A DNA stretch of 64,000 nucleotides from a phage. Position numbers and translations under genes: made by a program. This document shows positions 1 to 64,000 of this stretch, piece after piece. The stretch lies in NCBI GenBank assembly GCA_012401045.1, contig GCA_012401045.1_4704.1; one strand, written 5' to 3'. The stretch's first letter is position 1. Each line of letters opens with the position of its first letter. The notes beneath the pieces are model-generated. The model saw only the letters and a program-made list of their open reading frames with translations, was not told where the DNA came from and did no database searches.

Positions 1-1674
1 GTAACGCATTGCCCAGCCGGTTTGTTCCCAGCTACCAGACAGAACACGATCGATGATTTCGTGACGAGCGACAACACGCTGAGACATCGTCATATCGGTA
101 CGGTCGAAGCTGTCTTCCCAAGCTTCTACGGTATCCGGGTTAGTGATGTTCATCATGTACAGATCGTCCATATCACGAATATCGTGACGGTGACCATCCT
201 GGTGGTTGTAGTGACCCAGCGGGATACGGTTACCGGTAGCGTAGACCAGCGGTTGGCCGTATTGATATTTCTTGCTGAAGCAACCCAGGGTAACATCATC
301 GAACGCACGGAAGAGGGCTTTGTAACCTTCGGAGATTTCACGGACTTCACCTTCAACTTTGCCCGTATAGATCTTCTCAGCCGCCGGGATCATACGCAGC
401 AGCCAGCTGTACTCACCTTCTTCCGGTACGTCGATAGAAATCAGCAGAGACGGATACAGTACCTGTTGCAGGAACTTGTAAATCTGCTCGTTGGTTTGAG
501 TAGACAGATCCAGCGGTGCGGTAACTTCCGGATCCAGTACCATCGCCAGAGCACCCGGGTTATGCGGACCAATACCACGGGCAGCGTTGCTGATTAAAGA
601 CTGTGCCCACGCCATACCGCTGTTCAGCGTAGCGATGGTGCCAATCAGACCCAACACGAAAGTGTTCGGTGTGAACGCATCCAGCTCCAGCGGGTAAGCG
701 CTGGTCATCACGTAACGCGGCTGGTATTGTACAGTCGGCGGTACCGGATAACCGTTAACCAGAACAGGGCCTTGGTTGAAGGTCGGGTTCTGCGGGCTGT
801 AAGTCAGGTCAATGTAACCGGTGGTGGCGACCAGACGCTGTTGACTATCGTAATCGCTCATCGCTTGACGGATGCGGTTAGAGATAGTTACAGTGATGTC
901 AGAACGCACAGGGTTACCAACAATATCGCTGTCCTGCATACCGCTGGTGTTGTACTGAACGCTGCTGATTGGCTGATCGCTTGCCATCATGCCCAGGTTG
1001 AACTGCGGCAGACCCAGTTTATCACCGAGACGGATTTCGATCGCGGTTTGGATTGCGTTATCTGCAGCAGACAGCAGGGTGGTTGCCAGATGCGCAGATT
1101 CAGCGGTGATTTCATTGGTCACCACAGCCAGACCAGCGATACGAACAGTACCGTTAGACTTACCGCCAATAGCTGAGTACATTGCCGCCATGACTTCGTT
1201 GATGAACGTACCGTTCAGGTTATCAACCCAGGTACGCGGTACCAGAATGTTACCATGCGGACCTTGTTCTTCACGACGCGGCAGCGGAGCCAGACCAGCA
1301 ACCAGCGGAAGCACATAACCAAAGAAGTGGTTATGGTCACCAACTTTTGCACCACTCATAACGACCAGGGTCGGATACGGTACGCTGTACTGGTTCGGGT
1401 CAACCGCAACAAAGATGAAGTCGTTTTTGAACTGGGTATCTTCCAGATATTTCTCCATCAGACGACGGAGATTCAGTACCTGCTCGGAGCCAGTATTACG
1501 GCTAATACGACGGCTCAGTGTACGGTTGATCGTACGCATCGTATGAGTTACTTTAGGCTGGCCAGCAAAATCTGCAGCGGTTTCCAGCGCCTCATCAGCA
1601 CGTTGTGCGGTGCGGGTTTCAGCTGCACGAATTTCTACATTATCGTTACCGTTATTACGTACGTCTAAGCCCAT
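1..1674 (-). CDS. chmA: Candidate chimallin (phage-nucleus shell protein), N-terminal 558 aa; the C-terminus runs off the window start
   Basis: The minus-strand frame is open from ATG 1674..1672 (SD AGAGGAA 7 nt upstream) to base 1. It is missing from the ORF track because no stop lies in the window. It starts MGLDVRNNGNDNVEIRAAETRTAQRADEALE. Codon bias is extreme (CGT, CTG, GGT, ACC, AAC). A TATATTACC promoter lies upstream and phuZ is ~8 kb away. Identity is inferred from size, expression signals and context, not from a motif. Confidence 0.6.
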   Translation of the reverse strand, partial: MGLDVRNNGNDNVEIRAAETRTAQRADEALETAADFAGQPKVTHTMRTINRTLSRRISRNTGSEQVLNLRRLMEKYLEDTQFKNDFIFVAVDPNQYSVPYPTLVVMSGAKVGDHNHFFGYVLPLVAGLAPLPRREEQGPHGNILVPRTWVDNLNGTFINEVMAAMYSAIGGKSNGTVRIAGLAVVTNEITAESAHLATTLLSAADNAIQTAIEIRLGDKLGLPQFNLGMMASDQPISSVQYNTSGMQDSDIVGNPVRSDITVTISNRIRQAMSDYDSQQRLVATTGYIDLTYSPQNPTFNQGPVLVNGYPVPPTVQYQPRYVMTSAYPLELDAFTPNTFVLGLIGTIATLNSGMAWAQSLISNAARGIGPHNPGALAMVLDPEVTAPLDLSTQTNEQIYKFLQQVLYPSLLISIDVPEEGEYSWLLRMIPAAEKIYTGKVEGEVREISEGYKALFRAFDDVTLGCFSKKYQYGQPLVYATGNRIPLGHYNHQDGHRHDIRDMDDLYMMNITNPDTVEAWEDSFDRTDMTMSQRVVARHEIIDRVLSGSWEQTGWAMRY

Positions 1675-1741
1675 TTGGGATTCCTCTTTTCTTAAACTTT
1701 ATTAAATGACGTCATTGAATCAGCTTCTACTCGCTCATTCA

Positions 1742-1777
1742 CCTAGGTAATATAACCCTGAAATTTTTTTCAATATT
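1742..1777 (-). promoter_or_regulatory. Early-type promoter, copy 1
   Basis: The minus strand reads AATATTGAAAAAAATTTCAGGGTTATATTACCTAGG. The core TATATTACC (1754..1746) is 72 nt upstream of ATG 1674. It aligns position-for-position with the copies at 30706..30741 and 53410..53445. Confidence 0.7.
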
Positions 1778-1928
1778 GGTGTAACCACATTGAACGATAT
1801 AAACCCCTAGGCGAACGCTGCCGAGAAGCAACATTCTTTCTACATATAATCAGGATATGTCTGTAAACTTTTACTTCTCTTATTGAGAGTAAAGTCATAT
1901 CCGTTTACTACCTTCTTACGGAGTTCGT

Positions 1929-3023
1929 ATGTTTCGTGTTTTAAATAACCTCCCGCGAACATCATCGGGTGTGCAGCCCGTCCCTCAGAAAGACTATCTA
2001 ATACGCGAAGTTCAAAGAAACCTACAGACAATCCAGAACCACTATCAAGGTTTTACCTTCGCGGTTCAGAGCGATCACATCCTTGCGTTACTGCTCGCAC
2101 AGCTCCCTATGAGATACGACATCTCAGTACAAACTTACTACGATATGATTCTCGATCTTACTCCAGAATTGGGTAATCGTGTTAAGTTGACAACATCAAG
2201 ATACGCGGGTAAGTTATTCGACGGTGCTTTCTATCCGGGATTGCACGAAGCTATTATCGCAACCGGTGAAAGTCGTCTTATTTCACGTGACGTTCTTGAC
2301 AACTGGCGTAATTGGTCGCCGGTTAGAATCGTGACACACCCATACGCAAATCTTCGTTACATTCCTCTTCACCGAAAGCAGGTTGAAGAAGGACGAGGTT
2401 TTGCGGTCATTATGGTTGATGTACCTTTATTAGCACTACAGTATCGAATGTGGTCTTTGGTCATGGGTCATAACGTCGACGGTAAATGGGTGGTTAAAGA
2501 ACCGGTTACAAGCTTCCTTGCGAGTTTTCCGTTGGTCAACGCATTATATTCACACAACGATGTTGTTATACGCAATCGTTGTTTGTGGGTATCTCCGGCT
2601 AAGAATCCACTCAAATCACCAATTTACGTTAACGACCTTGATAACGTATTCAGCCAAGTCGTTCTGTCCGTACAGCATCATTTATTACGAAGAAGACGAA
2701 GCTACACCGATATGCTTAAACAGATACCGAGTTTATACGGGGATCAGTACCAAGCAACCCGAATGGGTTACACCGTCGATCTTCGACAAACCCGATGGGC
2801 AAGGGATCTGGGCTGTCTGTCGTTATGGCAACAACTCGTCACACTACAAAACGTATCTGAAAGCGTCGGGTTCAGCAGCCAGATCGATAACGACCTGTAC
2901 CGTGCTGCCGACCGTAGTCTAAAAGAAGGTAACTGGGAGTCCTCTCCGTTACCTGGCGATTTAAGACGTGAAGTTATCGCACAGGTTGCCGACCTCTTAA
3001 AAATTCTTCCCGCTGGTGCATAA
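1929..3023 (+). CDS. Hypothetical protein (364 aa)
   Basis: Long ORF with SD GGAG 6 nt before the ATG. No motif recognised. Confidence 0.75.
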   Translation: MFRVLNNLPRTSSGVQPVPQKDYLIREVQRNLQTIQNHYQGFTFAVQSDHILALLLAQLPMRYDISVQTYYDMILDLTPELGNRVKLTTSRYAGKLFDGAFYPGLHEAIIATGESRLISRDVLDNWRNWSPVRIVTHPYANLRYIPLHRKQVEEGRGFAVIMVDVPLLALQYRMWSLVMGHNVDGKWVVKEPVTSFLASFPLVNALYSHNDVVIRNRCLWVSPAKNPLKSPIYVNDLDNVFSQVVLSVQHHLLRRRRSYTDMLKQIPSLYGDQYQATRMGYTVDLRQTRWARDLGCLSLWQQLVTLQNVSESVGFSSQIDNDLYRAADRSLKEGNWESSPLPGDLRREVIAQVADLLKILPAGA

Positions 3024-3042
3024 TAACCTCCCTCCTCCCTTG

Positions 3043-3074
3043 CATCCTCCCAACCCGTAAGGGAAGGGAGGATG
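3043..3074. terminator. Stem-loop between convergent genes (bidirectional terminator candidate)
   Basis: CATCCTCCC (3043..3051) pairs with GGGAGGATG (3066..3074), embedded in a longer C-rich/G-rich inverted repeat. Confidence 0.6.
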
Positions 3075-3089
3075 GGGTGGTGGGTTATG

Positions 3090-5243
3090 TTACTCTGCGG
3101 TTTCTTGCTTCGGTAAATAACTTGCTGCGATGTCTTGGGCTAACAATGTATTGTTTTTATTCGAGATGAAAATACCATAACTTTCCATTAACGCGTAATA
3201 CGAACGCACGAGCGTAGAGATCAATCGACGAATATCCATACCTTGAATAAAGATATCAGGAAGCCCGGAGGCTTCGATCACCGGTAATGGTATCGTTAAG
3301 TTGCTTATCGTTTTCTTATCGTTACGTACAATCCAATCACGGAAACGTTGTTGTAACCCTTTATCCTCCCAGGAATCAATCCAATCGTTAAGAAGCGTTT
3401 TGTTCTTCGTCGCCAACGGCACACGAACCCCAACATAGGGTGGTTCAGGGCAATGGCCGTACGATTGAGCAAACACCTCTTCCCACATATCGTAAGACTG
3501 TTTCGTTACTGCAACATGCGGTTTCACTTTAACACGCGTTAAGAAATCAGGATCACCACGTTTCATAGACTCAACGATTTCGTTTTCTAACGAGATAATA
3601 TCGTCAAGAACCAATCGAATGCTGATCTTCTCGTTACGTAACAGCTTATCCATGATACCACACATCATGCGTTCAACACGTTTGACGATCATTTTTGGTG
3701 CTGACGCATCACGCATAACCGGACCTTTCAATTCCAGCTTCGGTGGATTGATAGGAACCCCCTCACGCATGGTCATGTAACCGTAATAGTTTTTACCCAT
3801 CGAGGTTAACGACAGAATCAAGAACATATATTCGTTCTTCATTTCCATCACGTACATATGCTCTTTCGCCACACCGATATTACCAGAACACATCGCCATC
3901 AGATGAACCGTAATCTGCGTAACCAGATAGATAAGCGTGTTTGCTAAGCGCGTCGAAACTGGATTGATCTCCATATTTCCAAATCGCCACTGAACCCACT
4001 CCTGGCAGGTAAACACCGTCGAGTCGGTATCAGACAACACACCCACTTCACGGATTGCTGATGGGAAAGCATAAACACCAGCCGGTTGGTTCTCGGTACG
4101 CCAGAACGCCATAATCAAATCAGCATAGCTTTGAATACGCTGTAGCATTAATTTTGTCGTTGCTGCAGTAAGACGATAACCAAGCTCATTTCCTTTTTCT
4201 AGCGCTACGTAAATCGCTTCCCCATTCAAGAACTCCGTACATTGTGCTGTAATCCAAGCGACCGTGTTGTTATCCATGGAAGCAATAATGGCTTTAGCCT
4301 CTTCCATCGTTTCAACAGGTTCGGATGCCAGCTCGCATAACGAATCAAGAAAATCTCGAACAAATTCAGGATTAAGCTCACGTAACGAGTACAGGTTATT
4401 GCTGTACATGTAGCAGGCACGTTCCAACGGTGTTAAACCAGTAATTAACTCCCGGATAGTCAGTTCTTTCTCTGGGTCGAAAGTATATCGATGCAAGCAT
4501 TTCGATACGTTAGCCCAAACCTCTTCCGGCGTAGGGTAATGTAGTTTGTATTTTACCATTACCTGTTCAATGGCTTTACGATCGCTGTTGCGGACAATAC
4601 TCACGATGTTTTCAATTGCGATATCACAATCGTAATAATGGAAATTGCCCGCAAGGAAGCGTTCGTTGTTCGCATTGGCTGAACCTGAAGCACAGCGACA
4701 CGTTGTCGTTAAACTTGGATGCGCAATTGGATTATAAAAAGGGTTAAACTTGGACGCCTGGGTTCCTGACAAACTGTTGTTATCTAACTTGGTGTTGGTT
4801 TGTCGTTTATCGTGTAACTCAGCTTCATCTTTACGTCCGTGTGCTTGCGCTATCGACATTTGTTTCTTTTGTTTCTTACGCAACTTACCGTTTTCAACCG
4901 CAAAGTCGCTTAGCACACTGGAACGTGTTTCACGTGGATAACAGTTAGCCCACACCGGCGTGATAATTAAATTATTTTCTTTAATATCATTGAAGTATTG
5001 GCTGAACTTGATGACTTCTTTTTCTCGATTTCCTTCGGTGCGCTGTGTTAATACAAGGCAGTCGGGATCAACCATCCCGTATTTTCCACCAGGACGAACC
5101 GTATCAAGGACAAACTGCAACGCTTCCTGCTGTGATATCCCACGCATGCGCATTAAGAACAGGGTATAATCCTGTACCGCTTCTTTGGTCATATCCAACG
5201 TACGGCCATATCCGTTTTCATCGTAAAAGAACGGATTTTCCAT
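3090..5243 (-). CDS. Large conserved-looking protein with PolB-like palm motifs (possible divergent family-B DNA polymerase catalytic fragment lacking an exonuclease domain)
   Basis: 717 aa with SD GGAGG before the ATG. GVLSDTDSTVF (DTDS at 4031..4020) resembles PolB motif C (YGDTDS). GKNYYGYMTMREG lies 78 aa later and resembles the KKRYA (KxY) motif at PolB-like spacing. Motifs A and B are not convincingly found. Confidence 0.4.
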   Translation of the reverse strand: MENPFFYDENGYGRTLDMTKEAVQDYTLFLMRMRGISQQEALQFVLDTVRPGGKYGMVDPDCLVLTQRTEGNREKEVIKFSQYFNDIKENNLIITPVWANCYPRETRSSVLSDFAVENGKLRKKQKKQMSIAQAHGRKDEAELHDKRQTNTKLDNNSLSGTQASKFNPFYNPIAHPSLTTTCRCASGSANANNERFLAGNFHYYDCDIAIENIVSIVRNSDRKAIEQVMVKYKLHYPTPEEVWANVSKCLHRYTFDPEKELTIRELITGLTPLERACYMYSNNLYSLRELNPEFVRDFLDSLCELASEPVETMEEAKAIIASMDNNTVAWITAQCTEFLNGEAIYVALEKGNELGYRLTAATTKLMLQRIQSYADLIMAFWRTENQPAGVYAFPSAIREVGVLSDTDSTVFTCQEWVQWRFGNMEINPVSTRLANTLIYLVTQITVHLMAMCSGNIGVAKEHMYVMEMKNEYMFLILSLTSMGKNYYGYMTMREGVPINPPKLELKGPVMRDASAPKMIVKRVERMMCGIMDKLLRNEKISIRLVLDDIISLENEIVESMKRGDPDFLTRVKVKPHVAVTKQSYDMWEEVFAQSYGHCPEPPYVGVRVPLATKNKTLLNDWIDSWEDKGLQQRFRDWIVRNDKKTISNLTIPLPVIEASGLPDIFIQGMDIRRLISTLVRSYYALMESYGIFISNKNNTLLAQDIAASYLPKQETAE

Positions 5244-5308
5244 AAATCCTCCAAAAGTTATTTAGTCTGTCTACATCATCTCGTATATCTGTTAAAAAAG
5301 AAGGACGG

Positions 5309-5346
5309 CATAAAAAAGAACCGATCCAGCCGAAGCCAGATCGGTT
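5309..5346 (-). terminator. Rho-independent terminator with UUCG loop, followed by TTTTTTATGCCGT
   Basis: AACCGATC (5319..5326) pairs with GATCGGTT (5339..5346). On the minus strand the hairpin is followed by CTTTTTTATGCCGT (TATG at 5312..5309). Confidence 0.75.
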
Positions 5347-5541
5347 AAAAAGGATAATAACTGACAGAAAGATATCGATGATGTTCGTGAAACAAGATCT
5401 TCTCTCGTGTACAATGATGCTAGATCAGAGGGAGGTTGTAACACGAGAGGTGGTCCGCCAAAGAAGGAATAAAAACACGAACCTATCTTATTTCACTGAT
5501 GGCACTAACCACTCAAAATATATAGTACCGTATGTAAAAGT

Positions 5542-5955
5542 TTACTGATTAATCAAGTCGTTAGCAACAATCTTGGTGTAACCTGCCTGATTAAGAATTT
5601 GATTAATTTTCGTCACGTCGGTCGCATCCTCAATAACGATGCTGGGTTTATAGATCAGCGTCTTGGTAACGACGATTGTACTCTCCTTAATCCAAGGAAT
5701 CCCTAGAATCACATACTCACCATCGGCTGTAATGACCTCGACGTAATTGTATTTCGTCGGATCGTTCGGTACACTAGACGGGAGCCGGGAATAAATCTGT
5801 TGGTGAATGGCGTCTACATCACGGCCGTTACGCACAGCCGTACGATAGTTGTACACGGCACTAATTTCTACTCCGTTGAAGTTAACCCCAAGTTCTGGGG
5901 CGTACACATCAAAACTCACAACAGAGCCAATCTTTTCTAAATCAGAAGCTGGCAT
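5542..5955 (-). CDS. Hypothetical protein (137 aa)
   Basis: Clean ORF with protein-like composition, followed by a long 3' UTR and a terminator. Confidence 0.7.
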   Translation of the reverse strand: MPASDLEKIGSVVSFDVYAPELGVNFNGVEISAVYNYRTAVRNGRDVDAIHQQIYSRLPSSVPNDPTKYNYVEVITADGEYVILGIPWIKESTIVVTKTLIYKPSIVIEDATDVTKINQILNQAGYTKIVANDLINQ

Positions 5956-5966
5956 AATAGCATCCT

Positions 5967-6365
5967 TTATTTAAAAATGTATTCATATCCGAAAGTCGTC
6001 GCTGACCAGACCCGGATAGATGATAGTGTTCCGCCACGATAAAACGTTTTTGTGAATTCCATATCCTGGACAACACGATAATAAACACGTCCGATAATAC
6101 GCACGATAAGGTTTCGTGATAACGATCTCTCCTCGCAGTATTCATCGATAAAGTCATCGTCGATATCCGATAAGACAACATCCGCAATTTCTTGCAGTAG
6201 ATTCCTCATCAGCATCTGCCTTCCTTCGGTACCCCACCCAGACAAACAGTAATCGTCTTCTGCCTGACTATAGATGTCGTTAACCGCCTGTTCGAGCAGT
6301 TGCTCAAGATAGTAGTCATCGCGTTTTATAACGTGGCGACGGCGCTCAGTGGCGTATTTTTCCAT
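5967..6365 (-). CDS. Hypothetical protein (start chosen at internal ATG, 132 aa)
   Basis: The track ORF is 5967..6488. Its N-terminal 41 aa overlap the upstream gene and look non-protein-like. MEKYATERRR starts at 6365. Confidence 0.55.
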   Translation of the reverse strand: MEKYATERRRHVIKRDDYYLEQLLEQAVNDIYSQAEDDYCLSGWGTEGRQMLMRNLLQEIADVVLSDIDDDFIDEYCEERSLSRNLIVRIIGRVYYRVVQDMEFTKTFYRGGTLSSIRVWSATTFGYEYIFK

Positions 6366-6814
6366 CCTGTGTTTCTCTTGTTCGGCGTATGTATTAACGA
6401 CGCCACAGTCTTTTCTGGATCGTCCCACAATGCACGACGAAAACTGGATACTACCATAACGGTAGGATAGATTTGTACAACCTCCCATCCGTAACGATGT
6501 GCGTTAGTCGTACGTCCGACATTGAACAGACATAGCTGATTTAAGAAACAGAGCTGCATCTTCGTAAACAACACCATGTCTTCACGTTTAACGTATCCGA
6601 GGATATATGCATTCTCGAACGCCTCGCGTGACAAGACGGGACGATTAAGATACCGTAACGCTAATACCAACAACGTTGTTATGCGCAACGGATCTTCTGG
6701 GTCATTCATGGTGCTCAGCTCTGCTTGTAACCAGTCAGGGATAGTAACCGTCAGACGATAGGTATCTGTTCCACGATCAACCACATTCAATGTTGAAAAA
6801 GGCAACATATCCAT
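6326..6814 (-). CDS. Hypothetical protein (162 aa)
   Basis: ATG 6814 is preceded by AGAAGGAAT (SD). It overlaps the upstream gene by 38 nt. Confidence 0.65.
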   Translation of the reverse strand: MDMLPFSTLNVVDRGTDTYRLTVTIPDWLQAELSTMNDPEDPLRITTLLVLALRYLNRPVLSREAFENAYILGYVKREDMVLFTKMQLCFLNQLCLFNVGRTTNAHRYGWEVVQIYPTVMVVSSFRRALWDDPEKTVASLIHTPNKRNTGWKNTPLSAVATL

Positions 6815-7271
6815 GAATTCCTTCTAGCTCGAGGTTGTTCTCGCCGGTCTTCGGTAATAACCCACTGGCCGTTAACATCTGTGTCATCGAGTAGTCAAAG
6901 CACGGGAATATCAGGTTAACGGTTTCCTGGATCGCGTCAACATAACTATAAATGGCTTCATAATACTCACCGTCATGATCTACGCTAACCAGTTCCTGAC
7001 ACAGTTCTTCGCTTATCATTTCATATACCGGCGGATACCACGATTGAAATGGTCGCTGCATACGTAACGACCAATACTCGTACGTCGTATACTGAAGCAC
7101 GTCGTAAGCCGATACGTTAATGCGGTCGAAGAAAGCATACTTGTCCATATGCTGATACAACATCGCCAGCACGGTTTCCAAGCACACCGATATCCGCACG
7201 CCGTCATCTTTCCCGTTAAGAAAATTAGGTTTCTGCCGATAACGCACAAATGCCGACGGCTTTGATTGCAT
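6777..7271 (-). CDS. Hypothetical protein (164 aa; start at internal ATG)
   Basis: MQSKPSAF starts at 7271 in a TAATG stop/start overlap with the upstream gene. The track's longer N-terminus overlaps that gene. Confidence 0.65.
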   Translation of the reverse strand: MQSKPSAFVRYRQKPNFLNGKDDGVRISVCLETVLAMLYQHMDKYAFFDRINVSAYDVLQYTTYEYWSLRMQRPFQSWYPPVYEMISEELCQELVSVDHDGEYYEAIYSYVDAIQETVNLIFPCFDYSMTQMLTASGLLPKTGENNLELEGIHGYVAFFNIECG

Positions 7272-7756
7272 TATTCCACCACCAACCATAACGTCATACT
7301 CGTATCTAACGTAAAATTGAAATGCCACCAATCTTCTACACGTGGAATCCACGTACGAAGGATTTGGTTAACTTCGCTTCGCATCACCGATAAACGACAA
7401 CGAAAATCGAACTTCTCATCGTGGCCGTAGTCTTCATGCATGAAAACTTCATCCAAAACGAACTCAAGTTGCATGTCGACATCACGGCCAGAGATATTCC
7501 GTTTGTACAGATACAGTTCAATCGTGTCGTAAAGCAACGTGTGAATATCATAATTTCCGTTCGGTGAGAAATAAGGTAATCGCTCATCGAGCATCGTAAA
7601 CAGATATTCGCTGTAGTTTAATAACGGGATGATGTACCGACGCCCTGTCTGTGGTGTGCGAATATGTATCGAAACCTGACTTGGGCGCGGAATAACCGAC
7701 GGCTTAGAATCGTCTCTCTGAAATTGCTCTAAAGATCGCAACAAAGGTGGCCGCAT
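7271..7756 (-). CDS. Hypothetical protein (161 aa; start at internal ATG)
   Basis: The N-terminal part of track ORF 7271..7954 overlaps better-looking coding sequence in another frame. ATG 7756 has GGAGAG 7 nt upstream. Confidence 0.5.
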   Translation of the reverse strand: MRPPLLRSLEQFQRDDSKPSVIPRPSQVSIHIRTPQTGRRYIIPLLNYSEYLFTMLDERLPYFSPNGNYDIHTLLYDTIELYLYKRNISGRDVDMQLEFVLDEVFMHEDYGHDEKFDFRCRLSVMRSEVNQILRTWIPRVEDWWHFNFTLDTSMTLWLVVE

Positions 7757-8135
7757 TGTAACTCTCCAACGCCCAATTGTAAGGCCCTTCCAACATGTGT
7801 TCCCATACGTGAATAAACTCACTACCGAAGACAGGCTCCAGCGCCATGGTGAGATTCGTAAGTTCTGACGCAGCCGCATGGTAAGCATCAACATGTCTTT
7901 CCATTGACGGATCGTCTTCATTGAAAATACGTTCTGTGTCGCCAGCCCGCTCAATAAGTTCGGTAATGAGATCTGTCCATGTCTCGTGACACGTCATCAT
8001 TTCCTGTTCTCGACTTAGTATGCCGATGTCTGCGTGGACGCTGGACTCGAACCGGTCTAAAAGGACCCGAAGAACGTGCACCTTGTCGATGTATTTCACC
8101 GTTATCCAGGAAAGCGGTTGCCACCGACTCAGCAT
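7704..8135 (-). CDS. Hypothetical acidic helical protein (start uncertain: ATG 8135 or GTG 8099)
   Basis: The C-terminal ~140 aa of track ORF 7704..8333 look like genuine protein (ITVKYIDKVHVLRVLLDRFESS...). The upstream 66 aa overlap the good part of 7951..8928. Confidence 0.5.
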   Translation of the reverse strand: MLSRWQPLSWITVKYIDKVHVLRVLLDRFESSVHADIGILSREQEMMTCHETWTDLITELIERAGDTERIFNEDDPSMERHVDAYHAAASELTNLTMALEPVFGSEFIHVWEHMLEGPYNWALESYNAATFVAIFRAISERRF

Positions 8136-8928
8136 CCATCCGGTACTCGGGAACCCCAAACTCATATAGTACGGGTTGCACCGGACCGAAGACGGAGCGA
8201 CGTTGTTTAAATCGCTCCTTAAGGGCAAGGCCTTGTTTAATATAAACGGGTTCATTGGCGAGTTGTTCCGCTTTTCGTTTTGCGTGAGCCAATCGAAGTT
8301 CTTCCAATTGCCCAAGCCATTCAAATTGTTCATCTGTTAGCTCCTGGGGACGTTCAACAATCGCGCCAGACGGGCAGATATTGATCGTAATGTTAATTGA
8401 CGGCATCGCCATCACTCGAGGATTACTATTACGTACGCGGACAACATGTTCGGTTGCTGATTTACGATCGACGCAATACTCTGTTTCTTGGAACTCAAAT
8501 GCTTTTAACGGCGTTGGTTTTGTTTGACGTTTAGGAACGCGGCCAAGATCAACAATATAGGCATAATCGCACACACGTTCTATTCCGTAAATACGGTTAT
8601 CCGACCAGTTCTTACCAAACAGCTTGTTGTGATGATAAGACAAATATTCGGTTACCATACCCTGGACAACATCGAAATCTTCTCGAAATTCAGGTTGGTA
8701 CCAAATCGGGCCGAGAATATCTGCGAACGATTCATGACGATATCGAGGATCATGTCGAGTCCAGGTCATTCTCTGGTTAAGATCGAAATCCACCAACAAC
8801 TCGGTTAATTGCAATTTTTCCTTCGGAGAAAGCTGGCGTTGATGATGCAAACTCAGACAATCGATAAGCGGTAATGAAACCCACGATGCTAATGTGTACA
8901 AATCGATCCTGGCTAATCTCTTGGTCAT
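7951..8928 (-). CDS. Hypothetical protein (325 aa as tracked; the last ~45 aa are an Arg-rich tail of doubtful reality)
   Basis: The sequence is protein-like up to ...ATAFLDNGEIH (~8089). After that comes RQGARSSGPFRPVRVQRPRRHRHTKSRTG, which overlaps the next gene's frame. Confidence 0.6.
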   Translation of the reverse strand: MTKRLARIDLYTLASWVSLPLIDCLSLHHQRQLSPKEKLQLTELLVDFDLNQRMTWTRHDPRYRHESFADILGPIWYQPEFREDFDVVQGMVTEYLSYHHNKLFGKNWSDNRIYGIERVCDYAYIVDLGRVPKRQTKPTPLKAFEFQETEYCVDRKSATEHVVRVRNSNPRVMAMPSINITINICPSGAIVERPQELTDEQFEWLGQLEELRLAHAKRKAEQLANEPVYIKQGLALKERFKQRRSVFGPVQPVLYEFGVPEYRMDAESVATAFLDNGEIHRQGARSSGPFRPVRVQRPRRHRHTKSRTGNDDVSRDMDRSHYRTY

Positions 8929-8986
8929 ACTCTTTTCCTAAGTCCCCATTGTTTATACACACGATATCTGGGAATAGTTAAAATAT

Positions 8987-8994
8987 ACGGCGTA
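8987..8994 (-). promoter_or_regulatory. TACGCCGTATAT motif upstream of gene 7951..8928
   Basis: The minus strand reads TTTTACGCCGTATATTTTAAC. The same 12-mer TACGCCGTATAT recurs at 31554..31565 (octamer core at 31558..31565). Confidence 0.35.
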
Positions 8995-9019
8995 AAACGA
9001 AGCAGGAGAGTTTCTGACG

Positions 9020-9340
9020 TCATTTTCTCCCTCTTCGAATACTACCGATACCTCTTTCGTCTAAGACGTCCCAGGCACGCTTTATTTCATCCTCCGTTGC
9101 TCTGGTATCTGGAGGGACAACCATAACACAGTCGTGGAACGGCCAATGTGTAGGTCTGGGGTTAGCGAACAAATCATCCCATTCAAATGTCCATTCTTTC
9201 TTTGAGCGATTGTAGTAGAGTGTAAGGTACGTGTTGGTATACGCCGGATAACCGCGCATAACTTCAATATCCTTACGATCTTGCCGTTCCTGATTCCAAT
9301 CGTTAAACCGCTTTCTTATTTTCTCCCACCACTTTCCCAT
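9020..9340 (-). CDS. Hypothetical protein (106 aa)
   Basis: SD AGGAG lies before the ATG. No motif recognised. Confidence 0.7.
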   Translation of the reverse strand: MGKWWEKIRKRFNDWNQERQDRKDIEVMRGYPAYTNTYLTLYYNRSKKEWTFEWDDLFANPRPTHWPFHDCVMVVPPDTRATEDEIKRAWDVLDERGIGSIRRGRK

Positions 9341-9352
9341 GCTTTCTCCTAC

Positions 9353-9384
9353 ACGGCATAAAAGCCTGCCCCGAAGGACAGGCT
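9353..9384 (-). terminator. Terminator with UUCG loop, followed by TTTTATGCCGT
   Basis: The minus strand reads AGCCTGTCCTTCGGGGCAGGCT TTTATGCCGT. TATG (9360..9357) is 18 nt before ATG 9340. Confidence 0.75.
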
Positions 9385-9393
9385 CGATAGAAC

Positions 9394-9594
9394 TTAACGA
9401 CCATCCAATTTCAATGAAGGATGGTTGACGATATGTGCGTGTTTTGCTGGGTCATATAGCTGATATGGAAAATAGCCATGCCATTGACGGCCTTGGCATT
9501 TCGTACACAGGAACTGACCAACACCTTGTCGATTCTCGTAAGCGAGTTCGGTACTATCAACATGACCGCAACGTTCGCAGATAAACAGCGACAT
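9394..9594 (-). CDS. Small zinc-ribbon protein (66 aa)
   Basis: Two CxxC pairs: CERCGH ... CTKCQG. Confidence 0.65.
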   Translation of the reverse strand: MSLFICERCGHVDSTELAYENRQGVGQFLCTKCQGRQWHGYFPYQLYDPAKHAHIVNHPSLKLDGR

Positions 9595-9631
9595 AGCGCA
9601 TCCCCATTCACTTGAACCTTTTGGTTCGGCA

Positions 9632-10612
9632 TTAGAAAAGCAAGAAACCGCTATTCTTCGCTTCCGCTACAGTTTCGTCACCAACTTTCGGTGCCTGTTG
9701 ACGCGCGTTACGATGTTCGATGTAACGTTTCGCTTCGTCAGCGATTTGTTTGATAATACCCCCTAAACGATCGGTACTTAAAACAAACGACGTCGCTTCA
9801 CGAATTGGGCTGCTTTCAGGCACAAAACCATCGCAGCTGTAAATAGCGCTAACGCCCATGACTTTTGTCGCGTCTTTCGGATAAAGCGTACAGAAAGCAA
9901 TCGGGCTATCGTTCTCTTTCGTCCAATCGTATCCCATGAACGTATTCAGTTCGGTGATCGTTGGTTCCAAACCGGTAACACGTGGATGGTTTAAGAAGTT
10001 TTCCAGGTCGGCGCTGTCAAGACGACGGTTCTCGCCAGAAAACAGAACACAAAGCTGGCTAATAACAACCTGCACGTCCAGGTTGACATCCTGCTCCGAT
10101 TTCCCATTTTCGCCATTCATGTGATAGCTAACAATCACTGGACGTTTCAACCCTTCTGCAGCCGCCATCAGTCCTTTGAAGGTGCGATCGGCGTTGATCG
10201 TTTGACGCTCATCATCGAACGAGGCAACGATGCAACACACCACACGTTCACCACGTTCCAGCAGGTTAGCAACCAACGCAGGACCTGCAACAGAACCTGA
10301 ACCACCGCTCAGACTAAAGACCACGATATTAAATTTACCTGGCGTATGCTTATTCAGAATACCCGGGATTTGTGAACAGATCAGTTCAGCGTTCTCATCA
10401 CGCTTCTTACCAGAACCGTCTAACTCACGACCGGCTGCATCTTTAAAGATGTAAATATGATCGTCACCCAGTGTGCTATCGCGTAGGTTAGCGCGGCTGG
10501 TATCGACATACGTCATGCTGTGTAATCCTTTCGCGACTTCGCCTTCAAATGCTGAGCCGATTTCGCCACCACAACCACCGACAGCCCAAATATGTACTTG
10601 GTTCTCTTGCAT
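9632..10612 (-). CDS. phuZ: PhuZ-type phage tubulin
   Basis: 326 aa. The N-terminal AVGGCGGEIG is like the tubulin T1 loop. VVFSLSGGSGSVAGP is like the tubulin signature GGGTGSG. Overall layout and the C-terminal tail match PhuZ as I remember it from 201phi2-1. SD AGGAG. Confidence 0.8.
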   Translation of the reverse strand: MQENQVHIWAVGGCGGEIGSAFEGEVAKGLHSMTYVDTSRANLRDSTLGDDHIYIFKDAAGRELDGSGKKRDENAELICSQIPGILNKHTPGKFNIVVFSLSGGSGSVAGPALVANLLERGERVVCCIVASFDDERQTINADRTFKGLMAAAEGLKRPVIVSYHMNGENGKSEQDVNLDVQVVISQLCVLFSGENRRLDSADLENFLNHPRVTGLEPTITELNTFMGYDWTKENDSPIAFCTLYPKDATKVMGVSAIYSCDGFVPESSPIREATSFVLSTDRLGGIIKQIADEAKRYIEHRNARQQAPKVGDETVAEAKNSGFLLF

Positions 10613-10622
10613 GTGAACTCCT

Positions 10623-10634
10623 AACTTAATATGT
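10623..10634 (+). promoter_or_regulatory. AACTTAATATGT promoter-like motif
   Basis: An exact 12-mer is shared with 14622..14633 on the minus strand. In both cases TATG lies 41-44 nt upstream of the start codon. Confidence 0.5.
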
Positions 10635-10676
10635 ATTTAACGTACAATGAATCTTTCTTTGCTAAAGGGGTGACCC

Positions 10677-11519
10677 ATGGGTGCTATTGACTACAGTGTA
10701 GATCGTATCTGTCGTACAATACCGGCAGATATCCTACAGTATTGCTATATCGATCGTTACGACTGGCGTAATCGCTATCCTCGTTCCGTAGAAGACATCA
10801 TTACCGATTGGGTAATCCGTAAACGGGTTATCGGCGACATCGATATCTACGGGGGACTACAAACCGTTATTCCCCTTGATGATGCAGGTGTCACAATCGA
10901 AGAAGTCACCATTAACTGTTATGTTTTCCACATTCCGTTGGAAGCCACACAGGGACGTTATATCACGTCCGCATTATCCATTATTTCAGGGAGCGTGAAC
11001 AACTACGGAATAAACTATAACGGGCAATGGGGCGCTTTCAACCAAACCCAATTTCAACGTCAGCTTTGTGGGTGGAACCCCGCAAGCAACACGTTACAGC
11101 AAGGGATGAACGCGTTCGGTCCCATGAACGTTCTTAGTACAGCCAACGTTGATATCATCGCCCCTAACACCATCATGGTGAACAACGTCACGCCTGTACA
11201 ATTTCCCCTGAGCCTACGCTGTTTCCTTGCCCACGATCCGGAACTTACCAACCTCAGCATGGAGGTTTGGAACGACTTCTACAAACTCTGTTTATACGCC
11301 ACGCAAAGTGACATCTACAACAGAACCGTTATCCGTCTCGATAGAGGTGTTACAGCACAAGGACAAGAAGTCGGTGCATTCAAGGAATACATCGATCGCT
11401 TTGCTGATGCTGAAAACACATATCAGGAATTCCTGAACGAAACGTGGGCAGGCGTTGCTGCCTGGAACGATCCGCAAACTAAACGTCGCGCCATTCGACT
11501 ACAAACCGGTTACTTCTGA
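10677..11519 (+). CDS. Hypothetical protein (280 aa)
   Basis: Clean ORF preceded by AAAGGGG. No motif recognised. Confidence 0.75.
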   Translation: MGAIDYSVDRICRTIPADILQYCYIDRYDWRNRYPRSVEDIITDWVIRKRVIGDIDIYGGLQTVIPLDDAGVTIEEVTINCYVFHIPLEATQGRYITSALSIISGSVNNYGINYNGQWGAFNQTQFQRQLCGWNPASNTLQQGMNAFGPMNVLSTANVDIIAPNTIMVNNVTPVQFPLSLRCFLAHDPELTNLSMEVWNDFYKLCLYATQSDIYNRTVIRLDRGVTAQGQEVGAFKEYIDRFADAENTYQEFLNETWAGVAAWNDPQTKRRAIRLQTGYF

Positions 11520-12046
11520 TTAACGACAGCTTCCTCCCTCGGTGTTTTCGAGGGAGGTATTTGCCGTTTAAACACTTTCAGCACGTTCGCAAATTCAGCG
11601 GCAATAATACAGGCCGAGGTTGATAGCTTATTACTGAAAATGAGATCGTCCGGTAAACAATCGAACTGAATACCGTATTGCGTCTTTGTCTCATCAACGA
11701 TCAATGACGGTGTCGATCTTGTCTTCGCGATGTCGGTGATATACAAACGTAGAAATAATTCACCGTCTTCGCTATCCATAAAACGATAGGCGTTACCAGA
11801 AAACGCAACACATGGCGTAACGATAAATTGAACACGATCGTCGGTCGGATGGATATTTAACCAACGTTCGATATCATTACTACTCACATTTCGCATATTT
11901 ACTACGGTAAAAGCAAATAGCGTATCGTGATGTTTGGAATAATGCAGCACGTACGCCGCACCTTTCTTTTTGTGAATCCCTTCAATGTATTCTATTGTCG
12001 TATAGCCGGATTTATATAGCTTTACTTGCGGTTTATCACTCATCAT
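11510..12046 (-). CDS. Hypothetical protein (178 aa; start at ATGA overlap)
   Basis: MMSDKPQV starts at 12046 and overlaps the TGA of the upstream gene. The track's longer N-terminus lies inside that gene. Confidence 0.65.
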   Translation of the reverse strand: MMSDKPQVKLYKSGYTTIEYIEGIHKKKGAAYVLHYSKHHDTLFAFTVVNMRNVSSNDIERWLNIHPTDDRVQFIVTPCVAFSGNAYRFMDSEDGELFLRLYITDIAKTRSTPSLIVDETKTQYGIQFDCLPDDLIFSNKLSTSACIIAAEFANVLKVFKRQIPPSKTPREEAVVNQK

Positions 12047-12342
12047 AACAACCCTTCCCGTTTCATCGCGGCACGCATACTTGCGTAAAGCGCATTCTTC
12101 ATTGCACCCGGACGCAACGGATAACAAATCTCATATCGACGTCCTTGTTTTACAGCAATTTTCCTTCCATTCAGAAACAACGTGCCATTATCCAGCAACA
12201 ACTCACCTTGTAGTACCATGAGTCCTGCTTTAACATGACGTCCTTCTTCTTTCGTTAAGACCTTATAGCCGTGTTTATCCAATAACCACAATTCGTAGAT
12301 ACCATGCGCAGCCTTCGGCATTACTTTCTTCTTCGTCGTCAT
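12043..12342 (-). CDS. Hypothetical protein (99 aa)
   Basis: ORF with protein-like composition in an operon-like array. Confidence 0.65.
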   Translation of the reverse strand: MTTKKKVMPKAAHGIYELWLLDKHGYKVLTKEEGRHVKAGLMVLQGELLLDNGTLFLNGRKIAVKQGRRYEICYPLRPGAMKNALYASMRAAMKREGLL

Positions 12343-12354
12343 GGAAGATCCTCC

Positions 12355-12729
12355 TTAAACTCCTTGTCGGATCATCACCAACCGGAGCATGTTGTATTCC
12401 AATGTAGCGCTTTCTAATTCGAATTCATATCGATACCAGAAATTCGGCTCTAATTGACCTACAACACATTTACGAACATCTGTCTGCACCTTCCTCGACA
12501 ACACCTGTAACAGTTGTGTTATCTCCGGCTTGAAGTAATGCGCCAAACCTAACTGATCAGAATAAAACAGGCCACAATCAAAGATGGCCTGTAAAATAAC
12601 ATATTCAACCATCAGGTGACGCGCATCGGGGTCAGGGAATGGCGAACGTAAAGCGAGATCTAACACATCGACGATTGGGCCGACATAAATGGCGGCACGG
12701 TACTCACGAATAACACTGATGTTATCCAT
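12355..12729 (-). CDS. Hypothetical protein (124 aa)
   Basis: ORF in the same array. Confidence 0.65.
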   Translation of the reverse strand: MDNISVIREYRAAIYVGPIVDVLDLALRSPFPDPDARHLMVEYVILQAIFDCGLFYSDQLGLAHYFKPEITQLLQVLSRKVQTDVRKCVVGQLEPNFWYRYEFELESATLEYNMLRLVMIRQGV

Positions 12730-12742
12730 GATAACCTATTCG

Positions 12743-13567
12743 TTAACTGTCGCTTTCTGACGTATCGACGTAGTTGAAAATACGATCCCGTAAACACTCG
12801 TAACGAGGCAACGCGCTAAGAATGATCATCTTCAACTGCATCGCGATCGATACACGTTCTTCATCCGATGCATCGTCTCCCCATTTACCCGGCTTAACCT
12901 GAATGGGTTCGTGCGGATCCTGCGGGAATATAAAGCTTAACAACAGATAATCCGTGCGGAACTCCCACACTTCTCGACCGTCGTTATCGGTTTCCTTACG
13001 CAACGTGAAGAGTTGACGTTCGGTGGTTGGATCCAACATCAGCGGTCGGCCACGAACAATCTCCAGTTTACGTGGGCTGACGAACGTCGTACGTTCAGGA
13101 AGGTATTTTTCAACATCATCCGTATCCAACAAGAACAAAATGATGTCGTCGAAATACTTCGGTGCGTACGTGTGTATCGGTTCACCGTCGCTATACGAAG
13201 AGATCTCTTGAAGTATTGGTGTCTTACACGAAAAGTTCTGGCATGAGCCGCGGGTGATCGGTAAGGTGGTCCATTGATGTTCTGTAGACAATTCAACAGG
13301 CACTAACGGATAGTCATCAATGAAAACCACACACGTTGTACTAATGGGTATTCTTCCATCATTACCGGGTTCAAAAACCAAACGTATCTTACCGGTAATC
13401 AACGCCATCTCATCTGGCATTAAATGGCTTGCTGAACGGGCAAGTCTGAAACCGGCCGCCTGTTTATAAGGTTCGGGTTTATAGCCACGGACAATAAGAG
13501 AGACATCCGCAAGTTCAACGCTCACGAACGCATCTTTGGTGTCTTCATTGTTCGTCGTTAACGTCAT
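12743..13567 (-). CDS. Hypothetical protein (274 aa)
   Basis: Long ORF; no motif recognised. Confidence 0.75.
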   Translation of the reverse strand: MTLTTNNEDTKDAFVSVELADVSLIVRGYKPEPYKQAAGFRLARSASHLMPDEMALITGKIRLVFEPGNDGRIPISTTCVVFIDDYPLVPVELSTEHQWTTLPITRGSCQNFSCKTPILQEISSYSDGEPIHTYAPKYFDDIILFLLDTDDVEKYLPERTTFVSPRKLEIVRGRPLMLDPTTERQLFTLRKETDNDGREVWEFRTDYLLLSFIFPQDPHEPIQVKPGKWGDDASDEERVSIAMQLKMIILSALPRYECLRDRIFNYVDTSESDS

Positions 13568-14582
13568 TGTTCATTTTCTCCATTGCAACGAATCGTTCAA
13601 GCTCGCGTAATAAACGCTCTTTTAACGCAGGATCAACTTCCGGAGCATGTTTATCGCGATACCATTCGGTCCCGTTGTATTGCAGGCTAACATGCCATGT
13701 TCCTAACGGGCTTTCCTCTGCAGCGGCGATGAAATTCTTAACGCCGGTTTTGGTAGGATACTCCATGATAGGAATAGCCTGCTTCAGATCCATTACGGTA
13801 AGATCCTGGAAGTTATAATCCAGGAGCGTTAATGCACGTTTGTCGCGTAACAGTAACCCGCAATCCAAGATAGTGAAATCGATACCCCAAAATTGTAGCT
13901 TACCGCCCGTACTGATAGGAATATGACCGCGATAAACCGCGAGATAAATCTCACCTTTATCGGTTTCTTTATTGTATCCTGCGATGAATGCTGCGGTAAT
14001 TAACGGCTGATCGCCTTTCGCAAAGAAAACAGGATGCGTACGATAAAGCCAATCATTACGGATTAAATCGGATACCTGACCTAAACGTGCCGTGGGCACC
14101 ATTGTCGATCCTAAGTCACTATTACTAACTTCGAATTGGTAATATTCAAACAGAACACCGTCGACTTCTTCTTTAGCGTATGGTTCACGATCCGGATTAG
14201 CGAGTATATAACGCAACTTATTATCGATTTCGGCTACGCGTTCCTCATGGGTATCCATAAGGCTAGTGACGACGAAAGCAGCCAGATTACGTACGCTAAG
14301 GAACACGTCGTCTTTCTCCTGGTCGCTTAGTCCTTCTTCATCTGCTAGCGTTGTCCAATGCAGTGGTCCCTCCACCATTTTCAACCATTTGTCTTCACGC
14401 TCTGGGTAAACAAAGGGCTTGTGTACAGGAACGCTGGTATGCTGCACACGCAATAGTAACGAACAAGGGGATTGCATTATCGACTCCCATGGCACTATAC
14501 CACTCGTGACAGCGATGACGTGACGATTAAGAACAAGAGAAGCTGAATAAGTAATGTTATCTAATCCTGGTAATTGATCCAT
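13545..14582 (-). CDS. Hypothetical protein (345 aa)
   Basis: Long ORF; first gene downstream of the 308-nt AT-rich intergenic region. Confidence 0.75.
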   Translation of the reverse strand: MDQLPGLDNITYSASLVLNRHVIAVTSGIVPWESIMQSPCSLLLRVQHTSVPVHKPFVYPEREDKWLKMVEGPLHWTTLADEEGLSDQEKDDVFLSVRNLAAFVVTSLMDTHEERVAEIDNKLRYILANPDREPYAKEEVDGVLFEYYQFEVSNSDLGSTMVPTARLGQVSDLIRNDWLYRTHPVFFAKGDQPLITAAFIAGYNKETDKGEIYLAVYRGHIPISTGGKLQFWGIDFTILDCGLLLRDKRALTLLDYNFQDLTVMDLKQAIPIMEYPTKTGVKNFIAAAEESPLGTWHVSLQYNGTEWYRDKHAPEVDPALKERLLRELERFVAMEKMNNDVNDEQ

Positions 14583-14621
14583 GATAGAAATCCTTAGTAT
14601 GTTTGATATGTTGTTTAATTA

Positions 14622-14633
14622 ACATATTAAGTT
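14622..14633 (-). promoter_or_regulatory. AACTTAATATGT promoter-like motif (minus-strand copy)
   Basis: The reverse complement of ACATATTAAGTT is identical to 10623..10634. TATG lies 41 nt upstream of ATG 14582. Confidence 0.5.
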
Positions 14634-14837
14634 TAAAAGAGGTTATGTTTTACGTATTGTTAATAACGTATTCTTATCTCTATTAAGTTATGTTCTATCT
14701 AAAGATAGTAAACAGATATAATGCTCCCCACCTCCCCATTCTCCCAAGTAATACTGGCCTACCGGCTCTCTCCTTTTTAAGGGAGAGAGTAAGCATTCAG
14801 TATTGCTCAAATGAATAAGCAAAACAGTATAAACTTA

Positions 14838-14861
14838 CCGTCTCGAGTTATCTCGAGACGG
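14838..14861 (-). terminator. Perfect 10-bp stem-loop after gene 14891..15244
   Basis: CCGTCTCGAG ttat CTCGAGACGG. The minus-strand downstream tract is GTAAGTTTATACTGTTTTG. TACGCCGT overlaps the 5' arm on the minus strand (14865..14858). Confidence 0.5.
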
Positions 14862-14890
14862 CGTAGTAGTATCTGTTTATCTCTTTTATG

Positions 14891-15244
14891 CTAACAGCCT
14901 ATTTCTGCATGAACCTTTAACGATTCGAATACATCTTGCTTCTTTATCATCGTCTTGTATAAACGTGATTGAGCAATGATCTTTATCCATTGTTGTGGAT
15001 CGCGTAAATTCACATTTTCAAAACGGGGTGGGGTATTATCTCCGTCGAGTCGGATATACCCTAAGAGCAATCCTTCATGGTCTCCTCGACGGATTTCGAT
15101 ATGCGGTTTGAGGAAGACATGATTGTCTGGTGGATACCAGCTTACGGTGTAGTAATGGTTTCCTGAAACAACGAATTCGTGAACGGCTTTTGTCTCATCG
15201 TCAATGACCGCATTTACGCTGGGAATCATTAATTTTTGAAGCAT
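14891..15244 (-). CDS. Hypothetical protein (117 aa)
   Basis: ORF with GGAGG 10 nt upstream. An alternative start at 15229 gives a TAATG overlap. Confidence 0.65.
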   Translation of the reverse strand: MLQKLMIPSVNAVIDDETKAVHEFVVSGNHYYTVSWYPPDNHVFLKPHIEIRRGDHEGLLLGYIRLDGDNTPPRFENVNLRDPQQWIKIIAQSRLYKTMIKKQDVFESLKVHAEIGC

Positions 15245-15828
15245 GGGACATAAACCTCCATCAACATCGCATAAAGCGCACCAAGCCCATGCAGGACTTG
15301 GTTAGGTGCAAAGGTCGGAGTGTAGCATACTTGTTCGGTTGGTGCTTGTTGACGTAAGTCTAACGGATCTCCGTTGATAAGCATCTGCAGGAGATCAGCA
15401 TCATCTTGCAATGTGTCTTCATCGATATACGCATCAACACAAAGCAGTCGGTGTAACTGTTCTGGTTTAATTGAAATACCTACAACCATGCAGTTGTTGT
15501 AGGTGGCGTTGTCCAGAAAGAAGTGAATGACGCCCGCTTGAGGATCGCCACCGTAGTGGAGCCAACGCGTAAAACCAGCCGACATCATCCATAGCGGGTT
15601 GTGTTGTAACGCACTGACGACGCGGGTCTCGAAATCCAAACCAAACTTCTGGAAGATTGCGCCCATCTGGAAACGATCTTCATCGAGACGGTAACGGAAT
15701 ATACAGGCATCCGATCCCGTTGAGTTATCATACACCGAAAGATACCCACGATGGATTTCCACGGTAACATTGTTGTCGTCAAGCGTGGCGCTCGCAACGC
15801 CGTTAGAAAAGGTTGGAACAAAGCTCAT
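15229..15828 (-). CDS. Hypothetical protein (199 aa)
   Basis: ATGA overlap with the upstream gene at 15825..15828. Confidence 0.7.
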   Translation of the reverse strand: MSFVPTFSNGVASATLDDNNVTVEIHRGYLSVYDNSTGSDACIFRYRLDEDRFQMGAIFQKFGLDFETRVVSALQHNPLWMMSAGFTRWLHYGGDPQAGVIHFFLDNATYNNCMVVGISIKPEQLHRLLCVDAYIDEDTLQDDADLLQMLINGDPLDLRQQAPTEQVCYTPTFAPNQVLHGLGALYAMLMEVYVPCFKN

Positions 15829-16376
15829 CTTGTAATCCTTAATTTACCTGAATGAATTATCGTTGATGGGTCCACGACGCGACCGTATTTCGCGTTACGT
15901 AATACACGATGCCCAAAGAAGTCAGCGGTTTCCAAAACAACCGTGTAACAACCCAGCTGATGTTGATGTCCCCAAAACCGTTCAATGGGAATCCAGCAGG
16001 GCGACATGCCTTTGTGTCGCCAATCCGTAACACAGCCGAATTCAGCAAACTGTTCAGTAAACCACTCGTCAATGTCGGTATCCGTAAAGAGAAACACGTG
16101 GTTTTTAACCAGATAAGCGAACCCAGGATAAAAAAGCTGAGGGTCATCTGGGTCACGGAGATAAACACGAAGTTTGTCTAGCGTACCCTCGACAACGATT
16201 GTATCGGGTAATCCTGGCGGCGTGAACCGAAGTTGGAAGTTATCCTCGTTTGCCGAGGCGTTAACCAAATACCCCAGTTGAAGGGGTCGATGCAATTCGA
16301 AAAGGTTAAACGTTAATGCATATTCGATATACTCTAATCCTATATTCATGTCTGACCTATGTGGTATGGACGGCAT
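15825..16376 (-). CDS. Hypothetical protein (183 aa)
   Basis: ORF whose SD (GGAAGG) lies in the 3' arm of hairpin 16379..16413. Confidence 0.7.
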   Translation of the reverse strand: MPSIPHRSDMNIGLEYIEYALTFNLFELHRPLQLGYLVNASANEDNFQLRFTPPGLPDTIVVEGTLDKLRVYLRDPDDPQLFYPGFAYLVKNHVFLFTDTDIDEWFTEQFAEFGCVTDWRHKGMSPCWIPIERFWGHQHQLGCYTVVLETADFFGHRVLRNAKYGRVVDPSTIIHSGKLRITR

Positions 16377-16378
16377 TG

Positions 16379-16413
16379 CATTGCCTTCCGCGAGTGTAAT
16401 CAGGAAGGTAATG
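16379..16413 (-). promoter_or_regulatory. 11-bp hairpin sequestering the SD of gene 15825..16376
   Basis: The minus strand reads CATTACCTTCC-N13-GGAAGGCAATG, then CA, then ATG. The stem has one G.U pair. Confidence 0.4.
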
Positions 16414-16481
16414 TAGGTTTATTTTAATCTCCATTTCGCGATGATATGACAGTCTTTATTACGTTTACCATCTGAGGGAGC

Positions 16482-17726
16482 ATGCTCATGTCTTCTATTT
16501 TACAGGTGTTTAATGCGCATGCGGAAGGCATTGACATCGACGAGTATTTTGTTAATCAGGTTATCCGTTACGCGACACGCTTCCGTACGCAAGACCAAGA
16601 ACACATGCGTTTTTTCGGTGGGGTTCTGTTAGGTGTACAGAAAATCCGATTCACAACAAGACATAACGATACATGGTTTTCAGACGTCTTGATGATGGAT
16701 GAAGAAAGCTTACGACGCGATTTGAGTAAACTACCCTTCTACAATACGCAGACCAACCGTGTTGCCTCAAACGCCTTTAACCTAAGTTGCTGTTGGTTGC
16801 TTTATGCGATCTTCCACAGCAAACAAATCAAAAAAGAAAAGGTTCGTGAAGCCGGGATGCTTGCAGCAATGCAAGTCCTCCATTATAAATTCATTTGCGG
16901 TCTGGTAGCACGACGTTATCCTTATAACGCCGATCCGGCTATCGCCATTAAGGCGTACGATGAGTTAACCCTCAAATCAGGCATCAAGCGCATGAATAGC
17001 TGGAATGAGTACATCGACGAACGCTGTAACGCCATCATTGCGCGCAATAGCACGCATTTCAGTCGCTGGTCAACCCTGGAACCAGATAGTGTCGCCGAAC
17101 GTTTTGTGCGTGATGTGAATACCGGAATCCGTAAGGTTATCAACCGTATCACCGATACGTACTATGCGATGTATGAAGAGGGTAAGAAGATAGGCACGTC
17201 CTCTCAAACTGTAGAATTAGACGACGGCCTCGCTGTTCGCGATATCAAACGCAACGAAACCACTTATCGTCAATATCTGTTCGAAATCGCTTATGACCGA
17301 ACAAGTTTCGTTAAACGTGAACTCATGGTCGTCATCCTCGACGTGCATCATACTACCAATCTTTTATCCCTTGAGCGAGCGTTAAGCTATATCAGCGCTA
17401 ACGTAGAACGACCGACAAGAGACGGAAAACAGGTCTCTCAGATGTTGCGGCTTGTAATGGAGCATGCTATCGAGTATATCATCTTGAATAAGGTCGATAT
17501 GCGCGATCTTACGTTCTTATTCTACATGCGTAACGTGTACACGTCCAACCGTACCAGCAACCCGAAACTGTTAGAACTGCGTAAACTTGGCTCTGAAGTC
17601 ATTAAGAAAGCAACCAACGCGAGAAACGACGCTGAAGCTGCAGCGACACGTACCGGTGTCTTTCTGTATATCCTGCTTCGTGTGTTTAGCCGTAACTATT
17701 ACGTTCGACGTGCGATGTCACGTTAA
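16482..17726 (+). CDS. Hypothetical protein (414 aa; start may be the second ATG at 16488)
   Basis: GAGGGAG lies upstream and spacing favours ATG 16488. No motif recognised. Confidence 0.75.
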   Translation: MLMSSILQVFNAHAEGIDIDEYFVNQVIRYATRFRTQDQEHMRFFGGVLLGVQKIRFTTRHNDTWFSDVLMMDEESLRRDLSKLPFYNTQTNRVASNAFNLSCCWLLYAIFHSKQIKKEKVREAGMLAAMQVLHYKFICGLVARRYPYNADPAIAIKAYDELTLKSGIKRMNSWNEYIDERCNAIIARNSTHFSRWSTLEPDSVAERFVRDVNTGIRKVINRITDTYYAMYEEGKKIGTSSQTVELDDGLAVRDIKRNETTYRQYLFEIAYDRTSFVKRELMVVILDVHHTTNLLSLERALSYISANVERPTRDGKQVSQMLRLVMEHAIEYIILNKVDMRDLTFLFYMRNVYTSNRTSNPKLLELRKLGSEVIKKATNARNDAEAAATRTGVFLYILLRVFSRNYYVRRAMSR

Positions 17727-17744
17727 CAATGTAACGGTAAAACT

Positions 17745-17876
17745 TTACTGACGTTGGTTATTATTTGAAGCATAGGGCTTCACCCAGGAGTACCATCCCT
17801 TTAAGTCGTTTATCCTCTCCTGGTTAACTGTCGTTCTCTCACAGTGCTCGACAGACCAAAAATGCTCAGGCCTCAT
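17745..17876 (-). CDS. Possible small protein (43 aa)
   Basis: An internal ATG of track ORF 17745..18011 is preceded by AGAGGAGG. The longer version overlaps gene 17920..18228. Confidence 0.3.
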   Translation of the reverse strand: MRPEHFWSVEHCERTTVNQERINDLKGWYSWVKPYASNNNQRQ

Positions 17877-17919
17877 AGCCTCCTCTGGGAATGGAACCCA
17901 GAGGAGGACTATGTTTGCC

Positions 17920-18228
17920 TTAAAATTCAACGCGACCTTTTGTCGTAAACAATACACCTCTTTGCCAACAGAAAAGATCCTCCGATTGAGCGCAAACACG
18001 AATACCCGCATCGAATAGATGTTTTGTTCTAGCGCTTAAACAATCAGGATCTTCTACATACAACAGAAGACGTTGGCATTTATTTTGAATGCGTTCGACA
18101 AGGATGTTCTTATCGCTTAAAATAAAATGCGCGTTATCTGTTAAGTTATCGTCGGTTTCCAGCTGCTTGACAAGTTTGATTAAAATACGTAATTGCTCAA
18201 GTGTGTCATGATCAAGTGAATCACCCAT
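17920..18228 (-). CDS. Hypothetical protein (102 aa; start at MGDSLDHD)
   Basis: GAGGT lies 7 nt upstream of ATG 18228. Confidence 0.6.
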   Translation of the reverse strand: MGDSLDHDTLEQLRILIKLVKQLETDDNLTDNAHFILSDKNILVERIQNKCQRLLLYVEDPDCLSARTKHLFDAGIRVCAQSEDLFCWQRGVLFTTKGRVEF

Positions 18229-18275
18229 GGCGTACCTCAACGTTATACGTCGTTTGTATTATAATACGCTATCGT

Positions 18276-18299
18276 CTCCCCGCCAGTATTAACGGGGAG
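18276..18299 (-). terminator. Stem-loop after terL
   Basis: CTCCCCG (18276..18282) pairs with CGGGGAG (18293..18299). There is no clear U tract. Confidence 0.4.
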
Positions 18300-18313
18300 T
18301 CTGCAGACTACTC

Positions 18314-20545
18314 TTAGAAAAAACCGCCCGGGCGGTATTGACCCATCGTCATCCACGCATTACGAGAAATATTCCGTTCATTCGAAGAGCGGCTTATTTG
18401 ACGATAAGTATTCGCTCGTTCCTCCCTTGCTTTCGTGATCATCGCATCAATAGAAACAGCCGCTGAATCCTCCCCACGTATTTTTCCTTTATACGTAAGA
18501 AGCTCTGCCTCCAATCGATCCAAGATAAGGCCGTTGGTTTCGGTCTTAAGCAACTCATAGATTTCAGCAACGCGTTGACGTAGCTTCGCCTGCTGTTGGT
18601 TAAGATACGCTTCATACGGATCGATTTCACCCGTTACAGATGCTGGTAAACGACTCATGACTTTAAGTGGATCGATACCGTAATGGATCTGTTTCTTAGC
18701 ACGCTTGATGAACCACATCGCTAACATCCATGCGAACGTCATGTCATCGTGCATTCCATCCTGGTGATCGACACGCCCATCTTTGATAACCAATCCGAGG
18801 ATCTCGGAACACAGCATCTTGTCACGTAACTGCCCGCGGGTTTCTACAATACCTTCCATCAAGATGTCGGAATACAACTCCATACGTTTGCGCGCATCCG
18901 TTGTGAAGCCTAAATGCCGTTTACGTTGAGCATACCAACTTTCATCACGCATGCTCAATGGTAATTTCAGGTCTTCGAACATCGCTGGATTATCAGCATG
19001 CCTGTCTACAATCGTGTTGTATACGCGTTTGAACACGTCGATGCCCGCTTGCCGCAAGAACTCTTCAATTGCGTCTAACAGCATGATTGCACTGCTTTTA
19101 CGTTCAGGAATCAACGTAACGTTCTTAAAACGCATCATGAAGTTGGCCATCCAACGAGCAAAAGAAAGCAGACTCAGTTTATTAAAACGTCCTGTCGCAA
19201 CAACTTCTGCTGTTTCTACATCCACCATCACCAAACCGATAGCGTCACGACCTATTGCATCGCTGGTGTCTAAACCAGCAACCACCTTATTGTTCTGCAT
19301 GTATGTCTCGATTTTACCTCGAGGTATATACCAGTTAATGCAGTAGCCTTCAGGTGAGATCTCGATATGGTCGATTTCACGTTGTCCCGCCATGATCATC
19401 TCAACCATCTCAGCGGTTAACGGGCTTTCTGCTGAACCGTTGGTCCAGATGTTCATGTAGTCGCGGTCTTTCTGAAGTTTATCACCTTCCGTTTCGTTCA
19501 TGGTTTTTGCTAACCATTCATCACTGAAGCCCAGCTGAGCGTGGTTCCATTGTGCCCCGATCCTGACGGTTGCTTTGCTGAGCTCGCACGGCACGTTGTT
19601 CAATACCGTCTGATGCAGATGCTTTTCATTACGGCAGTCAAAGAAACTTTCAGAGAACGGCGCTGAACGCATGAAAACTTCATAAGCCCATTTGCCTTCG
19701 CGTTTATCCAATTCACCTGCTGTTGTCGTATAGATGATACTCGTCAGGTCGCCGTTGCTTAATGCTTCATCGCGTGCCGCACCCATCGCACCGATACCAG
19801 CAGGAACAATGATTTCGATGTATTTCGTAAACGCGGTTTCGTCGCTATGAAATAGCGGGGTTGTTAGACCACGGCCGATGTTTGTTGCTTGTTTCTTATC
19901 CGAACGTGGAATCTTTACCGATAACTTGTTCTTGAAACGTGTGTAGGTTACGTTCTCTTTGTTCGATGAATCACGGCTATCCAGCGTCCAGAGATACGCA
20001 GGCAGCAGATCACGTATACTACGCACATCTTCTACTGTTTTCGTACGGGCATCACCGTCTTTTGTTAACTGAATAACCTCGGTGTTTCGACTACGAACAT
20101 AGGTTAGATAGCAGAACAATCCTAACATGGTCATGGATTTACCCGTCTGACGTATCTGTATCTGATACCAGTTCGTTCGGGTAAATATTCCCCAGAGCAT
20201 CGGAATGTTACCGCGGTTAGCACGGAATGAAATTTTGTTATCACCCGCTTTAGCCGGAACACGCATCACTTCACGGAAGAAGTACCATGGATTAAGATAG
20301 CATTCCGCACTGATCATCTGAATCTGTTCTGACGTCAAATTCGGTGCGTGGGGATCAACACCAATCAATCTTGGGTTTAATAACGCCATGAAAAACGCAG
20401 AGTTCCGGACACCGAATTCACGACGATATAAGATCGCTAAATCACGCCAACTTGTGTTTGTTGTTTCCCAGTGTGGAACAGCCTGAGGAAAATAATCCCA
20501 ATCTTCCTCAAACAAGATGATTTTCTTCGGATCGACAATCGACAT
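18314..20545 (-). CDS. terL: Terminase large subunit
   Basis: 743 aa. Motifs are Walker A-like QIRQTGKS, Walker B-like LFHSDE, and C-terminal nuclease-type acidic motifs AGLDTSDAIG and DHQDGMHDD. SD GGAGGAG. Confidence 0.85.
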   Translation of the reverse strand: MSIVDPKKIILFEEDWDYFPQAVPHWETTNTSWRDLAILYRREFGVRNSAFFMALLNPRLIGVDPHAPNLTSEQIQMISAECYLNPWYFFREVMRVPAKAGDNKISFRANRGNIPMLWGIFTRTNWYQIQIRQTGKSMTMLGLFCYLTYVRSRNTEVIQLTKDGDARTKTVEDVRSIRDLLPAYLWTLDSRDSSNKENVTYTRFKNKLSVKIPRSDKKQATNIGRGLTTPLFHSDETAFTKYIEIIVPAGIGAMGAARDEALSNGDLTSIIYTTTAGELDKREGKWAYEVFMRSAPFSESFFDCRNEKHLHQTVLNNVPCELSKATVRIGAQWNHAQLGFSDEWLAKTMNETEGDKLQKDRDYMNIWTNGSAESPLTAEMVEMIMAGQREIDHIEISPEGYCINWYIPRGKIETYMQNNKVVAGLDTSDAIGRDAIGLVMVDVETAEVVATGRFNKLSLLSFARWMANFMMRFKNVTLIPERKSSAIMLLDAIEEFLRQAGIDVFKRVYNTIVDRHADNPAMFEDLKLPLSMRDESWYAQRKRHLGFTTDARKRMELYSDILMEGIVETRGQLRDKMLCSEILGLVIKDGRVDHQDGMHDDMTFAWMLAMWFIKRAKKQIHYGIDPLKVMSRLPASVTGEIDPYEAYLNQQQAKLRQRVAEIYELLKTETNGLILDRLEAELLTYKGKIRGEDSAAVSIDAMITKAREERANTYRQISRSSNERNISRNAWMTMGQYRPGGFF

Positions 20546-20557
20546 ATAAACTCCTCC

Positions 20558-20584
20558 GATGGAGGGTGCCGAGCACCCTCCATC
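20558..20584 (-). promoter_or_regulatory. 12-bp perfect hairpin abutting the terL SD
   Basis: GATGGAGGGTGC cga GCACCCTCCATC. On the minus strand it is followed directly by GGAGGAGTTTATATG (terL start). There is no U tract. Confidence 0.45.
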
Positions 20585-20595
20585 GTTGTATTACC

Positions 20596-22335
20596 TTATG
20601 CGACTTTACTAATAACGACTGCTGTGATACCGAGATGTAGGTCGACGCCATTCTGTACTTTAATCCAGCGGATATACAGGTTAGCGTTATCCTGTCCCGT
20701 ACCACCTGGGACGTTATTGTTCCTATTCCATTGCGAGATTTCGAAACGTTTCTGCACGTTAGGACCAACCATGATTTCAAAGTGGGTCGGTTCTGGTGCT
20801 TTCGATTCCGTTTTCTCAAGATAGAGCGGATGTGTCGCGTAGTAAAGTTGGTTCAACCATTCACCCAGATCTGAGTGTTTGTTCGTCAAGTCAACATACG
20901 CGTTACCAGCAACATCGTAAGTAAACAACGCTTTCGTGTTACGACCGTACACATCCGTTGTCGTCGGCGTTGTTTGCGAGCTGAACGTTACTGTCCAGTA
21001 ATCACCGGATGTTGCCGAACCTGCTTGCAATAGCGTCATTCGAATAGTCTGCGTATGACGTACGCGTTTGTAAACGGTAGGATCGACTTCATCTAACCAG
21101 ATGTTGTACGCAAATTCCTGAGGTTGTCCGTATTTCTTCGGATTAAACTCAGGGCTGTTCAGTGCCAATTGTACTTTATCGGTTACGTTGTAGTAACGTT
21201 CACGGTCGACGTTGTACAACCAGAACACCAGCTCGTATCCCACAGCATCAGATACCCATTGCGGATAGCAGAACAGTTTAACACTGTAAGCCCCTTTCGC
21301 TTCTTTAGAAACGACGGTATAAGGCACACTGATGTGTTTCACCGCTCCTGGTAACGCGTAGGATGTGTCCTCATCGTCGTCCAGGTAGTAGTGTAACGCC
21401 AGCGGATGTTTGCTGTTGATGACCTGGGACGTGAAGACGTTAAGGCCGTCCAACACAACCTTGTTACCAGTAACCGGCCAATGTTTAATGGAACCATCAC
21501 TGTAAGTGACTTCAGCCTGAAGGTCGACGGAATCCAGGTTGACGTTGATCGGTAACTCAAGCAGTTTGGTATCGCTGCTGCTCAGCCACGTTGATTTCAG
21601 TCGTACCCCGTCTTCCAGAATATATTTAATACCCTGGTCTGGGGTGCGTACATAGTCAGTGATACGAACGATCATGCGTTTCATGGATAGCGGCTGCGGA
21701 CCGTCACCATAACCTACTACCATCACCTGCTCAAAATCTTCGACAGGCTTAATGCAGTAACCTTCACGAGGTGCCCAGATAGCTTTATTCGTTCCGTCTT
21801 TGTAAGCGATAAGCTGACACGGAATGAAATCGCTGATCTTATTCCCGCTGTTGTCATACATCGCACTGATGATTTCGCCTTTGGCGCTGATATCAGAACC
21901 GCGGAACACTGCGATACGTCGAATATCCGAGCCATGCAGATGGAAACGACGATCGATGTTCATTGTAGCAGGGATCGTGTTCGTATTAATCAATACACGC
22001 CATGTATCGTACGACCACGTCGGGTCAATACCTTCAAAGGTTGTCGTCCCATCGCCCTGACCATCGAACGGAGCAGACAGCTGACCGATAAGTTTAAGGG
22101 TACTTAGTTTTGTGCGATCGTCTACGGCGATAACACGGTACACCGCATTCGTATCCCAGTCTTCAACTTTATCGTCCACGTTGGGGACGTAAAGTTTCCA
22201 GTCTTCTTCAACGCCATTATAGATCTCTTTATACGCATAGGTGGTATAGCGTCTGTCGAGATCCTGAATAGCGAGTTTATCCGGATGCTGTTGTGCATAA
22301 AGCACCGGATTGGTAATCTCTCTTCCCATTATCAC
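20596..22335 (-). CDS. Large hypothetical protein, probably virion/tail-associated (context only)
   Basis: 579 aa with beta-rich composition and an ATGA overlap with the upstream gene. It lies between terL and the sheath gene. Confidence 0.7.
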   Translation of the reverse strand: MIMGREITNPVLYAQQHPDKLAIQDLDRRYTTYAYKEIYNGVEEDWKLYVPNVDDKVEDWDTNAVYRVIAVDDRTKLSTLKLIGQLSAPFDGQGDGTTTFEGIDPTWSYDTWRVLINTNTIPATMNIDRRFHLHGSDIRRIAVFRGSDISAKGEIISAMYDNSGNKISDFIPCQLIAYKDGTNKAIWAPREGYCIKPVEDFEQVMVVGYGDGPQPLSMKRMIVRITDYVRTPDQGIKYILEDGVRLKSTWLSSSDTKLLELPINVNLDSVDLQAEVTYSDGSIKHWPVTGNKVVLDGLNVFTSQVINSKHPLALHYYLDDDEDTSYALPGAVKHISVPYTVVSKEAKGAYSVKLFCYPQWVSDAVGYELVFWLYNVDRERYYNVTDKVQLALNSPEFNPKKYGQPQEFAYNIWLDEVDPTVYKRVRHTQTIRMTLLQAGSATSGDYWTVTFSSQTTPTTTDVYGRNTKALFTYDVAGNAYVDLTNKHSDLGEWLNQLYYATHPLYLEKTESKAPEPTHFEIMVGPNVQKRFEISQWNRNNNVPGGTGQDNANLYIRWIKVQNGVDLHLGITAVVISKVA

Positions 22336-24926
22336 TCACCTTTGATTGTGTAAAACTTCGTGAAGTCCACGCGATCTTTCAAGAACTCACGACTGACGCG
22401 TTCTAAGAACCGCAGTTGTTTAACCGTAACTTCAAGCGGCGTCCAACTGTCGTGTGGATGAATAGAGACCATCCGCCAATCGTAATTACGTAACGCAGGA
22501 TCGTAGTCATAGAACCATTTATACGGCTCCATGAAATCCATCAACTTAACGTCCTGCATATCAGGATCGGGATCGATAACACCGTTGATAAGATCGTACG
22601 TTACCGCCATCAGCGTTGGACTGATCAGCTGATATTTGTTTTCGATTGTGACCGGCGTATCGTACTTCACGCGAGGGAAATACAACGACATATAGTCTTC
22701 AACGCGTTTGTCGGTTTCAAGACTCTTATCGCGTAGGTAATACGTGTCTGTATTAACCAGACCACGGATGGGGGCAATAACACGGTAGATCGCATAAGGC
22801 ACCCCATCGTTGACTTTGATGTCGGCAGGGTATTGCGTGTCCTCTGCGGTAACCACTTCGCTACGATCGTAAATACGTCCACCAACCACAATACGAACAA
22901 CATGGTCGTCACGAACATTAAACACGTCGTCGTAAGAAAGCTGATTATGCATCGTCCAACCGGTATCGTAAACGGTTTCACCGGTTAAGTCCGTACGTGG
23001 AAAACCAGTACATCTCACGGTAACCGTGTGCGTGTTCCCTTCACTGAAATACCGTTTCGCGTTGATCATGATCGTTGGCCATTTTACGATATAATCGATA
23101 TCGCGTACCAAGCTGTAGCTTTTGGTTGCTCGCTCGTCACCTAACCATACTTCGATTTGACCAGGTTCGAAAGGCAGCGGATATTCAACATCAATACCCG
23201 TCGTAACATCCAACCATACGGTGTGGTTACGATGTTGTATTGTGGTCTTATACGCTAAGAAGTAGGTGTCGAACAATACTAAACCGGTTTGCTTTCTTCC
23301 ATCCAACGACCATTTTATTACCCCGTTCTCTTCCGTTACCACAGAAGCATCGTCGGTAACATCCTTCCATGTGTTCGCGACAGGTTGTCCGTTACGAAGA
23401 TTTACGCTATAACAGCGGTAACTCGCCCATTCACGGATTGGGACGTCGGCAACACCCATCACGTAATCAAGCGTTCTCCCACCAACACCCGATCGACCCT
23501 CAACATAGGACGTGGTTTCATATTGCGGATAAAAATGTCGGCCTGCCGGATGTTGCGTGATACCCAATAATAGACCGTCACTGTCGTACTCAAAGAACGT
23601 CGCATTTGCACGTAAACCCCATGGTACTTCAGCGGTAGGGGTACCCATATCGTCAGTAACGCGTTGTGGACTATCTGCAACCAGTTTTGCCATCGCGTTA
23701 TACCCGTAAGCGGAGGTCACCATGTCGATCGTGATATTGCTTTCCTTATTACGCATGATGCGTGTATAATCACTGGCTTCAAGCGTGCGTGCAAAGAACT
23801 CGGGTATATTAGCGTTCTGTTCTAACATCGCACCGACGATGATGTCGTCTGGAAGTTTATACAATTCGTGGATGCGGTTATGTTCAAAGGTTAACTGCGT
23901 TTTCAAACCGCTATCACGGACAACCACTTCCAGGGTTAAATCACGAAGCGATTCTGCTCCATCAACCCGTTCAACGAAGTAGCTGACATAATCAACAGGA
24001 ATCCCGTAATCACGATGTGTGAGCATGCGGATACTATTTTCCTGGTTGGTGTGGTAATAACGTCCTTTTCCGTTAGGCCCTTTCACGTAGATATCAACGT
24101 CATCACGATACCGGATTTTAGTATCCGCTTCATCTTTCGGCGGATGAATAAGATACTTCACTTTTTTGTCCAGATCGCTGTTGTACGTTTTAAGATCTTC
24201 TACACGGAAGCTGTACCGATGAACAACGGTACCATCATAGACGACCTGAATGCTATCACCGATCTTAAAACTTGACGGTGGAATGTCTTCAACCGCTTCA
24301 CCATTGATACTGCAGTGCGTCCAGCCGATACCGGTTTCCTGAATCTTTTTACGCCAGGCGTATAGCTGACGCTGCCACTGTAGAACCTGTGTCGAGCTGG
24401 TTACAATCCCCCCAAGGACATGCACTTCACGCCCCGTCGGTTTCGTGTATGACGGATAGCCTTCTGCGAAGTCGGCGTTGAGATAGGTGCGCCAGTAATA
24501 ATCACCAACGCCAAGGTCAGCGATATTCGGTTGGTCGAGCACACAGACCAGCATCGTTTCGTTTTCCAGATTACCCGTCCACGTTAATGTCAACGGGAAT
24601 TCTTTACCGTCCTCGGTATAGATATTGTAATACGATCCCTTCACCTCACAGAACTTGCTGAGTTCTCGCCACCACAACCGACCCGCCCCGACATTAAAAT
24701 CCTCCCCCATATGTCGTCCAATAACAAACACATGGAACGTATTGGTATCATCAGGAAGATTGAATGTACGATGCCAAGCCGTAAAGTTTTTTACTGCGCC
24801 GGTCTTTCCGGTAATACGACGCATCTTGATACGATGCTGGTTGTCCATTAATGGACGGCAGTTCACATTCAGCGCAGCATGATTTATCAAGTATTGCGCT
24901 GTAGGATTAGAAGCGTTCAACACCAC
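22332..24926 (-). CDS. Large hypothetical protein, probably virion/tail-associated (context only)
   Basis: 864 aa. The GTG start at 24926 is preceded by GGAGG 7 nt upstream. Confidence 0.7.
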   Translation of the reverse strand: MVLNASNPTAQYLINHAALNVNCRPLMDNQHRIKMRRITGKTGAVKNFTAWHRTFNLPDDTNTFHVFVIGRHMGEDFNVGAGRLWWRELSKFCEVKGSYYNIYTEDGKEFPLTLTWTGNLENETMLVCVLDQPNIADLGVGDYYWRTYLNADFAEGYPSYTKPTGREVHVLGGIVTSSTQVLQWQRQLYAWRKKIQETGIGWTHCSINGEAVEDIPPSSFKIGDSIQVVYDGTVVHRYSFRVEDLKTYNSDLDKKVKYLIHPPKDEADTKIRYRDDVDIYVKGPNGKGRYYHTNQENSIRMLTHRDYGIPVDYVSYFVERVDGAESLRDLTLEVVVRDSGLKTQLTFEHNRIHELYKLPDDIIVGAMLEQNANIPEFFARTLEASDYTRIMRNKESNITIDMVTSAYGYNAMAKLVADSPQRVTDDMGTPTAEVPWGLRANATFFEYDSDGLLLGITQHPAGRHFYPQYETTSYVEGRSGVGGRTLDYVMGVADVPIREWASYRCYSVNLRNGQPVANTWKDVTDDASVVTEENGVIKWSLDGRKQTGLVLFDTYFLAYKTTIQHRNHTVWLDVTTGIDVEYPLPFEPGQIEVWLGDERATKSYSLVRDIDYIVKWPTIMINAKRYFSEGNTHTVTVRCTGFPRTDLTGETVYDTGWTMHNQLSYDDVFNVRDDHVVRIVVGGRIYDRSEVVTAEDTQYPADIKVNDGVPYAIYRVIAPIRGLVNTDTYYLRDKSLETDKRVEDYMSLYFPRVKYDTPVTIENKYQLISPTLMAVTYDLINGVIDPDPDMQDVKLMDFMEPYKWFYDYDPALRNYDWRMVSIHPHDSWTPLEVTVKQLRFLERVSREFLKDRVDFTKFYTIKGE

Positions 24927-25854
24927 GGCATGCCTCCAGGAGGTATTTCATGTTGGCTTGGAAATCATTGACGTCACGCGCCATACGACGCTGATCCGCC
25001 ATGAGACGAGCCAACACGGTATCACGGTAACCACGATCGTGGTCAGCAGCAGAGCATAAAAGAATAAATGTTGGTGGATGCTCTAAAGCAATCCCAGCAA
25101 CTTCTTTACTATAACCCCCAACCCAGCTGTAAGCGGTGATTTCAAACAACAACGCTTGGGTTAACGTGTTCAAACGGGGACTAATATTACTTTCTTTTAA
25201 TGCTGTTACGAAAGCTGCCATGTTAGGGATATAACCCAGGTTTTCGGTTACGATACCGATGCTCGCAAAATCGTAACGAAGCGTTGTCTGGATGGTGCGC
25301 ACCATAGTTAGTCTTTCATTATTTGTAAGGCTATCTTTAAACAGGCAAAGATAATACCATGCTGTTATGATGGCAACATCACGACGTTGTTGAAGGTCCA
25401 GCCCTAAACGTTGTGTGATTTGTCCGCTAATCCAATCACAAAAGACACGCATCGGGATAGGGCCAAGACGTTCAAAAGGACGTGTGCCCAAGGATTCCCA
25501 TCCTACCTGAAGATACGCACGTGATTGAAGAAAGTTATATTCACGTTCGTTAACAACGGTAGTACGCGATCCTGGGCGTGAAGTATCTGTTGGGGTGCGC
25601 GCGTAAGCGCGTTGGTCGATAACAACGCGCTGTCCGTCCATCACTGTTTTAATGACCAACGGATGACCAAAAGAAGGGATATCGTCCAACGTATTTTTGT
25701 TGCCGATGACTTCGAGAACGGGAGTGTTTACGCCACTTTCTTCACCGGGTGCACTTAACAATCCGCCGACGTAAGCAACTTCGATAGCGGTTCGGATACG
25801 GTCAATGCCTTTTAGTTTTGTTCCAACAGTTGTGTCGTAAGGAGAGATGAACAT
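24907..25854 (-). CDS. Hypothetical protein, probably virion-associated (context only)
   Basis: 315 aa. TATGCCGT lies 20 nt upstream of the ATG. Confidence 0.7.
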   Translation of the reverse strand: MFISPYDTTVGTKLKGIDRIRTAIEVAYVGGLLSAPGEESGVNTPVLEVIGNKNTLDDIPSFGHPLVIKTVMDGQRVVIDQRAYARTPTDTSRPGSRTTVVNEREYNFLQSRAYLQVGWESLGTRPFERLGPIPMRVFCDWISGQITQRLGLDLQQRRDVAIITAWYYLCLFKDSLTNNERLTMVRTIQTTLRYDFASIGIVTENLGYIPNMAAFVTALKESNISPRLNTLTQALLFEITAYSWVGGYSKEVAGIALEHPPTFILLCSAADHDRGYRDTVLARLMADQRRMARDVNDFQANMKYLLEACRGVERF

Positions 25855-25870
25855 ATGTAATTCCTTTATT

Positions 25871-25878
25871 ACGGCATA
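25871..25878 (-). promoter_or_regulatory. TATGCCGT motif upstream of 24907..25854
   Basis: The minus strand reads CTTATATGCCGTAATAAAGGAATTACATATG. Confidence 0.4.
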
Positions 25879-25960
25879 TAAGAAAACGGGTTAAGCACAC
25901 AGATTTACGCATAATTGTAATATTTTACGTTATGCCTATGACATTGTGTCACGTGTGCAA

Positions 25961-25968
25961 TTATGTCA
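25961..25968 (+). promoter_or_regulatory. TTATGTCA motif upstream of the sheath gene
   Basis: GCAATTATGTCATAC lies 30 nt before ATG 25998. The same octamer is on the minus strand at 30044..30037. A TTATGCCT variant is at 25930..25937. Confidence 0.4.
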
Positions 25969-25997
25969 TACAATTTCCTTAAATTAAGGAGAGTTCC

Positions 25998-28070
25998 ATG
26001 AGGCTTAAGAATAGCACGCCTCGCGCGATTTTTACGGGCTTTAAAGAGGGTCTTACCACGGATCCGGTTACAGCCCCAGAGATCACGCCCATTCACCTCC
26101 CGTATGTTTTCATTCAGGGTGGTCGTGGTAAAGAGGACACCTTGCTGTTAACAGGGGACGCCCTGTCTACAGTCTACGGTGAAGATATGCTGAACTACCG
26201 CAGTAAGTACGCTTCTCCAGCAACACTGATTGCTCGCCAGGCGGCTTCTACAGGTAGCGCGATCTTCACAAAACGTTTGGTTGCGCCGGATGCAACGGCA
26301 GCACGCATCCGTATCGGTGTTGAAGTGGTCGCCGATAAACTGGTCGTTTACCAGCGTAACGCTGACGGGTCCTTTATGAAGGACACCGACGGCAACAAAA
26401 TCCCTGACGGCGATAAAACCGTTGACGGGGTGAAAATGCGTTGGATTGTTAACCACGACAAAGATGCCGTAGCGCCTAACGCCTTCGGTAAAGATGAAGT
26501 GGTTATCGGACAAATGACCGCAGCTGATGGTACCCAGAGCAACTACTATCCTATTCTGGATGGAATGGTGAGCTGGCGTGGTGCCGAAGGGGACAACATC
26601 GGCTTACGTCTGGAAGCACCGACCGCGCTGAGCAGCAACCCTACCCGTACCGATATCATCGAACGTATCGGTGCTTTCCTGTACCGCATTCAGTTCGTGG
26701 AACGTAAGTCTTCACGAACTGCGCCGACGGTCATTCGTACGATCAGCGGTATGGAACAAGAAACCTTCGCGTTGCAGGAAGGTGTTATCCAGCCTGATGA
26801 CGAAACCGATCTGTCCTTCGGTAAAGTGGTCGTTGATGCCTACGAGTATAATGAAACGGGTAACACCCCGATCTTTGCTCCGATGGATCAGATGCATCTT
26901 TATCAGAAGAACATCGATGAAGTCGTCAAGAAGCTGTACGAATCTGAAAGCAAAGTTAACAAAGATCTGTTAACCGACGTTGAATTCGTCGAAGGTCAGA
27001 TGAACATCTTCACCGGTGTCGATTACAACGGCATCCCGTATCAAACCATCGAAGTTCTCGATGCGGATCAGGGCGGCGTCATCTTTGATGGTACCAGCAC
27101 CTTCTACGCAATTGATGGTAGCGACGGTGACGTCGACTGGGATACCTTCGACGCGTTAGCGAAACAGCAGTTCGAATCGTTCGGCAGAATGGGCGAAGAT
27201 CTGGAAGACATGGCTTTCTATCCGTTCTCCATCGTGTATGACATTGGTTACAAAGTCGACACGAAGAAAGCGATGGCAAACGTCTTGTCTCTGCGTCCGG
27301 ATGTCATGATCATTGCGTCAACCCATACCTGGAAGGGTGTGGAACTGAATGTCGATGAAGAAAGCTCCATGGGCGCGATGCTGCGTAACTACTATCGTCT
27401 GCATCCAGAAAGCGTGCTTTACAATACCCCGGCTTGCCGTGCTGCGGTATTCATGCAATACGGTGAAAGCATCGAAGCGCCAAGCCTGGGTAAAGTTCCG
27501 TTGACGCTGGAAGTTGCTAATAAACTTGCAACTTACATGGGTGCTTCGGATGGTGTTATCCGCGGTACCCGCATCGATAACAACCCCGGTAACGTTGTCA
27601 CAACGATGCGTAAAATCAACAAGACGTATCGTAACGCAACGGTCCGCGATCGTGATTGGGAAAACGGCTTGAACTATGTTCAGACCTACAACCGTAATTC
27701 CAACTTCTTCCCGGCTTGGGGCACGATCTACAATAACGACCGTTCGGTATGGCGTTCGTTGATCAACGTGATCATCGGTTGCGATCTGACTCGCGTGTGC
27801 TATCGTCTCTGGGCAGAAACCACCGGTACTACAGGAATGGATGAAACCCTGTTCCTGAAACTGATGGGCGAACGCTTCCTGGAATACACCACGGGCCGTT
27901 ACAACGACCATGTGACTGTTAAGGGACGTTTCTACCTGGATAAAGAAGACGGTTACAACGGCTTCAGCTATCACGGCGATATCAGCCTGATCGGCGATCC
28001 AGGCATGACCGTGGGTACGTTTACCATCACCGGGCTGCGTCGTAACACCGAAGCAGCAGAAGCGGCGTAA
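25998..28070 (+). CDS. Tail sheath protein (inferred)
   Basis: 690 aa with strong codon bias and SD AAGGAGAG. A 296-aa ORF follows 15 nt later. Size and order match phiKZ gp29/gp30 as I remember them. No diagnostic motif recognised. Confidence 0.55.
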   Translation: MRLKNSTPRAIFTGFKEGLTTDPVTAPEITPIHLPYVFIQGGRGKEDTLLLTGDALSTVYGEDMLNYRSKYASPATLIARQAASTGSAIFTKRLVAPDATAARIRIGVEVVADKLVVYQRNADGSFMKDTDGNKIPDGDKTVDGVKMRWIVNHDKDAVAPNAFGKDEVVIGQMTAADGTQSNYYPILDGMVSWRGAEGDNIGLRLEAPTALSSNPTRTDIIERIGAFLYRIQFVERKSSRTAPTVIRTISGMEQETFALQEGVIQPDDETDLSFGKVVVDAYEYNETGNTPIFAPMDQMHLYQKNIDEVVKKLYESESKVNKDLLTDVEFVEGQMNIFTGVDYNGIPYQTIEVLDADQGGVIFDGTSTFYAIDGSDGDVDWDTFDALAKQQFESFGRMGEDLEDMAFYPFSIVYDIGYKVDTKKAMANVLSLRPDVMIIASTHTWKGVELNVDEESSMGAMLRNYYRLHPESVLYNTPACRAAVFMQYGESIEAPSLGKVPLTLEVANKLATYMGASDGVIRGTRIDNNPGNVVTTMRKINKTYRNATVRDRDWENGLNYVQTYNRNSNFFPAWGTIYNNDRSVWRSLINVIIGCDLTRVCYRLWAETTGTTGMDETLFLKLMGERFLEYTTGRYNDHVTVKGRFYLDKEDGYNGFSYHGDISLIGDPGMTVGTFTITGLRRNTEAAEAA

Positions 28071-28085
28071 TGAGAGGAGTCCATA

Positions 28086-28976
28086 ATGCGTCCTGATAAT
28101 ACCCTACTCGGTGAACAGGGTGTTGGTGCTCTTAGCAACGCGGCTATGGTCGATATTCGTGCAGGTGCCCAAAACGGGTACATCAGCAATATCGGTACGT
28201 ACGTTGCTAACGCCAACTACATTCCGAACCAAATGTTCTGTCTCCTGCTGGAGGCACCACGTGGTTTCAACTATCTACCTAACCCGGATGTACAGATTGG
28301 TTATCTGAAGGCGTTGGTAGAAGAAGTTGCGCATTCGATTACCGGTCTGCAACGCGGATTGGAAGTTGAATTCGTTAGCGTCCCGGTTTCTGGTTCCGGT
28401 GAAATCCAGGAAGAAGTCTCTGACGTTAAACGTCCTCGCTCTAACCCGACTTTCGGGATCTATGAGAAAGAAGGTCGTTCCGTTAGTTACTTCCTGGAAC
28501 AATGGATCACGTATCTGTTGATGGATCCGGATGCCAAATACCCGATGTTGTCGTCTATCGTATCCACTGGTGGTCCAACCGACCTGCTGGCGGATTATCG
28601 TAGCGCAACAATGCTGTTCGTTGAGCCAGACCGCCAACACAAAAAAGTGGTTAACGCCTGGCTGTGCACGAACATGATGCCTCACGGTACCGGTGACTGG
28701 ACATCACGTCGTAACAAGAACGATGCGCCAAACGTGGTAGAATTGAGCATTCAGTTCACAGCGTTAACACAGACCAACTACGGCGTGCGTGCTTTTGCAC
28801 AACGTCTGCTGGATAAGATGAACCTGCTCAAAGTGAACCCGGATTTCCGTCCGGCTTATCTGAGCGACATCGATCCGGCTGTGGCAGCGCAGAAGGTTGG
28901 CTACACCTTCGACTTTGATAACAACGATACCTTTGAGGTACCGAATACTTATCAAAACGTAACACCTCGCGTGTAA
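28086..28976 (+). CDS. Tail tube protein (inferred)
   Basis: 296 aa with strong codon bias and SD GAGGAG, immediately downstream of the putative sheath gene. Confidence 0.5.
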   Translation: MRPDNTLLGEQGVGALSNAAMVDIRAGAQNGYISNIGTYVANANYIPNQMFCLLLEAPRGFNYLPNPDVQIGYLKALVEEVAHSITGLQRGLEVEFVSVPVSGSGEIQEEVSDVKRPRSNPTFGIYEKEGRSVSYFLEQWITYLLMDPDAKYPMLSSIVSTGGPTDLLADYRSATMLFVEPDRQHKKVVNAWLCTNMMPHGTGDWTSRRNKNDAPNVVELSIQFTALTQTNYGVRAFAQRLLDKMNLLKVNPDFRPAYLSDIDPAVAAQKVGYTFDFDNNDTFEVPNTYQNVTPRV

Positions 28977-29002
28977 CGTAAAAAAAAAAGCATATTAACC
29001 TC

Positions 29003-29039
29003 CCTTCCTTCCCCGGCCTTGACGGCTAGGGAAGGAAGG
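29003..29039. terminator. Bidirectional terminator
   Basis: CCTTCCTTCCC (29003..29013) pairs with GGGAAGGAAGG (29029..29039). It is flanked by a run of A residues upstream and TTTATGGTTTATTTA downstream. Confidence 0.8.
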
Positions 29040-29051
29040 TTTATGGTTTAT

Positions 29052-29591
29052 TTACTGTTTGTTCGTGGCTTCACGAATGAAAATGACATCAGGATATTCT
29101 TGAGATTCAATGAATTCAGGATTACGATAACGACGAATATGACGCATCGTTGTACAAGCAAGTTTGTAAAGATGTTCCTCCTCACGTTGTGTTAATAACA
29201 TCAGTTGCGCGTCTGGAATCACGAATGGGAGTCTTTCATTCACGTATTCCCGAAGGTCATCGAGATCATCGTGATGAATGCCCTCTGAGAGCTTATATAA
29301 CGCTTCCAGCAATTCTAATCCACCGAACTGGTAACTTCCTATTGTCGTCTTAAACAATGCGCCAGAACGCGTGGTGGATGCTCTATCGGCGACATCGTAT
29401 TGTTCTAACATATATCCGTAGACCATGCTACGTCGATCCAGTGTATCCGTAACGAGATTACGCCACCGTTCCAGTCTTTCGAGCGCTTTGTCGATAGAGT
29501 AAACGATCATGCCATGTTCATCCAACTCTTCCGCAATACCCAATAGTTCATTGTTGTTAGGTTTTGCTGCACCGATAAGAAAAACACTCAT
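29052..29591 (-). CDS. Hypothetical protein (179 aa)
   Basis: Clean ORF with a stop/start overlap with the upstream gene at 29591. Confidence 0.7.
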   Translation of the reverse strand: MSVFLIGAAKPNNNELLGIAEELDEHGMIVYSIDKALERLERWRNLVTDTLDRRSMVYGYMLEQYDVADRASTTRSGALFKTTIGSYQFGGLELLEALYKLSEGIHHDDLDDLREYVNERLPFVIPDAQLMLLTQREEEHLYKLACTTMRHIRRYRNPEFIESQEYPDVIFIREATNKQ

Positions 29592-30004
29592 TACTCAAAC
29601 TCCTTATTCCAAAACTCGATTAATGAATCGAGCTGTTCCTTACTGGTTATCTCACCTCCCCTAACAAAATGAAATCGTTCTTGAATGGCGATCTTTTCAA
29701 GGATATCGGTAAGCAAATGACGGTGACAGAAATTTCCTGCAGGACAATAACACCCTAACACCACAACCGGATGGGAGAATAAAGCCAACCATTCCGGTGT
29801 ATGATCAACAAAGCTTTTGCGCATAAGCGCGTAGTAGCCTGTGGTATATTCATCCTCGGTTAACGTTTTTGATTTGATTCCTGTAACAAGTTCCCATGAA
29901 GGTGCGAAGAGTGGGTTACCTGTTTTCACCGTCGTGTCCAGTAGGAACGCTCGTGTGTCTGAAAGCCAACGATATTTGGCTAATTGAAGGGTGTATAAAA
30001 ACAC
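29591..30004 (-). CDS. DUF488/DUF4326-like protein
   Basis: 137 aa with a GTG start. LFAPSWELV...TEDEY...VVVLGCYCPAGNFCHRHLL matches the remembered DUF488 pattern (APS.eL ... LlC.E....CHR.l). Confidence 0.45.
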   Translation of the reverse strand: MFLYTLQLAKYRWLSDTRAFLLDTTVKTGNPLFAPSWELVTGIKSKTLTEDEYTTGYYALMRKSFVDHTPEWLALFSHPVVVLGCYCPAGNFCHRHLLTDILEKIAIQERFHFVRGGEITSKEQLDSLIEFWNKEFE

Positions 30005-30036
30005 AGCGCTAACCCCAAAGGATAAAAATAAAACCT

Positions 30037-30077
30037 TGACATAACCACCACCGCAACCCCATACAGGGCTACGGTGG
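30037..30077 (-). terminator. Terminator after the 159-aa gene, followed by TTATGTCA
   Basis: CCACCG (30048..30053) pairs with CGGTGG (30072..30077), with an inner CCC/GGG stem. The minus-strand downstream tract is TGGTTATGTCAAGGTTTTATTTTTA. Confidence 0.55.
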
Positions 30078-30107
30078 GGTCATACAGAGAGACGTGTTAA
30101 GTTACAA

Positions 30108-30587
30108 TCAGTCTTTCAGCAGCTCAGCTGCATACGCACTGATGTTGTCGCGAATATGCTTAACCTGAGTTGTTGGGAAAGATTTCTTATACGCGGTGGT
30201 CAGGCGTCCGTAAACCTGTTTCTTCTCGTTAGAGCCGAAACCAACTTCAGCGCTACGTTGAACCGTTGCGGACACAACGTCTTTGCCCAGCGGCAGGGTT
30301 ACAGAAACAACGTCAACCTGCTTGTTATCCGCCATGAACTGCGCGCCAACGCGACCTACCGCCAGACCATGAGCCAGACCGATATCGGTGGTCAGTTTCT
30401 GTGCTTTTTCCAGGATTTCTTTTTCTTCCGGCGTTACCAGAGTACCCAGGAAATCACTGCCTAACTTCTGGCTACCAGATTCGTCCAGTTTAATACCAGC
30501 GGCGATTTTATCAGAAAGAGCCTGAACTTCCGGACGTACGTTAGAAGTGGTTTCAGTCGCTACGGTGGTTTCTACAGCTTCAGACAT
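30108..30587 (-). CDS. Highly expressed early-type protein of unknown function (159 aa, acidic N-terminus)
   Basis: Strong codon bias like the shell gene. It is a monocistronic unit bounded by TATATTACC promoter copy 2 and a terminator. No motif recognised. Confidence 0.8.
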   Translation of the reverse strand: MSEAVETTVATETTSNVRPEVQALSDKIAAGIKLDESGSQKLGSDFLGTLVTPEEKEILEKAQKLTTDIGLAHGLAVGRVGAQFMADNKQVDVVSVTLPLGKDVVSATVQRSAEVGFGSNEKKQVYGRLTTAYKKSFPTTQVKHIRDNISAYAAELLKD

Positions 30588-30705
30588 GTTAATACTCCAA
30601 TTAGTTTTTTCGATCGATCAAAAGGATAAAATCAGAAGATTCTTTCTTCATAGGGAAAACACAAGTCGGTTAAGGTTTACTTCTTAAACTCCTTGCGTTC
30701 TATCA

Positions 30706-30741
30706 GTTAGGTAATATAGACCTCAACTTTTTTCCAATAAT
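30706..30741 (-). promoter_or_regulatory. Early-type promoter, copy 2
   Basis: The minus strand reads ATTATTGGAAAAAAGTTGAGGTCTATATTACCTAAC. The core (30718..30710) is 123 nt upstream of ATG 30587. The upstream half overlaps the stop of gene 30723..31523. Confidence 0.7.
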
Positions 30742-31523
30742 GCTGCAACGTTCCGCGCGAAACGAATTACCTTGTAATTGCGGGTCTGTTTGATATCTTC
30801 TTCCCCATCACTGTCACCTTCAGACGGATCTTCCCACATGAAGTCTTGTTCGTCCGCTTTCTGTAAGTAGCGGTATAACTGCACCATGCTGCGTGCGGTC
30901 GGAGAGATAGCGCGAAGCTCATCCAATTCTTCATCCGTGAGCAGAACATGCGGTGAACGCAGTGGTTCCATTGTTGTATTACACAACAGACGAATCAGCA
31001 GATCGACGCACGGAATAACCGAACCTGGTGAGGCGATTTCTGGGTGTAATGTATAACCCCAATATACGGTGTTAAAATACGTCAAAACAGCAGGTAGTGA
31101 CGGATGTTCCATCGCACGGCCAATTTGCTGTCTTACGATAGATGCACGATCGTTCAATACATCGAAAGTAATCTGCTGCGGTTCCATAACCGCAAGTGAA
31201 ATACCGTATGCGTCAGCCACACCCAGGATTTCATGAAGGGCCGAACGTTCTTCTTCGGTGGATATTGTCCCGATTGCCTTACGCCCTGCAAGGTCAATCA
31301 GCATCGGTGAAACAGCTTCTTTAACCGCATTAAAAGAAGCCTGGTAAGCGTGTTTGTGAATATACAGTGTCCACGCTAATGCGCGCTCAGCCGCATGAAG
31401 CAGATCGACATAAGACAGTTCTTGATGGCATGGGCCATACACACTCACAGCAAGCTTGGTGGCTTTCTCAGAGGCTTGCATAATAACATCTGGTGATTTA
31501 GGCATATCGCGTTCTTCTTGCAT
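30723..31523 (-). CDS. Hypothetical protein (266 aa)
   Basis: Clean ORF with an acidic C-terminal region. No motif recognised. Confidence 0.75.
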   Translation of the reverse strand: MQEERDMPKSPDVIMQASEKATKLAVSVYGPCHQELSYVDLLHAAERALAWTLYIHKHAYQASFNAVKEAVSPMLIDLAGRKAIGTISTEEERSALHEILGVADAYGISLAVMEPQQITFDVLNDRASIVRQQIGRAMEHPSLPAVLTYFNTVYWGYTLHPEIASPGSVIPCVDLLIRLLCNTTMEPLRSPHVLLTDEELDELRAISPTARSMVQLYRYLQKADEQDFMWEDPSEGDSDGEEDIKQTRNYKVIRFARNVAALLEKS

Positions 31524-31557
31524 CTTTTAAATTCCTACTTAACAATAAAGTTCATAT

Positions 31558-31565
31558 ACGGCGTA
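31558..31565 (-). promoter_or_regulatory. TACGCCGTATAT motif 35 nt upstream of ATG 31523
   Basis: The minus strand reads CATACGCCGTATATGAAC. The 12-mer is shared with 8983..8994 (octamer core at 8987..8994). Confidence 0.35.
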
Positions 31566-31611
31566 TGTATCCGTAGAATAATGGGTTCTGGTAAGATCTT
31601 ACATCAAAATG

Positions 31612-31653
31612 ACGGCATAAAAAGTACCTCCTTACCCATGTGGGTAAGGAGGT
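31612..31653 (-). terminator. 13-bp terminator, followed by TTTTTATGCCGT
   Basis: ACCTCCTTACCCA tg TGGGTAAGGAGGT (31626..31653). On the minus strand this is followed by ACTTTTTATGCCGT (TATG at 31619..31616). Confidence 0.8.
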
Positions 31654-31805
31654 TCGTCCATCACGACGAAAGGACGTTATGTGACGCGGTGTCCATAACG
31701 GCCCTGGTAGCAGGCATCAAAGATAACAAAAAGGATGTAAGTTGAGCTAAACCACCTAAATACGGTAACGATTACTTCCGTACACAATATAACGCAACAT
31801 CTTTT

Positions 31806-32615
31806 TTACCAATGATTAAAGCTGCCCGCTTTAACGACATCACAACGTAGGTGGTTACGTAACTGATCCAGGAAGACAACCGGACTGTCGCCAGACAACA
31901 TAGCCAGCGCGTGTTGGCCACCGGAACGAACAACAAGCTCATCGACCATTGGTGCTGTAATCGGGAGATCATACGCATCCATGATTGCTTTGGCTTCCTG
32001 TTCTACGTCTTTCTGGAACCCTTCCATCGTCGGAGAGTCATATTTGGTTGCAAACTCGATCCCAGGCAAGTTAACGTAATCGTAAGTCATGACACGGGTC
32101 ATAACACGACGGCGCTCACGTTGCCAGATCTGAGGATCGGTTAACGCGCGAACCGAAAAACACACGTTCACCAACGGCGTTTCAAAATCTTTACGTAATG
32201 GATCACCGTACGGCCCGCAAGGAATAACATCCCCCATCACCATCACGACAGGACGACCACGACGATCGCGTCCCGCTTCTTCTAACCAAATCTTAGAAAA
32301 GCAATGGCTTACCTTCGTTTCTTCGATTCGTAACGCTCGCTGCAAAAAGCTGGTTGCATCCTGACCGATCTCTGGTTTAGGGTGACCGTATTCACCTTTC
32401 AACGAACGATTGCGTGCGTTTGTTTGCAGTAAGCTGTTTTCCAGAAACAGCGGTTTCGAACGCTCAAGTTCGTAATATTCTTCGGTATTGTTAAAACAGT
32501 TAAATCCGCCGATAACACAGGTGTAGGCACCGTCAGCATTAGGACGGATAATACCTTTCTTATTCACACCAAGATAACTGGTGCAAACAAGATTACTAAT
32601 TGGTGGTTGCATCAT
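31806..32615 (-). CDS. Prohead (head-maturation) serine protease, T4 gp21 / phiKZ gp175 type
   Basis: LKGEYGHPKP aligns with T4 gp21 LGELNHPPR (catalytic His). CGPYGDPL aligns with HGPGDKL. CFSVRAL aligns with VSSRGL (catalytic Ser). 269 aa. Confidence 0.75.
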   Translation of the reverse strand: MMQPPISNLVCTSYLGVNKKGIIRPNADGAYTCVIGGFNCFNNTEEYYELERSKPLFLENSLLQTNARNRSLKGEYGHPKPEIGQDATSFLQRALRIEETKVSHCFSKIWLEEAGRDRRGRPVVMVMGDVIPCGPYGDPLRKDFETPLVNVCFSVRALTDPQIWQRERRRVMTRVMTYDYVNLPGIEFATKYDSPTMEGFQKDVEQEAKAIMDAYDLPITAPMVDELVVRSGGQHALAMLSGDSPVVFLDQLRNHLRCDVVKAGSFNHW

Positions 32616-32693
32616 AACCCCTTTATAAGCAACTGAATGAAAAAAGCGTTACATTCCCGCTTTTACGTCAGAAGGTGACGCGTAAGCGTTATA

Positions 32694-33425
32694 TCACCAT
32701 TCATACGATCCGGCGCACTGATGCCCCAACAGTACCAACGCGTCGTCTTTGGCAGCTAGGTATTTCTCTAACGTTATCCGTGAAACAGACACATTAGAGA
32801 AATCCATCACACCTAAGCGATGATCGTAATGGTTAATTTGCATCCGGTAATAACCTTTCTTTACCACCAGAAACTCGCCTTGACGCAACCATAGCGGAAC
32901 GTTATCAACCTCCGCATGGATATAAAACACCGGACATTCTGTCGTAACGGAGTTTTCCTTCCCATCGCTATCTGTAATCTTCCCTTTGGGAACAGCCGCG
33001 ATAAAACATTCTCCGATACGCTCGGTTTGATACCCGTTTGGATAGCGCGGATCGTGAAATAACCAGTGCTCATCGCTAATATCAACATCGGATAATAACG
33101 TACGATGTGGACGTAAGGCGATATCAAACGGAACACGATAAATAACGTACCCGCCTAACCAATGGGCTAAGTGACCGCCAGAAAAATACTGCTTGATTGC
33201 GGTACTGTAACCGTATATACAACCCATCAAACTGCTGGACACACAGATCCTTGGAAACGACCCGTCTTCCATACGCAAGGTACGTTGAGGGATACGTGGC
33301 ATCATCGTTTTCAGTTCGGTATCGGTGCTAATATGCAATAAACCGAAAGGAAGCGTTTTGCTCGGCACCCACGCACAACGTTCCATAATCGCTCTTGGGA
33401 CAATAGTCTCGATAGACGATAACAT
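32694..33425 (-). CDS. Hypothetical protein (243 aa)
   Basis: Clean ORF in the head-gene array. Confidence 0.7.
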   Translation of the reverse strand: MLSSIETIVPRAIMERCAWVPSKTLPFGLLHISTDTELKTMMPRIPQRTLRMEDGSFPRICVSSSLMGCIYGYSTAIKQYFSGGHLAHWLGGYVIYRVPFDIALRPHRTLLSDVDISDEHWLFHDPRYPNGYQTERIGECFIAAVPKGKITDSDGKENSVTTECPVFYIHAEVDNVPLWLRQGEFLVVKKGYYRMQINHYDHRLGVMDFSNVSVSRITLEKYLAAKDDALVLLGHQCAGSYEW

Positions 33426-33426
33426 A

Positions 33427-34137
33427 TCACCCCCTCAGAATCGCTTCTGTTTCGCTGATCGTATCCGCAGGATAAACCAAACTACTATCGATTGCGTTAT
33501 TCACGTAACCACCCATTAAGTTGGTGATGGTGTTTGTACCACTATCGATAATGTTTCGTAATCCGATATCGATGGCTTTTAACGTGCTGCGTTCCTCATC
33601 CGAAAGCAAACGCCATGCTCGACGACGATCGTTGGGGTCACGTGTGGTGATAGAAGCCAGAACAGAATAGATGCTGCTATCCGCATTCAGTTTAACGCCT
33701 GCCAATTTCGCTGACGTGTAGAGCAGCTGATATTTTTCTTTCTCAGTGTACCACCATGGCACTTTACCGAGCGTATAGATCTCGTTATACATCAGCCATG
33801 GGAAAGAGTTTCGCATCACGACATCGGTTGACACCAACACCGTGTCACCGGGAAGAAACACAAACTCATAAAACGGCTGGCCATCCATGGTAATTTCACG
33901 GATGTCAGACGGGTCGATATGGAGCTGGGTCAATGCGTGGCTGACACCATACTGACCATCGGGAAGAATAATCGGGCAGCACGCACAAACCCGGTTCTCA
34001 CTCCCGATGATAGATAAACCCAATCCCTCGTAACGGACGGGTGTCAGAATCGAACACCCGCCACGAGTAACAACAGATTTATCTTCTTGTATGTCCCAGT
34101 CCGCAAGCACCGCAGCACCGTTGCGGACAAGCGCCAT
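33427..34137 (-). CDS. Hypothetical protein (236 aa)
   Basis: Clean ORF, tightly packed. Confidence 0.7.
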   Translation of the reverse strand: MALVRNGAAVLADWDIQEDKSVVTRGGCSILTPVRYEGLGLSIIGSENRVCACCPIILPDGQYGVSHALTQLHIDPSDIREITMDGQPFYEFVFLPGDTVLVSTDVVMRNSFPWLMYNEIYTLGKVPWWYTEKEKYQLLYTSAKLAGVKLNADSSIYSVLASITTRDPNDRRRAWRLLSDEERSTLKAIDIGLRNIIDSGTNTITNLMGGYVNNAIDSSLVYPADTISETEAILRG

Positions 34138-35661
34138 TTACACCTCGCTAATCTGGATAACGTAAAGCTGCTGGGCCACGTAATCGGTGGTCAGATGCAT
34201 CGTTGCGATGGTCGCTGCTTCGAACACCGTGAGTTCAGGACGTTCACGCATAATCAAATCGATCTCATCGATGAGACGGTTAACGCCTTGAGCGTCTTCG
34301 TGATGCATGGTTTTCACGTACAGCGTACGGAAATACTGCTGGAAGTTAGCTACGTCGGTATCGGTAAGGGTAGCAACTTCACCACGTACGATTTCCATAA
34401 CCTTCTTACGGGTATCTTCATCGAGGTCCACTGTAATCAGGTCAGCAAATACGCCCTGCAATGCCAACGCGTATGCACGTAAGCGGTTTGCGGCCTGCTG
34501 ACTGGCTTTCATGTTGATGTAGTTACGGTAATGCTGCATGAAGCCTGCACCGTTAGCCAACAGCTCATCTTTACTGATGAGTTCACGTTCTAACAGGACA
34601 GCTGCGGTCAGTGCTTCCGGCGAACCACCTTCTTGCAGATAACCCATGTAGACATCTGCGTTAACGAAAATCGTCATCGTTGACGCATCTTCAGCACGTT
34701 GAATCTGAGAAGCCGACGGTGCAGAAAGAATCAGCTCACCACGCTCCATACGCAGGATACGATCACGACCGACGCGGGCCATCCCGTTGATCGCCGCAGC
34801 GCGAGCTTGTTGCATTTTAGCGCGGTAGTTTTCAAGCATCATGTCGTTGCCGTCCTGGATATCTTCCAGCAGGTTAACGGCCCACATATAGCAGAGGAAT
34901 GCAGGAGTTGCCGCAGCGCGGGAACCGTGGAATGCAACGTTATCGCTATCCGGATATGTAATCAGATAAGCGGTGTTGTTCGAAGAAGGAGCGGAACCAC
35001 GGAAGAAATAGTTGTAGATGTCTTCCAGTGCCTGATCGCTCATCCCTTCCGTTGCTTGCTGTACAAAACGATCCAGGTTTTCATTACCGGTATACAGCAA
35101 CGTACGCAGCTTATCGCCGGTGATAAACGCAAGCTTTTCGGTTGGGGTGAAATCGTTATTAATCGAAATCAAGCCATTGAGATCGTAATCGCTAACTAAG
35201 GCCTGGTATTCTTCGGAGTTATAAAACTCAGGGTAGTAACTCAGACTTACTGTCGGGATCAGTTTCGGTGCCAGGATGATCGAATCGATGCGTTTTTCCA
35301 GTTCCGGGTACAGTGCACGGCATTTCGGCAGGATGGTATTACGCGCCAACTCTTTGGCATACACCACTTTTTCCACCACGTCTTGAACTGCGGTCTGTAA
35401 AACTTCATCGTGGATATAAACCTCGCGTTCGCTGGCAGGTGCTACAGCGCCATCTTCGGTTTCATCAAGTGTTTCAGCAACAACCATACGTTCAGCACTA
35501 AGCTGCACCAACGCATCTGCGTCTTCCGGTGGCTGGTTCCAATGCATGGTTTCACAAACCGCGGCTAACGGCGTGCCCGGAATGGCTGCGACGATTTGAT
35601 TACGTTTGATAAACCCTTCGACAATGGGCTCAACAGCATAGACGGTTTTATTGGTGATCAT
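34138..35661 (-). CDS. Abundant hypothetical protein, probably virion/head-associated (context and codon bias)
   Basis: 507 aa with strong codon bias, lying between the protease and the RNAP genes. Confidence 0.7.
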   Translation of the reverse strand: MITNKTVYAVEPIVEGFIKRNQIVAAIPGTPLAAVCETMHWNQPPEDADALVQLSAERMVVAETLDETEDGAVAPASEREVYIHDEVLQTAVQDVVEKVVYAKELARNTILPKCRALYPELEKRIDSIILAPKLIPTVSLSYYPEFYNSEEYQALVSDYDLNGLISINNDFTPTEKLAFITGDKLRTLLYTGNENLDRFVQQATEGMSDQALEDIYNYFFRGSAPSSNNTAYLITYPDSDNVAFHGSRAAATPAFLCYMWAVNLLEDIQDGNDMMLENYRAKMQQARAAAINGMARVGRDRILRMERGELILSAPSASQIQRAEDASTMTIFVNADVYMGYLQEGGSPEALTAAVLLERELISKDELLANGAGFMQHYRNYINMKASQQAANRLRAYALALQGVFADLITVDLDEDTRKKVMEIVRGEVATLTDTDVANFQQYFRTLYVKTMHHEDAQGVNRLIDEIDLIMRERPELTVFEAATIATMHLTTDYVAQQLYVIQISEV

Positions 35662-35894
35662 TACTGCGCTCCCTCCAACGCATTACTACCTACGGGTTCT
35701 TTGGTTTCCAGACGGCTGTTTAAGCGCGCAGCAACCGCATCTTCCAATCCCAACGGCATAACCTTTTTGTTCACGTCAGGATCGGCGGCATCATTACCAA
35801 CGGTTTGACGTACGACCTCAGCAACCAACGTTACCGCGTTCGTCAGCGCAACAAAGCTCGCTGCCCGAGCCGTGTTAAGTTGTTCTTGGTTCAT
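35661..35894 (-). CDS. Hypothetical small protein (77 aa)
   Basis: TAATG overlap with the downstream gene. Ala-rich. Confidence 0.6.
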   Translation of the reverse strand: MNQEQLNTARAASFVALTNAVTLVAEVVRQTVGNDAADPDVNKKVMPLGLEDAVAARLNSRLETKEPVGSNALEGAQ

Positions 35895-35969
35895 TCACTT
35901 TTCCTTTTAATGTCAGAGCATCGCATTCTTGACGTACGTCAAGAAGGTACTGCGTTCAGCGAAATAAAC

Positions 35970-35995
35970 GAGCAGGGGCATGAAGCCCCCTGCTC
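35970..35995 (-). terminator. Terminator directly after the RNAP beta fragment
   Basis: GAGCAGGGG (35970..35978) pairs with CCCCTGCTC (35987..35995). The minus-strand downstream tract is GTTTATTTCGC. Confidence 0.65.
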
Positions 35996-38900
35996 TTATT
36001 TAGCGTCGTTAAAGTAAATATCAACAGCTCGTTCCGTTGCGTAGAGGAGACCAAGATTCACAGTCCCAACCACTTCCGGTGAACCGATGATACGGTTAGC
36101 GATACTGGTGCCACTGAAGATAGCATCAAGGGTGTGCCCGTCTTCGGTTTTGTTCACACCATGACCCACGGAAGAGACAACGGATTTCGCTTGAGCTGCG
36201 AAGGTACCTTTATCGCCCATCCCCGCACCAAGGTCGTAACGCATGAAAATACGGATTGCGATCTGGTTCTCGCCTAACGGATTACCGTCTATTCTCACGT
36301 TACTGTTATTGATACGCCCCGTAGCTGCTTCGTTGAGTTTCAGTTCCTTAACGCGTTTAGCTCGCGCTTTATCTGCATCACCGACGAGCGCCGCCATGGT
36401 TTCACTCATATCCTCAATCTGAGCGCGGTACAACACATCGATCTGTACAACTTCACCATGAACGTCAGCACGTGGGTTATACTGACTCATACGACGTAAT
36501 GCTTCAACGGCTTCCTGACTCTCATCACTCAGATCGGTCGCAATCGGTTCTTCCAGTGTTGCAAGGATCGTTCGTGGTTCAACATGATCGCCGATTTTCA
36601 CGAGACCACGAATGTTGAGATGGGCGTCAACGATGAGCGTACGGCTCTTAATCGATGGTGTTACGAGACGATCGGCAAGATTGTCGAAGATATACGAACT
36701 GTCCTCGTGAGTCTCTGGAATATCCAGAATACCGACAAGAGACAGAACACCTGCGCGCCAAACAACCTGACCTGGGTTCCACCAATCGCGTTTAAAATAA
36801 AGACGATGGAAGACCACCACATCCTGATCCTTAACGCGATCCCCGACTTTATAATCGGTAATAAGATCGTGAGGATAATACTTACCTGGTCCTTTCCCGA
36901 TTATCGTGCCGAGTTGGAAAACCTCTTCTCCTAACTCTGGATCGTCGTATTGTATCGTAAGCGCAGTTTTGGTGACCTTCTTAACAACACCATCGCCTTG
37001 GGCAGCTGCTGCGAAGAGCTTACCAACACGATGCGCGATAACGGTCTCACCGCCGGTGCGCCACGGTTGTACATCGTAACCCTCAGCGGCAATCATGCGG
37101 TTGTGTTGGATCCCGACGAAGACCAGACGTTTTCCATCATCACGGTCTACGGCTGGAACAGCTAACGCCGACGTACTCATTACCGATGAGATACCGTCTG
37201 TCTTTTCATCGAATGGTCGTGTTTCACCATACACCGACACGATATTAGCATTAGGTGCAAGGTAAGCTGAGATACCCACATCCCCACTATCTTTCGTACC
37301 CTCTGACACAATACCAACATCGGACTTGTCGTATTCACGATCACGTGCGCGTCGAAGCGATGTCTTTGAACGACCCCCGATACCGGTCATCGTTGCTTCT
37401 TCACCCTGCTTGATATCCAGCATCGGGTTGGTTTCATCGATCACGATGGACGCGCTGTCGTCGAGAATTTGGTTCCAGACGCTTACCGGACTGATTGAGA
37501 TTTTCTGGCGATTTCCTTGACTGCTGTTCTCATTCTGACGAATAGCGCCAACCAGATCCTTATACACCAATTCAGCGAACTTATCGTACGTTTTAAAACG
37601 TTGGTAGTTCACATCGTTGGTGTTAGGTGCCCAGTCATCCAGAAGCAGTTCAACAGCACGCAGTAACAACATGGCGAAATCGGTAGGTTCTCCCATGTTC
37701 TGTAGCAACGTACGGCTTACCGGATCAACGAAAAGACGCTCCATGAGTTCAAGTTCGCGTAAATGGCGAACCTTAAGTCCAGCACCATCAACAACGTTAA
37801 AATAGATATCTCGATTGTCGAAAGCACCGCGAGCGTAACCGATGTAGTTACGGTATTCGTTAAACCCACCCAGCAACAACGTCGTCATGCGATCGTCTTT
37901 ACTGAAGATCAAACTTTCGTCATCAAAGCTCACCGCGAATTCATCGGGTGCTAATCCCATACGAGAACCGCGAGGTACCGTACGATAGTTCGCTTTAAGA
38001 TGTTCTAATAACGGGGTAAGTCCACCCAGATAACTTAGAACGACACCAACCGGAATACGTACACCCATGAATTCAAGATCGGCGGCTTCGATCGGCATCT
38101 TAGCCGCATTGATACCGAAGAAATCAGGGAACGTCCCTACAGGTGTTGGTGTTTGTCCTGACTGACAGATATAGAGCTGATTGCGTTTATCGATTGCTAA
38201 GAATTCACCCAGCGTGTTACGCGCAAACGTCAGGAGCCCTTCGGCTAACTGTTCGTTGAACCGATCTTCCCCGATGAACTCCGGCAATGTCTTTGTATCG
38301 AGACGTATATCCCAATCAGCAAATTGGATTTGGGTATAGTTGCGTGCAAGCACAGCGAAGTAATACGGGACTTTGACGGCCGGATCAAAGACGTTACCAC
38401 GTTTTAACGTGGTTAAGGGTGAGGACTTATCGTAATACATCGCTGTAAGTTGGCGTGTTAACCAACGACCGGCGTTATTAACGACACGCTCTGAACGTTT
38501 AACAAACACCTTACCGTAGGCGGTACTCAACGCAACTTCGGATGATGATACCTTTCTAATAGGTTTATCAACACGTTGTTTACGCATCCGGTATTTGATG
38601 CCGTTAACGACATAAATGCCGTCCTTACGAACCTTCGGCAACATCACCGGGAACGTGGTTGGGACACCGCCTACAGGGGCCAGTTTAATCGTGATAACTT
38701 GATAATCCCCCATCACGTCAACAACATCTTCAACTTTATATCCCGTGACAGGGTAACCTGCCTGTTGTACGGCAACAACAGCGGCTGCGATGTCCTTTTG
38801 CATCACGTGTTCAACGTAATGTTTATCCCACACCGCAAGCGTCGATTTACATAGGCTCTTATCGACGATAACATCCGCTTCCGGCATAACCTTTGCTGGC

Positions 38901-40342
38901 GCTAATTTCGCGGCTTTTGGTTTAACTTCAACATACTCAGCAAGTGTTAATCCAGAACCGTCGGGTGCTTCGATTTCATGGATGGCGTCGGCATTACGCA
39001 TCGCTGCTTTATATTGGACACCGCTTAACTGACCCGCATCCGCCAGATCGCTCGCGCGCACCAACACCGCATCCGATAACGACTGAATATATTCACCGTG
39101 TGTTTTTGGTAACGTTGCCGCGTCAAAGACATCAACCTTTTCTTCTTCGGTATCGTCGGTAACGACCTCGAAGAGATCGTCGGTAATGTCCTGATCTTCA
39201 TCGGGTTGGAAATCCGGCTGTACTTCTACCCCGGGTACTTCACGGACATCTTCGAACGAGCGTTCTACAATGGCGTTCCACGCATCAGCGTCATCGTCTT
39301 CATCCGACCCACCAACCAACTCCGCTTCTAACTCATCGGGATCAAGAACAGTGGCCAGATCCTCACCGTTAGGAAGCACGACGTCGCGATCATCGTACTC
39401 TGCATCCGGGCTGTCCGCAAGAATATCTCGCTCTTGACGAAGAACCTGTTCCTCTTCTTGTTTCTGTTCTTCTTCATTCGCGCTCTGCGACCATAGACGT
39501 GTTACCGCCATCATCCAACGACGCTGGAAGGTTTCGAGTGTCGTTTTATCGAGTTCTTCCCCTTCCTTTACAAGCCCGGTACGCCATTCTTCCAACAGGC
39601 CGAGATTCAGCGTAAAGAAGTACACGCCGTCTGTAAATACAACGTTAAGCTTATCCAGCGTGGCTCTGTCTAACGAAGCCATCGTGCTGTTCTCACGATC
39701 GGTTCCCAGCCAGCGGAAGAAGTCAAAGAACGACAGCTCCTCCGGCGTAGCGAAATTCATGAGGTTGTTACGGGTCGGTGCCTGTTGCGTGGTACGCATC
39801 AACGAAATCTTCGGCAATGTTGACGGTATACGGAACAACAGAAAGTGTTGGCGATCGCTTTGCTGCGCGATTTCGTTGGCTTTCGACCAAATTGTTTTAC
39901 GTACGTTGAACCATTCATCATACCAACGGGTGAGCGTTGGACGATAGATGTACATGTGGTTAAGATGTGCGTAGTTAGCAACGATCTGAGCGTTGATGTT
40001 TTTCTCCACCGTACTTAGATCGGTAACCAAACGAAAACGACGATGTGACGCACGATAATCCAATTTCGCTCGTGGGAGCTGGAATCGCTGATCACGTCGA
40101 GGTGCACCCTGTTTGGTTGCGAGATCATCAGCAAACGAAATCCATAGTTGAGCACTTTCTTTACTCAACATGTATTCGTTTTCTGGAGGACCTATCAATG
40201 AAGGATCCGTTGCGGTGTAATGATAGACAGCATAACGTGGCAGCTGCAATAGCTGCACTAAACGTAATCTCGGTGACAATAGCTCTTGGTAGCGTCTGAC
40301 GCCAAACTGTCGGTAGTAATCAAGGTATTTAAGTTTTGCCAT
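35996..40342 (-). CDS. Multisubunit RNAP beta-subunit fragment (large N-terminal/major part), probably of the virion RNAP
   Basis: 1448 aa. MTGIGGRS...SEGTKDSGDVGISAYLAPNANI resembles beta ALGPGGL...ETPEGPNIGLI. GIQHNRMIAA resembles NMQRQA. MGDKGTFAAQAKSVVSSV...EDGHTLDAIF resembles GDKxAGRHGNKGVxS...EDGTPVDIVLNP (GDKG at 36217..36206). The protein ends before a GEMEVWA-type region. Confidence 0.8.
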   Translation of the reverse strand: MAKLKYLDYYRQFGVRRYQELLSPRLRLVQLLQLPRYAVYHYTATDPSLIGPPENEYMLSKESAQLWISFADDLATKQGAPRRDQRFQLPRAKLDYRASHRRFRLVTDLSTVEKNINAQIVANYAHLNHMYIYRPTLTRWYDEWFNVRKTIWSKANEIAQQSDRQHFLLFRIPSTLPKISLMRTTQQAPTRNNLMNFATPEELSFFDFFRWLGTDRENSTMASLDRATLDKLNVVFTDGVYFFTLNLGLLEEWRTGLVKEGEELDKTTLETFQRRWMMAVTRLWSQSANEEEQKQEEEQVLRQERDILADSPDAEYDDRDVVLPNGEDLATVLDPDELEAELVGGSDEDDDADAWNAIVERSFEDVREVPGVEVQPDFQPDEDQDITDDLFEVVTDDTEEEKVDVFDAATLPKTHGEYIQSLSDAVLVRASDLADAGQLSGVQYKAAMRNADAIHEIEAPDGSGLTLAEYVEVKPKAAKLAPAKVMPEADVIVDKSLCKSTLAVWDKHYVEHVMQKDIAAAVVAVQQAGYPVTGYKVEDVVDVMGDYQVITIKLAPVGGVPTTFPVMLPKVRKDGIYVVNGIKYRMRKQRVDKPIRKVSSSEVALSTAYGKVFVKRSERVVNNAGRWLTRQLTAMYYDKSSPLTTLKRGNVFDPAVKVPYYFAVLARNYTQIQFADWDIRLDTKTLPEFIGEDRFNEQLAEGLLTFARNTLGEFLAIDKRNQLYICQSGQTPTPVGTFPDFFGINAAKMPIEAADLEFMGVRIPVGVVLSYLGGLTPLLEHLKANYRTVPRGSRMGLAPDEFAVSFDDESLIFSKDDRMTTLLLGGFNEYRNYIGYARGAFDNRDIYFNVVDGAGLKVRHLRELELMERLFVDPVSRTLLQNMGEPTDFAMLLLRAVELLLDDWAPNTNDVNYQRFKTYDKFAELVYKDLVGAIRQNENSSQGNRQKISISPVSVWNQILDDSASIVIDETNPMLDIKQGEEATMTGIGGRSKTSLRRARDREYDKSDVGIVSEGTKDSGDVGISAYLAPNANIVSVYGETRPFDEKTDGISSVMSTSALAVPAVDRDDGKRLVFVGIQHNRMIAAEGYDVQPWRTGGETVIAHRVGKLFAAAAQGDGVVKKVTKTALTIQYDDPELGEEVFQLGTIIGKGPGKYYPHDLITDYKVGDRVKDQDVVVFHRLYFKRDWWNPGQVVWRAGVLSLVGILDIPETHEDSSYIFDNLADRLVTPSIKSRTLIVDAHLNIRGLVKIGDHVEPRTILATLEEPIATDLSDESQEAVEALRRMSQYNPRADVHGEVVQIDVLYRAQIEDMSETMAALVGDADKARAKRVKELKLNEAATGRINNSNVRIDGNPLGENQIAIRIFMRYDLGAGMGDKGTFAAQAKSVVSSVGHGVNKTEDGHTLDAIFSGTSIANRIIGSPEVVGTVNLGLLYATERAVDIYFNDAK

Positions 40343-40345
40343 GGG

Positions 40346-41992
40346 TTAGGCTCCACGAGGTCCCGTTAAGTTGCGTAATAGGAACGCAACCGTATCGTAA
40401 CCAATATCGATGTTGAATTTATTTTTACCACTTACCCAGAAAGCTCGCTTCTTGTGCGAGTTGGTAATTTCGTCAATAGCTTCCATGGAATAAAGAACGT
40501 TAACCGAGACCGTATCACCATCAAAGTCCCCACCAAGTCCGGCGAGGTATGGCGCAGGGACAATAGTCGTTTCTACGAACGAAGCATTAGGTAACCAGTC
40601 GGGGTATTCCCATGCGATAAATCGTTCATCCGTTATTGGTTCCCAGTTACTATCCAGTTCGGTTTTCGGTTTTGCGGCGACGGTTGTACGTGCGTAACAG
40701 GTTAACGGGATAACGGATTGCATACCTGATACCGGATAACGTGTTACCATCGCAGCCAGGTTATTCCAGTACTTATATCCGGCAATATAGATAAGCTCGG
40801 TGTAAGTAATGGGGTGAACATCCGCGCCAGGTTTATTCAACATCTCCGGGGGTAATTCACTCATGCCACGGAATAACCGAAACGAATCGTTGTTCACATA
40901 GACGAGGCAAAGATATCGTCCATTGACCATGATAGGCTCGTTACGCACGCCAGGATCGCTTAAGGTGTTCAGTAAACGTTCTATTCCGTCCCATGTTGTA
41001 AAGTCATCGATGGTGTCTGGATCAAGCGTGACGCGCTCACGTTCCATCGTTTCGGTATCAGTAAGTTCAACTTCTGTAACATCACGGACAAATATTTCCT
41101 GCAAAATACCGGTACGTAACGCATGTTGCGTTACTGGGAGAGCGGCTTTACTCATCTGGTATAACCCTAACTGAACCGCGGTACAGGAAGGCTGGTTAGG
41201 CGACCCTAATACCTCCGTTGTGGGGTTAATTGCCGAAATAACGTTACGGGTTGAGTTCCAAACGCGACGTGAACCAAACTTACCTTGGAAGATCCCTTTC
41301 TTACCCTGGAACATATCCAACAGTAAAGCGTAGATATCGTTGAATGTTCTCTGTAAGCTCCAGCGCTGGCCGTCGTAAACGGGATCGGAATAATCTTTTA
41401 ATCCATCAGGGACGGTGTTAGAAATTGCAAGGAAACGACGATACAACTCCGTGATTTCTTGCTCGCTTTCATACCCACCTTCTTTTACTTCTATTTCACG
41501 TAAGCCTGCAGGCAATACCAGTAAGTGACGGGTCATCGCTTTGAACATGTTCTCTTCGACAACTTTAATTCGTAGCTCTCGTTGAGCTGAACCCGTTGAA
41601 ACGAACTTGATATCCGCGACGTGTTGTGCAAAGAACCCGTATCCTGTTTGTCCTGTTAATGCATCAGACGCAACGAAGTCGCGTTGTTCGGGATCCCACC
41701 GAGCGTACGCCTTCCCCGACATGATATCGCCATAGAGGTGTTTTAATCGAATGAGACGGTCGTAAATGACAGGATGCAGGATTTCAACCTTGCATTCAAT
41801 CACCGCAAATCGACGGTCTCGATCTTCACTACCCGCACTACCAAAGATGGTGTAAGAATAGAAACCATCATCGTGGAAATTACCGGTGCTTGGGTCACGA
41901 ATGCTCATGCTCGTGATCTTGGGGAGAAAACGTAACTGCTGTTTATCGAGGTGTAAAATACTAATATTAAACGGCTCTCTGACTTTAGCCAT
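40346..41992 (-). CDS. Multisubunit RNAP beta' N-terminal fragment (contains the catalytic DFDGD loop)
   Basis: LAGLGGDFDGDTVSVNVL has DFDGD at 40528..40514, 55 aa before the stop. The start is chosen at MAKVREPF (ATG 41992, with AAGAGGAG upstream) rather than the track start at 42034. Confidence 0.8.
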   Translation of the reverse strand: MAKVREPFNISILHLDKQQLRFLPKITSMSIRDPSTGNFHDDGFYSYTIFGSAGSEDRDRRFAVIECKVEILHPVIYDRLIRLKHLYGDIMSGKAYARWDPEQRDFVASDALTGQTGYGFFAQHVADIKFVSTGSAQRELRIKVVEENMFKAMTRHLLVLPAGLREIEVKEGGYESEQEITELYRRFLAISNTVPDGLKDYSDPVYDGQRWSLQRTFNDIYALLLDMFQGKKGIFQGKFGSRRVWNSTRNVISAINPTTEVLGSPNQPSCTAVQLGLYQMSKAALPVTQHALRTGILQEIFVRDVTEVELTDTETMERERVTLDPDTIDDFTTWDGIERLLNTLSDPGVRNEPIMVNGRYLCLVYVNNDSFRLFRGMSELPPEMLNKPGADVHPITYTELIYIAGYKYWNNLAAMVTRYPVSGMQSVIPLTCYARTTVAAKPKTELDSNWEPITDERFIAWEYPDWLPNASFVETTIVPAPYLAGLGGDFDGDTVSVNVLYSMEAIDEITNSHKKRAFWVSGKNKFNIDIGYDTVAFLLRNLTGPRGA

Positions 41993-42237
41993 GGAGACAC
42001 TCCTCTTTACCACCACCGGCTGCGGCGGTATCATCTGAACACACGAGAGACGTAATGGGTGATGGCGTCACCCATCGCTTCCTTGCTTGAGGCGAGGAAG
42101 TTATTAGGTTACGTACCTGCCTGATTTTATCAGGTGGGCGATGTGTGAAGTTACGCTTCAACATTATCAATGCCGAAGGTAAACTTCGTGCATCACGTTC
42201 CAACGTAACATGGGAACGTATCGAACTGGAGGTATAC

Positions 42238-45200
42238 ATGGTAGATAAAACCCGTGTTGAGGGTGATGATAATTGGGACAACTGGGATGAAGACTTCTCC
42301 CTGGATCTCGATTTTAACGAACCCAAAGACGATCGTAAACCGATAACACGCTTTGCGATAGGAGCGGTTAAAGGTGCTGCTGAGGATCTTACTTCCTACG
42401 AAAGAATGAAGGAGATCGCCAGAAACGCATTGCCTAAGGGCTACAGCGACGGTATGGATCTTATTGATTCCGCCGTCGGATCCACGAAGGAACTATACAA
42501 TGAAGCCGTTCGTGACGTTCTTCCTAAGGTCCAAAGCTCAAAACGGTTAGCCGCACAACTGACCAAGAAATACCGTGCGAGCATGCCCGATTTCTCGAAG
42601 AAAATTCTTGAGCAATGGGAGCGAGAAGCCAAGGAAGAAGACGAACGTAAACAAGCTGAAGAAACCCTTCGTCAACGCATGGCGAGCGCGGGGGACGATG
42701 AGATCGCCCGCAAGGTTGCCGAGGCATTAGGCGAATCAGCAAACCAAAGCGCGGATCAGTTCGCTGAACAGCAAGCGAAAGAGAGTATCCGTGACGATAT
42801 CGCTGACAAACGGTACGCTGTAACCAACAAACAAATGAGTGCGATGCAAGAAGGCGTCGCCAAGATGGTTGGTTTCAACAATGAATTCGCTGCACGCTAC
42901 ATGCGTAAAAGCCTGGAACTGAAATATCGTTCCTTAGCGATTCAACGTGCAAGTTTTGATCAGCATAAAAAGTTAGCCGAAGTCTATATCGGTTTATTAC
43001 AAAACATCCAGAAGAATACGGCTTTACCTGATGCGGCTAAAGCAAAAATGTCGGAAGAATTCCGCCGTAGCGCGTACCAACGTTTCTTTGGTAATGCGTT
43101 AGATGCGATGAGTTCTTTCGAGAACCGTTTCTTTGCCGATGTTAAGAAAAACCTTGCCACCAACGCATTAGGTGCTTTAAAAGGCGTCGTGTCTGGCGCA
43201 AACGATGCGTTATACGGTTTAAACGAAGCACGTGACTCGATATCCATGATGGATGGGATGGGGTCAGATGGCGATATTAAGGAAATGCAAGGAAAGATGT
43301 TGGGTCAGTTCATTGGCTCAACTGTCGCACCATGGATGGCTAATAAAGGCAGGATGGCGTTACGCGATTTAGCAAAACGTCACCCCAATGCTAAATTCGC
43401 TAGCGCGTTAAAAGCCGTGGATCAAGGTGGTGAGGCTGCCGCTTACACAACGCGTAATCTCGGTAAACTGCTCCAGGAAGATATTCGTAAGAACGAATTC
43501 AATCTTAGCGATCCGTTTTACAAGCAATTGTTACGCGGTGCAGGGCGTTGGGCGTTCAACATGGACAGCGGACGTAACTTCCGCGTGATGAACGACACCG
43601 CTGAAACACTGGCAGAGCAAACATCTTTCGACGGTTTAACCTACCGCAGCATCAACGAGGTTATTCCAGGCTTTCTTGCACGCATTCTGAAAAGCAGTGA
43701 AGGCATCCGCACCGGAAACAGCGATCCTGACTACGAGGTCTATGACGGCATCAGCGGGCAATTCGTGTCTCAGCGCACGCGTGAGCAAAGCGTCAACGAC
43801 ACGCTGTTTAACAAACGTTCATTTGGTTATTACGCCAGCCGTTTCAACGAGGTTATCTCGGTCATCGATCCCGATAAGCAATTATCGGAAAAAGCCAGGA
43901 AGGCACTGGCTAAACAGTTGGCACGAGATAGCGACGCGAACATCGCATTCGACCCGGCTCGTTTTACGGATGAAAGCAACTTCGATCGTAGTATCGACCG
44001 TGACGCTATTAAGGAACTTTCCACGTACTTTCGTGACCGTTACGGTATTCGTGACGATATCAACGATAAGGGGGAACGTCATCAGGTCATTGGAAACCGC
44101 GGGCAATATTACACGGAACGTAACCGAGCCGATCTTCGTTACGGTAATCTGAAATCTTTACAACCGGATATCCAGCGTAACCTTAACCTGCTGAAACGTA
44201 CTGGTGACGTCCAATATCTGGAACGGATCGGGATTGTAACGAGAAATAGCGACGGAAGTTACTCGGTTAATCACGATAGGTATTTCTCTGAAATCGATCG
44301 GTACATCGACCGGCCGGAGTACGCTGACCGCGGCGATGTTAATACGCGATTAACCGCTCAGGAAACAAGAGCGCTGGCGCTGGGTTATCGTGACGCAAAA
44401 CCATCAGCTGGTGACGTCCAAAATGTCGGCCTGCCGAACATCGGTCGTAAGGCTGCTGGAACAGTAACCGTTGATGAAAACATCGGCTACGATAAATGGT
44501 GGAACGACACAGGTGTTATCACCACATCGCTTGAAGAACAGAATCGAGCGTGGCAAGAGCTTTATCTCGAGGCGTTGTCCGAAGCATCCGAACAACGTGT
44601 TGAAATGCTTGCGCTGCTGAAAGCCATTTCTGAGAAAGACTGGTCTAATAACGTTTCGCTGGATGGTGAAGATGTACCTGAAGGTACAGCACCCATTTCA
44701 TTTATCGATCGTGCCAAACAAAAACTCGGCGGACGCAACCTGTTTAAAGGCGGCCGCAATCTCCTCTGGAAAGGAATTAAAAATACCGCACGTTTAGGTG
44801 TTAAAGGCGCACGCTGGGGTGCAGAACGCACGTTGGGTAGTTTGGTAAATTCTGGCCGACGCATTATCAATTTCAACCGCTTCGTGTTCGGCGCATTATC
44901 CAAGGTTGATCAGGTTCCGTTTGACATTTACGTTAAAGGGGAATCCCAACCACGCATATTGGTTGCTAAACTTCGTCAGGGGTTATACTTCGATGAAGCG
45001 ACAGGAAAAGCCGTAAAACGGATGAAGGATATCAAAGGCCCACTCGTTGATGCGGATGGAAACATCGTAATCAGCAACGAGGATATCGAGAAAGGGTTGG
45101 TCACTCGCGCTGGTCGTGCCTTTGAGAATTCAGGACTTAAAGCATGGGCACGTGAAGGTCTTAATGGAATAACGACGGCATTAAGTCTCCCACGGATGTT

Positions 45201-48200
45201 AAAACGCGGTGCGGTTGAGATCTACAAACAGCTTGACAAAACACCCGACGTTTACGTCAAGGGAGAATCAACGCCTCGTCTGTTGTCCATGGTGTTAGCA
45301 GCGGGTGGGTATTTCCGTCGCTCGGATGGACAAGTCATCAAAAATCTTGAAGACATCGATGGTGATGTTGTTGATGCACAAGGTAACGTCGTACTTACGC
45401 TTGCCGACATGCAGAAAGGACTTGTCGATAAATACGGTAAAGCGATTCGTCGTTTAAAAGAAAAGCTCATCAACTTCGGTGTAAAAGCTTTTACGTTACC
45501 GTTAACGTTGCTACGTAAGACAAAGGACATCCTTAAAGCCCTTCCAGGTAAAACCGTTAACGGTCTACGGCGGATGGGATTAAATTTCCAATCACCTGAC
45601 GCGTTACTGGTGGGAACAACGTCGAGCATGGTAGATCGCCTCGATGCTATTTACCAGCTTCTTGACCAGCGTATGCCGGGAGGTGATAAGGATTACCGCG
45701 ATTGGAATGGCGATGGTGTTCGAGAAGGATCGTTGGAAGACCTGAAACGTAAGCGTGAAGCCAAGGAAAACGGTAAGGATGACATCGGCAAAGATTCCAA
45801 TAAAGGAGAAGAAAAGGAGAAGAAACGAGGGTTACTCGGAAGCCTTTTCGATATGCTCGGTGATACCGCAATAGGTAAACGTCTCATGGCGAGTCCGCTT
45901 GGAAAAATTCTGGGTGGTCTTGGGGCGGTGTTAAGCGGCGGTGCGTCGTTAACTGGGTTGTTGGGCAAAGGTCTCATTAGAGGAACCGGCGCGCTGGTCA
46001 AGGGAGGACTAAGTGCGGCAGGATGGTTAGGACGTGGTGCGTTAATGGCGGGTGGGGCCGCGTTGAACGCCGTTGGTGGGTTATCGGGATTAGGTGCATT
46101 CCTCATCTCACCTGTTGGGCTTGCTATCGCTGGCGGTGCGTTGGCTGCTTATGCTGGATGGAAGATCTATCAGCATTTCGCCGAGAAGCCTGACCCGATG
46201 CAGAAGCTCCGTCTTATTGCATACGGTGCAAAAGGGGACGATAAAGACTTCAATAAGAAGCTGCTTGCGACAGAAACATACCTCACCGACCATGTGGTTA
46301 TGACCGGGGATACCATCGGATTCGATCCGAAAGCCGACTCGGAAAAGATTCTCGAAATCTGGGAATTGTCTCTGGAAGATTCCGACCGAATGAACGAATG
46401 GAAACGCTGGTATCTGCATCGTTTTATTCCTGTTTTCGCTCGCGCGTACAAACTCTGGAAAGAGCATATGCCGGACGAGAAGAAATACATGGAAATGGAT
46501 AAATATCCGAACGGTGAGAACAAAGTGAAATGGTCGGAAGCGTTTATCTGGCCTTCCGATAGTCCTGATGGTCCGTATTACGTCGAAGCTAACCCGTTGG
46601 GTTCTTCTGGTGCGACGCGTTATATTGCTGGTCAAGACGTCAAAACCTTGATGCTGAAACAACTCGAAGCCATCAAGAAAGAGTACCAGAATCAGATTAA
46701 GCAATACACTCATGATGAGGCTATTGCTGATTGGTCACGGATGTCTGACACACAACGTAAATCCGTTGCGCCTAACGCATTACGTGGTCAGAAAGCGTCA
46801 TTACGTTTTAACGATAAACGTTACAACAGCGCTGGTGCTAAAGGACGACAGAAACTGGATGCAACCGCGGTTATTGAAAGCGTAGACCGCCGTGGTAGGA
46901 AATGGGTTGCCGGTGGATACATCGATGAACTCACCAGTCTTCGTGTTCGTGCGTACGGTATTAAGGTTCCGTTGTTAAGTCAGATAAAAGTGCTGATGGA
47001 ACTTGAAGACGCTGTAGAACCTGGCGTTGTCGCTGAAGGTAAAGGTGTTAAATACGGTGGCGATCTTGTCGCGCTCTACAAGAAATTCGCGACGAAGTTC
47101 GGAAGAGACGTTAACAGCAAGCATGATCAGGATATCTGGTTTGCTTGGATGAACAACCGTTTCCTGCCCGTCTTTTTAACCTATTACCAACAAGTTAGCG
47201 ACATGGGCGGTCAAGGACTTCTGTCCGACGTGGTACAGAACCTGAAAGACAGCCAACGCTGGGAAATCGGTGAAGCACTTGTCGCAACGCAATACCGTGA
47301 TGAGAAAGGTACACTGCAGCCTGTATGGTCCTGGAATAGTTGTGGTTTCTCCGGTACTGAAGCTAACACCACCAGCAGTTCAACAAAGAGCCAACTCGAT
47401 CTGTTAAAAGAATATGCGGATAAAGAGAAGGTTCGTGAGAAGAACGCGGAAGCATCGCAAGAGGATACCGATAAATTATCGAAGATCCAAGAGCTGATGA
47501 TGAAGCAGGCTGGGTACGAGAAGAAAGACGGTGTCTGGCAGAAGAAATCTCGCATTACCGGCGGGATGAGTAACTCCGAAGCGAATTACAACCCCAATAG
47601 GAATAAGGTCGGTGAAAGCAGCTTTACGGCTTCGGCTACTTCCAATGCGGGATTAGGGTCAACCGGCGATCTTACCGGATTGCCTAACATGGGCTTACAG
47701 AAACCTGCAATGGGACCAGGTCCTGAAGCTGGACGTCGTGCGCTTGTTAAATCCGCTGTAAAACGCGGCATTACCGATCCGATGGAAATGGCGATGTTCC
47801 TTGCGAACATCGAACATGAATCGGGGAACTACACTCACGTACGTGAGGGGAACTATAAGACACCAGAGCGTCTTAAACAGGTCTTCCCTTACAAATTCCG
47901 TGATGTGCAGGATGCCGCACAGACGATCAGCATGGGTCCGGAAGTGGTATTCGAACGTGTGTATGGTAATCGTAAAGATCTCGGAAACACACAGAAAGGA
48001 GACGGGGCGAAGTATTTAGGACGTGGCTTCATTCAGGTTACCGGTAAAGCTAACTACGCTCGTCTGTCCAAGACCTTGAATAAGGATCTTGTCAGCGATC
48101 CGACCTACCTGGAAACGCCGGAAGGTGCAGCGGAAGGTAGTGTCGCATGGTGGCTCAACCGAGGTAACGTATTACGCGATCCCGCAAAACGGGGTGACGT

Positions 48201-48903
48201 ACGCCAAGTTCGTTATCTAGTTAACGGTGGCTATAACGGATTACGTGATGTTGAACAACGTTCTGCATATTGGATTCAGGCAGCTAAGAATGGCACCCTG
48301 AAGAAAATGATGGACGAGTTATCAGGGTCAACATCAGACGATCAAGCTGAAGGACCGACCACTGCCGAACAGGTGAAGAACGAAGCAGCACAAGAGGCAA
48401 ACGGAACACCTGCTGTAAGCAACGATCCGCAAGCCCCAGTATCTTCTACCACCCCTGAAGCTAAACCGTCTGCGGCTGCCGGGACGGCCCCAGCACCTGG
48501 GGAAGCATCACCAACGCCTGGAAGTTTCGAAACAGCAAAAGCCGCGGCAGGACAACCGACATCAACTCCAGCACCTAGCGATTTGCCGTCAAACCCAGGC
48601 GCAAATCGAGGGATATCGGTTCCGAATACACCTGCACAGGTTGCGCAGTCTGCGACACAAACGTCGGCTGCAAGTGAGAACTTCTACGGTAGCGCAGGTG
48701 AAATTCTCCGACAGCAGCTGACCACACAGCAGAACATCGAGAAGAACACCGGTAGAACGAATGAACTTATTTCGGAATTAATCCAAGCCGTTAAGGGTTC
48801 TTCTATCGGTAAGGGTTCTGCAAGTCCTTCTCAACAACAGACGATGTCACTACCTAATCGTCCGCAAGGAATCTCTCCAACACGGACAAGGTACGCACAG
48901 TAG
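42238..48903 (+). CDS. Giant tape-measure-like virion protein with a C-terminal muramidase domain (phiKZ gp181-like by context)
   Basis: ~2221 aa from ATG 42238 (GGAGG 5 nt upstream). The track's GTG start at 42145 lacks an SD. Features are coiled-coil-like regions, an internal 68-aa duplication, a Gly-rich hydrophobic segment, a GH19-type domain and a P/A/T/S-rich tail. Confidence 0.8.
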   Translation: MVDKTRVEGDDNWDNWDEDFSLDLDFNEPKDDRKPITRFAIGAVKGAAEDLTSYERMKEIARNALPKGYSDGMDLIDSAVGSTKELYNEAVRDVLPKVQSSKRLAAQLTKKYRASMPDFSKKILEQWEREAKEEDERKQAEETLRQRMASAGDDEIARKVAEALGESANQSADQFAEQQAKESIRDDIADKRYAVTNKQMSAMQEGVAKMVGFNNEFAARYMRKSLELKYRSLAIQRASFDQHKKLAEVYIGLLQNIQKNTALPDAAKAKMSEEFRRSAYQRFFGNALDAMSSFENRFFADVKKNLATNALGALKGVVSGANDALYGLNEARDSISMMDGMGSDGDIKEMQGKMLGQFIGSTVAPWMANKGRMALRDLAKRHPNAKFASALKAVDQGGEAAAYTTRNLGKLLQEDIRKNEFNLSDPFYKQLLRGAGRWAFNMDSGRNFRVMNDTAETLAEQTSFDGLTYRSINEVIPGFLARILKSSEGIRTGNSDPDYEVYDGISGQFVSQRTREQSVNDTLFNKRSFGYYASRFNEVISVIDPDKQLSEKARKALAKQLARDSDANIAFDPARFTDESNFDRSIDRDAIKELSTYFRDRYGIRDDINDKGERHQVIGNRGQYYTERNRADLRYGNLKSLQPDIQRNLNLLKRTGDVQYLERIGIVTRNSDGSYSVNHDRYFSEIDRYIDRPEYADRGDVNTRLTAQETRALALGYRDAKPSAGDVQNVGLPNIGRKAAGTVTVDENIGYDKWWNDTGVITTSLEEQNRAWQELYLEALSEASEQRVEMLALLKAISEKDWSNNVSLDGEDVPEGTAPISFIDRAKQKLGGRNLFKGGRNLLWKGIKNTARLGVKGARWGAERTLGSLVNSGRRIINFNRFVFGALSKVDQVPFDIYVKGESQPRILVAKLRQGLYFDEATGKAVKRMKDIKGPLVDADGNIVISNEDIEKGLVTRAGRAFENSGLKAWAREGLNGITTALSLPRMLKRGAVEIYKQLDKTPDVYVKGESTPRLLSMVLAAGGYFRRSDGQVIKNLEDIDGDVVDAQGNVVLTLADMQKGLVDKYGKAIRRLKEKLINFGVKAFTLPLTLLRKTKDILKALPGKTVNGLRRMGLNFQSPDALLVGTTSSMVDRLDAIYQLLDQRMPGGDKDYRDWNGDGVREGSLEDLKRKREAKENGKDDIGKDSNKGEEKEKKRGLLGSLFDMLGDTAIGKRLMASPLGKILGGLGAVLSGGASLTGLLGKGLIRGTGALVKGGLSAAGWLGRGALMAGGAALNAVGGLSGLGAFLISPVGLAIAGGALAAYAGWKIYQHFAEKPDPMQKLRLIAYGAKGDDKDFNKKLLATETYLTDHVVMTGDTIGFDPKADSEKILEIWELSLEDSDRMNEWKRWYLHRFIPVFARAYKLWKEHMPDEKKYMEMDKYPNGENKVKWSEAFIWPSDSPDGPYYVEANPLGSSGATRYIAGQDVKTLMLKQLEAIKKEYQNQIKQYTHDEAIADWSRMSDTQRKSVAPNALRGQKASLRFNDKRYNSAGAKGRQKLDATAVIESVDRRGRKWVAGGYIDELTSLRVRAYGIKVPLLSQIKVLMELEDAVEPGVVAEGKGVKYGGDLVALYKKFATKFGRDVNSKHDQDIWFAWMNNRFLPVFLTYYQQVSDMGGQGLLSDVVQNLKDSQRWEIGEALVATQYRDEKGTLQPVWSWNSCGFSGTEANTTSSSTKSQLDLLKEYADKEKVREKNAEASQEDTDKLSKIQELMMKQAGYEKKDGVWQKKSRITGGMSNSEANYNPNRNKVGESSFTASATSNAGLGSTGDLTGLPNMGLQKPAMGPGPEAGRRALVKSAVKRGITDPMEMAMFLANIEHESGNYTHVREGNYKTPERLKQVFPYKFRDVQDAAQTISMGPEVVFERVYGNRKDLGNTQKGDGAKYLGRGFIQVTGKANYARLSKTLNKDLVSDPTYLETPEGAAEGSVAWWLNRGNVLRDPAKRGDVRQVRYLVNGGYNGLRDVEQRSAYWIQAAKNGTLKKMMDELSGSTSDDQAEGPTTAEQVKNEAAQEANGTPAVSNDPQAPVSSTTPEAKPSAAAGTAPAPGEASPTPGSFETAKAAAGQPTSTPAPSDLPSNPGANRGISVPNTPAQVAQSATQTSAASENFYGSAGEILRQQLTTQQNIEKNTGRTNELISELIQAVKGSSIGKGSASPSQQQTMSLPNRPQGISPTRTRYAQ
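44923..45450 (+). repeat. Internal protein-level duplication (two 68-aa units, 108 codons apart)
   Basis: DIYVKGESQPRILV...GPLVDADGNIVISNEDIEKGLVTRAGRA (44923..45126) matches DVYVKGESTPRLLS...GDVVDAQGNVVLTLADMQKGLVDKYGKA (45247..45450). Confidence 0.8.
45828..46172 (+). other. Glycine-zipper-like hydrophobic segment of the giant protein
   Basis: GLLGSLFDMLG...GGLGAVLSGGASLTGLLGKGL...GGAALNAVGGLSGLGAFLISPVGLAIAGGALAAYAGW. Confidence 0.6.
47740..48300 (+). other. GH19 (chitinase-like) lysozyme domain of the giant protein
   Basis: MFLANIEHESGNY (EHESG at 47812..47826) ... LGNTQKGDGAKYLGRGFIQVTGKANY ... AWWLN. Confidence 0.7.
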
Positions 48904-48913
48904 TCATTAGTTA

Positions 48914-48934
48914 AGGGCGGGAATCTCCCGCCCT
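48914..48934 (+). terminator. 9-bp stem-loop between the giant gene and the next gene (weak terminator or attenuator)
   Basis: AGGGCGGGA atc TCCCGCCCT, followed by CTTCTT. Confidence 0.45.
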
Positions 48935-48952
48935 CTTCTTGAGGAATGTTAC

Positions 48953-51094
48953 ATGGGTATTCTTGTTCAAAACGCCCTAATCACCAAACAAGCGTTTTTA
49001 TTACCAGGCGATAGCAGCACTCTGAGCGCCGACATGATTAAAGCGAGACATACACCGTATTCCTACGATAACGTCGATGATACCACCTTAGGTGGGAACT
49101 GGGTGCTTAACCCGCCGCCGCAATATACAAAATTTGCCGACATCAAAGAACGCCGACGTGCGGTTATGCCGGGATCAACGGGCATGGGTCGAGGCTATAG
49201 TGAAAGCATTAACAGCTTTAAAGAGGTCGTTACATTACGATTCGGTAAACCTCGCTTTACAGGCGCAAGTATCTTCTTTACTGATTTCTACGATGCGGAT
49301 GTTGCCGTAACGGTTAAAACCGGTCGCGATCCCGGTATTCTTTATTACGCAGCCAAAGCGTATACCACCGTTCTTTCTTACCTCACACCTCTACCCTACT
49401 TGTATATGGTTGGACGTATCGGTCGATATTTCCTGGGTAAGCCTACCAGTCAATATTACTATCAAGTACCAACCATGCACGTGTATTGGGCGTCTTTCCA
49501 AACACTGGTAAACCAAACAGCGATAAACATGGGTCTTATCGCCGGTGCCGGTAAAGATAAAGGCTATGTGGAAGAAGGGGGTACCGTACTCCACCAATAT
49601 TCAATCGGTGGTCAGAACGTTGAAGAATTCATCAACTACGCCTCTAAGACGCTACCGGGGATTTATAAGAAAGGTGGTGGGATCGATATCTACCAGATCG
49701 CAACACGACGTCAGCGCATACAGAACGCATGGGTACGTCGTATTCAATCCATGATGGAAAACGATTACTCGTCTTACGAGGAGTTCTGGAACGATCTTGA
49801 TAAACGACTTGATAGCGGAGCATTTCCATCGGATGTAACCGGCCGTACGTTAACGCAGTATCTCGCCGACACGCAGAAGTCTGCTGTTTACAGTGCGACA
49901 GCTGGTGATAATAAACAAACGATGGACGACCTTTTATTCGGAAGGGCCTCATACACCAACAAGGACGCTGATGCCAACTTCAATGTCTCTGCAGTCACCT
50001 CCGACGGCGGTACGTCAACACAAAGTCAGGGTACAACAGCCAATGTCGGTAATTCGACATCAGGGACAACGCAAGCTTCAACAGCAGCATCGACGGCTGG
50101 AGGTGCGAACGTACAGAGCAAAGGAATCGGGCAAACGAACGCAGCCGAAGAAGCTACATTTCTTGATCTGATGGATGCTGAACTGGCTGACGGTGCCCAG
50201 TTTATCAGTTTTCGAGTCGATTCTGTCACCAGTGTAACCGAAACGTTTTCAAACAGCGCTTCAGAAAGTTCTATTGCACAGACGATGAATAGCCGTGCAC
50301 AAGCGAACATCGAACGTCGTTTCACCCTTTCCGGTGGTAATACAGGTTGGGCTGTACTAGACGAAGCAATCAAAGCCGGTTCCGATCTCGTCAACGGTGC
50401 TATTTCCGGGATGGGTCTGGATGGTATTTTTGGGGCCTTCATGGGTTCCGGCTTCGCTGACATTCCGAAATTCTATTCTGGATCGTCAGTAAGTCTACCG
50501 CGCGCCGATCTGACGATGGAATTGCGTTCCTGGAGTGGGGATCGTTGGTCGATCTTTACGAACCTCATGGTGCCTCTTTTAGCTATCCTTGCAGGTGGTT
50601 TACCTCAGGCTACCGGTAAATCGTCCTACGGGATGCCGTTCATGTGTGAATGTTATATCCCTGGTAAAGTCCAGATTAAAATGGGTCTTATCGACAACAT
50701 CACTGTGACGCGTCACGTTGGAAACGTGCCATCAACACGTGAGCGGTTACCGTTGGGTATCGATGTCAGCTTCAGCGTTTATGACCTGTCGTCCATCGTC
50801 GCCATGCCGATCACAACGACGGCCGCATCGATCGCAAAATTGGATCCTCGTGGCTTCTTAAGTGATCTTCTTGCTGACGATACCCCACTCAACAACTATC
50901 TTGCTGTATTATCAGCATTGACGCTTACGGAACAAGTTTACATGATTCCTGATTTAAGTCGTCGCATGCATAAAACCATGGCTGATATCGATAGTTTCTG
51001 GAGCAAAGGTAATTTTGCTAGCTGGTTGTCTGACACCATGCCTGGCAGGATAGCATCAGGGCTGTTATGGAAACGTACAGAACGTCCGTTCTGA
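48953..51094 (+). CDS. Large hypothetical virion-type protein (713 aa)
   Basis: SD GAGGAA. It has an S/T/G/Q-rich low-complexity linker and follows the tape-measure-like gene. Confidence 0.75.
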   Translation: MGILVQNALITKQAFLLPGDSSTLSADMIKARHTPYSYDNVDDTTLGGNWVLNPPPQYTKFADIKERRRAVMPGSTGMGRGYSESINSFKEVVTLRFGKPRFTGASIFFTDFYDADVAVTVKTGRDPGILYYAAKAYTTVLSYLTPLPYLYMVGRIGRYFLGKPTSQYYYQVPTMHVYWASFQTLVNQTAINMGLIAGAGKDKGYVEEGGTVLHQYSIGGQNVEEFINYASKTLPGIYKKGGGIDIYQIATRRQRIQNAWVRRIQSMMENDYSSYEEFWNDLDKRLDSGAFPSDVTGRTLTQYLADTQKSAVYSATAGDNKQTMDDLLFGRASYTNKDADANFNVSAVTSDGGTSTQSQGTTANVGNSTSGTTQASTAASTAGGANVQSKGIGQTNAAEEATFLDLMDAELADGAQFISFRVDSVTSVTETFSNSASESSIAQTMNSRAQANIERRFTLSGGNTGWAVLDEAIKAGSDLVNGAISGMGLDGIFGAFMGSGFADIPKFYSGSSVSLPRADLTMELRSWSGDRWSIFTNLMVPLLAILAGGLPQATGKSSYGMPFMCECYIPGKVQIKMGLIDNITVTRHVGNVPSTRERLPLGIDVSFSVYDLSSIVAMPITTTAASIAKLDPRGFLSDLLADDTPLNNYLAVLSALTLTEQVYMIPDLSRRMHKTMADIDSFWSKGNFASWLSDTMPGRIASGLLWKRTERPF

Positions 51095-51107
51095 TATTCA
51101 CCGCATA

Positions 51108-51145
51108 AACCCCTCTCCCTTCCCTGATGGGTTGGGAGAGGGGTT
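51108..51145. terminator. 12-bp bidirectional terminator between convergent genes
   Basis: AACCCCTCTCCC (51108..51119) pairs with GGGAGAGGGGTT (51134..51145). Confidence 0.75.
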
Positions 51146-51148
51146 ATG

Positions 51149-52216
51149 TTAACCCAACGTCACCGTCGGTAAATCAGGATAAAGTTTCTTCAAGCCTGCC
51201 ATCGTGGTGGCAGTTGTATAATTCTTACCCATCGCAGCAAGAGATGCGTATTTCCTACTGCGGGAGAAAAGAGAATAGAACCCACTGGATGTTTCCATCC
51301 ACATCGTGAGGAGTTCTGCATCATTACCGTGATAGTTCGTTTTACTCCATCCTGGTTTAAACGCATCAGCAAAATCAATTAAACGCGATGCTTCAGCGTC
51401 GTATTCTTTAAGGGTAATATACGATGGGATACGGTAGTTACGAAACAATAACGTAATGAGTTCAGGGACAACGCTACGGGCACGTTCAGCAGTAATAAGT
51501 TCGGTGATAACGGCAGCTGTACGGAAATCGCCGTTAAGGCCAACGCTGCTTAACGATTCCGCTAAAGTGGTTGCCATCGCCACTTTATCCTCCGCTGATC
51601 CAGAGTCATACAGACTACGTACGTCGATATAGTTGCCCGCTAATGCGGCTTGACGAATCAACGATGTGACAACCGTCCGGTTCGTCTTATAGTCGTTGTA
51701 GCTGAATTCGGTTCGCGTTTTCCCTTGATCGTCGAGATACCGATCAACAATCGTCGACAGTTTATAATACTCGTCGCCAGACATCAGACTATCGAGAAGC
51801 TTAACGTTTCCATCTTTATCAATAAGCTTCCCTAACGCACCATTGGATTGCTGGTTAATGGTACTGTAAATCTGGTCTTTTACTTGCGATAGAATGTTAT
51901 CGGTTGACGATATATTCAGGCCAGTAACATCTTTGATCTTATTCATCAACGCGTTTTCATTCAGGGAGATTTTGCCTCCGCTGATATCGATGAAAGAATT
52001 AAGATCGCTTATGGAAATCAGGTTTCCTGTTAACGCCGATAATGTACTATTGATACTGTTCGTAATACTGCTGCGAAAACTGGTTAACGCATCCGCCGCT
52101 GAAACAGCGGTACCGCTAACCGCTTTAAGGAGCGTATCACGCCCTGTCGAAAAATCGCTGGTGATGGTTTTGATCTTGGACGTATCTATACTCGGCAGTT
52201 TGTCGTAAAGACTCAT
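51149..52216 (-). CDS. Hypothetical protein (355 aa; start at MSLYDKLPS)
   Basis: AGGAGG lies 6 nt upstream of ATG 52216. The track's extra 17 aa (MWVGFMPYFFFLF...) fall in the U-rich leader. Confidence 0.7.
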   Translation of the reverse strand: MSLYDKLPSIDTSKIKTITSDFSTGRDTLLKAVSGTAVSAADALTSFRSSITNSINSTLSALTGNLISISDLNSFIDISGGKISLNENALMNKIKDVTGLNISSTDNILSQVKDQIYSTINQQSNGALGKLIDKDGNVKLLDSLMSGDEYYKLSTIVDRYLDDQGKTRTEFSYNDYKTNRTVVTSLIRQAALAGNYIDVRSLYDSGSAEDKVAMATTLAESLSSVGLNGDFRTAAVITELITAERARSVVPELITLLFRNYRIPSYITLKEYDAEASRLIDFADAFKPGWSKTNYHGNDAELLTMWMETSSGFYSLFSRSRKYASLAAMGKNYTTATTMAGLKKLYPDLPTVTLG

Positions 52217-52245
52217 CACGTCCTCCTGAAAAAGAAAAAAGAAAT

Positions 52246-52282
52246 ACGGCATAAAGCCTACCCACACAATGGTGGGTAGGCT
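52246..52282 (-). terminator. 11-bp terminator, followed by TTTATGCCGT
   Basis: AGCCTACCCAC (52255..52265) pairs with GTGGGTAGGCT (52272..52282). The minus strand continues TTTATGCCGTATTTCTTTTTTC, and TATG (52253..52250) is ~35 nt before ATG 52216. Confidence 0.8.
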
Positions 52283-52298
52283 AAGATCAACATCGATG

Positions 52299-52811
52299 TT
52301 AAACTTCTTCGTTTTCTGAACCTAATGATTCAGCATCTGGATCGTCAACAGGAATGGTTGCATCAAAATACCGTTTCGTATGCGTGGTTGTATATCCTAC
52401 GCTATCTGTGATGGAAATCGTAAACGTGACTTCCCTTGCACGGATTAAGCGTAGTTTATTCATGAAGTTACGGAACGGCATCGATCCCCGATTCAACTCC
52501 TTAATGACGTTTCCCCGAATACTGGAAATGTCTTTATTCGTTTTATCAGGGTGTCGTTTCTTCACATCACGCATATGTCGGGTAATATACGAATTGAGCT
52601 GATTTGCGCCGATCCCTCTCTCCGTATAAATCTGCAACAGGAACTCCGTAAGGAAATCCTGTCTACCCGTAGGCGTCCAGAAATTGTTACCGTGATTGTA
52701 GTTAGTCGCTCGTCCTCGATTGCTTTGAGGATTTTCATCATCGCTTTCATCACGACGCTTAAGCGGATTAATGCGTGCGCGGAAAGAGACTTCATTATAT
52801 TTATTTGTCAT
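52299..52811 (-). CDS. Hypothetical basic protein (170 aa; start at MTNKYNEV)
   Basis: ATGA overlap with the upstream gene at 52808..52811. Second gene of the promoter-copy-3 unit. Confidence 0.65.
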   Translation of the reverse strand: MTNKYNEVSFRARINPLKRRDESDDENPQSNRGRATNYNHGNNFWTPTGRQDFLTEFLLQIYTERGIGANQLNSYITRHMRDVKKRHPDKTNKDISSIRGNVIKELNRGSMPFRNFMNKLRLIRAREVTFTISITDSVGYTTTHTKRYFDATIPVDDPDAESLGSENEEV

Positions 52812-53323
52812 AATACACCAGTGTACTGACTGAGTGCGAAGGTTAGGAGTTCGCAACAGTCTCTCGCTAGTTTCCTTGTTTTGCGTAATCCATAAGCCGC
52901 ATCCAAATCGTCACGTTCCGCCAGCGCGTCTAACCACGTCGCAAGTATGCGTCCATACTCGATAACGTCACGCATGAGAACGTCGAACCGGATAACACGA
53001 CCATCGGCATCAGCAAGCCAACGATTGAACGTGATTTGTGGTGCTAGTATTGCATATGTTCTCTCCTCTAATGCGATTATGTTTATGTTGCCTTCGTTAT
53101 CGAACGCTTGATGCCAACGGCGAAGGTCAAGCATCAACGACTCAGCGTCCATATACCACAACGGTAAATACGTTTTACGTGCAACGCGTATATCGTAGAT
53201 GTTGTGAACCCAGGACGTTGTTTTGTAAAGCAACAAGAGTTCGTTTAACCGTTGCCTATCATCTTGAAACGTCTTCCTTTTATAACGTTGGAACGCACGC
53301 CTCAAGAAAAAGCGATGTAACAT
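52808..53323 (-). CDS. Hypothetical protein (171 aa), first gene of an early-type unit
   Basis: ATG 53323 lies 91 nt downstream of the promoter copy 3 core. Confidence 0.7.
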   Translation of the reverse strand: MLHRFFLRRAFQRYKRKTFQDDRQRLNELLLLYKTTSWVHNIYDIRVARKTYLPLWYMDAESLMLDLRRWHQAFDNEGNINIIALEERTYAILAPQITFNRWLADADGRVIRFDVLMRDVIEYGRILATWLDALAERDDLDAAYGLRKTRKLARDCCELLTFALSQYTGVL

Positions 53324-53409
53324 GGCATCACCTATGTATCATTCTTGCAGGCATCAATGAAGCCATCACAAGAAGGTAACGTTATACGTCGCCTTCATGA
53401 CTGTCATCA

Positions 53410-53445
53410 TGAAGGTAATATAGTCCTGTTATTTTTTTCAATACG
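53410..53445 (-). promoter_or_regulatory. Early-type promoter, copy 3
   Basis: The minus strand reads CGTATTGAAAAAAATAACAGGACTATATTACCTTCA, with the core at 53422..53414. Confidence 0.7.
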
Positions 53446-53456
53446 GAGAATGTAAA

Positions 53457-54086
53457 ATGAGCGAATATGGTGTTGCCCCCGTAGATGATGAACCGCAAGA
53501 AGCACCTGATAAATTCGAGGTCCGTCTTGACGAAACCCGTAATATCCGCCAACGATTTATTCAACGCCTTGAAATGCTGTTAGATAGCGAATTCAAAGAT
53601 TTCGAGCTTAATCCTGGCGCTGATAACAAAGCCATCGTCGACGTCGAAAACGTCGACCGAATAGGTAAGCTGTTGTTGAAATCGTTGGGCGATAACGACA
53701 AAGTCGACTTAACGTTGAAACGTATCAGTGCCGACCAGGCCATGAATGACAGCGCACTGAAAACAGCACAAGCCCTAACCGAAACCATGCTGCGCCGCTT
53801 AGGTCAGATGGATCAACATCCTCTCGCAGCAGGGGCTGTTTATGAAGGCGAAGTCGTGAAGCCAGTCACGCCTGAAGAACGTGATCGTCGACTTGGTTTT
53901 GCGTCATTGGAAGAGTTCGATAGCAAGGAGTTCTCACCAGGCGTTCTCATCCAGGGACGTGTCGAAGAAACCAGCGATGCTTTCTATGCTAGAATGGCTC
54001 AACTGACGGCGTCGGTTCGTGAGGAGGTATCTCAGAAGATGGCTGCAGATCATCAGTCTTCGGAGGCGTCACACGAGGAGGAATAA
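53457..54086 (+). CDS. Hypothetical acidic protein (209 aa)
   Basis: SD GGAGAA. The 3' end overlaps the convergent gene 53989..54777 by 98 nt. Confidence 0.7.
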   Translation: MSEYGVAPVDDEPQEAPDKFEVRLDETRNIRQRFIQRLEMLLDSEFKDFELNPGADNKAIVDVENVDRIGKLLLKSLGDNDKVDLTLKRISADQAMNDSALKTAQALTETMLRRLGQMDQHPLAAGAVYEGEVVKPVTPEERDRRLGFASLEEFDSKEFSPGVLIQGRVEETSDAFYARMAQLTASVREEVSQKMAADHQSSEASHEEE

Positions 54087-54777
54087 AATAACTGAACCAT
54101 TTTATTCCAAAGAACCGCATGAACATCACAGGCGCGTTAGAAAGTTCGATTGCTTCGTAAAGTTTGTCATAAGCCAGATCGGAATCAGGGATGGTTTCAC
54201 TGATTCGTCTGGCTACAACCAATACGTTACAAATCGGATTGTCTTCTAACAGCATCTGATTGGGGAGGTGCCAGCGTTTGAAATCGTAAAAGAACATCGC
54301 ATTATACGTCTTACGGATTTCTGACGGATGCAGTGTGGCCGGATGACGGTAAATAATCTCAACGCTATCTTGCGCGCCGAGGTATTGCTGGATGCCTTCT
54401 TTTAACGCAATTGCAGCATCTCCCACAAATTCAAACGGGTACGTATTCACATGAACCGAAAAATCCGGTGCGGCAATCCCTGTCAAGCGGTCTTTCATGT
54501 AGTCCGCAACCACGTAACATAATCGCCACATCAACTCCGTCGGAATACATTTATCAAGAATGGTTTCATCGATATTTGCCAACGCACCCTTAAACTCTTC
54601 GTAAGTGTAAGTAACACCCGCCTGCTTTTCCGGCTCCAGGTTATAGGGTCGGTAATGCCATTTCTTCCCCCACTTTCTGATAGCCTCAGGATCCAACGTT
54701 GTTGCTACCGCCATTTCGATATCAAGCAGCGCCTCGAGTTCTACGTACACCGTCACTAACGCCGCATTTCCAGTCAT
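53989..54777 (-). CDS. Hypothetical protein (262 aa)
   Basis: ATGA overlap with the upstream gene. The Pro-rich C-terminal 30 aa lie in the convergent overlap. Confidence 0.7.
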   Translation of the reverse strand: MTGNAALVTVYVELEALLDIEMAVATTLDPEAIRKWGKKWHYRPYNLEPEKQAGVTYTYEEFKGALANIDETILDKCIPTELMWRLCYVVADYMKDRLTGIAAPDFSVHVNTYPFEFVGDAAIALKEGIQQYLGAQDSVEIIYRHPATLHPSEIRKTYNAMFFYDFKRWHLPNQMLLEDNPICNVLVVARRISETIPDSDLAYDKLYEAIELSNAPVMFMRFFGIKWFSYFIPPRVTPPKTDDLQPSSEIPPHEPTPSVEPF

Positions 54778-55481
54778 CGTTGCTCTCCAGCTTCACCGGT
54801 TAACATCTGCATATCGGGAGACGTTTTAATTTTCTTCTCGTACTCTTTTGTTTGTTTGAATACCAACTCACCGATTTCTTCCAATTCTTCAACGGTGACG
54901 GTATGCAAATAAAGCAACGGAATAATCCAGGTATTCGCACGAAGCATATCCCGAATATCATCAACGGTGGGTAATTCCGTAAAGAACTGTTCGTCTACCG
55001 CGAATAAATCCCGGGCGATACCATCCACCAGTTTATGATTGCTTTCATGGATCCATGCAAAACTTCCAGCAAGATGATCGATAAGCATATCGATGTCATC
55101 GACCGTTGAGAACACTGTACGCCGAACGTGCGTTGTGAGGTCCATCGTAAAACCCATTAACGAAGGGGTTTCCTCAGAACGGAGTTCACGCCAAAGACGG
55201 ATCATGTTTTCAGGGATAAACAAATCATGGATGAACGTCACACTGAATTTCGTAACCCAGTCACGAATTGTTGCACCTTTGGAATATTGTTGCGGTGGGG
55301 AATACAAATACACCCAACGTTTTGTGTACGCGATAACTTCCTTTCGCATCGCCGCATCTAAAACAAGCACGTAACGATCGGAAGCAAGCTCTTCTAATAA
55401 AAGCTCGAACGCAGTATCACTCTCTGGGGAGAACGATCGTTTTATTTCTGCGATACGTCGTGATAACCGACCACGTAACAT
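54774..55481 (-). CDS. Hypothetical protein (235 aa)
   Basis: Clean ORF in the array. Confidence 0.7.
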   Translation of the reverse strand: MLRGRLSRRIAEIKRSFSPESDTAFELLLEELASDRYVLVLDAAMRKEVIAYTKRWVYLYSPPQQYSKGATIRDWVTKFSVTFIHDLFIPENMIRLWRELRSEETPSLMGFTMDLTTHVRRTVFSTVDDIDMLIDHLAGSFAWIHESNHKLVDGIARDLFAVDEQFFTELPTVDDIRDMLRANTWIIPLLYLHTVTVEELEEIGELVFKQTKEYEKKIKTSPDMQMLTGEAGEQR

Positions 55482-55483
55482 AA

Positions 55484-56158
55484 TTAGCCCTCATCAAGGT
55501 TATTCTGGAGATGCATCGCGGTGAGGATAACGCCAACCGCCGAAACCGATTTTGCCTTGCTGTCTTCAGGGAGCTGCTCCAAGCTTACGGTACCTGTTTC
55601 TAACAGCATGCGGTTCATTGCGTTGAACTTCTTATCGTCACCACCACGAGCCTGCATCAGCTCTCGGTTCACGTTCGGCATCGACCGTCCTAACGTCGCT
55701 TGCATTTCCGGCTGGCTCCAAGTGGAACCTTTACTATCACCCGTCGGCTGATTGGTGAGCTGGTCCTTGGTGTTGTTGTTTTTCGGAATCGAAATTTTAG
55801 CACTCAACGTTTCGGCTTGTCGGCGGTTTGGAATCAGGTACAATCTGGTTGGGCGGTCACGAAGCACCAATTGCCCTGTTTTCTGGTCGGTGAGATAAAT
55901 GCGTTGGAAGAAAGGGAAACCGTATTTCTTACCGACTTCCAACGCACGTTTTATCGTCACCTCGTTTTTGTTCATGTTGGGTACCCAGATGGGTAGAATC
56001 TCTTTCTTATCCCGACATAAACGCATATAGGCATCAAACGTCTCATCATCGATTTCAGCAAAACGTTTTTTGTAAATAGCGTAAGTCGGGCTCGATTCAC
56101 CCACCAGGTCTTTGATATACCCAAGAATGAATTTTTCTGCTGCAGCGCGGTTGGACAT
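55484..56158 (-). CDS. Hypothetical protein (224 aa)
   Basis: Clean ORF; no motif recognised. Confidence 0.7.
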   Translation of the reverse strand: MSNRAAAEKFILGYIKDLVGESSPTYAIYKKRFAEIDDETFDAYMRLCRDKKEILPIWVPNMNKNEVTIKRALEVGKKYGFPFFQRIYLTDQKTGQLVLRDRPTRLYLIPNRRQAETLSAKISIPKNNNTKDQLTNQPTGDSKGSTWSQPEMQATLGRSMPNVNRELMQARGGDDKKFNAMNRMLLETGTVSLEQLPEDSKAKSVSAVGVILTAMHLQNNLDEG

Positions 56159-56167
56159 AAACGTCTC

Positions 56168-56509
56168 CTATTGTCGTGTCTGTTGCGGAAATACCCGAAA
56201 CACCTGGACAATGATGTTCTTGTCCTCGCGGTTGGCGATGTCGATCATGTGTTTTGTTCCAGGACTTTTGAAATCCCAGAACGCAATTAAATGCGTAATG
56301 ACATCGCCCATCCACTCATTGCGTCTGAATCCAGCACCTTTACGATAAGGACCATCCCAATCGGCAGGAAACGTGGTGTATTTAAACCCGTAATCCTTCG
56401 CGTAGCGGCGCACATGCAAATCAGCGCCTGAATGCGCACCGCCAGCAATGAGATGAACTTTGTCGTGAGGAAGGTTGTGTAACATCTGGTTCATACGCTT
56501 TTCGAACAA
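56168..56509 (-). CDS. SLOG/DUF2493 (YspA-like) domain protein; the true N-terminus probably lies upstream of the tracked TTG start
   Basis: HLIAGGAHSGADLHVRRYA...FPADWDGPYRKGAGFRRNEWM...IAFWDFKSPGTKHMIDIA matches the DUF2493 pattern. The in-frame upstream codons encode RVGVSGSRYWDDYP, which looks like the family's first strand plus GSR motif. No ATG, GTG or TTG precedes them. Confidence 0.6.
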   Translation of the reverse strand: MFEKRMNQMLHNLPHDKVHLIAGGAHSGADLHVRRYAKDYGFKYTTFPADWDGPYRKGAGFRRNEWMGDVITHLIAFWDFKSPGTKHMIDIANREDKNIIVQVFRVFPQQTRQ

Positions 56510-56562
56510 GGGATAATCATCCCAGTAGCGTGATCCCGATACCCCTACACGATAGGGTTCGC

Positions 56563-56883
56563 TTATCTTCCACCGCGCAATGACTTTACGTTGCGTGCGA
56601 TAAAGGGTGCAACGTAATCACGGAAATTATGGATCCATCCTTTAATGGGTTGGTTGTCTAGTAAGCACTCACGTACCGAAAACGTACTTACTTCTAATAC
56701 ACCAAACTGTAGTCGCCAATAGCGATTGATTTCAGCTTGGGTATGTTCTAATGTCATGTACTCAGGAACACGAGCCAATAGGTCGTGTTTAAATTGCTCA
56801 GCAATCGCTGGTTGATGTGACGCAATTGTCTGCGTGATAACATCAATCAGTTCATGTGCATGCTTGATAGCAGGTGCGGTCAT
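56563..56883 (-). CDS. Hypothetical protein (106 aa)
   Basis: Clean ORF directly upstream of the SLOG gene. Confidence 0.65.
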   Translation of the reverse strand: MTAPAIKHAHELIDVITQTIASHQPAIAEQFKHDLLARVPEYMTLEHTQAEINRYWRLQFGVLEVSTFSVRECLLDNQPIKGWIHNFRDYVAPFIARNVKSLRGGR

Positions 56884-56895
56884 TTATTTAGCCTT

Positions 56896-58386
56896 TTATT
56901 TTTTACTCGGACGATTCAATGCGGGTACCGGGTTCTTTGGTTGCTTTGTCTTTTCATCCATCCAGTACGGGAAGTACTCACCAGTACGCATACGCAATAA
57001 GTCCATTGTGGACAGGAACGGCAGCGGGTTAGGATCGTCCAGATACGTCCAGTAACCACGCGTGTTTAACAATACATCCCAATCGAAACCTTTTGCTTTA
57101 AGATCGTCGTACAGTTCCTGTGGGGTGCAATACAGCTGTGGGTTTTCGTAAACCTCTTGACGCCAGAGATTATGCATTTGACACAGCTCCGACGTAATTT
57201 CCAGAGCACGCTGTAAATACTCATCCTCTTCGCAGAGTGAACGAATGGTCGTACGCTGCAACGCAACATCCGGATAAATATCCAAATATACCGTTGAAGC
57301 ACCATCAGCTGACTTACCACCTGACGCATGCATACCCCAACCACGCATCCAATCTTTATCACGCAGGTAGTGGTATTCCGTTAATGATGGTTTAACCCCT
57401 TCGCTCTGACTAACCACAATCGGGAACGGTAAGCCGGTGGGTCCGTTTTTAGCGCGCATGTTAAAGACTTGAATCAACTGCAGATCGGTATCCCCGATAA
57501 GGTTGTCACCAGGCCCACGCGGATAAAGGACGCGTTTATCCGCGTTCTGAAGAATCGTCAGTTTATCGATTTTCCAGAGGTTATTCGTATAAAACGTGAA
57601 GCGTTCCGGGACGTTCTTAAACTTCTCATCGCCCTTAAACCCTTTCAGTTTTCGTACCGGTTGCTGTCCCGGCATACCACCAACGTTTACACCGTCACCA
57701 AGGTGGGCGGTCATGGTAATGTAGATACCCGCCGACGCTGTGAGTACTGGCATCTGTGATAGAATCTGGCTTTTCGCAGCTGCTGAACGCATCGCTTCAG
57801 CATTCAGTTTTGCGCCACCCGCGGTTTCTTTATCGAACAGTGCATCAACGGCATCGATTGGTAATCCAGAGAAACTGTCGATGAGTACAACGGTCGGCAA
57901 CCACCAGGTATAGTTCTCACCATGTTTATTAATAAACGGAACGGCTTTGCGTTGAGATTTATCTTTGACCTTATCGTCACGGAATTTCTTAATCGCATCA
58001 AACCAAATGTTACCGCTCATCTGAACAGCATCGGTGATAAACACACGTTCTTCTTCGAAAAGATCAACACCTGCGATATTAGACATGTTCATCGCAAGCG
58101 TTAAGATACGTGTTGTCGTTAACGACATTTCGGTGTCGTAAACGCTACTATTGCTGTTTGCGTAACGATCGATAACGCGTAACAAGCGAAACATTATGAA
58201 CGTGGTTTTGTTCATGTTGCCGCGAGCGCCTGCGCCCTCAACAAGCATCATGCCGCCGTTACAAATGCTTTCACCGTGTTTACCGATATAGTACCGACCG
58301 CCAGATGTGGGAATATCCATTAAGCAACCAATGTTGAGATTAAAACGCATCTCTTCACCGGGAGAAAGGTACTTATTAAGATTCAT
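56896..58386 (-). CDS. RecA-superfamily ATPase (UvsX/RecA-like recombinase candidate)
   Basis: 496 aa. LVEGAGARGNMNKTTF is a deviant P-loop, VVLIDSFSGL is Walker B-like, and ITMTAHL follows. No stronger signature recognised. Confidence 0.5.
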   Translation of the reverse strand: MNLNKYLSPGEEMRFNLNIGCLMDIPTSGGRYYIGKHGESICNGGMMLVEGAGARGNMNKTTFIMFRLLRVIDRYANSNSSVYDTEMSLTTTRILTLAMNMSNIAGVDLFEEERVFITDAVQMSGNIWFDAIKKFRDDKVKDKSQRKAVPFINKHGENYTWWLPTVVLIDSFSGLPIDAVDALFDKETAGGAKLNAEAMRSAAAKSQILSQMPVLTASAGIYITMTAHLGDGVNVGGMPGQQPVRKLKGFKGDEKFKNVPERFTFYTNNLWKIDKLTILQNADKRVLYPRGPGDNLIGDTDLQLIQVFNMRAKNGPTGLPFPIVVSQSEGVKPSLTEYHYLRDKDWMRGWGMHASGGKSADGASTVYLDIYPDVALQRTTIRSLCEEDEYLQRALEITSELCQMHNLWRQEVYENPQLYCTPQELYDDLKAKGFDWDVLLNTRGYWTYLDDPNPLPFLSTMDLLRMRTGEYFPYWMDEKTKQPKNPVPALNRPSKK

Positions 58387-58484
58387 TGGGTAAAGACTCC
58401 TTCGATTCTTCGACTAATTCTTAGTGTTCAGAGAATAACTATTTTTAGTTAAGACTGACAACCGCTATTTCCACGAGGACAATC

Positions 58485-59327
58485 ATGCATAAATTTACCA
58501 TTCCTGAAGACCCGATTACACTGCAGACCCTTTGGGATTCACATCGTGCTTTATCAATGGAAGGCTTTGCGCAAGACTTCGCTTCACTTACCGCAGTAAC
58601 GAATCTTCGCAGTATGTTTACCAACGGTAAGAAGTTTGTTACCGATTGGCTTAAGAAACGTGATGTGACGGTTTATCCTAAAGTTTTCGATGACCTCGAT
58701 ACGATTTTTAGCAACAACGCTTACAGCGATCTCATTGGGTATCGTGCTTTTATTCCGAATGGTTTAAATGCGCCGATGTCAGATTATGTTGTTGCTTTAA
58801 CTCAGAGCCTGGATAGCGTGATTGGCACCATCCTACCTGATTTGGATAAGTTGACCGTAACGTGCGCTAAAGCCGTCAACGACGTTAACTTCCGTCGTAG
58901 TAGTGGTATGGCTCAAACGCTACCTAAAAACGATCCAGAGAACGTTCTAGAGACGTTACGTGCGATGTTCAAACAAGGGACGGTAACACAGACCACTGTA
59001 GGCCGTGCATATAAGAACGAAGATGATATTCGTCAGATCGGAAAAGATCTGGATGCTTCCCGTATCCGTGCGCTTGACGTTAATCCTAAAGACGTGAAGA
59101 AGGCAATCGAACGTTTCATGGAGGTAGCTGACCGTTTAACCGAAATCCTGGTTCAAGACTACAATGAAGGTGCGGTGAGCAACGCGATGATTCGCGATAT
59201 TAGTGACGCTATCTACCAAACAGCCAAGCAGGCTGAACTGTATGCGTTTCTCGTGAACGCTTTGGCTGAGGCGATCATCGCATATAACGACACTTGGGAC
59301 GCCGTTAAAAAGAACGCGAAAAAATAA
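58485..59327 (+). CDS. Hypothetical protein (280 aa)
   Basis: SD GAGGA; clean ORF. Confidence 0.7.
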   Translation: MHKFTIPEDPITLQTLWDSHRALSMEGFAQDFASLTAVTNLRSMFTNGKKFVTDWLKKRDVTVYPKVFDDLDTIFSNNAYSDLIGYRAFIPNGLNAPMSDYVVALTQSLDSVIGTILPDLDKLTVTCAKAVNDVNFRRSSGMAQTLPKNDPENVLETLRAMFKQGTVTQTTVGRAYKNEDDIRQIGKDLDASRIRALDVNPKDVKKAIERFMEVADRLTEILVQDYNEGAVSNAMIRDISDAIYQTAKQAELYAFLVNALAEAIIAYNDTWDAVKKNAKK

Positions 59328-59335
59328 CATAATAA

Positions 59336-59371
59336 CCCACCCTACTACCCCGTTAAGGGCGGTAGGGTGGG
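59336..59371. terminator. 10-bp stem-loop between convergent genes
   Basis: CCCACCCTAC (59336..59345) pairs with GTAGGGTGGG (59362..59371), with an inner CCC/GGG stem. Confidence 0.7.
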
Positions 59372-59378
59372 ATAAGGT

Positions 59379-59810
59379 TTATTTGCCGTATAGTTGTACC
59401 ACTCGTTGTGTCGTAGGAACGCAGACTCTTACCAGAAGCTTTTTAATCTCCTGACGAATCGTTGCTTTATCATCATAATAAAGCCATGGTGGAACGCGTT
59501 GCATTATGCACTGCACGGCTTCATCGTAGTTCGTCGTCCCATTAAGTAACGTCTCACTATCCAGATCTTTCCATGCAGTAATACCAAGTCGCGCAGCAAA
59601 CATCAACGCTGAAACCGACTCAGCTATCTCCAATCGCTCATTCATATCCGCAAGACCTTTTAGCATGATGTAATTATCATCATGCTGATGTAAGGTGCCA
59701 TACAAACTTCCGAAGAGAAGTATACGTTTAGCTTTTGCGGTTAAGAGGAACGACAGGAGAGCGTATTTCAACGGTTGTTTCTCACGTTCTACCTGTTCGA
59801 CCATCACCAT
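59379..59810 (-). CDS. Hypothetical protein (143 aa)
   Basis: Clean ORF 3 nt after the RNase H gene stop. Confidence 0.65.
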   Translation of the reverse strand: MVMVEQVEREKQPLKYALLSFLLTAKAKRILLFGSLYGTLHQHDDNYIMLKGLADMNERLEIAESVSALMFAARLGITAWKDLDSETLLNGTTNYDEAVQCIMQRVPPWLYYDDKATIRQEIKKLLVRVCVPTTQRVVQLYGK

Positions 59811-59813
59811 TGA

Positions 59814-61340
59814 TTACTCCAACACATAACGTGGGTTACTGTATATGTTAGCCCATATACCAACGTCGTCCCCCGATTCAATAATCACGGCGAAACGAAA
59901 CGCAATATCAGATTCACGATAAGTTACCGCGTACGCTTTCGTTTCTGGCGATGCTAAATAGCTCAAGTTCAGACGTTGAGGTAGGTCTAACCCCAAGGAC
60001 ATGGTACAAGACGTAACGCCCTGCTTATCAGGGTTCAGTCTGTAATTCACATCCACCTTCAGGCTTTTCGTAACCTGCGTAATCTCACTATGCACTTTGG
60101 TCACCGTTTTGCCTTTCTTATCCTTTTCTGTTTCGAAAAGAACATCGGTAATTTCGGTTACAACCAGACGCGGTGTGGATTCGCGGTTAGCATCCAGCCA
60201 TTCATCCAGTAACGTCTTTAAGAAGTTCAAGGAATCAATCGCGCGCCAAGCAAGGTTAGGTGGATTACACGCTTCCATTAGAATGGCTGTGTTGGATCCA
60301 CCTAGCGGAAGATGCACGCTCTTACCGAGGCCCGTAGGACGCATCGTAAGATCGCACTCGCCCTCAAGAATATCGCGATGATATTGGCGATGATGAAGGT
60401 TATCTGTGTATGCGATATACACTGACTCCGTTGTCCCATGCTCTAATACCCGAGATGCATGCGTACGCATAATCTCAACAGCATCATCCGGCTTGCTTAA
60501 ATAGATAACACTGTACGCACTATCGCTAATCCTTTTCCCTAACTCAAGACGTCCCTTGTTGTCTTTATCGGTGTTACCACCGAAATAGATGTAGCGGCCA
60601 TCTTTCGCACGCTCTTGCTGCTGGTTGGTGGTAAAGTAGCAGCGTGAGAACGTAAAGAACGGGCTTATTTCCGGTTCGGGACTCCAATATCCCTTAGCCG
60701 GAAGTTCGCGGCGTATTTGGGTTCTTACAGCCCAGTCCTGGTTTTGTGACAGATATGTTCCACGCGTTGCCAACATATCCGCACGTTCGTTACCAACATT
60801 GCCCTCATGTCCAGGAACGTAGCGCAGCGAAATATCGATAGCGTCGCGCTTCGCATCCCTTATCGCACTATCGAGTTTCCGCCACCGTTCCGCATTCATT
60901 AACGGTTTATTGTCGGATTTAACCCAGTTGTTCTCTCGCCAGTTAGCGAGATGGTTGGTGGCACCTACAACAACATATTGGCTGTCCGACAACAGCTGGA
61001 TCCGTTTTGCCCCCTTTGCTTTTCCAAGTTCAATCGCACGTATTGCAGCATCCAACTCAGCCTGATTGTTCGTTACGTTGAAACCCAAAGCCTCTAACTC
61101 ATCCACGTATTCCTTGGGTTCGACCAGCACAGCGTCTTTAGGAAAGTCGAGTTTAGGGTCAACATAACCGTATTGCGTTGGTTTGGGCTTCCCACTTTTT
61201 GAGGGTTCCAAGGTGCCTTTTATTTCTTTCACCATATCGTAGGTGTAGCCGTGCACGCCGTAGCCACCATACCCACTCGATGTTGGACGGGATCCTCCAT
61301 CGCAGTAGAAAACGGCACCGAGCTCAGTATTTCCTGCCAT
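59814..61340 (-). CDS. RNase HI domain fused to a ~300-aa C-terminal domain of unknown function
   Basis: FYCDGGSR, TNNQAELDAAIRAIE, LLSDSQYVV and VPGHEGNVGNERADMLA match the RNase HI D-E-D-(H)-D pattern. The start is chosen at MAGNTELG (GAGG 8 nt upstream); the track start is 61352. Confidence 0.8.
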   Translation of the reverse strand: MAGNTELGAVFYCDGGSRPTSSGYGGYGVHGYTYDMVKEIKGTLEPSKSGKPKPTQYGYVDPKLDFPKDAVLVEPKEYVDELEALGFNVTNNQAELDAAIRAIELGKAKGAKRIQLLSDSQYVVVGATNHLANWRENNWVKSDNKPLMNAERWRKLDSAIRDAKRDAIDISLRYVPGHEGNVGNERADMLATRGTYLSQNQDWAVRTQIRRELPAKGYWSPEPEISPFFTFSRCYFTTNQQQERAKDGRYIYFGGNTDKDNKGRLELGKRISDSAYSVIYLSKPDDAVEIMRTHASRVLEHGTTESVYIAYTDNLHHRQYHRDILEGECDLTMRPTGLGKSVHLPLGGSNTAILMEACNPPNLAWRAIDSLNFLKTLLDEWLDANRESTPRLVVTEITDVLFETEKDKKGKTVTKVHSEITQVTKSLKVDVNYRLNPDKQGVTSCTMSLGLDLPQRLNLSYLASPETKAYAVTYRESDIAFRFAVIIESGDDVGIWANIYSNPRYVLE

Positions 61341-61390
61341 TGTAAACCTCATTAATCATTGTCCGTATGATAGCCCAAAGTTGTACGGTA

Positions 61391-61942
61391 TTACCGATTA
61401 CCATCGGTTGACGTTGGTTGATCGCGATTGACTTTCATTGACCGCAGTTTTCCGCCGTTAATGACGCATTGATTGCGTTGTTTGGCGGAGGTCAGACTAT
61501 TACAGACGTAATAGGTATCGATAAAACGTTCAACGCGTTCTTGAAACTCCCTCTCGTCAACTTTCTCTTTTTCAAAAGTTCGTAACGCTCGATCAACCTC
61601 ACCCTGGAGAATCCGATTCTGTTCAATCATACTGTCGATTAAACGGCCTCGTACTTCGTTCGATGTGTAGAGTTGATGAATCAGTTCTCGGTTGGTGTCT
61701 CGCGCATAACGCAATGTTGCATTTTCCTGACGTAAACTAGTCACGTCAGCCATCAAGGTAATGATTTTTTCGCCAGCAAATAACGTCACGATACCCAATA
61801 CGATGAAAAAGCCCGTAACCAAGAATATCGAGGACTGTCGAGCTCCATCTCGACGAAAACGTGAAGGCGGTCGCTTACTTCGCCGAAACAACTCGCGAAG
61901 AAAAGGGAAAAGCCAGGGCAACGCCTTGAGTGTAGTAAGCAT
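61391..61942 (-). CDS. Single-pass membrane protein with a coiled-coil ectodomain (183 aa; start at MLTTLKALPW)
   Basis: A basic N-terminus is followed by SSIFLVTGFFIVLGIVTLFAG (TM helix) and then heptad-like sequence. AAGGA lies 8 nt upstream of ATG 61942. The track's longer N-terminus overlaps the divergent gene. Confidence 0.6.
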   Translation of the reverse strand: MLTTLKALPWLFPFLRELFRRSKRPPSRFRRDGARQSSIFLVTGFFIVLGIVTLFAGEKIITLMADVTSLRQENATLRYARDTNRELIHQLYTSNEVRGRLIDSMIEQNRILQGEVDRALRTFEKEKVDEREFQERVERFIDTYYVCNSLTSAKQRNQCVINGGKLRSMKVNRDQPTSTDGNR

Positions 61943-61996
61943 GCGTGTGTCCTTGATAGTATGAAATTTCCAATACAACTTAACCGAGGACGTCGA

Positions 61997-63337
61997 ATGA
62001 TTAGTATTTTTGGTTTTTATACGTACAAAGGGTACGCTAATAACCACCCAAAAACCACGGCGAAATTCGGTGAGTTCAGTCAGCACAGTGCTACGTTCAG
62101 TCGCGAAATCGGCATCTATACCAACACGGCGTACGCACGTACGACCTTATTAGTGTTGAATGCCGAAAACGAAGCTGGTGAAGCACAAACGCTGAATGAC
62201 GACACCGCAGGCCGCATTCTTCAGGTTGGTCAATGGTTGCTGGAAAAAGCCGCATCGGGCGAAATCCAGGACGACAGAGACCAGGTTATCGACTACCTAA
62301 AAGACGACTTCACAACGTATTTGGATTCTATCGACATCCCAACACCCACCACCGATGGCACAGTCTATCTACCGGCGTGGATCAGTTTCAAGATAACAGC
62401 CACCGGCGATGTTGTCAAGATTTGGTTGTCTGATAGCGTATTCCAAAGTCAATATCCAAAATACGAATATGAAGTCGTTCCCCCTGTTCCTAAGGATCAG
62501 TTAGATACCTTCTTCGAAGATCTGGCAACATTGAAGGAACTGGTTGACAGTCGAAGCAGCGAGAAACTGACCGAAGAAATCAACGAGGTGCGCGACCAAT
62601 TCCCAGACACACAATTGTGGACGAAAACCTATAAAGCGTACGATTACACCGACGATTCGAAATACATTAATACCGATTGGACGGTGATTATCTACGGTGC
62701 AGCAGGTAACAATATTGATAATATCAAGGAGTTCCTGCAAAACTGGATTCTTAGCAATAGCACACACGGACGTCCAGACTGGGAAATCGTTCTGCCGGAT
62801 CTTTTTATTCCGACGGAACACATCTTCATCCCGATCTGGAACCGCCACAGTGCTCCAGAAATGACCAATCAGGCACGTATCTATAGTCCTATCTTCGATG
62901 ATTCGTTGATGGATACCTACCTGAAAAACTTTGCTGATGGTTACGGCGAAACCGCCGAAGTCCGTAAGTCGCTTCAAGCGGTGCCGACGTTGTGGCGCTC
63001 GATCGGTTTCTTAAGTGTCGGTAACTCACGTAACCGAGACGGTAAACTTAAGTTCTACGATCGTTGGCCACAATACGCGCTCATCAGCACAACCAGTATC
63101 GACATTAACCGTATCGACGATGCGACACGTGAATTCATCACGTTCACTTACGAAATGCTGAAACTGGCGGAATCGCTCACTGAAGACGACCCAGTACCGT
63201 TGGGTTATAGTCGTGTTACACGTGGTAGCAATAGCTTCTTAGCGAAAAGCCACAACGATGTTCAGTATCTCTTCTTAACAAAAGAAGCGTTCCTGAAGAA
63301 AATGCCGGATGATGCCGACACGCCTGTTGGAGGTTGA
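61997..63337 (+). CDS. Hypothetical protein (446 aa; start at MISIFGFY)
   Basis: GAGGA lies 7 nt upstream of ATG 61997. The track start at 61961 has no SD. Confidence 0.7.
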   Translation: MISIFGFYTYKGYANNHPKTTAKFGEFSQHSATFSREIGIYTNTAYARTTLLVLNAENEAGEAQTLNDDTAGRILQVGQWLLEKAASGEIQDDRDQVIDYLKDDFTTYLDSIDIPTPTTDGTVYLPAWISFKITATGDVVKIWLSDSVFQSQYPKYEYEVVPPVPKDQLDTFFEDLATLKELVDSRSSEKLTEEINEVRDQFPDTQLWTKTYKAYDYTDDSKYINTDWTVIIYGAAGNNIDNIKEFLQNWILSNSTHGRPDWEIVLPDLFIPTEHIFIPIWNRHSAPEMTNQARIYSPIFDDSLMDTYLKNFADGYGETAEVRKSLQAVPTLWRSIGFLSVGNSRNRDGKLKFYDRWPQYALISTTSIDINRIDDATREFITFTYEMLKLAESLTEDDPVPLGYSRVTRGSNSFLAKSHNDVQYLFLTKEAFLKKMPDDADTPVGG

Positions 63338-63966
63338 TTATGGCTGTAACACGCATGACGCCGAGTCCCGGTGCGGTCGGGGTATTCACAGTATCAGCGC
63401 CGTTTTCCGTTGGTGCGTCAACGCTATATACCGTTACAGCGTTGCGAAGATTCAGCGAAGTCATCGGTAGTGGAATCGATCTATTTACGGAACTGTACGA
63501 ACCGTTATCAATAGACAAATCCACTTTCGAAGCGCATCTCGAAGCGAATGCTTATCTCGTCACGTTGCAACCGGATTACGGTGCACCCGTACTGGTACCT
63601 GATACGTATATCACGTCGTACCCAAAGAACGATTCCTTGCGGTATCGTCGCATTATTCTGGGTATCGATTTCGGGCCTCTTCCTCCCGGTCTTGACCTTT
63701 CGTATTTAACAACGATATTGAAAGGTAAGGCTAGTGATATTCTTGGTGTCGAACCTGAAGTTAAAACGATGGAAATCACTCTCGATGATACCGTTACTCA
63801 GGAACAACATCAGATAAACGAAGCCCGTCGTCAGGCTGCGATAAAAGAGCGAGATACCATATACGCACGTTGTGAAACGCAAGAGAAGCAGATAACGGCT
63901 TTACTTGCAACCCAAAAGCAACTTATCAAATTGCTTCAAGACGCCGGTATCAATCCGACACCTTAA
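63334..63966 (+). CDS. Hypothetical protein (210 aa) with a C-terminal coiled-coil-like region
   Basis: ATGA overlap with the upstream gene. The first arm of a C-rich terminator-type hairpin follows, cut by the window end. Confidence 0.7.
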   Translation: MIMAVTRMTPSPGAVGVFTVSAPFSVGASTLYTVTALRRFSEVIGSGIDLFTELYEPLSIDKSTFEAHLEANAYLVTLQPDYGAPVLVPDTYITSYPKNDSLRYRRIILGIDFGPLPPGLDLSYLTTILKGKASDILGVEPEVKTMEITLDDTVTQEQHQINEARRQAAIKERDTIYARCETQEKQITALLATQKQLIKLLQDAGINPTP

Positions 63967-64000
63967 CATATTCCCTCCTCCTTCCCCGATGGGTTGGAGG

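Follow-up and report, generated by a model that had tools for sequence, protein, structure and literature searches.

The question raised by this locus is how a protein can be made from a gene whose conserved N-terminal strand lies upstream of every canonical start codon. The gene codes for a SLOG domain of the YAcAr/DUF2493 family and lies in a window of 64,000 nucleotides (the whole stretch of DNA analysed) from a Goslar-like nucleus-forming E. coli jumbo phage. In the list of open reading frames it runs from TTG and gives 113 aa (56168..56509, minus strand), and the ORF upstream of it gives 106 aa, ending with TAA at 56565..56563. Translation of 56623..56489 (minus strand) reads P, a stop and then LRCTLYRTQRKVIARWKISEPYRVGVSGSRYWDDYPLFEKRMN, the stop being the TGA (56620..56618) that closes the SLOG frame upstream. 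As stated in the initial annotation, all coordinates of which check, this frame has no ATG, GTG or TTG between TGA 56620 and TTG 56509; ahead of the TTG, ATT 56581 and ATA 56566 are its only AUN codons, and strand β1 with the G-S-R motif lies 8–15 codons upstream of the TTG.

E. coli work on nucleus-forming jumbo phages has Goslar as its model, and the SLOG gene is mis-annotated in every public record, with six different N-termini to be found among the annotations (103/105, 108, 113, 130/132 and 137 aa). Knock-downs or knock-outs designed against the annotated start would not touch the signal that really drives its expression. The features of the locus are listed in Table 1.

Table 1. Features of the SLOG locus and of the junction with the gene upstream of it (positions in the window)
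Feature	Position	Strand	Remarks
Upstream 106-aa ORF (Goslar gp194), 0 frame	56563..56883	(-)	phiKZ gp150 / PhiPA3 gp173 family, PHROG 6181
In-frame TGA closing the SLOG frame	56618..56620	(-)	Not conserved: TGA>CGA in one Goslar-group haplotype
37-nt stretch free of polymorphism in ten Goslar-group haplotypes	56562..56598	(-)	Just upstream, 8/11 third codon positions are polymorphic
GTA_AAG, proposed -1 shift site	56584..56589	(-)	A_AAG tetramer 56587..56584; invariant in six lineages
SLOG (YAcAr/DUF2493) coding sequence, -1 frame	56171..56584	(-)	138 codons, VIARWKISEPYRVGVSGSR...QQTRQ; stop 56170..56168
Spacer between shift site and hairpin, 5 nt (TCATT)	56579..56583	(-)	Includes ATT 56581..56579, the PGAP 137-aa start
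Hairpin	56547..56578	(-)	5′ arm GCGCGGUGG 56578..56570; 14-nt loop 56569..56556; 3′ arm CUAUCGUGU 56555..56547
ATA codon, SLOG frame, overlapping the upstream TAA as ATAA	56564..56566	(-)	Rival (re)initiation codon; PGAP 132-aa start
Strand β1 and G-S-R motif, YRVGVSGSR	56528..56554	(-)	Upstream of every canonical start codon
Starts of ORF finder and Goslar GenBank record, TTG 56509..56507 and ATG 56494..56492	56492..56509	(-)	Judged not to be the true start

N-terminus of the SLOG domain

The extended translation of 149 aa matches Pfam PF10686 (YAcAr, formerly DUF2493) with 52.2 bits against a cut-off of 28.2, positions 2–64 of the 66 in the profile aligning to residues 23–88. The alignment starts at the R of RVGVSGSR (56551..56528, minus strand), 14 codons upstream of the TTG. 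A match to PHROG 289, 'GTP-binding domain', was also obtained. In an alignment of 99 sequences the G and R of the G-[ST]-R motif are near-invariant, and all 94 homologues from outside the clade begin upstream of the motif G (median 7 residues before), none of them beginning at or after the column equivalent to the TTG. Each of these 94 has an ordinary Met start 6–46 residues before that G. Among the homologues examined it is in the Goslar clade alone that the start codon is missing, and the G-[ST]-R, FPADW and SPGTKHMI motifs of the family are also kept in the Goslar-clade protein.

The AlphaFold2 model of the domain (pLDDT 89.6) has YRVGVSG as strand β1 and places both TTG 56509 and ATG 56494 within helix α1. 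The predicted fold is Rossmann-like and of the SLOG type, with Moco-carrier protein, DprA, ShosA, YpsA and LOG as the top Foldseek matches (TM about 0.5–0.64). A solved structure was sought among the sequence-detectable SLOG relatives and none was found, and a literature search returned no paper on this gene, on a Goslar frameshift or on the function of phage DUF2493 proteins. The claim of the initial annotation that the domain begins upstream of the canonical starts is thus upheld, with Pfam, the 99-sequence alignment, AlphaFold2 and codon variation among relatives (below) in agreement.

Sequence conservation among relatives

The locus was compared across six lineages, these being the Goslar group, with ten haplotypes (Goslar, three IMG/VR contigs, five metagenome contigs and one ENA scaffold), and five divergent lineages of 58–70% amino-acid identity (L007, L008, L013, L014 and L016); the six lineages are not independent and several are short metagenomic contigs. 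The junction is identical in Goslar and the nine other Goslar-group assemblies, and the SLOG ORF stands in the −1 frame directly behind the upstream gene in all six lineages. Sequencing error, one of the explanations considered at first, is refuted by this sharing of the layout among ten haplotypes and six lineages, and the feature goes far past anything that chance would give. The out-of-frame GTG 56550 and ATG 56520, considered as starts after an indel, each meet stops straight away.

No ATG, GTG or TTG precedes β1 in five of the six lineages, the exception being L013 with a TTG, and L008 has no NUG or AUN codon across 44 codons and hence no near-cognate codon. A search of the orthologues for an ordinary ATG (as in ATGA, for example) yielded none, the TTG of L013 being the sole canonical codon. 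At the codon aligned to ATA 56566, ATA is found in the window, L016 and L014, GTA in L007 and L008 and TTG in L013. The ATT at 56581 occurs only in the Goslar group, with CTT, CTA, CTC or ATA elsewhere; the position of TTG 56509 is TAT, AAG or TTA in other lineages, and that of ATG 56494 is ATA in L016.

Purifying selection acts on strand β1 and the GSR motif, where synonymous changes occur freely: among the lineages the Ser of the motif is written with four different codons and so is its Arg, which shows that the stretch is translated. Conservation in the SLOG frame runs seven codons further 5′ of the ATA codon, to K-[VAE]-[IL]-[AT]-R-W, the I/L position of which is encoded by five codons (ATT, CTT, CTA, CTC and ATA), and in L013 and L014 the 0 frame has already terminated within the region where this conservation persists. 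Translation of the SLOG frame upstream of all canonical starts is shown by these comparisons at the level of coding signal, and since the domain begins 5′ of any canonical start codon a non-standard mechanism of expression is needed.

A profile search of a 5.8-billion protein set and protein-guided scans of IMG/VR and JGI metagenomes added no lineage to the six. A scan of GTDB genomes and IMG/VR with a 24-base motif found nothing outside them, and no copy is present in E. coli complete genomes or PLSDB plasmids.

A putative −1 frameshift site

The reading favoured here, with moderate confidence, is that the SLOG domain of these Goslar-like chimalliviruses is made by programmed −1 frameshifting at GUA_AAG as a C-terminal extension of the phiKZ-gp150-like protein. 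Ribosomes on the upstream gene would arrive at GUA_AAG (56589..56584), where the single E. coli tRNA-Lys would slip from AAG to AAA (56587..56585), making GTC (56584..56582) the next codon; a hairpin 5 nt downstream, formed by GCGCGGUGG and CUAUCGUGU, would promote the slip. The −1 frame would then be read through VIARWKISEPY into β1, giving a trans-frame fusion of 238 aa (100 + 138) with a predicted GluC junction peptide of CLLDNQPIKGWIHNFRDYVAPFIARNVKVIARWKISE, and most ribosomes would keep the 0 frame and stop six codons later to give the 106-aa protein. We infer the slip itself and any stimulation of it by the hairpin, and its efficiency is probably in the range from below 1% to a few percent. 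Fusion by frameshift with the 106-aa ORF was among the possibilities first put forward for this gene; the comparative evidence favours it and places the site at 56589..56584, the slip being the part that is deduced.

That purifying selection switches from the upstream 0 frame to the SLOG −1 frame at GTA_AAG is shown by the variation on either side of the site, both among the deep lineages and within the Goslar group. Within the Goslar group the polymorphisms at 56629–56599 are synonymous in the upstream frame and non-synonymous or stop-changing in the SLOG frame, and the next two (56561 and 56537), beyond the stretch that is free of polymorphism, are synonymous in the SLOG frame. The codons of the site are themselves conserved beyond their amino acids. 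V99 (GTA) and K100 (AAG) make up two of only three single-codon columns among the 29 invariant degenerate columns of the upstream gene, against a background of 1/27 in the other columns, and at the junction 5/6 columns are single-codon invariant as opposed to 4/50 elsewhere (Fisher p = 1.8e-4).

The −1 ORF passes through the site without interruption, has no start of its own and has a 0-frame stop nearby, which falls 1 to 6 codons after the AAG across the lineages. The −1 frame of L014 has a stop 3 codons ahead of the K, and the 0 frame of both L013 and L014 has one 1 codon past the AAG, so that any shift would be confined to about 5 codons (about 15 nt) containing A_AAG. Other candidate shift sites (CCC_TTT and the stops AGA_TAA and ATG_TAA) were rejected by eye, as they are not conserved and allow no re-pairing. 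The full context is C_GUA_AAG (T_GUA_AAG in L014 and L016), which departs from the canonical X_XXY_YYZ heptamer, and the P-site codon therefore cannot re-pair. Published measurements rank A_AAG as the most shift-prone tetramer in E. coli, with up to 5.6% shifting in the presence of a stimulator, and tetramers alone as barely shifty (about 0.15% without one).

The putative stimulator has a stem of 9 bp, four of them G-U, and is weak (ΔG about -9 to -13 kcal/mol). RNAalifold gives it as the consensus fold, and in 6/6 lineages it is the stem of lowest free energy locally (ΔG -10 to -13 kcal/mol). Its z-scores in 76-nt windows are unremarkable, and Rfam has no match to it. Both arms are invariant at synonymous sites and the two invariant blocks are mutually complementary; because the stem is invariant, there is no covariation in it. 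The invariance of the arms could also come from other constraints, as they encode the conserved A-R-W and Y-R-V and the 5′ arm resembles an SD sequence.

An AlphaFold2 model of the fusion has one continuous helix (residues 80–108) running over the junction into β1 (pLDDT 86.6), a prediction that lends the frameshift weak support. The ATA/GTA/TTG codon varies as an ordinary I/V/L residue. A point that counts against frameshifting is the in-frame TTG which L013 carries at the ATA position. A preprint on Goslar virion structure and mass spectrometry makes no mention of gp194, gp195 or frameshifting.

Alternative modes of expression

Non-canonical initiation or termination-reinitiation had also been proposed at first, and at ATA 56566 it is the main live rival, if an unlikely one. 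Coupled initiation of either kind with fMet at codon 56566 would give a stand-alone SLOG protein of 132 aa (MSEPYRVGVSGSR...), ribosomes finishing the upstream ORF melting the hairpin that hides an SD-like GGUGG and starting on the codon in the loop. Its geometry is that of the classic ATGA stop/start overlap, ATA and TAA forming ATAA (GTAA in L007 and L008), L013 has a canonical TTG at exactly this codon, the lead of 10 residues before the G of GSR is typical for the family, and PGAP uses this start in some records (132-aa models). Initiation at AUA is about 1–2% of that at AUG in E. coli, other codons giving 0.01–1%, which is no worse than tetramer frameshifting.

The SD-like CGCGGUGG is invariant and scores -5.1 kcal/mol against a median of -6.1 for the long ORFs of the window; this duplex, CGCGGUGGA, falls at about the weak (upper) quartile of those ORFs and its spacing to the codon is only 2–3 nt. 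No start or near-cognate codon is conserved at the one position (ATA in three lineages, GTA in two, TTG in one), GUA is neither a recognised start codon nor of the near-cognate class, and L008 is without an alternative. The single transition ATAA>ATGA, which would keep the upstream stop and gain a strong start, is not fixed in any lineage, and in L014, where the ATA does not overlap the stop and ATA>ATG is free to occur, the codon is still ATA. Initiation here also gives no reason why GTA_AAG is invariant, why the I/L and K ahead of the codon are conserved or why the stretch free of polymorphism starts 32 nt upstream of it. It is GTA in two lineages and conservation seven codons further upstream that weaken this alternative.

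A start lacking any recognised start codon, by reinitiation on AUA/GUA in the hairpin loop by ribosomes terminating at the site or 11 nt before it, is likewise improbable. It would amount to naturally conserved AUA/GUA reinitiation by enterobacterial ribosomes, long kept with AUG one base away.

Initiation at ATT 56581, the start of the NCBI PGAP 137-aa models (MARWKISEPY...), is highly improbable. PGAP picks this codon for many Goslar-like contigs and AUU is a known near-cognate start in E. coli (infC; about 1–2% of AUG), but the aligned codon in other lineages is CTT, CTA, CTC, CTC or ATA and nothing SD-like lies upstream of it (-0.4 kcal/mol). It is hardly credible that the gene is truncated or decaying, with its sole protein made from TTG 56509 or ATG 56494 without β1, or that the start is missing through an error of assembly. 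The TTG or ATG is used by ORF finders, by most metagenome gene callers and in the GenBank and RefSeq entries for Goslar, but the layout is common to ten haplotypes and six lineages, neither codon is conserved and their SD signals are weak or absent, the stretch upstream of the TTG has synonymous-only variation at invariant residues, and a protein starting inside helix α1 would be made without its central strand and without the near-invariant G..R motif.

Upstream gene and genomic neighbourhood

The upstream ORF matches PHROG 6181, and tblastn matches to it were found in PhiPA3 (gp173) and DT01 at a syntenic position. A profile search of 1.84 billion representatives gave 130 representative matches for its family, which are nearly all stand-alone with lengths of 79–135 aa (mostly about 90–110 aa), and among these 130 there is no natural in-frame fusion to SLOG, a result that counts against the frameshift reading. 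Two longer matches (225 and 654 aa) were considered, neither of which has SLOG behind an N-terminal gp194 domain. Members of the family end near residues 97–99 and their genes stand after UvsX and before a virion RNA polymerase subunit gene. The SLOG gene itself is two genes after a UvsX-like recombinase (gp193).

A homologous SLOG domain (hhalign probability 98.7%) is present in Erwinia phage RAY gp153, a nuclear-localised protein described as 'DprA-like', whose gene has the same place, after UvsX and directly ahead of the gene for the virion RNA polymerase beta subunit. The product of one ordinary 293-aa ORF, gp153 is a longer protein with SLOG as its C-terminal portion; it was considered as a gp194-SLOG fusion and rejected as such, its 159-aa N-terminal region not being related to the gp194 family. 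From its genomic context and predicted fold, the SLOG product may serve the neighbouring UvsX-like recombinase as an accessory protein, DprA-like or nucleotide-binding. It had been speculated that a phage SLOG domain of this kind could bind host nucleotide-derived immune signals; the context and the modelled DprA matches would point at least as much to DNA recombination.

If frameshifting at GUA_AAG is real, a DprA-like SLOG domain would be covalently linked, in a low and constant proportion, to a protein that stands beside UvsX and is conserved across many chimalliviruses, and this link to a gp194-family protein would be a lead to the function of both. It would also be recoding outside its usual tail-chaperone, capsid and transposase contexts. 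The locus is a clean natural test case for A_AAG tetramer frameshifting versus AUA/GUA reinitiation in E. coli.

Comparison with known recoding systems

The closest likeness in the site itself is to IS1222 (IS3 family) orfAB, which shifts at G_CGA_AAG, and to Bacillus subtilis cdd, at A_CGA_AAG. Both likewise have A_AAG with a P-site codon unable to re-pair, a 0-frame stop soon after and a trans-frame fusion of two adjacent ORFs. Their P-site codon is CGA (with a weak I:A wobble) where the Goslar clade has GUA, the putative stimulator here is a weak G-U-rich hairpin and the Goslar-clade shift is a predicted one. IS1222 encodes a transposase, in contrast to the jumbo-phage accessory protein and SLOG domain of the present genes.

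E. coli dnaX (tau/gamma), with its site A_AAA_AAG, shares the host translation system, a tRNA-Lys that slips on AAG and a hairpin placed a few nucleotides further on. In dnaX, however, the heptamer is complete, an SD-like stimulator lies upstream, the hairpin is much stronger and shifting, at about 50%, gives a shorter product, whereas the Goslar-clade site has the tetramer only, no upstream SD-like element was identified and the product would be longer.

With ATGA-type coupling and non-AUG initiation (infC AUU) the locus has in common a four-base stop/start overlap (ATAA, GTAA), an SD-like element that closely precedes it and a hairpin which ribosomes coming from the upstream gene could melt. 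Unlike in such coupling the codon is AUA or GUA and not NUG, the overlap is absent in two lineages and SLOG-frame conservation is found upstream of the codon.

The tail assembly chaperone of phage lambda, gpG/gpGT, is produced with a −1 frameshift at G_GGA_AAG. As proposed for the Goslar clade, this is a phage shift on ..A_AAG by which a set proportion of the upstream protein gains an additional C-terminal domain. The lambda site is a canonical heptamer in a structural-gene module and is conserved across tailed phages, whereas the Goslar-clade site sits in a block of recombination and transcription genes and is limited to a single small clade. There a known mechanism of recoding would have a further example, in a model phage.

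Genomic Context of the SLOG Gene

Over the 1.2 kb surrounding the SLOG junction, the window shares 98.7% identity with Escherichia phage vB_EcoM_Goslar, a nucleus-forming jumbo phage (chimallivirus). The junction itself differs from that of Goslar by a single base (TCG>TCA), synonymous in the SLOG frame, and agrees in nine more Goslar-group assemblies. Protein searches identified five divergent relatives (lineages L016, L014, L007, L008, and L013; 58–70% amino-acid identity), all sharing the synteny, with a wide score gap between this clade and all other YAcAr proteins (188–244 bits vs. ≤119). In every lineage, the SLOG ORF lies in the −1 frame immediately behind an upstream ORF of ~100 aa.

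Features of the SLOG locus and its junction, listed in the direction of translation
Feature	Position	Strand	Size	Remarks
UvsX-like recombinase		−	496 aa	Goslar gp193; phiKZ gp152 family
Upstream ORF	56563..56883	−	106 aa	Goslar gp194
SLOG-frame TAA	56629	−		
SLOG-frame TGA	56620..56618	−		closes the SLOG frame upstream
SLOG gene	56168-56590	−		Goslar gp195
GTA_AAG	56589..56584	−		contains A_AAG
ATT	56581	−		PGAP start (137 aa)
ATA	56566	−		PGAP start (132 aa)
TAA of upstream ORF	56565..56563	−		overlaps ATA
TTG	56509	−		annotated start
ATG	56494	−		start in Goslar GenBank/RefSeq (108 aa)
Virion RNA polymerase subunit gene		−		Goslar gp196; phiKZ gp149 family

With 862 aa and Pfam LAGLIDADG_3 and Hom_end matches, vs. 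505 aa in its close relative L007 (2100-3617), the UvsX-like recombinase of L008 (1029-3617) may contain an intein or a homing-endonuclease insertion. The SLOG protein of L007, L008, and L014 has a C-terminal tail ~20 aa longer (KLPxxxEGVxxCxTAQKPxxTSW; L014, 480-547), lacking in the window, which overlaps the next gene by 43 nt in L007 and L008 (4336-4378 in both).

N-Terminus of the SLOG Domain

The SLOG-frame translation reads *LRCTLYRTQRKVIARWKISEPYRVGVSGSRYWDDYPLFEKRM, and between the closing TGA and the TTG there is no in-frame ATG, GTG, or TTG, only the ATT and the ATA. All coordinates of the initial annotation were correct on recheck, and its claim that the SLOG domain begins upstream of any canonical start is confirmed by Pfam, homologue alignment and structural modeling. 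The match to Pfam YAcAr (PF10686, formerly DUF2493; 52.2 bits) begins at the R of RVGVSGSR, 14 codons before the TTG. Across 99 aligned sequences, the G-[ST]-R motif hardly varies at its G and R, and all 94 homologues outside the clade start upstream of this motif (median 7 residues), with none starting at the TTG-equivalent column. In the AlphaFold2 model (pLDDT 89.6), YRVGVSG forms strand beta-1, and the TTG and the ATG both fall within helix alpha-1. Foldseek assigns the model to the SLOG-protein fold, its neighbors being Moco-carrier protein, DprA, ShosA, YpsA, and LOG.

Five of the six lineages lack a canonical start ahead of beta-1, and the SLOG frame of L008 has no AUN or CUG codon over 44 open codons. 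The residues of beta-1/GSR are fixed and their codons vary synonymously (Ser TCG/TCC/TCT/TCA; Arg CGC/CGT/CGA/AGA), so this stretch is translated and under selection. A sequencing error, one of the explanations proposed initially, is refuted by retention of the layout in Goslar, the nine other Goslar-group assemblies and the five divergent relatives. Truncation, decay and assembly error are likewise excluded by the synonymous-only variation of beta-1/GSR and by the common junction.

Gene callers applied to the relatives all defaulted to the internal ATG, which is ATA in L016, and the TTG position is TAT, AAG, or TTA elsewhere. Six N-termini exist in public records (103/105, 108, 113, 130/132, and 137 aa), of which callers other than those of Goslar GenBank/RefSeq and NCBI PGAP gave 103/105 or 113 aa. 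The PGAP starts at ATT or ATA occur in dozens of ~240-kb Goslar-like contigs carrying the SLOG gene (protein cluster of P0001) and filed under Salmonella enterica, E. coli, and Shigella sonnei assemblies.

Conservation and RNA Structure at the Junction

SLOG-frame alignment of the six lineages, with the codon aligned to the ATA of the window
Lineage	SLOG-frame alignment	Codon
Window	RKVIARWKISEPYRVGVSGSR	ATA
L016	CKVLARWQIKEPYRVVISGTR	ATA
L014	CKALARWQIPEPYRVVISGTR	ATA
L007	RKALARWHVTERYRVVISGTR	GTA
L008	RKVLARWHVTERYRVVVSGTR	GTA
L013	RKEITRWELHEPYRVGVSGSR	TTG

Judged by its codons, the ATA column reads as an ordinary Ile/Val/Leu position. SLOG-frame conservation reaches seven codons upstream of it (K-[VAE]-[IL]-[AT]-R-W), the I/L position being written with five different codons. 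Before the K, the SLOG frame is without conservation and the upstream frame is conserved ([NYH]-V-K). None of the six lineages departs from GTA_AAG in the upstream frame; the Val and Lys of this hexamer are two of only three columns with single-codon usage among the 29 invariant degenerate columns of the upstream gene. The upstream ORF of L013 and L014 is terminated one codon past the K, and in L014 a SLOG-frame stop precedes the K by three codons; these stops confine any frame change to ~5 codons containing A_AAG.

Within the first 285 nt of the upstream gene, ten Goslar-group haplotypes differ at ~65 sites, of which nearly all are third positions. Over 56629..56599 the changes are silent for the upstream frame but non-synonymous or stop-changing for the SLOG frame, which is therefore free of constraint in this interval. 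No site varies among the ten haplotypes from 56598 to 56562; with ~0.68 polymorphic third positions per codon, the probability of eleven consecutive unchanged ones is ~4e-6. The next polymorphisms, at 56561 (hairpin loop) and 56537 (beta-1), are both synonymous in the SLOG frame. This pattern lends independent support to frame entry at the junction. The SLOG-frame TAA and TGA are each changed to sense in one haplotype, synonymously for the upstream gene, and the length of open −1 frame before the shift site is thus not conserved.

Among invariant degenerate columns, single-codon ones make up 5/6 at the junction vs. 4/50 in the rest of the gene (Fisher p = 1.8e-4). GCGCGGUGG and CUAUCGUGU, the two invariant blocks, can pair over 9 bp (four G-U) around a 14-nt loop, and the RNAalifold consensus is exactly this hairpin, beginning 5 nt past the AAG. 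It is the local minimum-free-energy stem in 6/6 lineages (−10 to −13 kcal/mol, z −1.5 to −2.4); z-scores from folding 76-nt windows were unremarkable, and an Rfam search gave no match for the element. As all stops of the upstream ORF come before the 3′ arm, the synonymous invariance of this arm is not explicable by dual coding. No covariation was found across the six lineages because the stem is otherwise invariant, its sole change being one G-U to A-U.

Expression of the SLOG Frame

The SLOG domain is probably expressed by a −1 programmed frameshift, as a fusion to the upstream protein. The initial annotation had listed such a fusion beside non-canonical initiation, and the invariant GTA_AAG, the frame switch of conservation and the hairpin favor the fusion. 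With its A_AAG, 5-nt spacer, hairpin, near 0-frame stop and start-less −1 ORF, the junction has the layout of a bacterial −1 programmed frameshift. Ribosomes would slip at the shift-prone A_AAG, with the hairpin downstream of the spacer and the 0-frame stop close by, into a −1 ORF without a start codon of its own. The predicted product of 238 aa would comprise upstream residues 1–100, then VIARWKISEPYRVGVSGSR and the remaining SLOG frame. AlphaFold2 models this fusion (pLDDT 86.6, pTM 0.68, junction block pLDDT 67) with a continuous helix at residues 80–108 spanning the junction into beta-1, which lends it weak support.

Of all tetramers, A_AAG shifts most readily in E. coli, as the only tRNA-Lys forms a poor pairing with AAG and a good one with AAA; shifting was measured at ~0.15% unaided and at up to 5.6% beside a strong stimulator. 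A_AAG also ranks among the predominant tetramer motifs of IS1- and IS3-family elements. How efficiently NNA_AAG shifts is governed by the wobble capacity of whichever tRNA decodes its first codon. For GUA, this is a cmo5U34 tRNA-Val of broad wobble. IS1222, which uses G_CGA_AAG productively, and Bacillus cdd, which shifts at A_CGA_AAG, are precedents for a P-site codon unable to re-pair.

A less likely route, though one to be taken seriously, is (re)initiation at the ATA coupled to termination of the upstream ORF. ATA and TAA form ATAA, with the geometry of ATGA coupling, and the aligned codon is TTG in L013; however, GUA would have to serve in two lineages, and the one-step changes ATA>ATG (L014) and ATAA>ATGA (window, L016) have not become fixed. 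An SD-like sequence is present in CGCGGUGG (−5.1 kcal/mol; the long ORFs of the window have a median of −6.1), with a spacing of only 2–3 nt to the codon. Initiation at AUA reaches ~1–2% of AUG and at other codons 0.01–1%, so the expected output is not below that of tetramer frameshifting. A hairpin opened by upstream ribosomes is also compatible with coupled initiation, but the invariant GTA_AAG, the conserved K..[IL] upstream of the codon and the polymorphism-free stretch beginning 32 nt upstream are left unexplained. Initiation at the ATT is very improbable, this codon being confined to the Goslar group and lacking an SD sequence.

Protein Families and Comparison with Known Systems

The upstream ORF belongs to the phiKZ gp150/PhiPA3 gp173 family (PHROG 6181), which is kept beside UvsX in many chimalliviruses (also at loci L017 and L018). 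Nearly all of 130 profile matches are stand-alone proteins of ~90–110 aa ending near the VK position, and neither of the two longer ones (225 and 654 aa) resembles a SLOG fusion. PhiPA3 and DT01 have the upstream-family gene and no SLOG gene at the corresponding position. The conserved V-K C-terminus is specific to the SLOG-bearing clade.

In Erwinia phage RAY, a homologous SLOG domain occupies the equivalent position, directly ahead of the gene for the virion RNA polymerase subunit. This domain makes up the C-terminal portion of gp153 (293 aa; hhalign probability 98.7%), the N-terminal 159 aa of which are unrelated to gp194. RAY gp153 is reported to be a nuclear-localized, DprA-like accessory protein alongside UvsX (PMC10299810). 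Directly before it (RAY locus L027:5398-6755, gp152-gp153), gp152, annotated as "putative phosphatase," is a Macro-domain protein (PF01661, E = 1e-9), a neighborhood faintly suggestive of ADP-ribose/NAD+ chemistry; no Macro gene occurs at the corresponding position of the window. Iyer and colleagues discussed two possibilities, that jumbo-phage YAcAr SLOG domains are NAD+/ADP-ribose-related enzymes and that DprA acts in recombination by binding ssDNA (PMC7824862). For the SLOG protein, the context favors a putative recombination accessory role, and the immune-signal sponge of the initial annotation is a speculative alternative.

No paper was found that deals with the SLOG gene, with a frameshift in Goslar or with what phage DUF2493 proteins do. 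The case sits in a widely used model phage and is easily tested, and either mechanism is already known in kind, be it −1 frameshifting at a tetramer or coupled initiation at a near-cognate codon.
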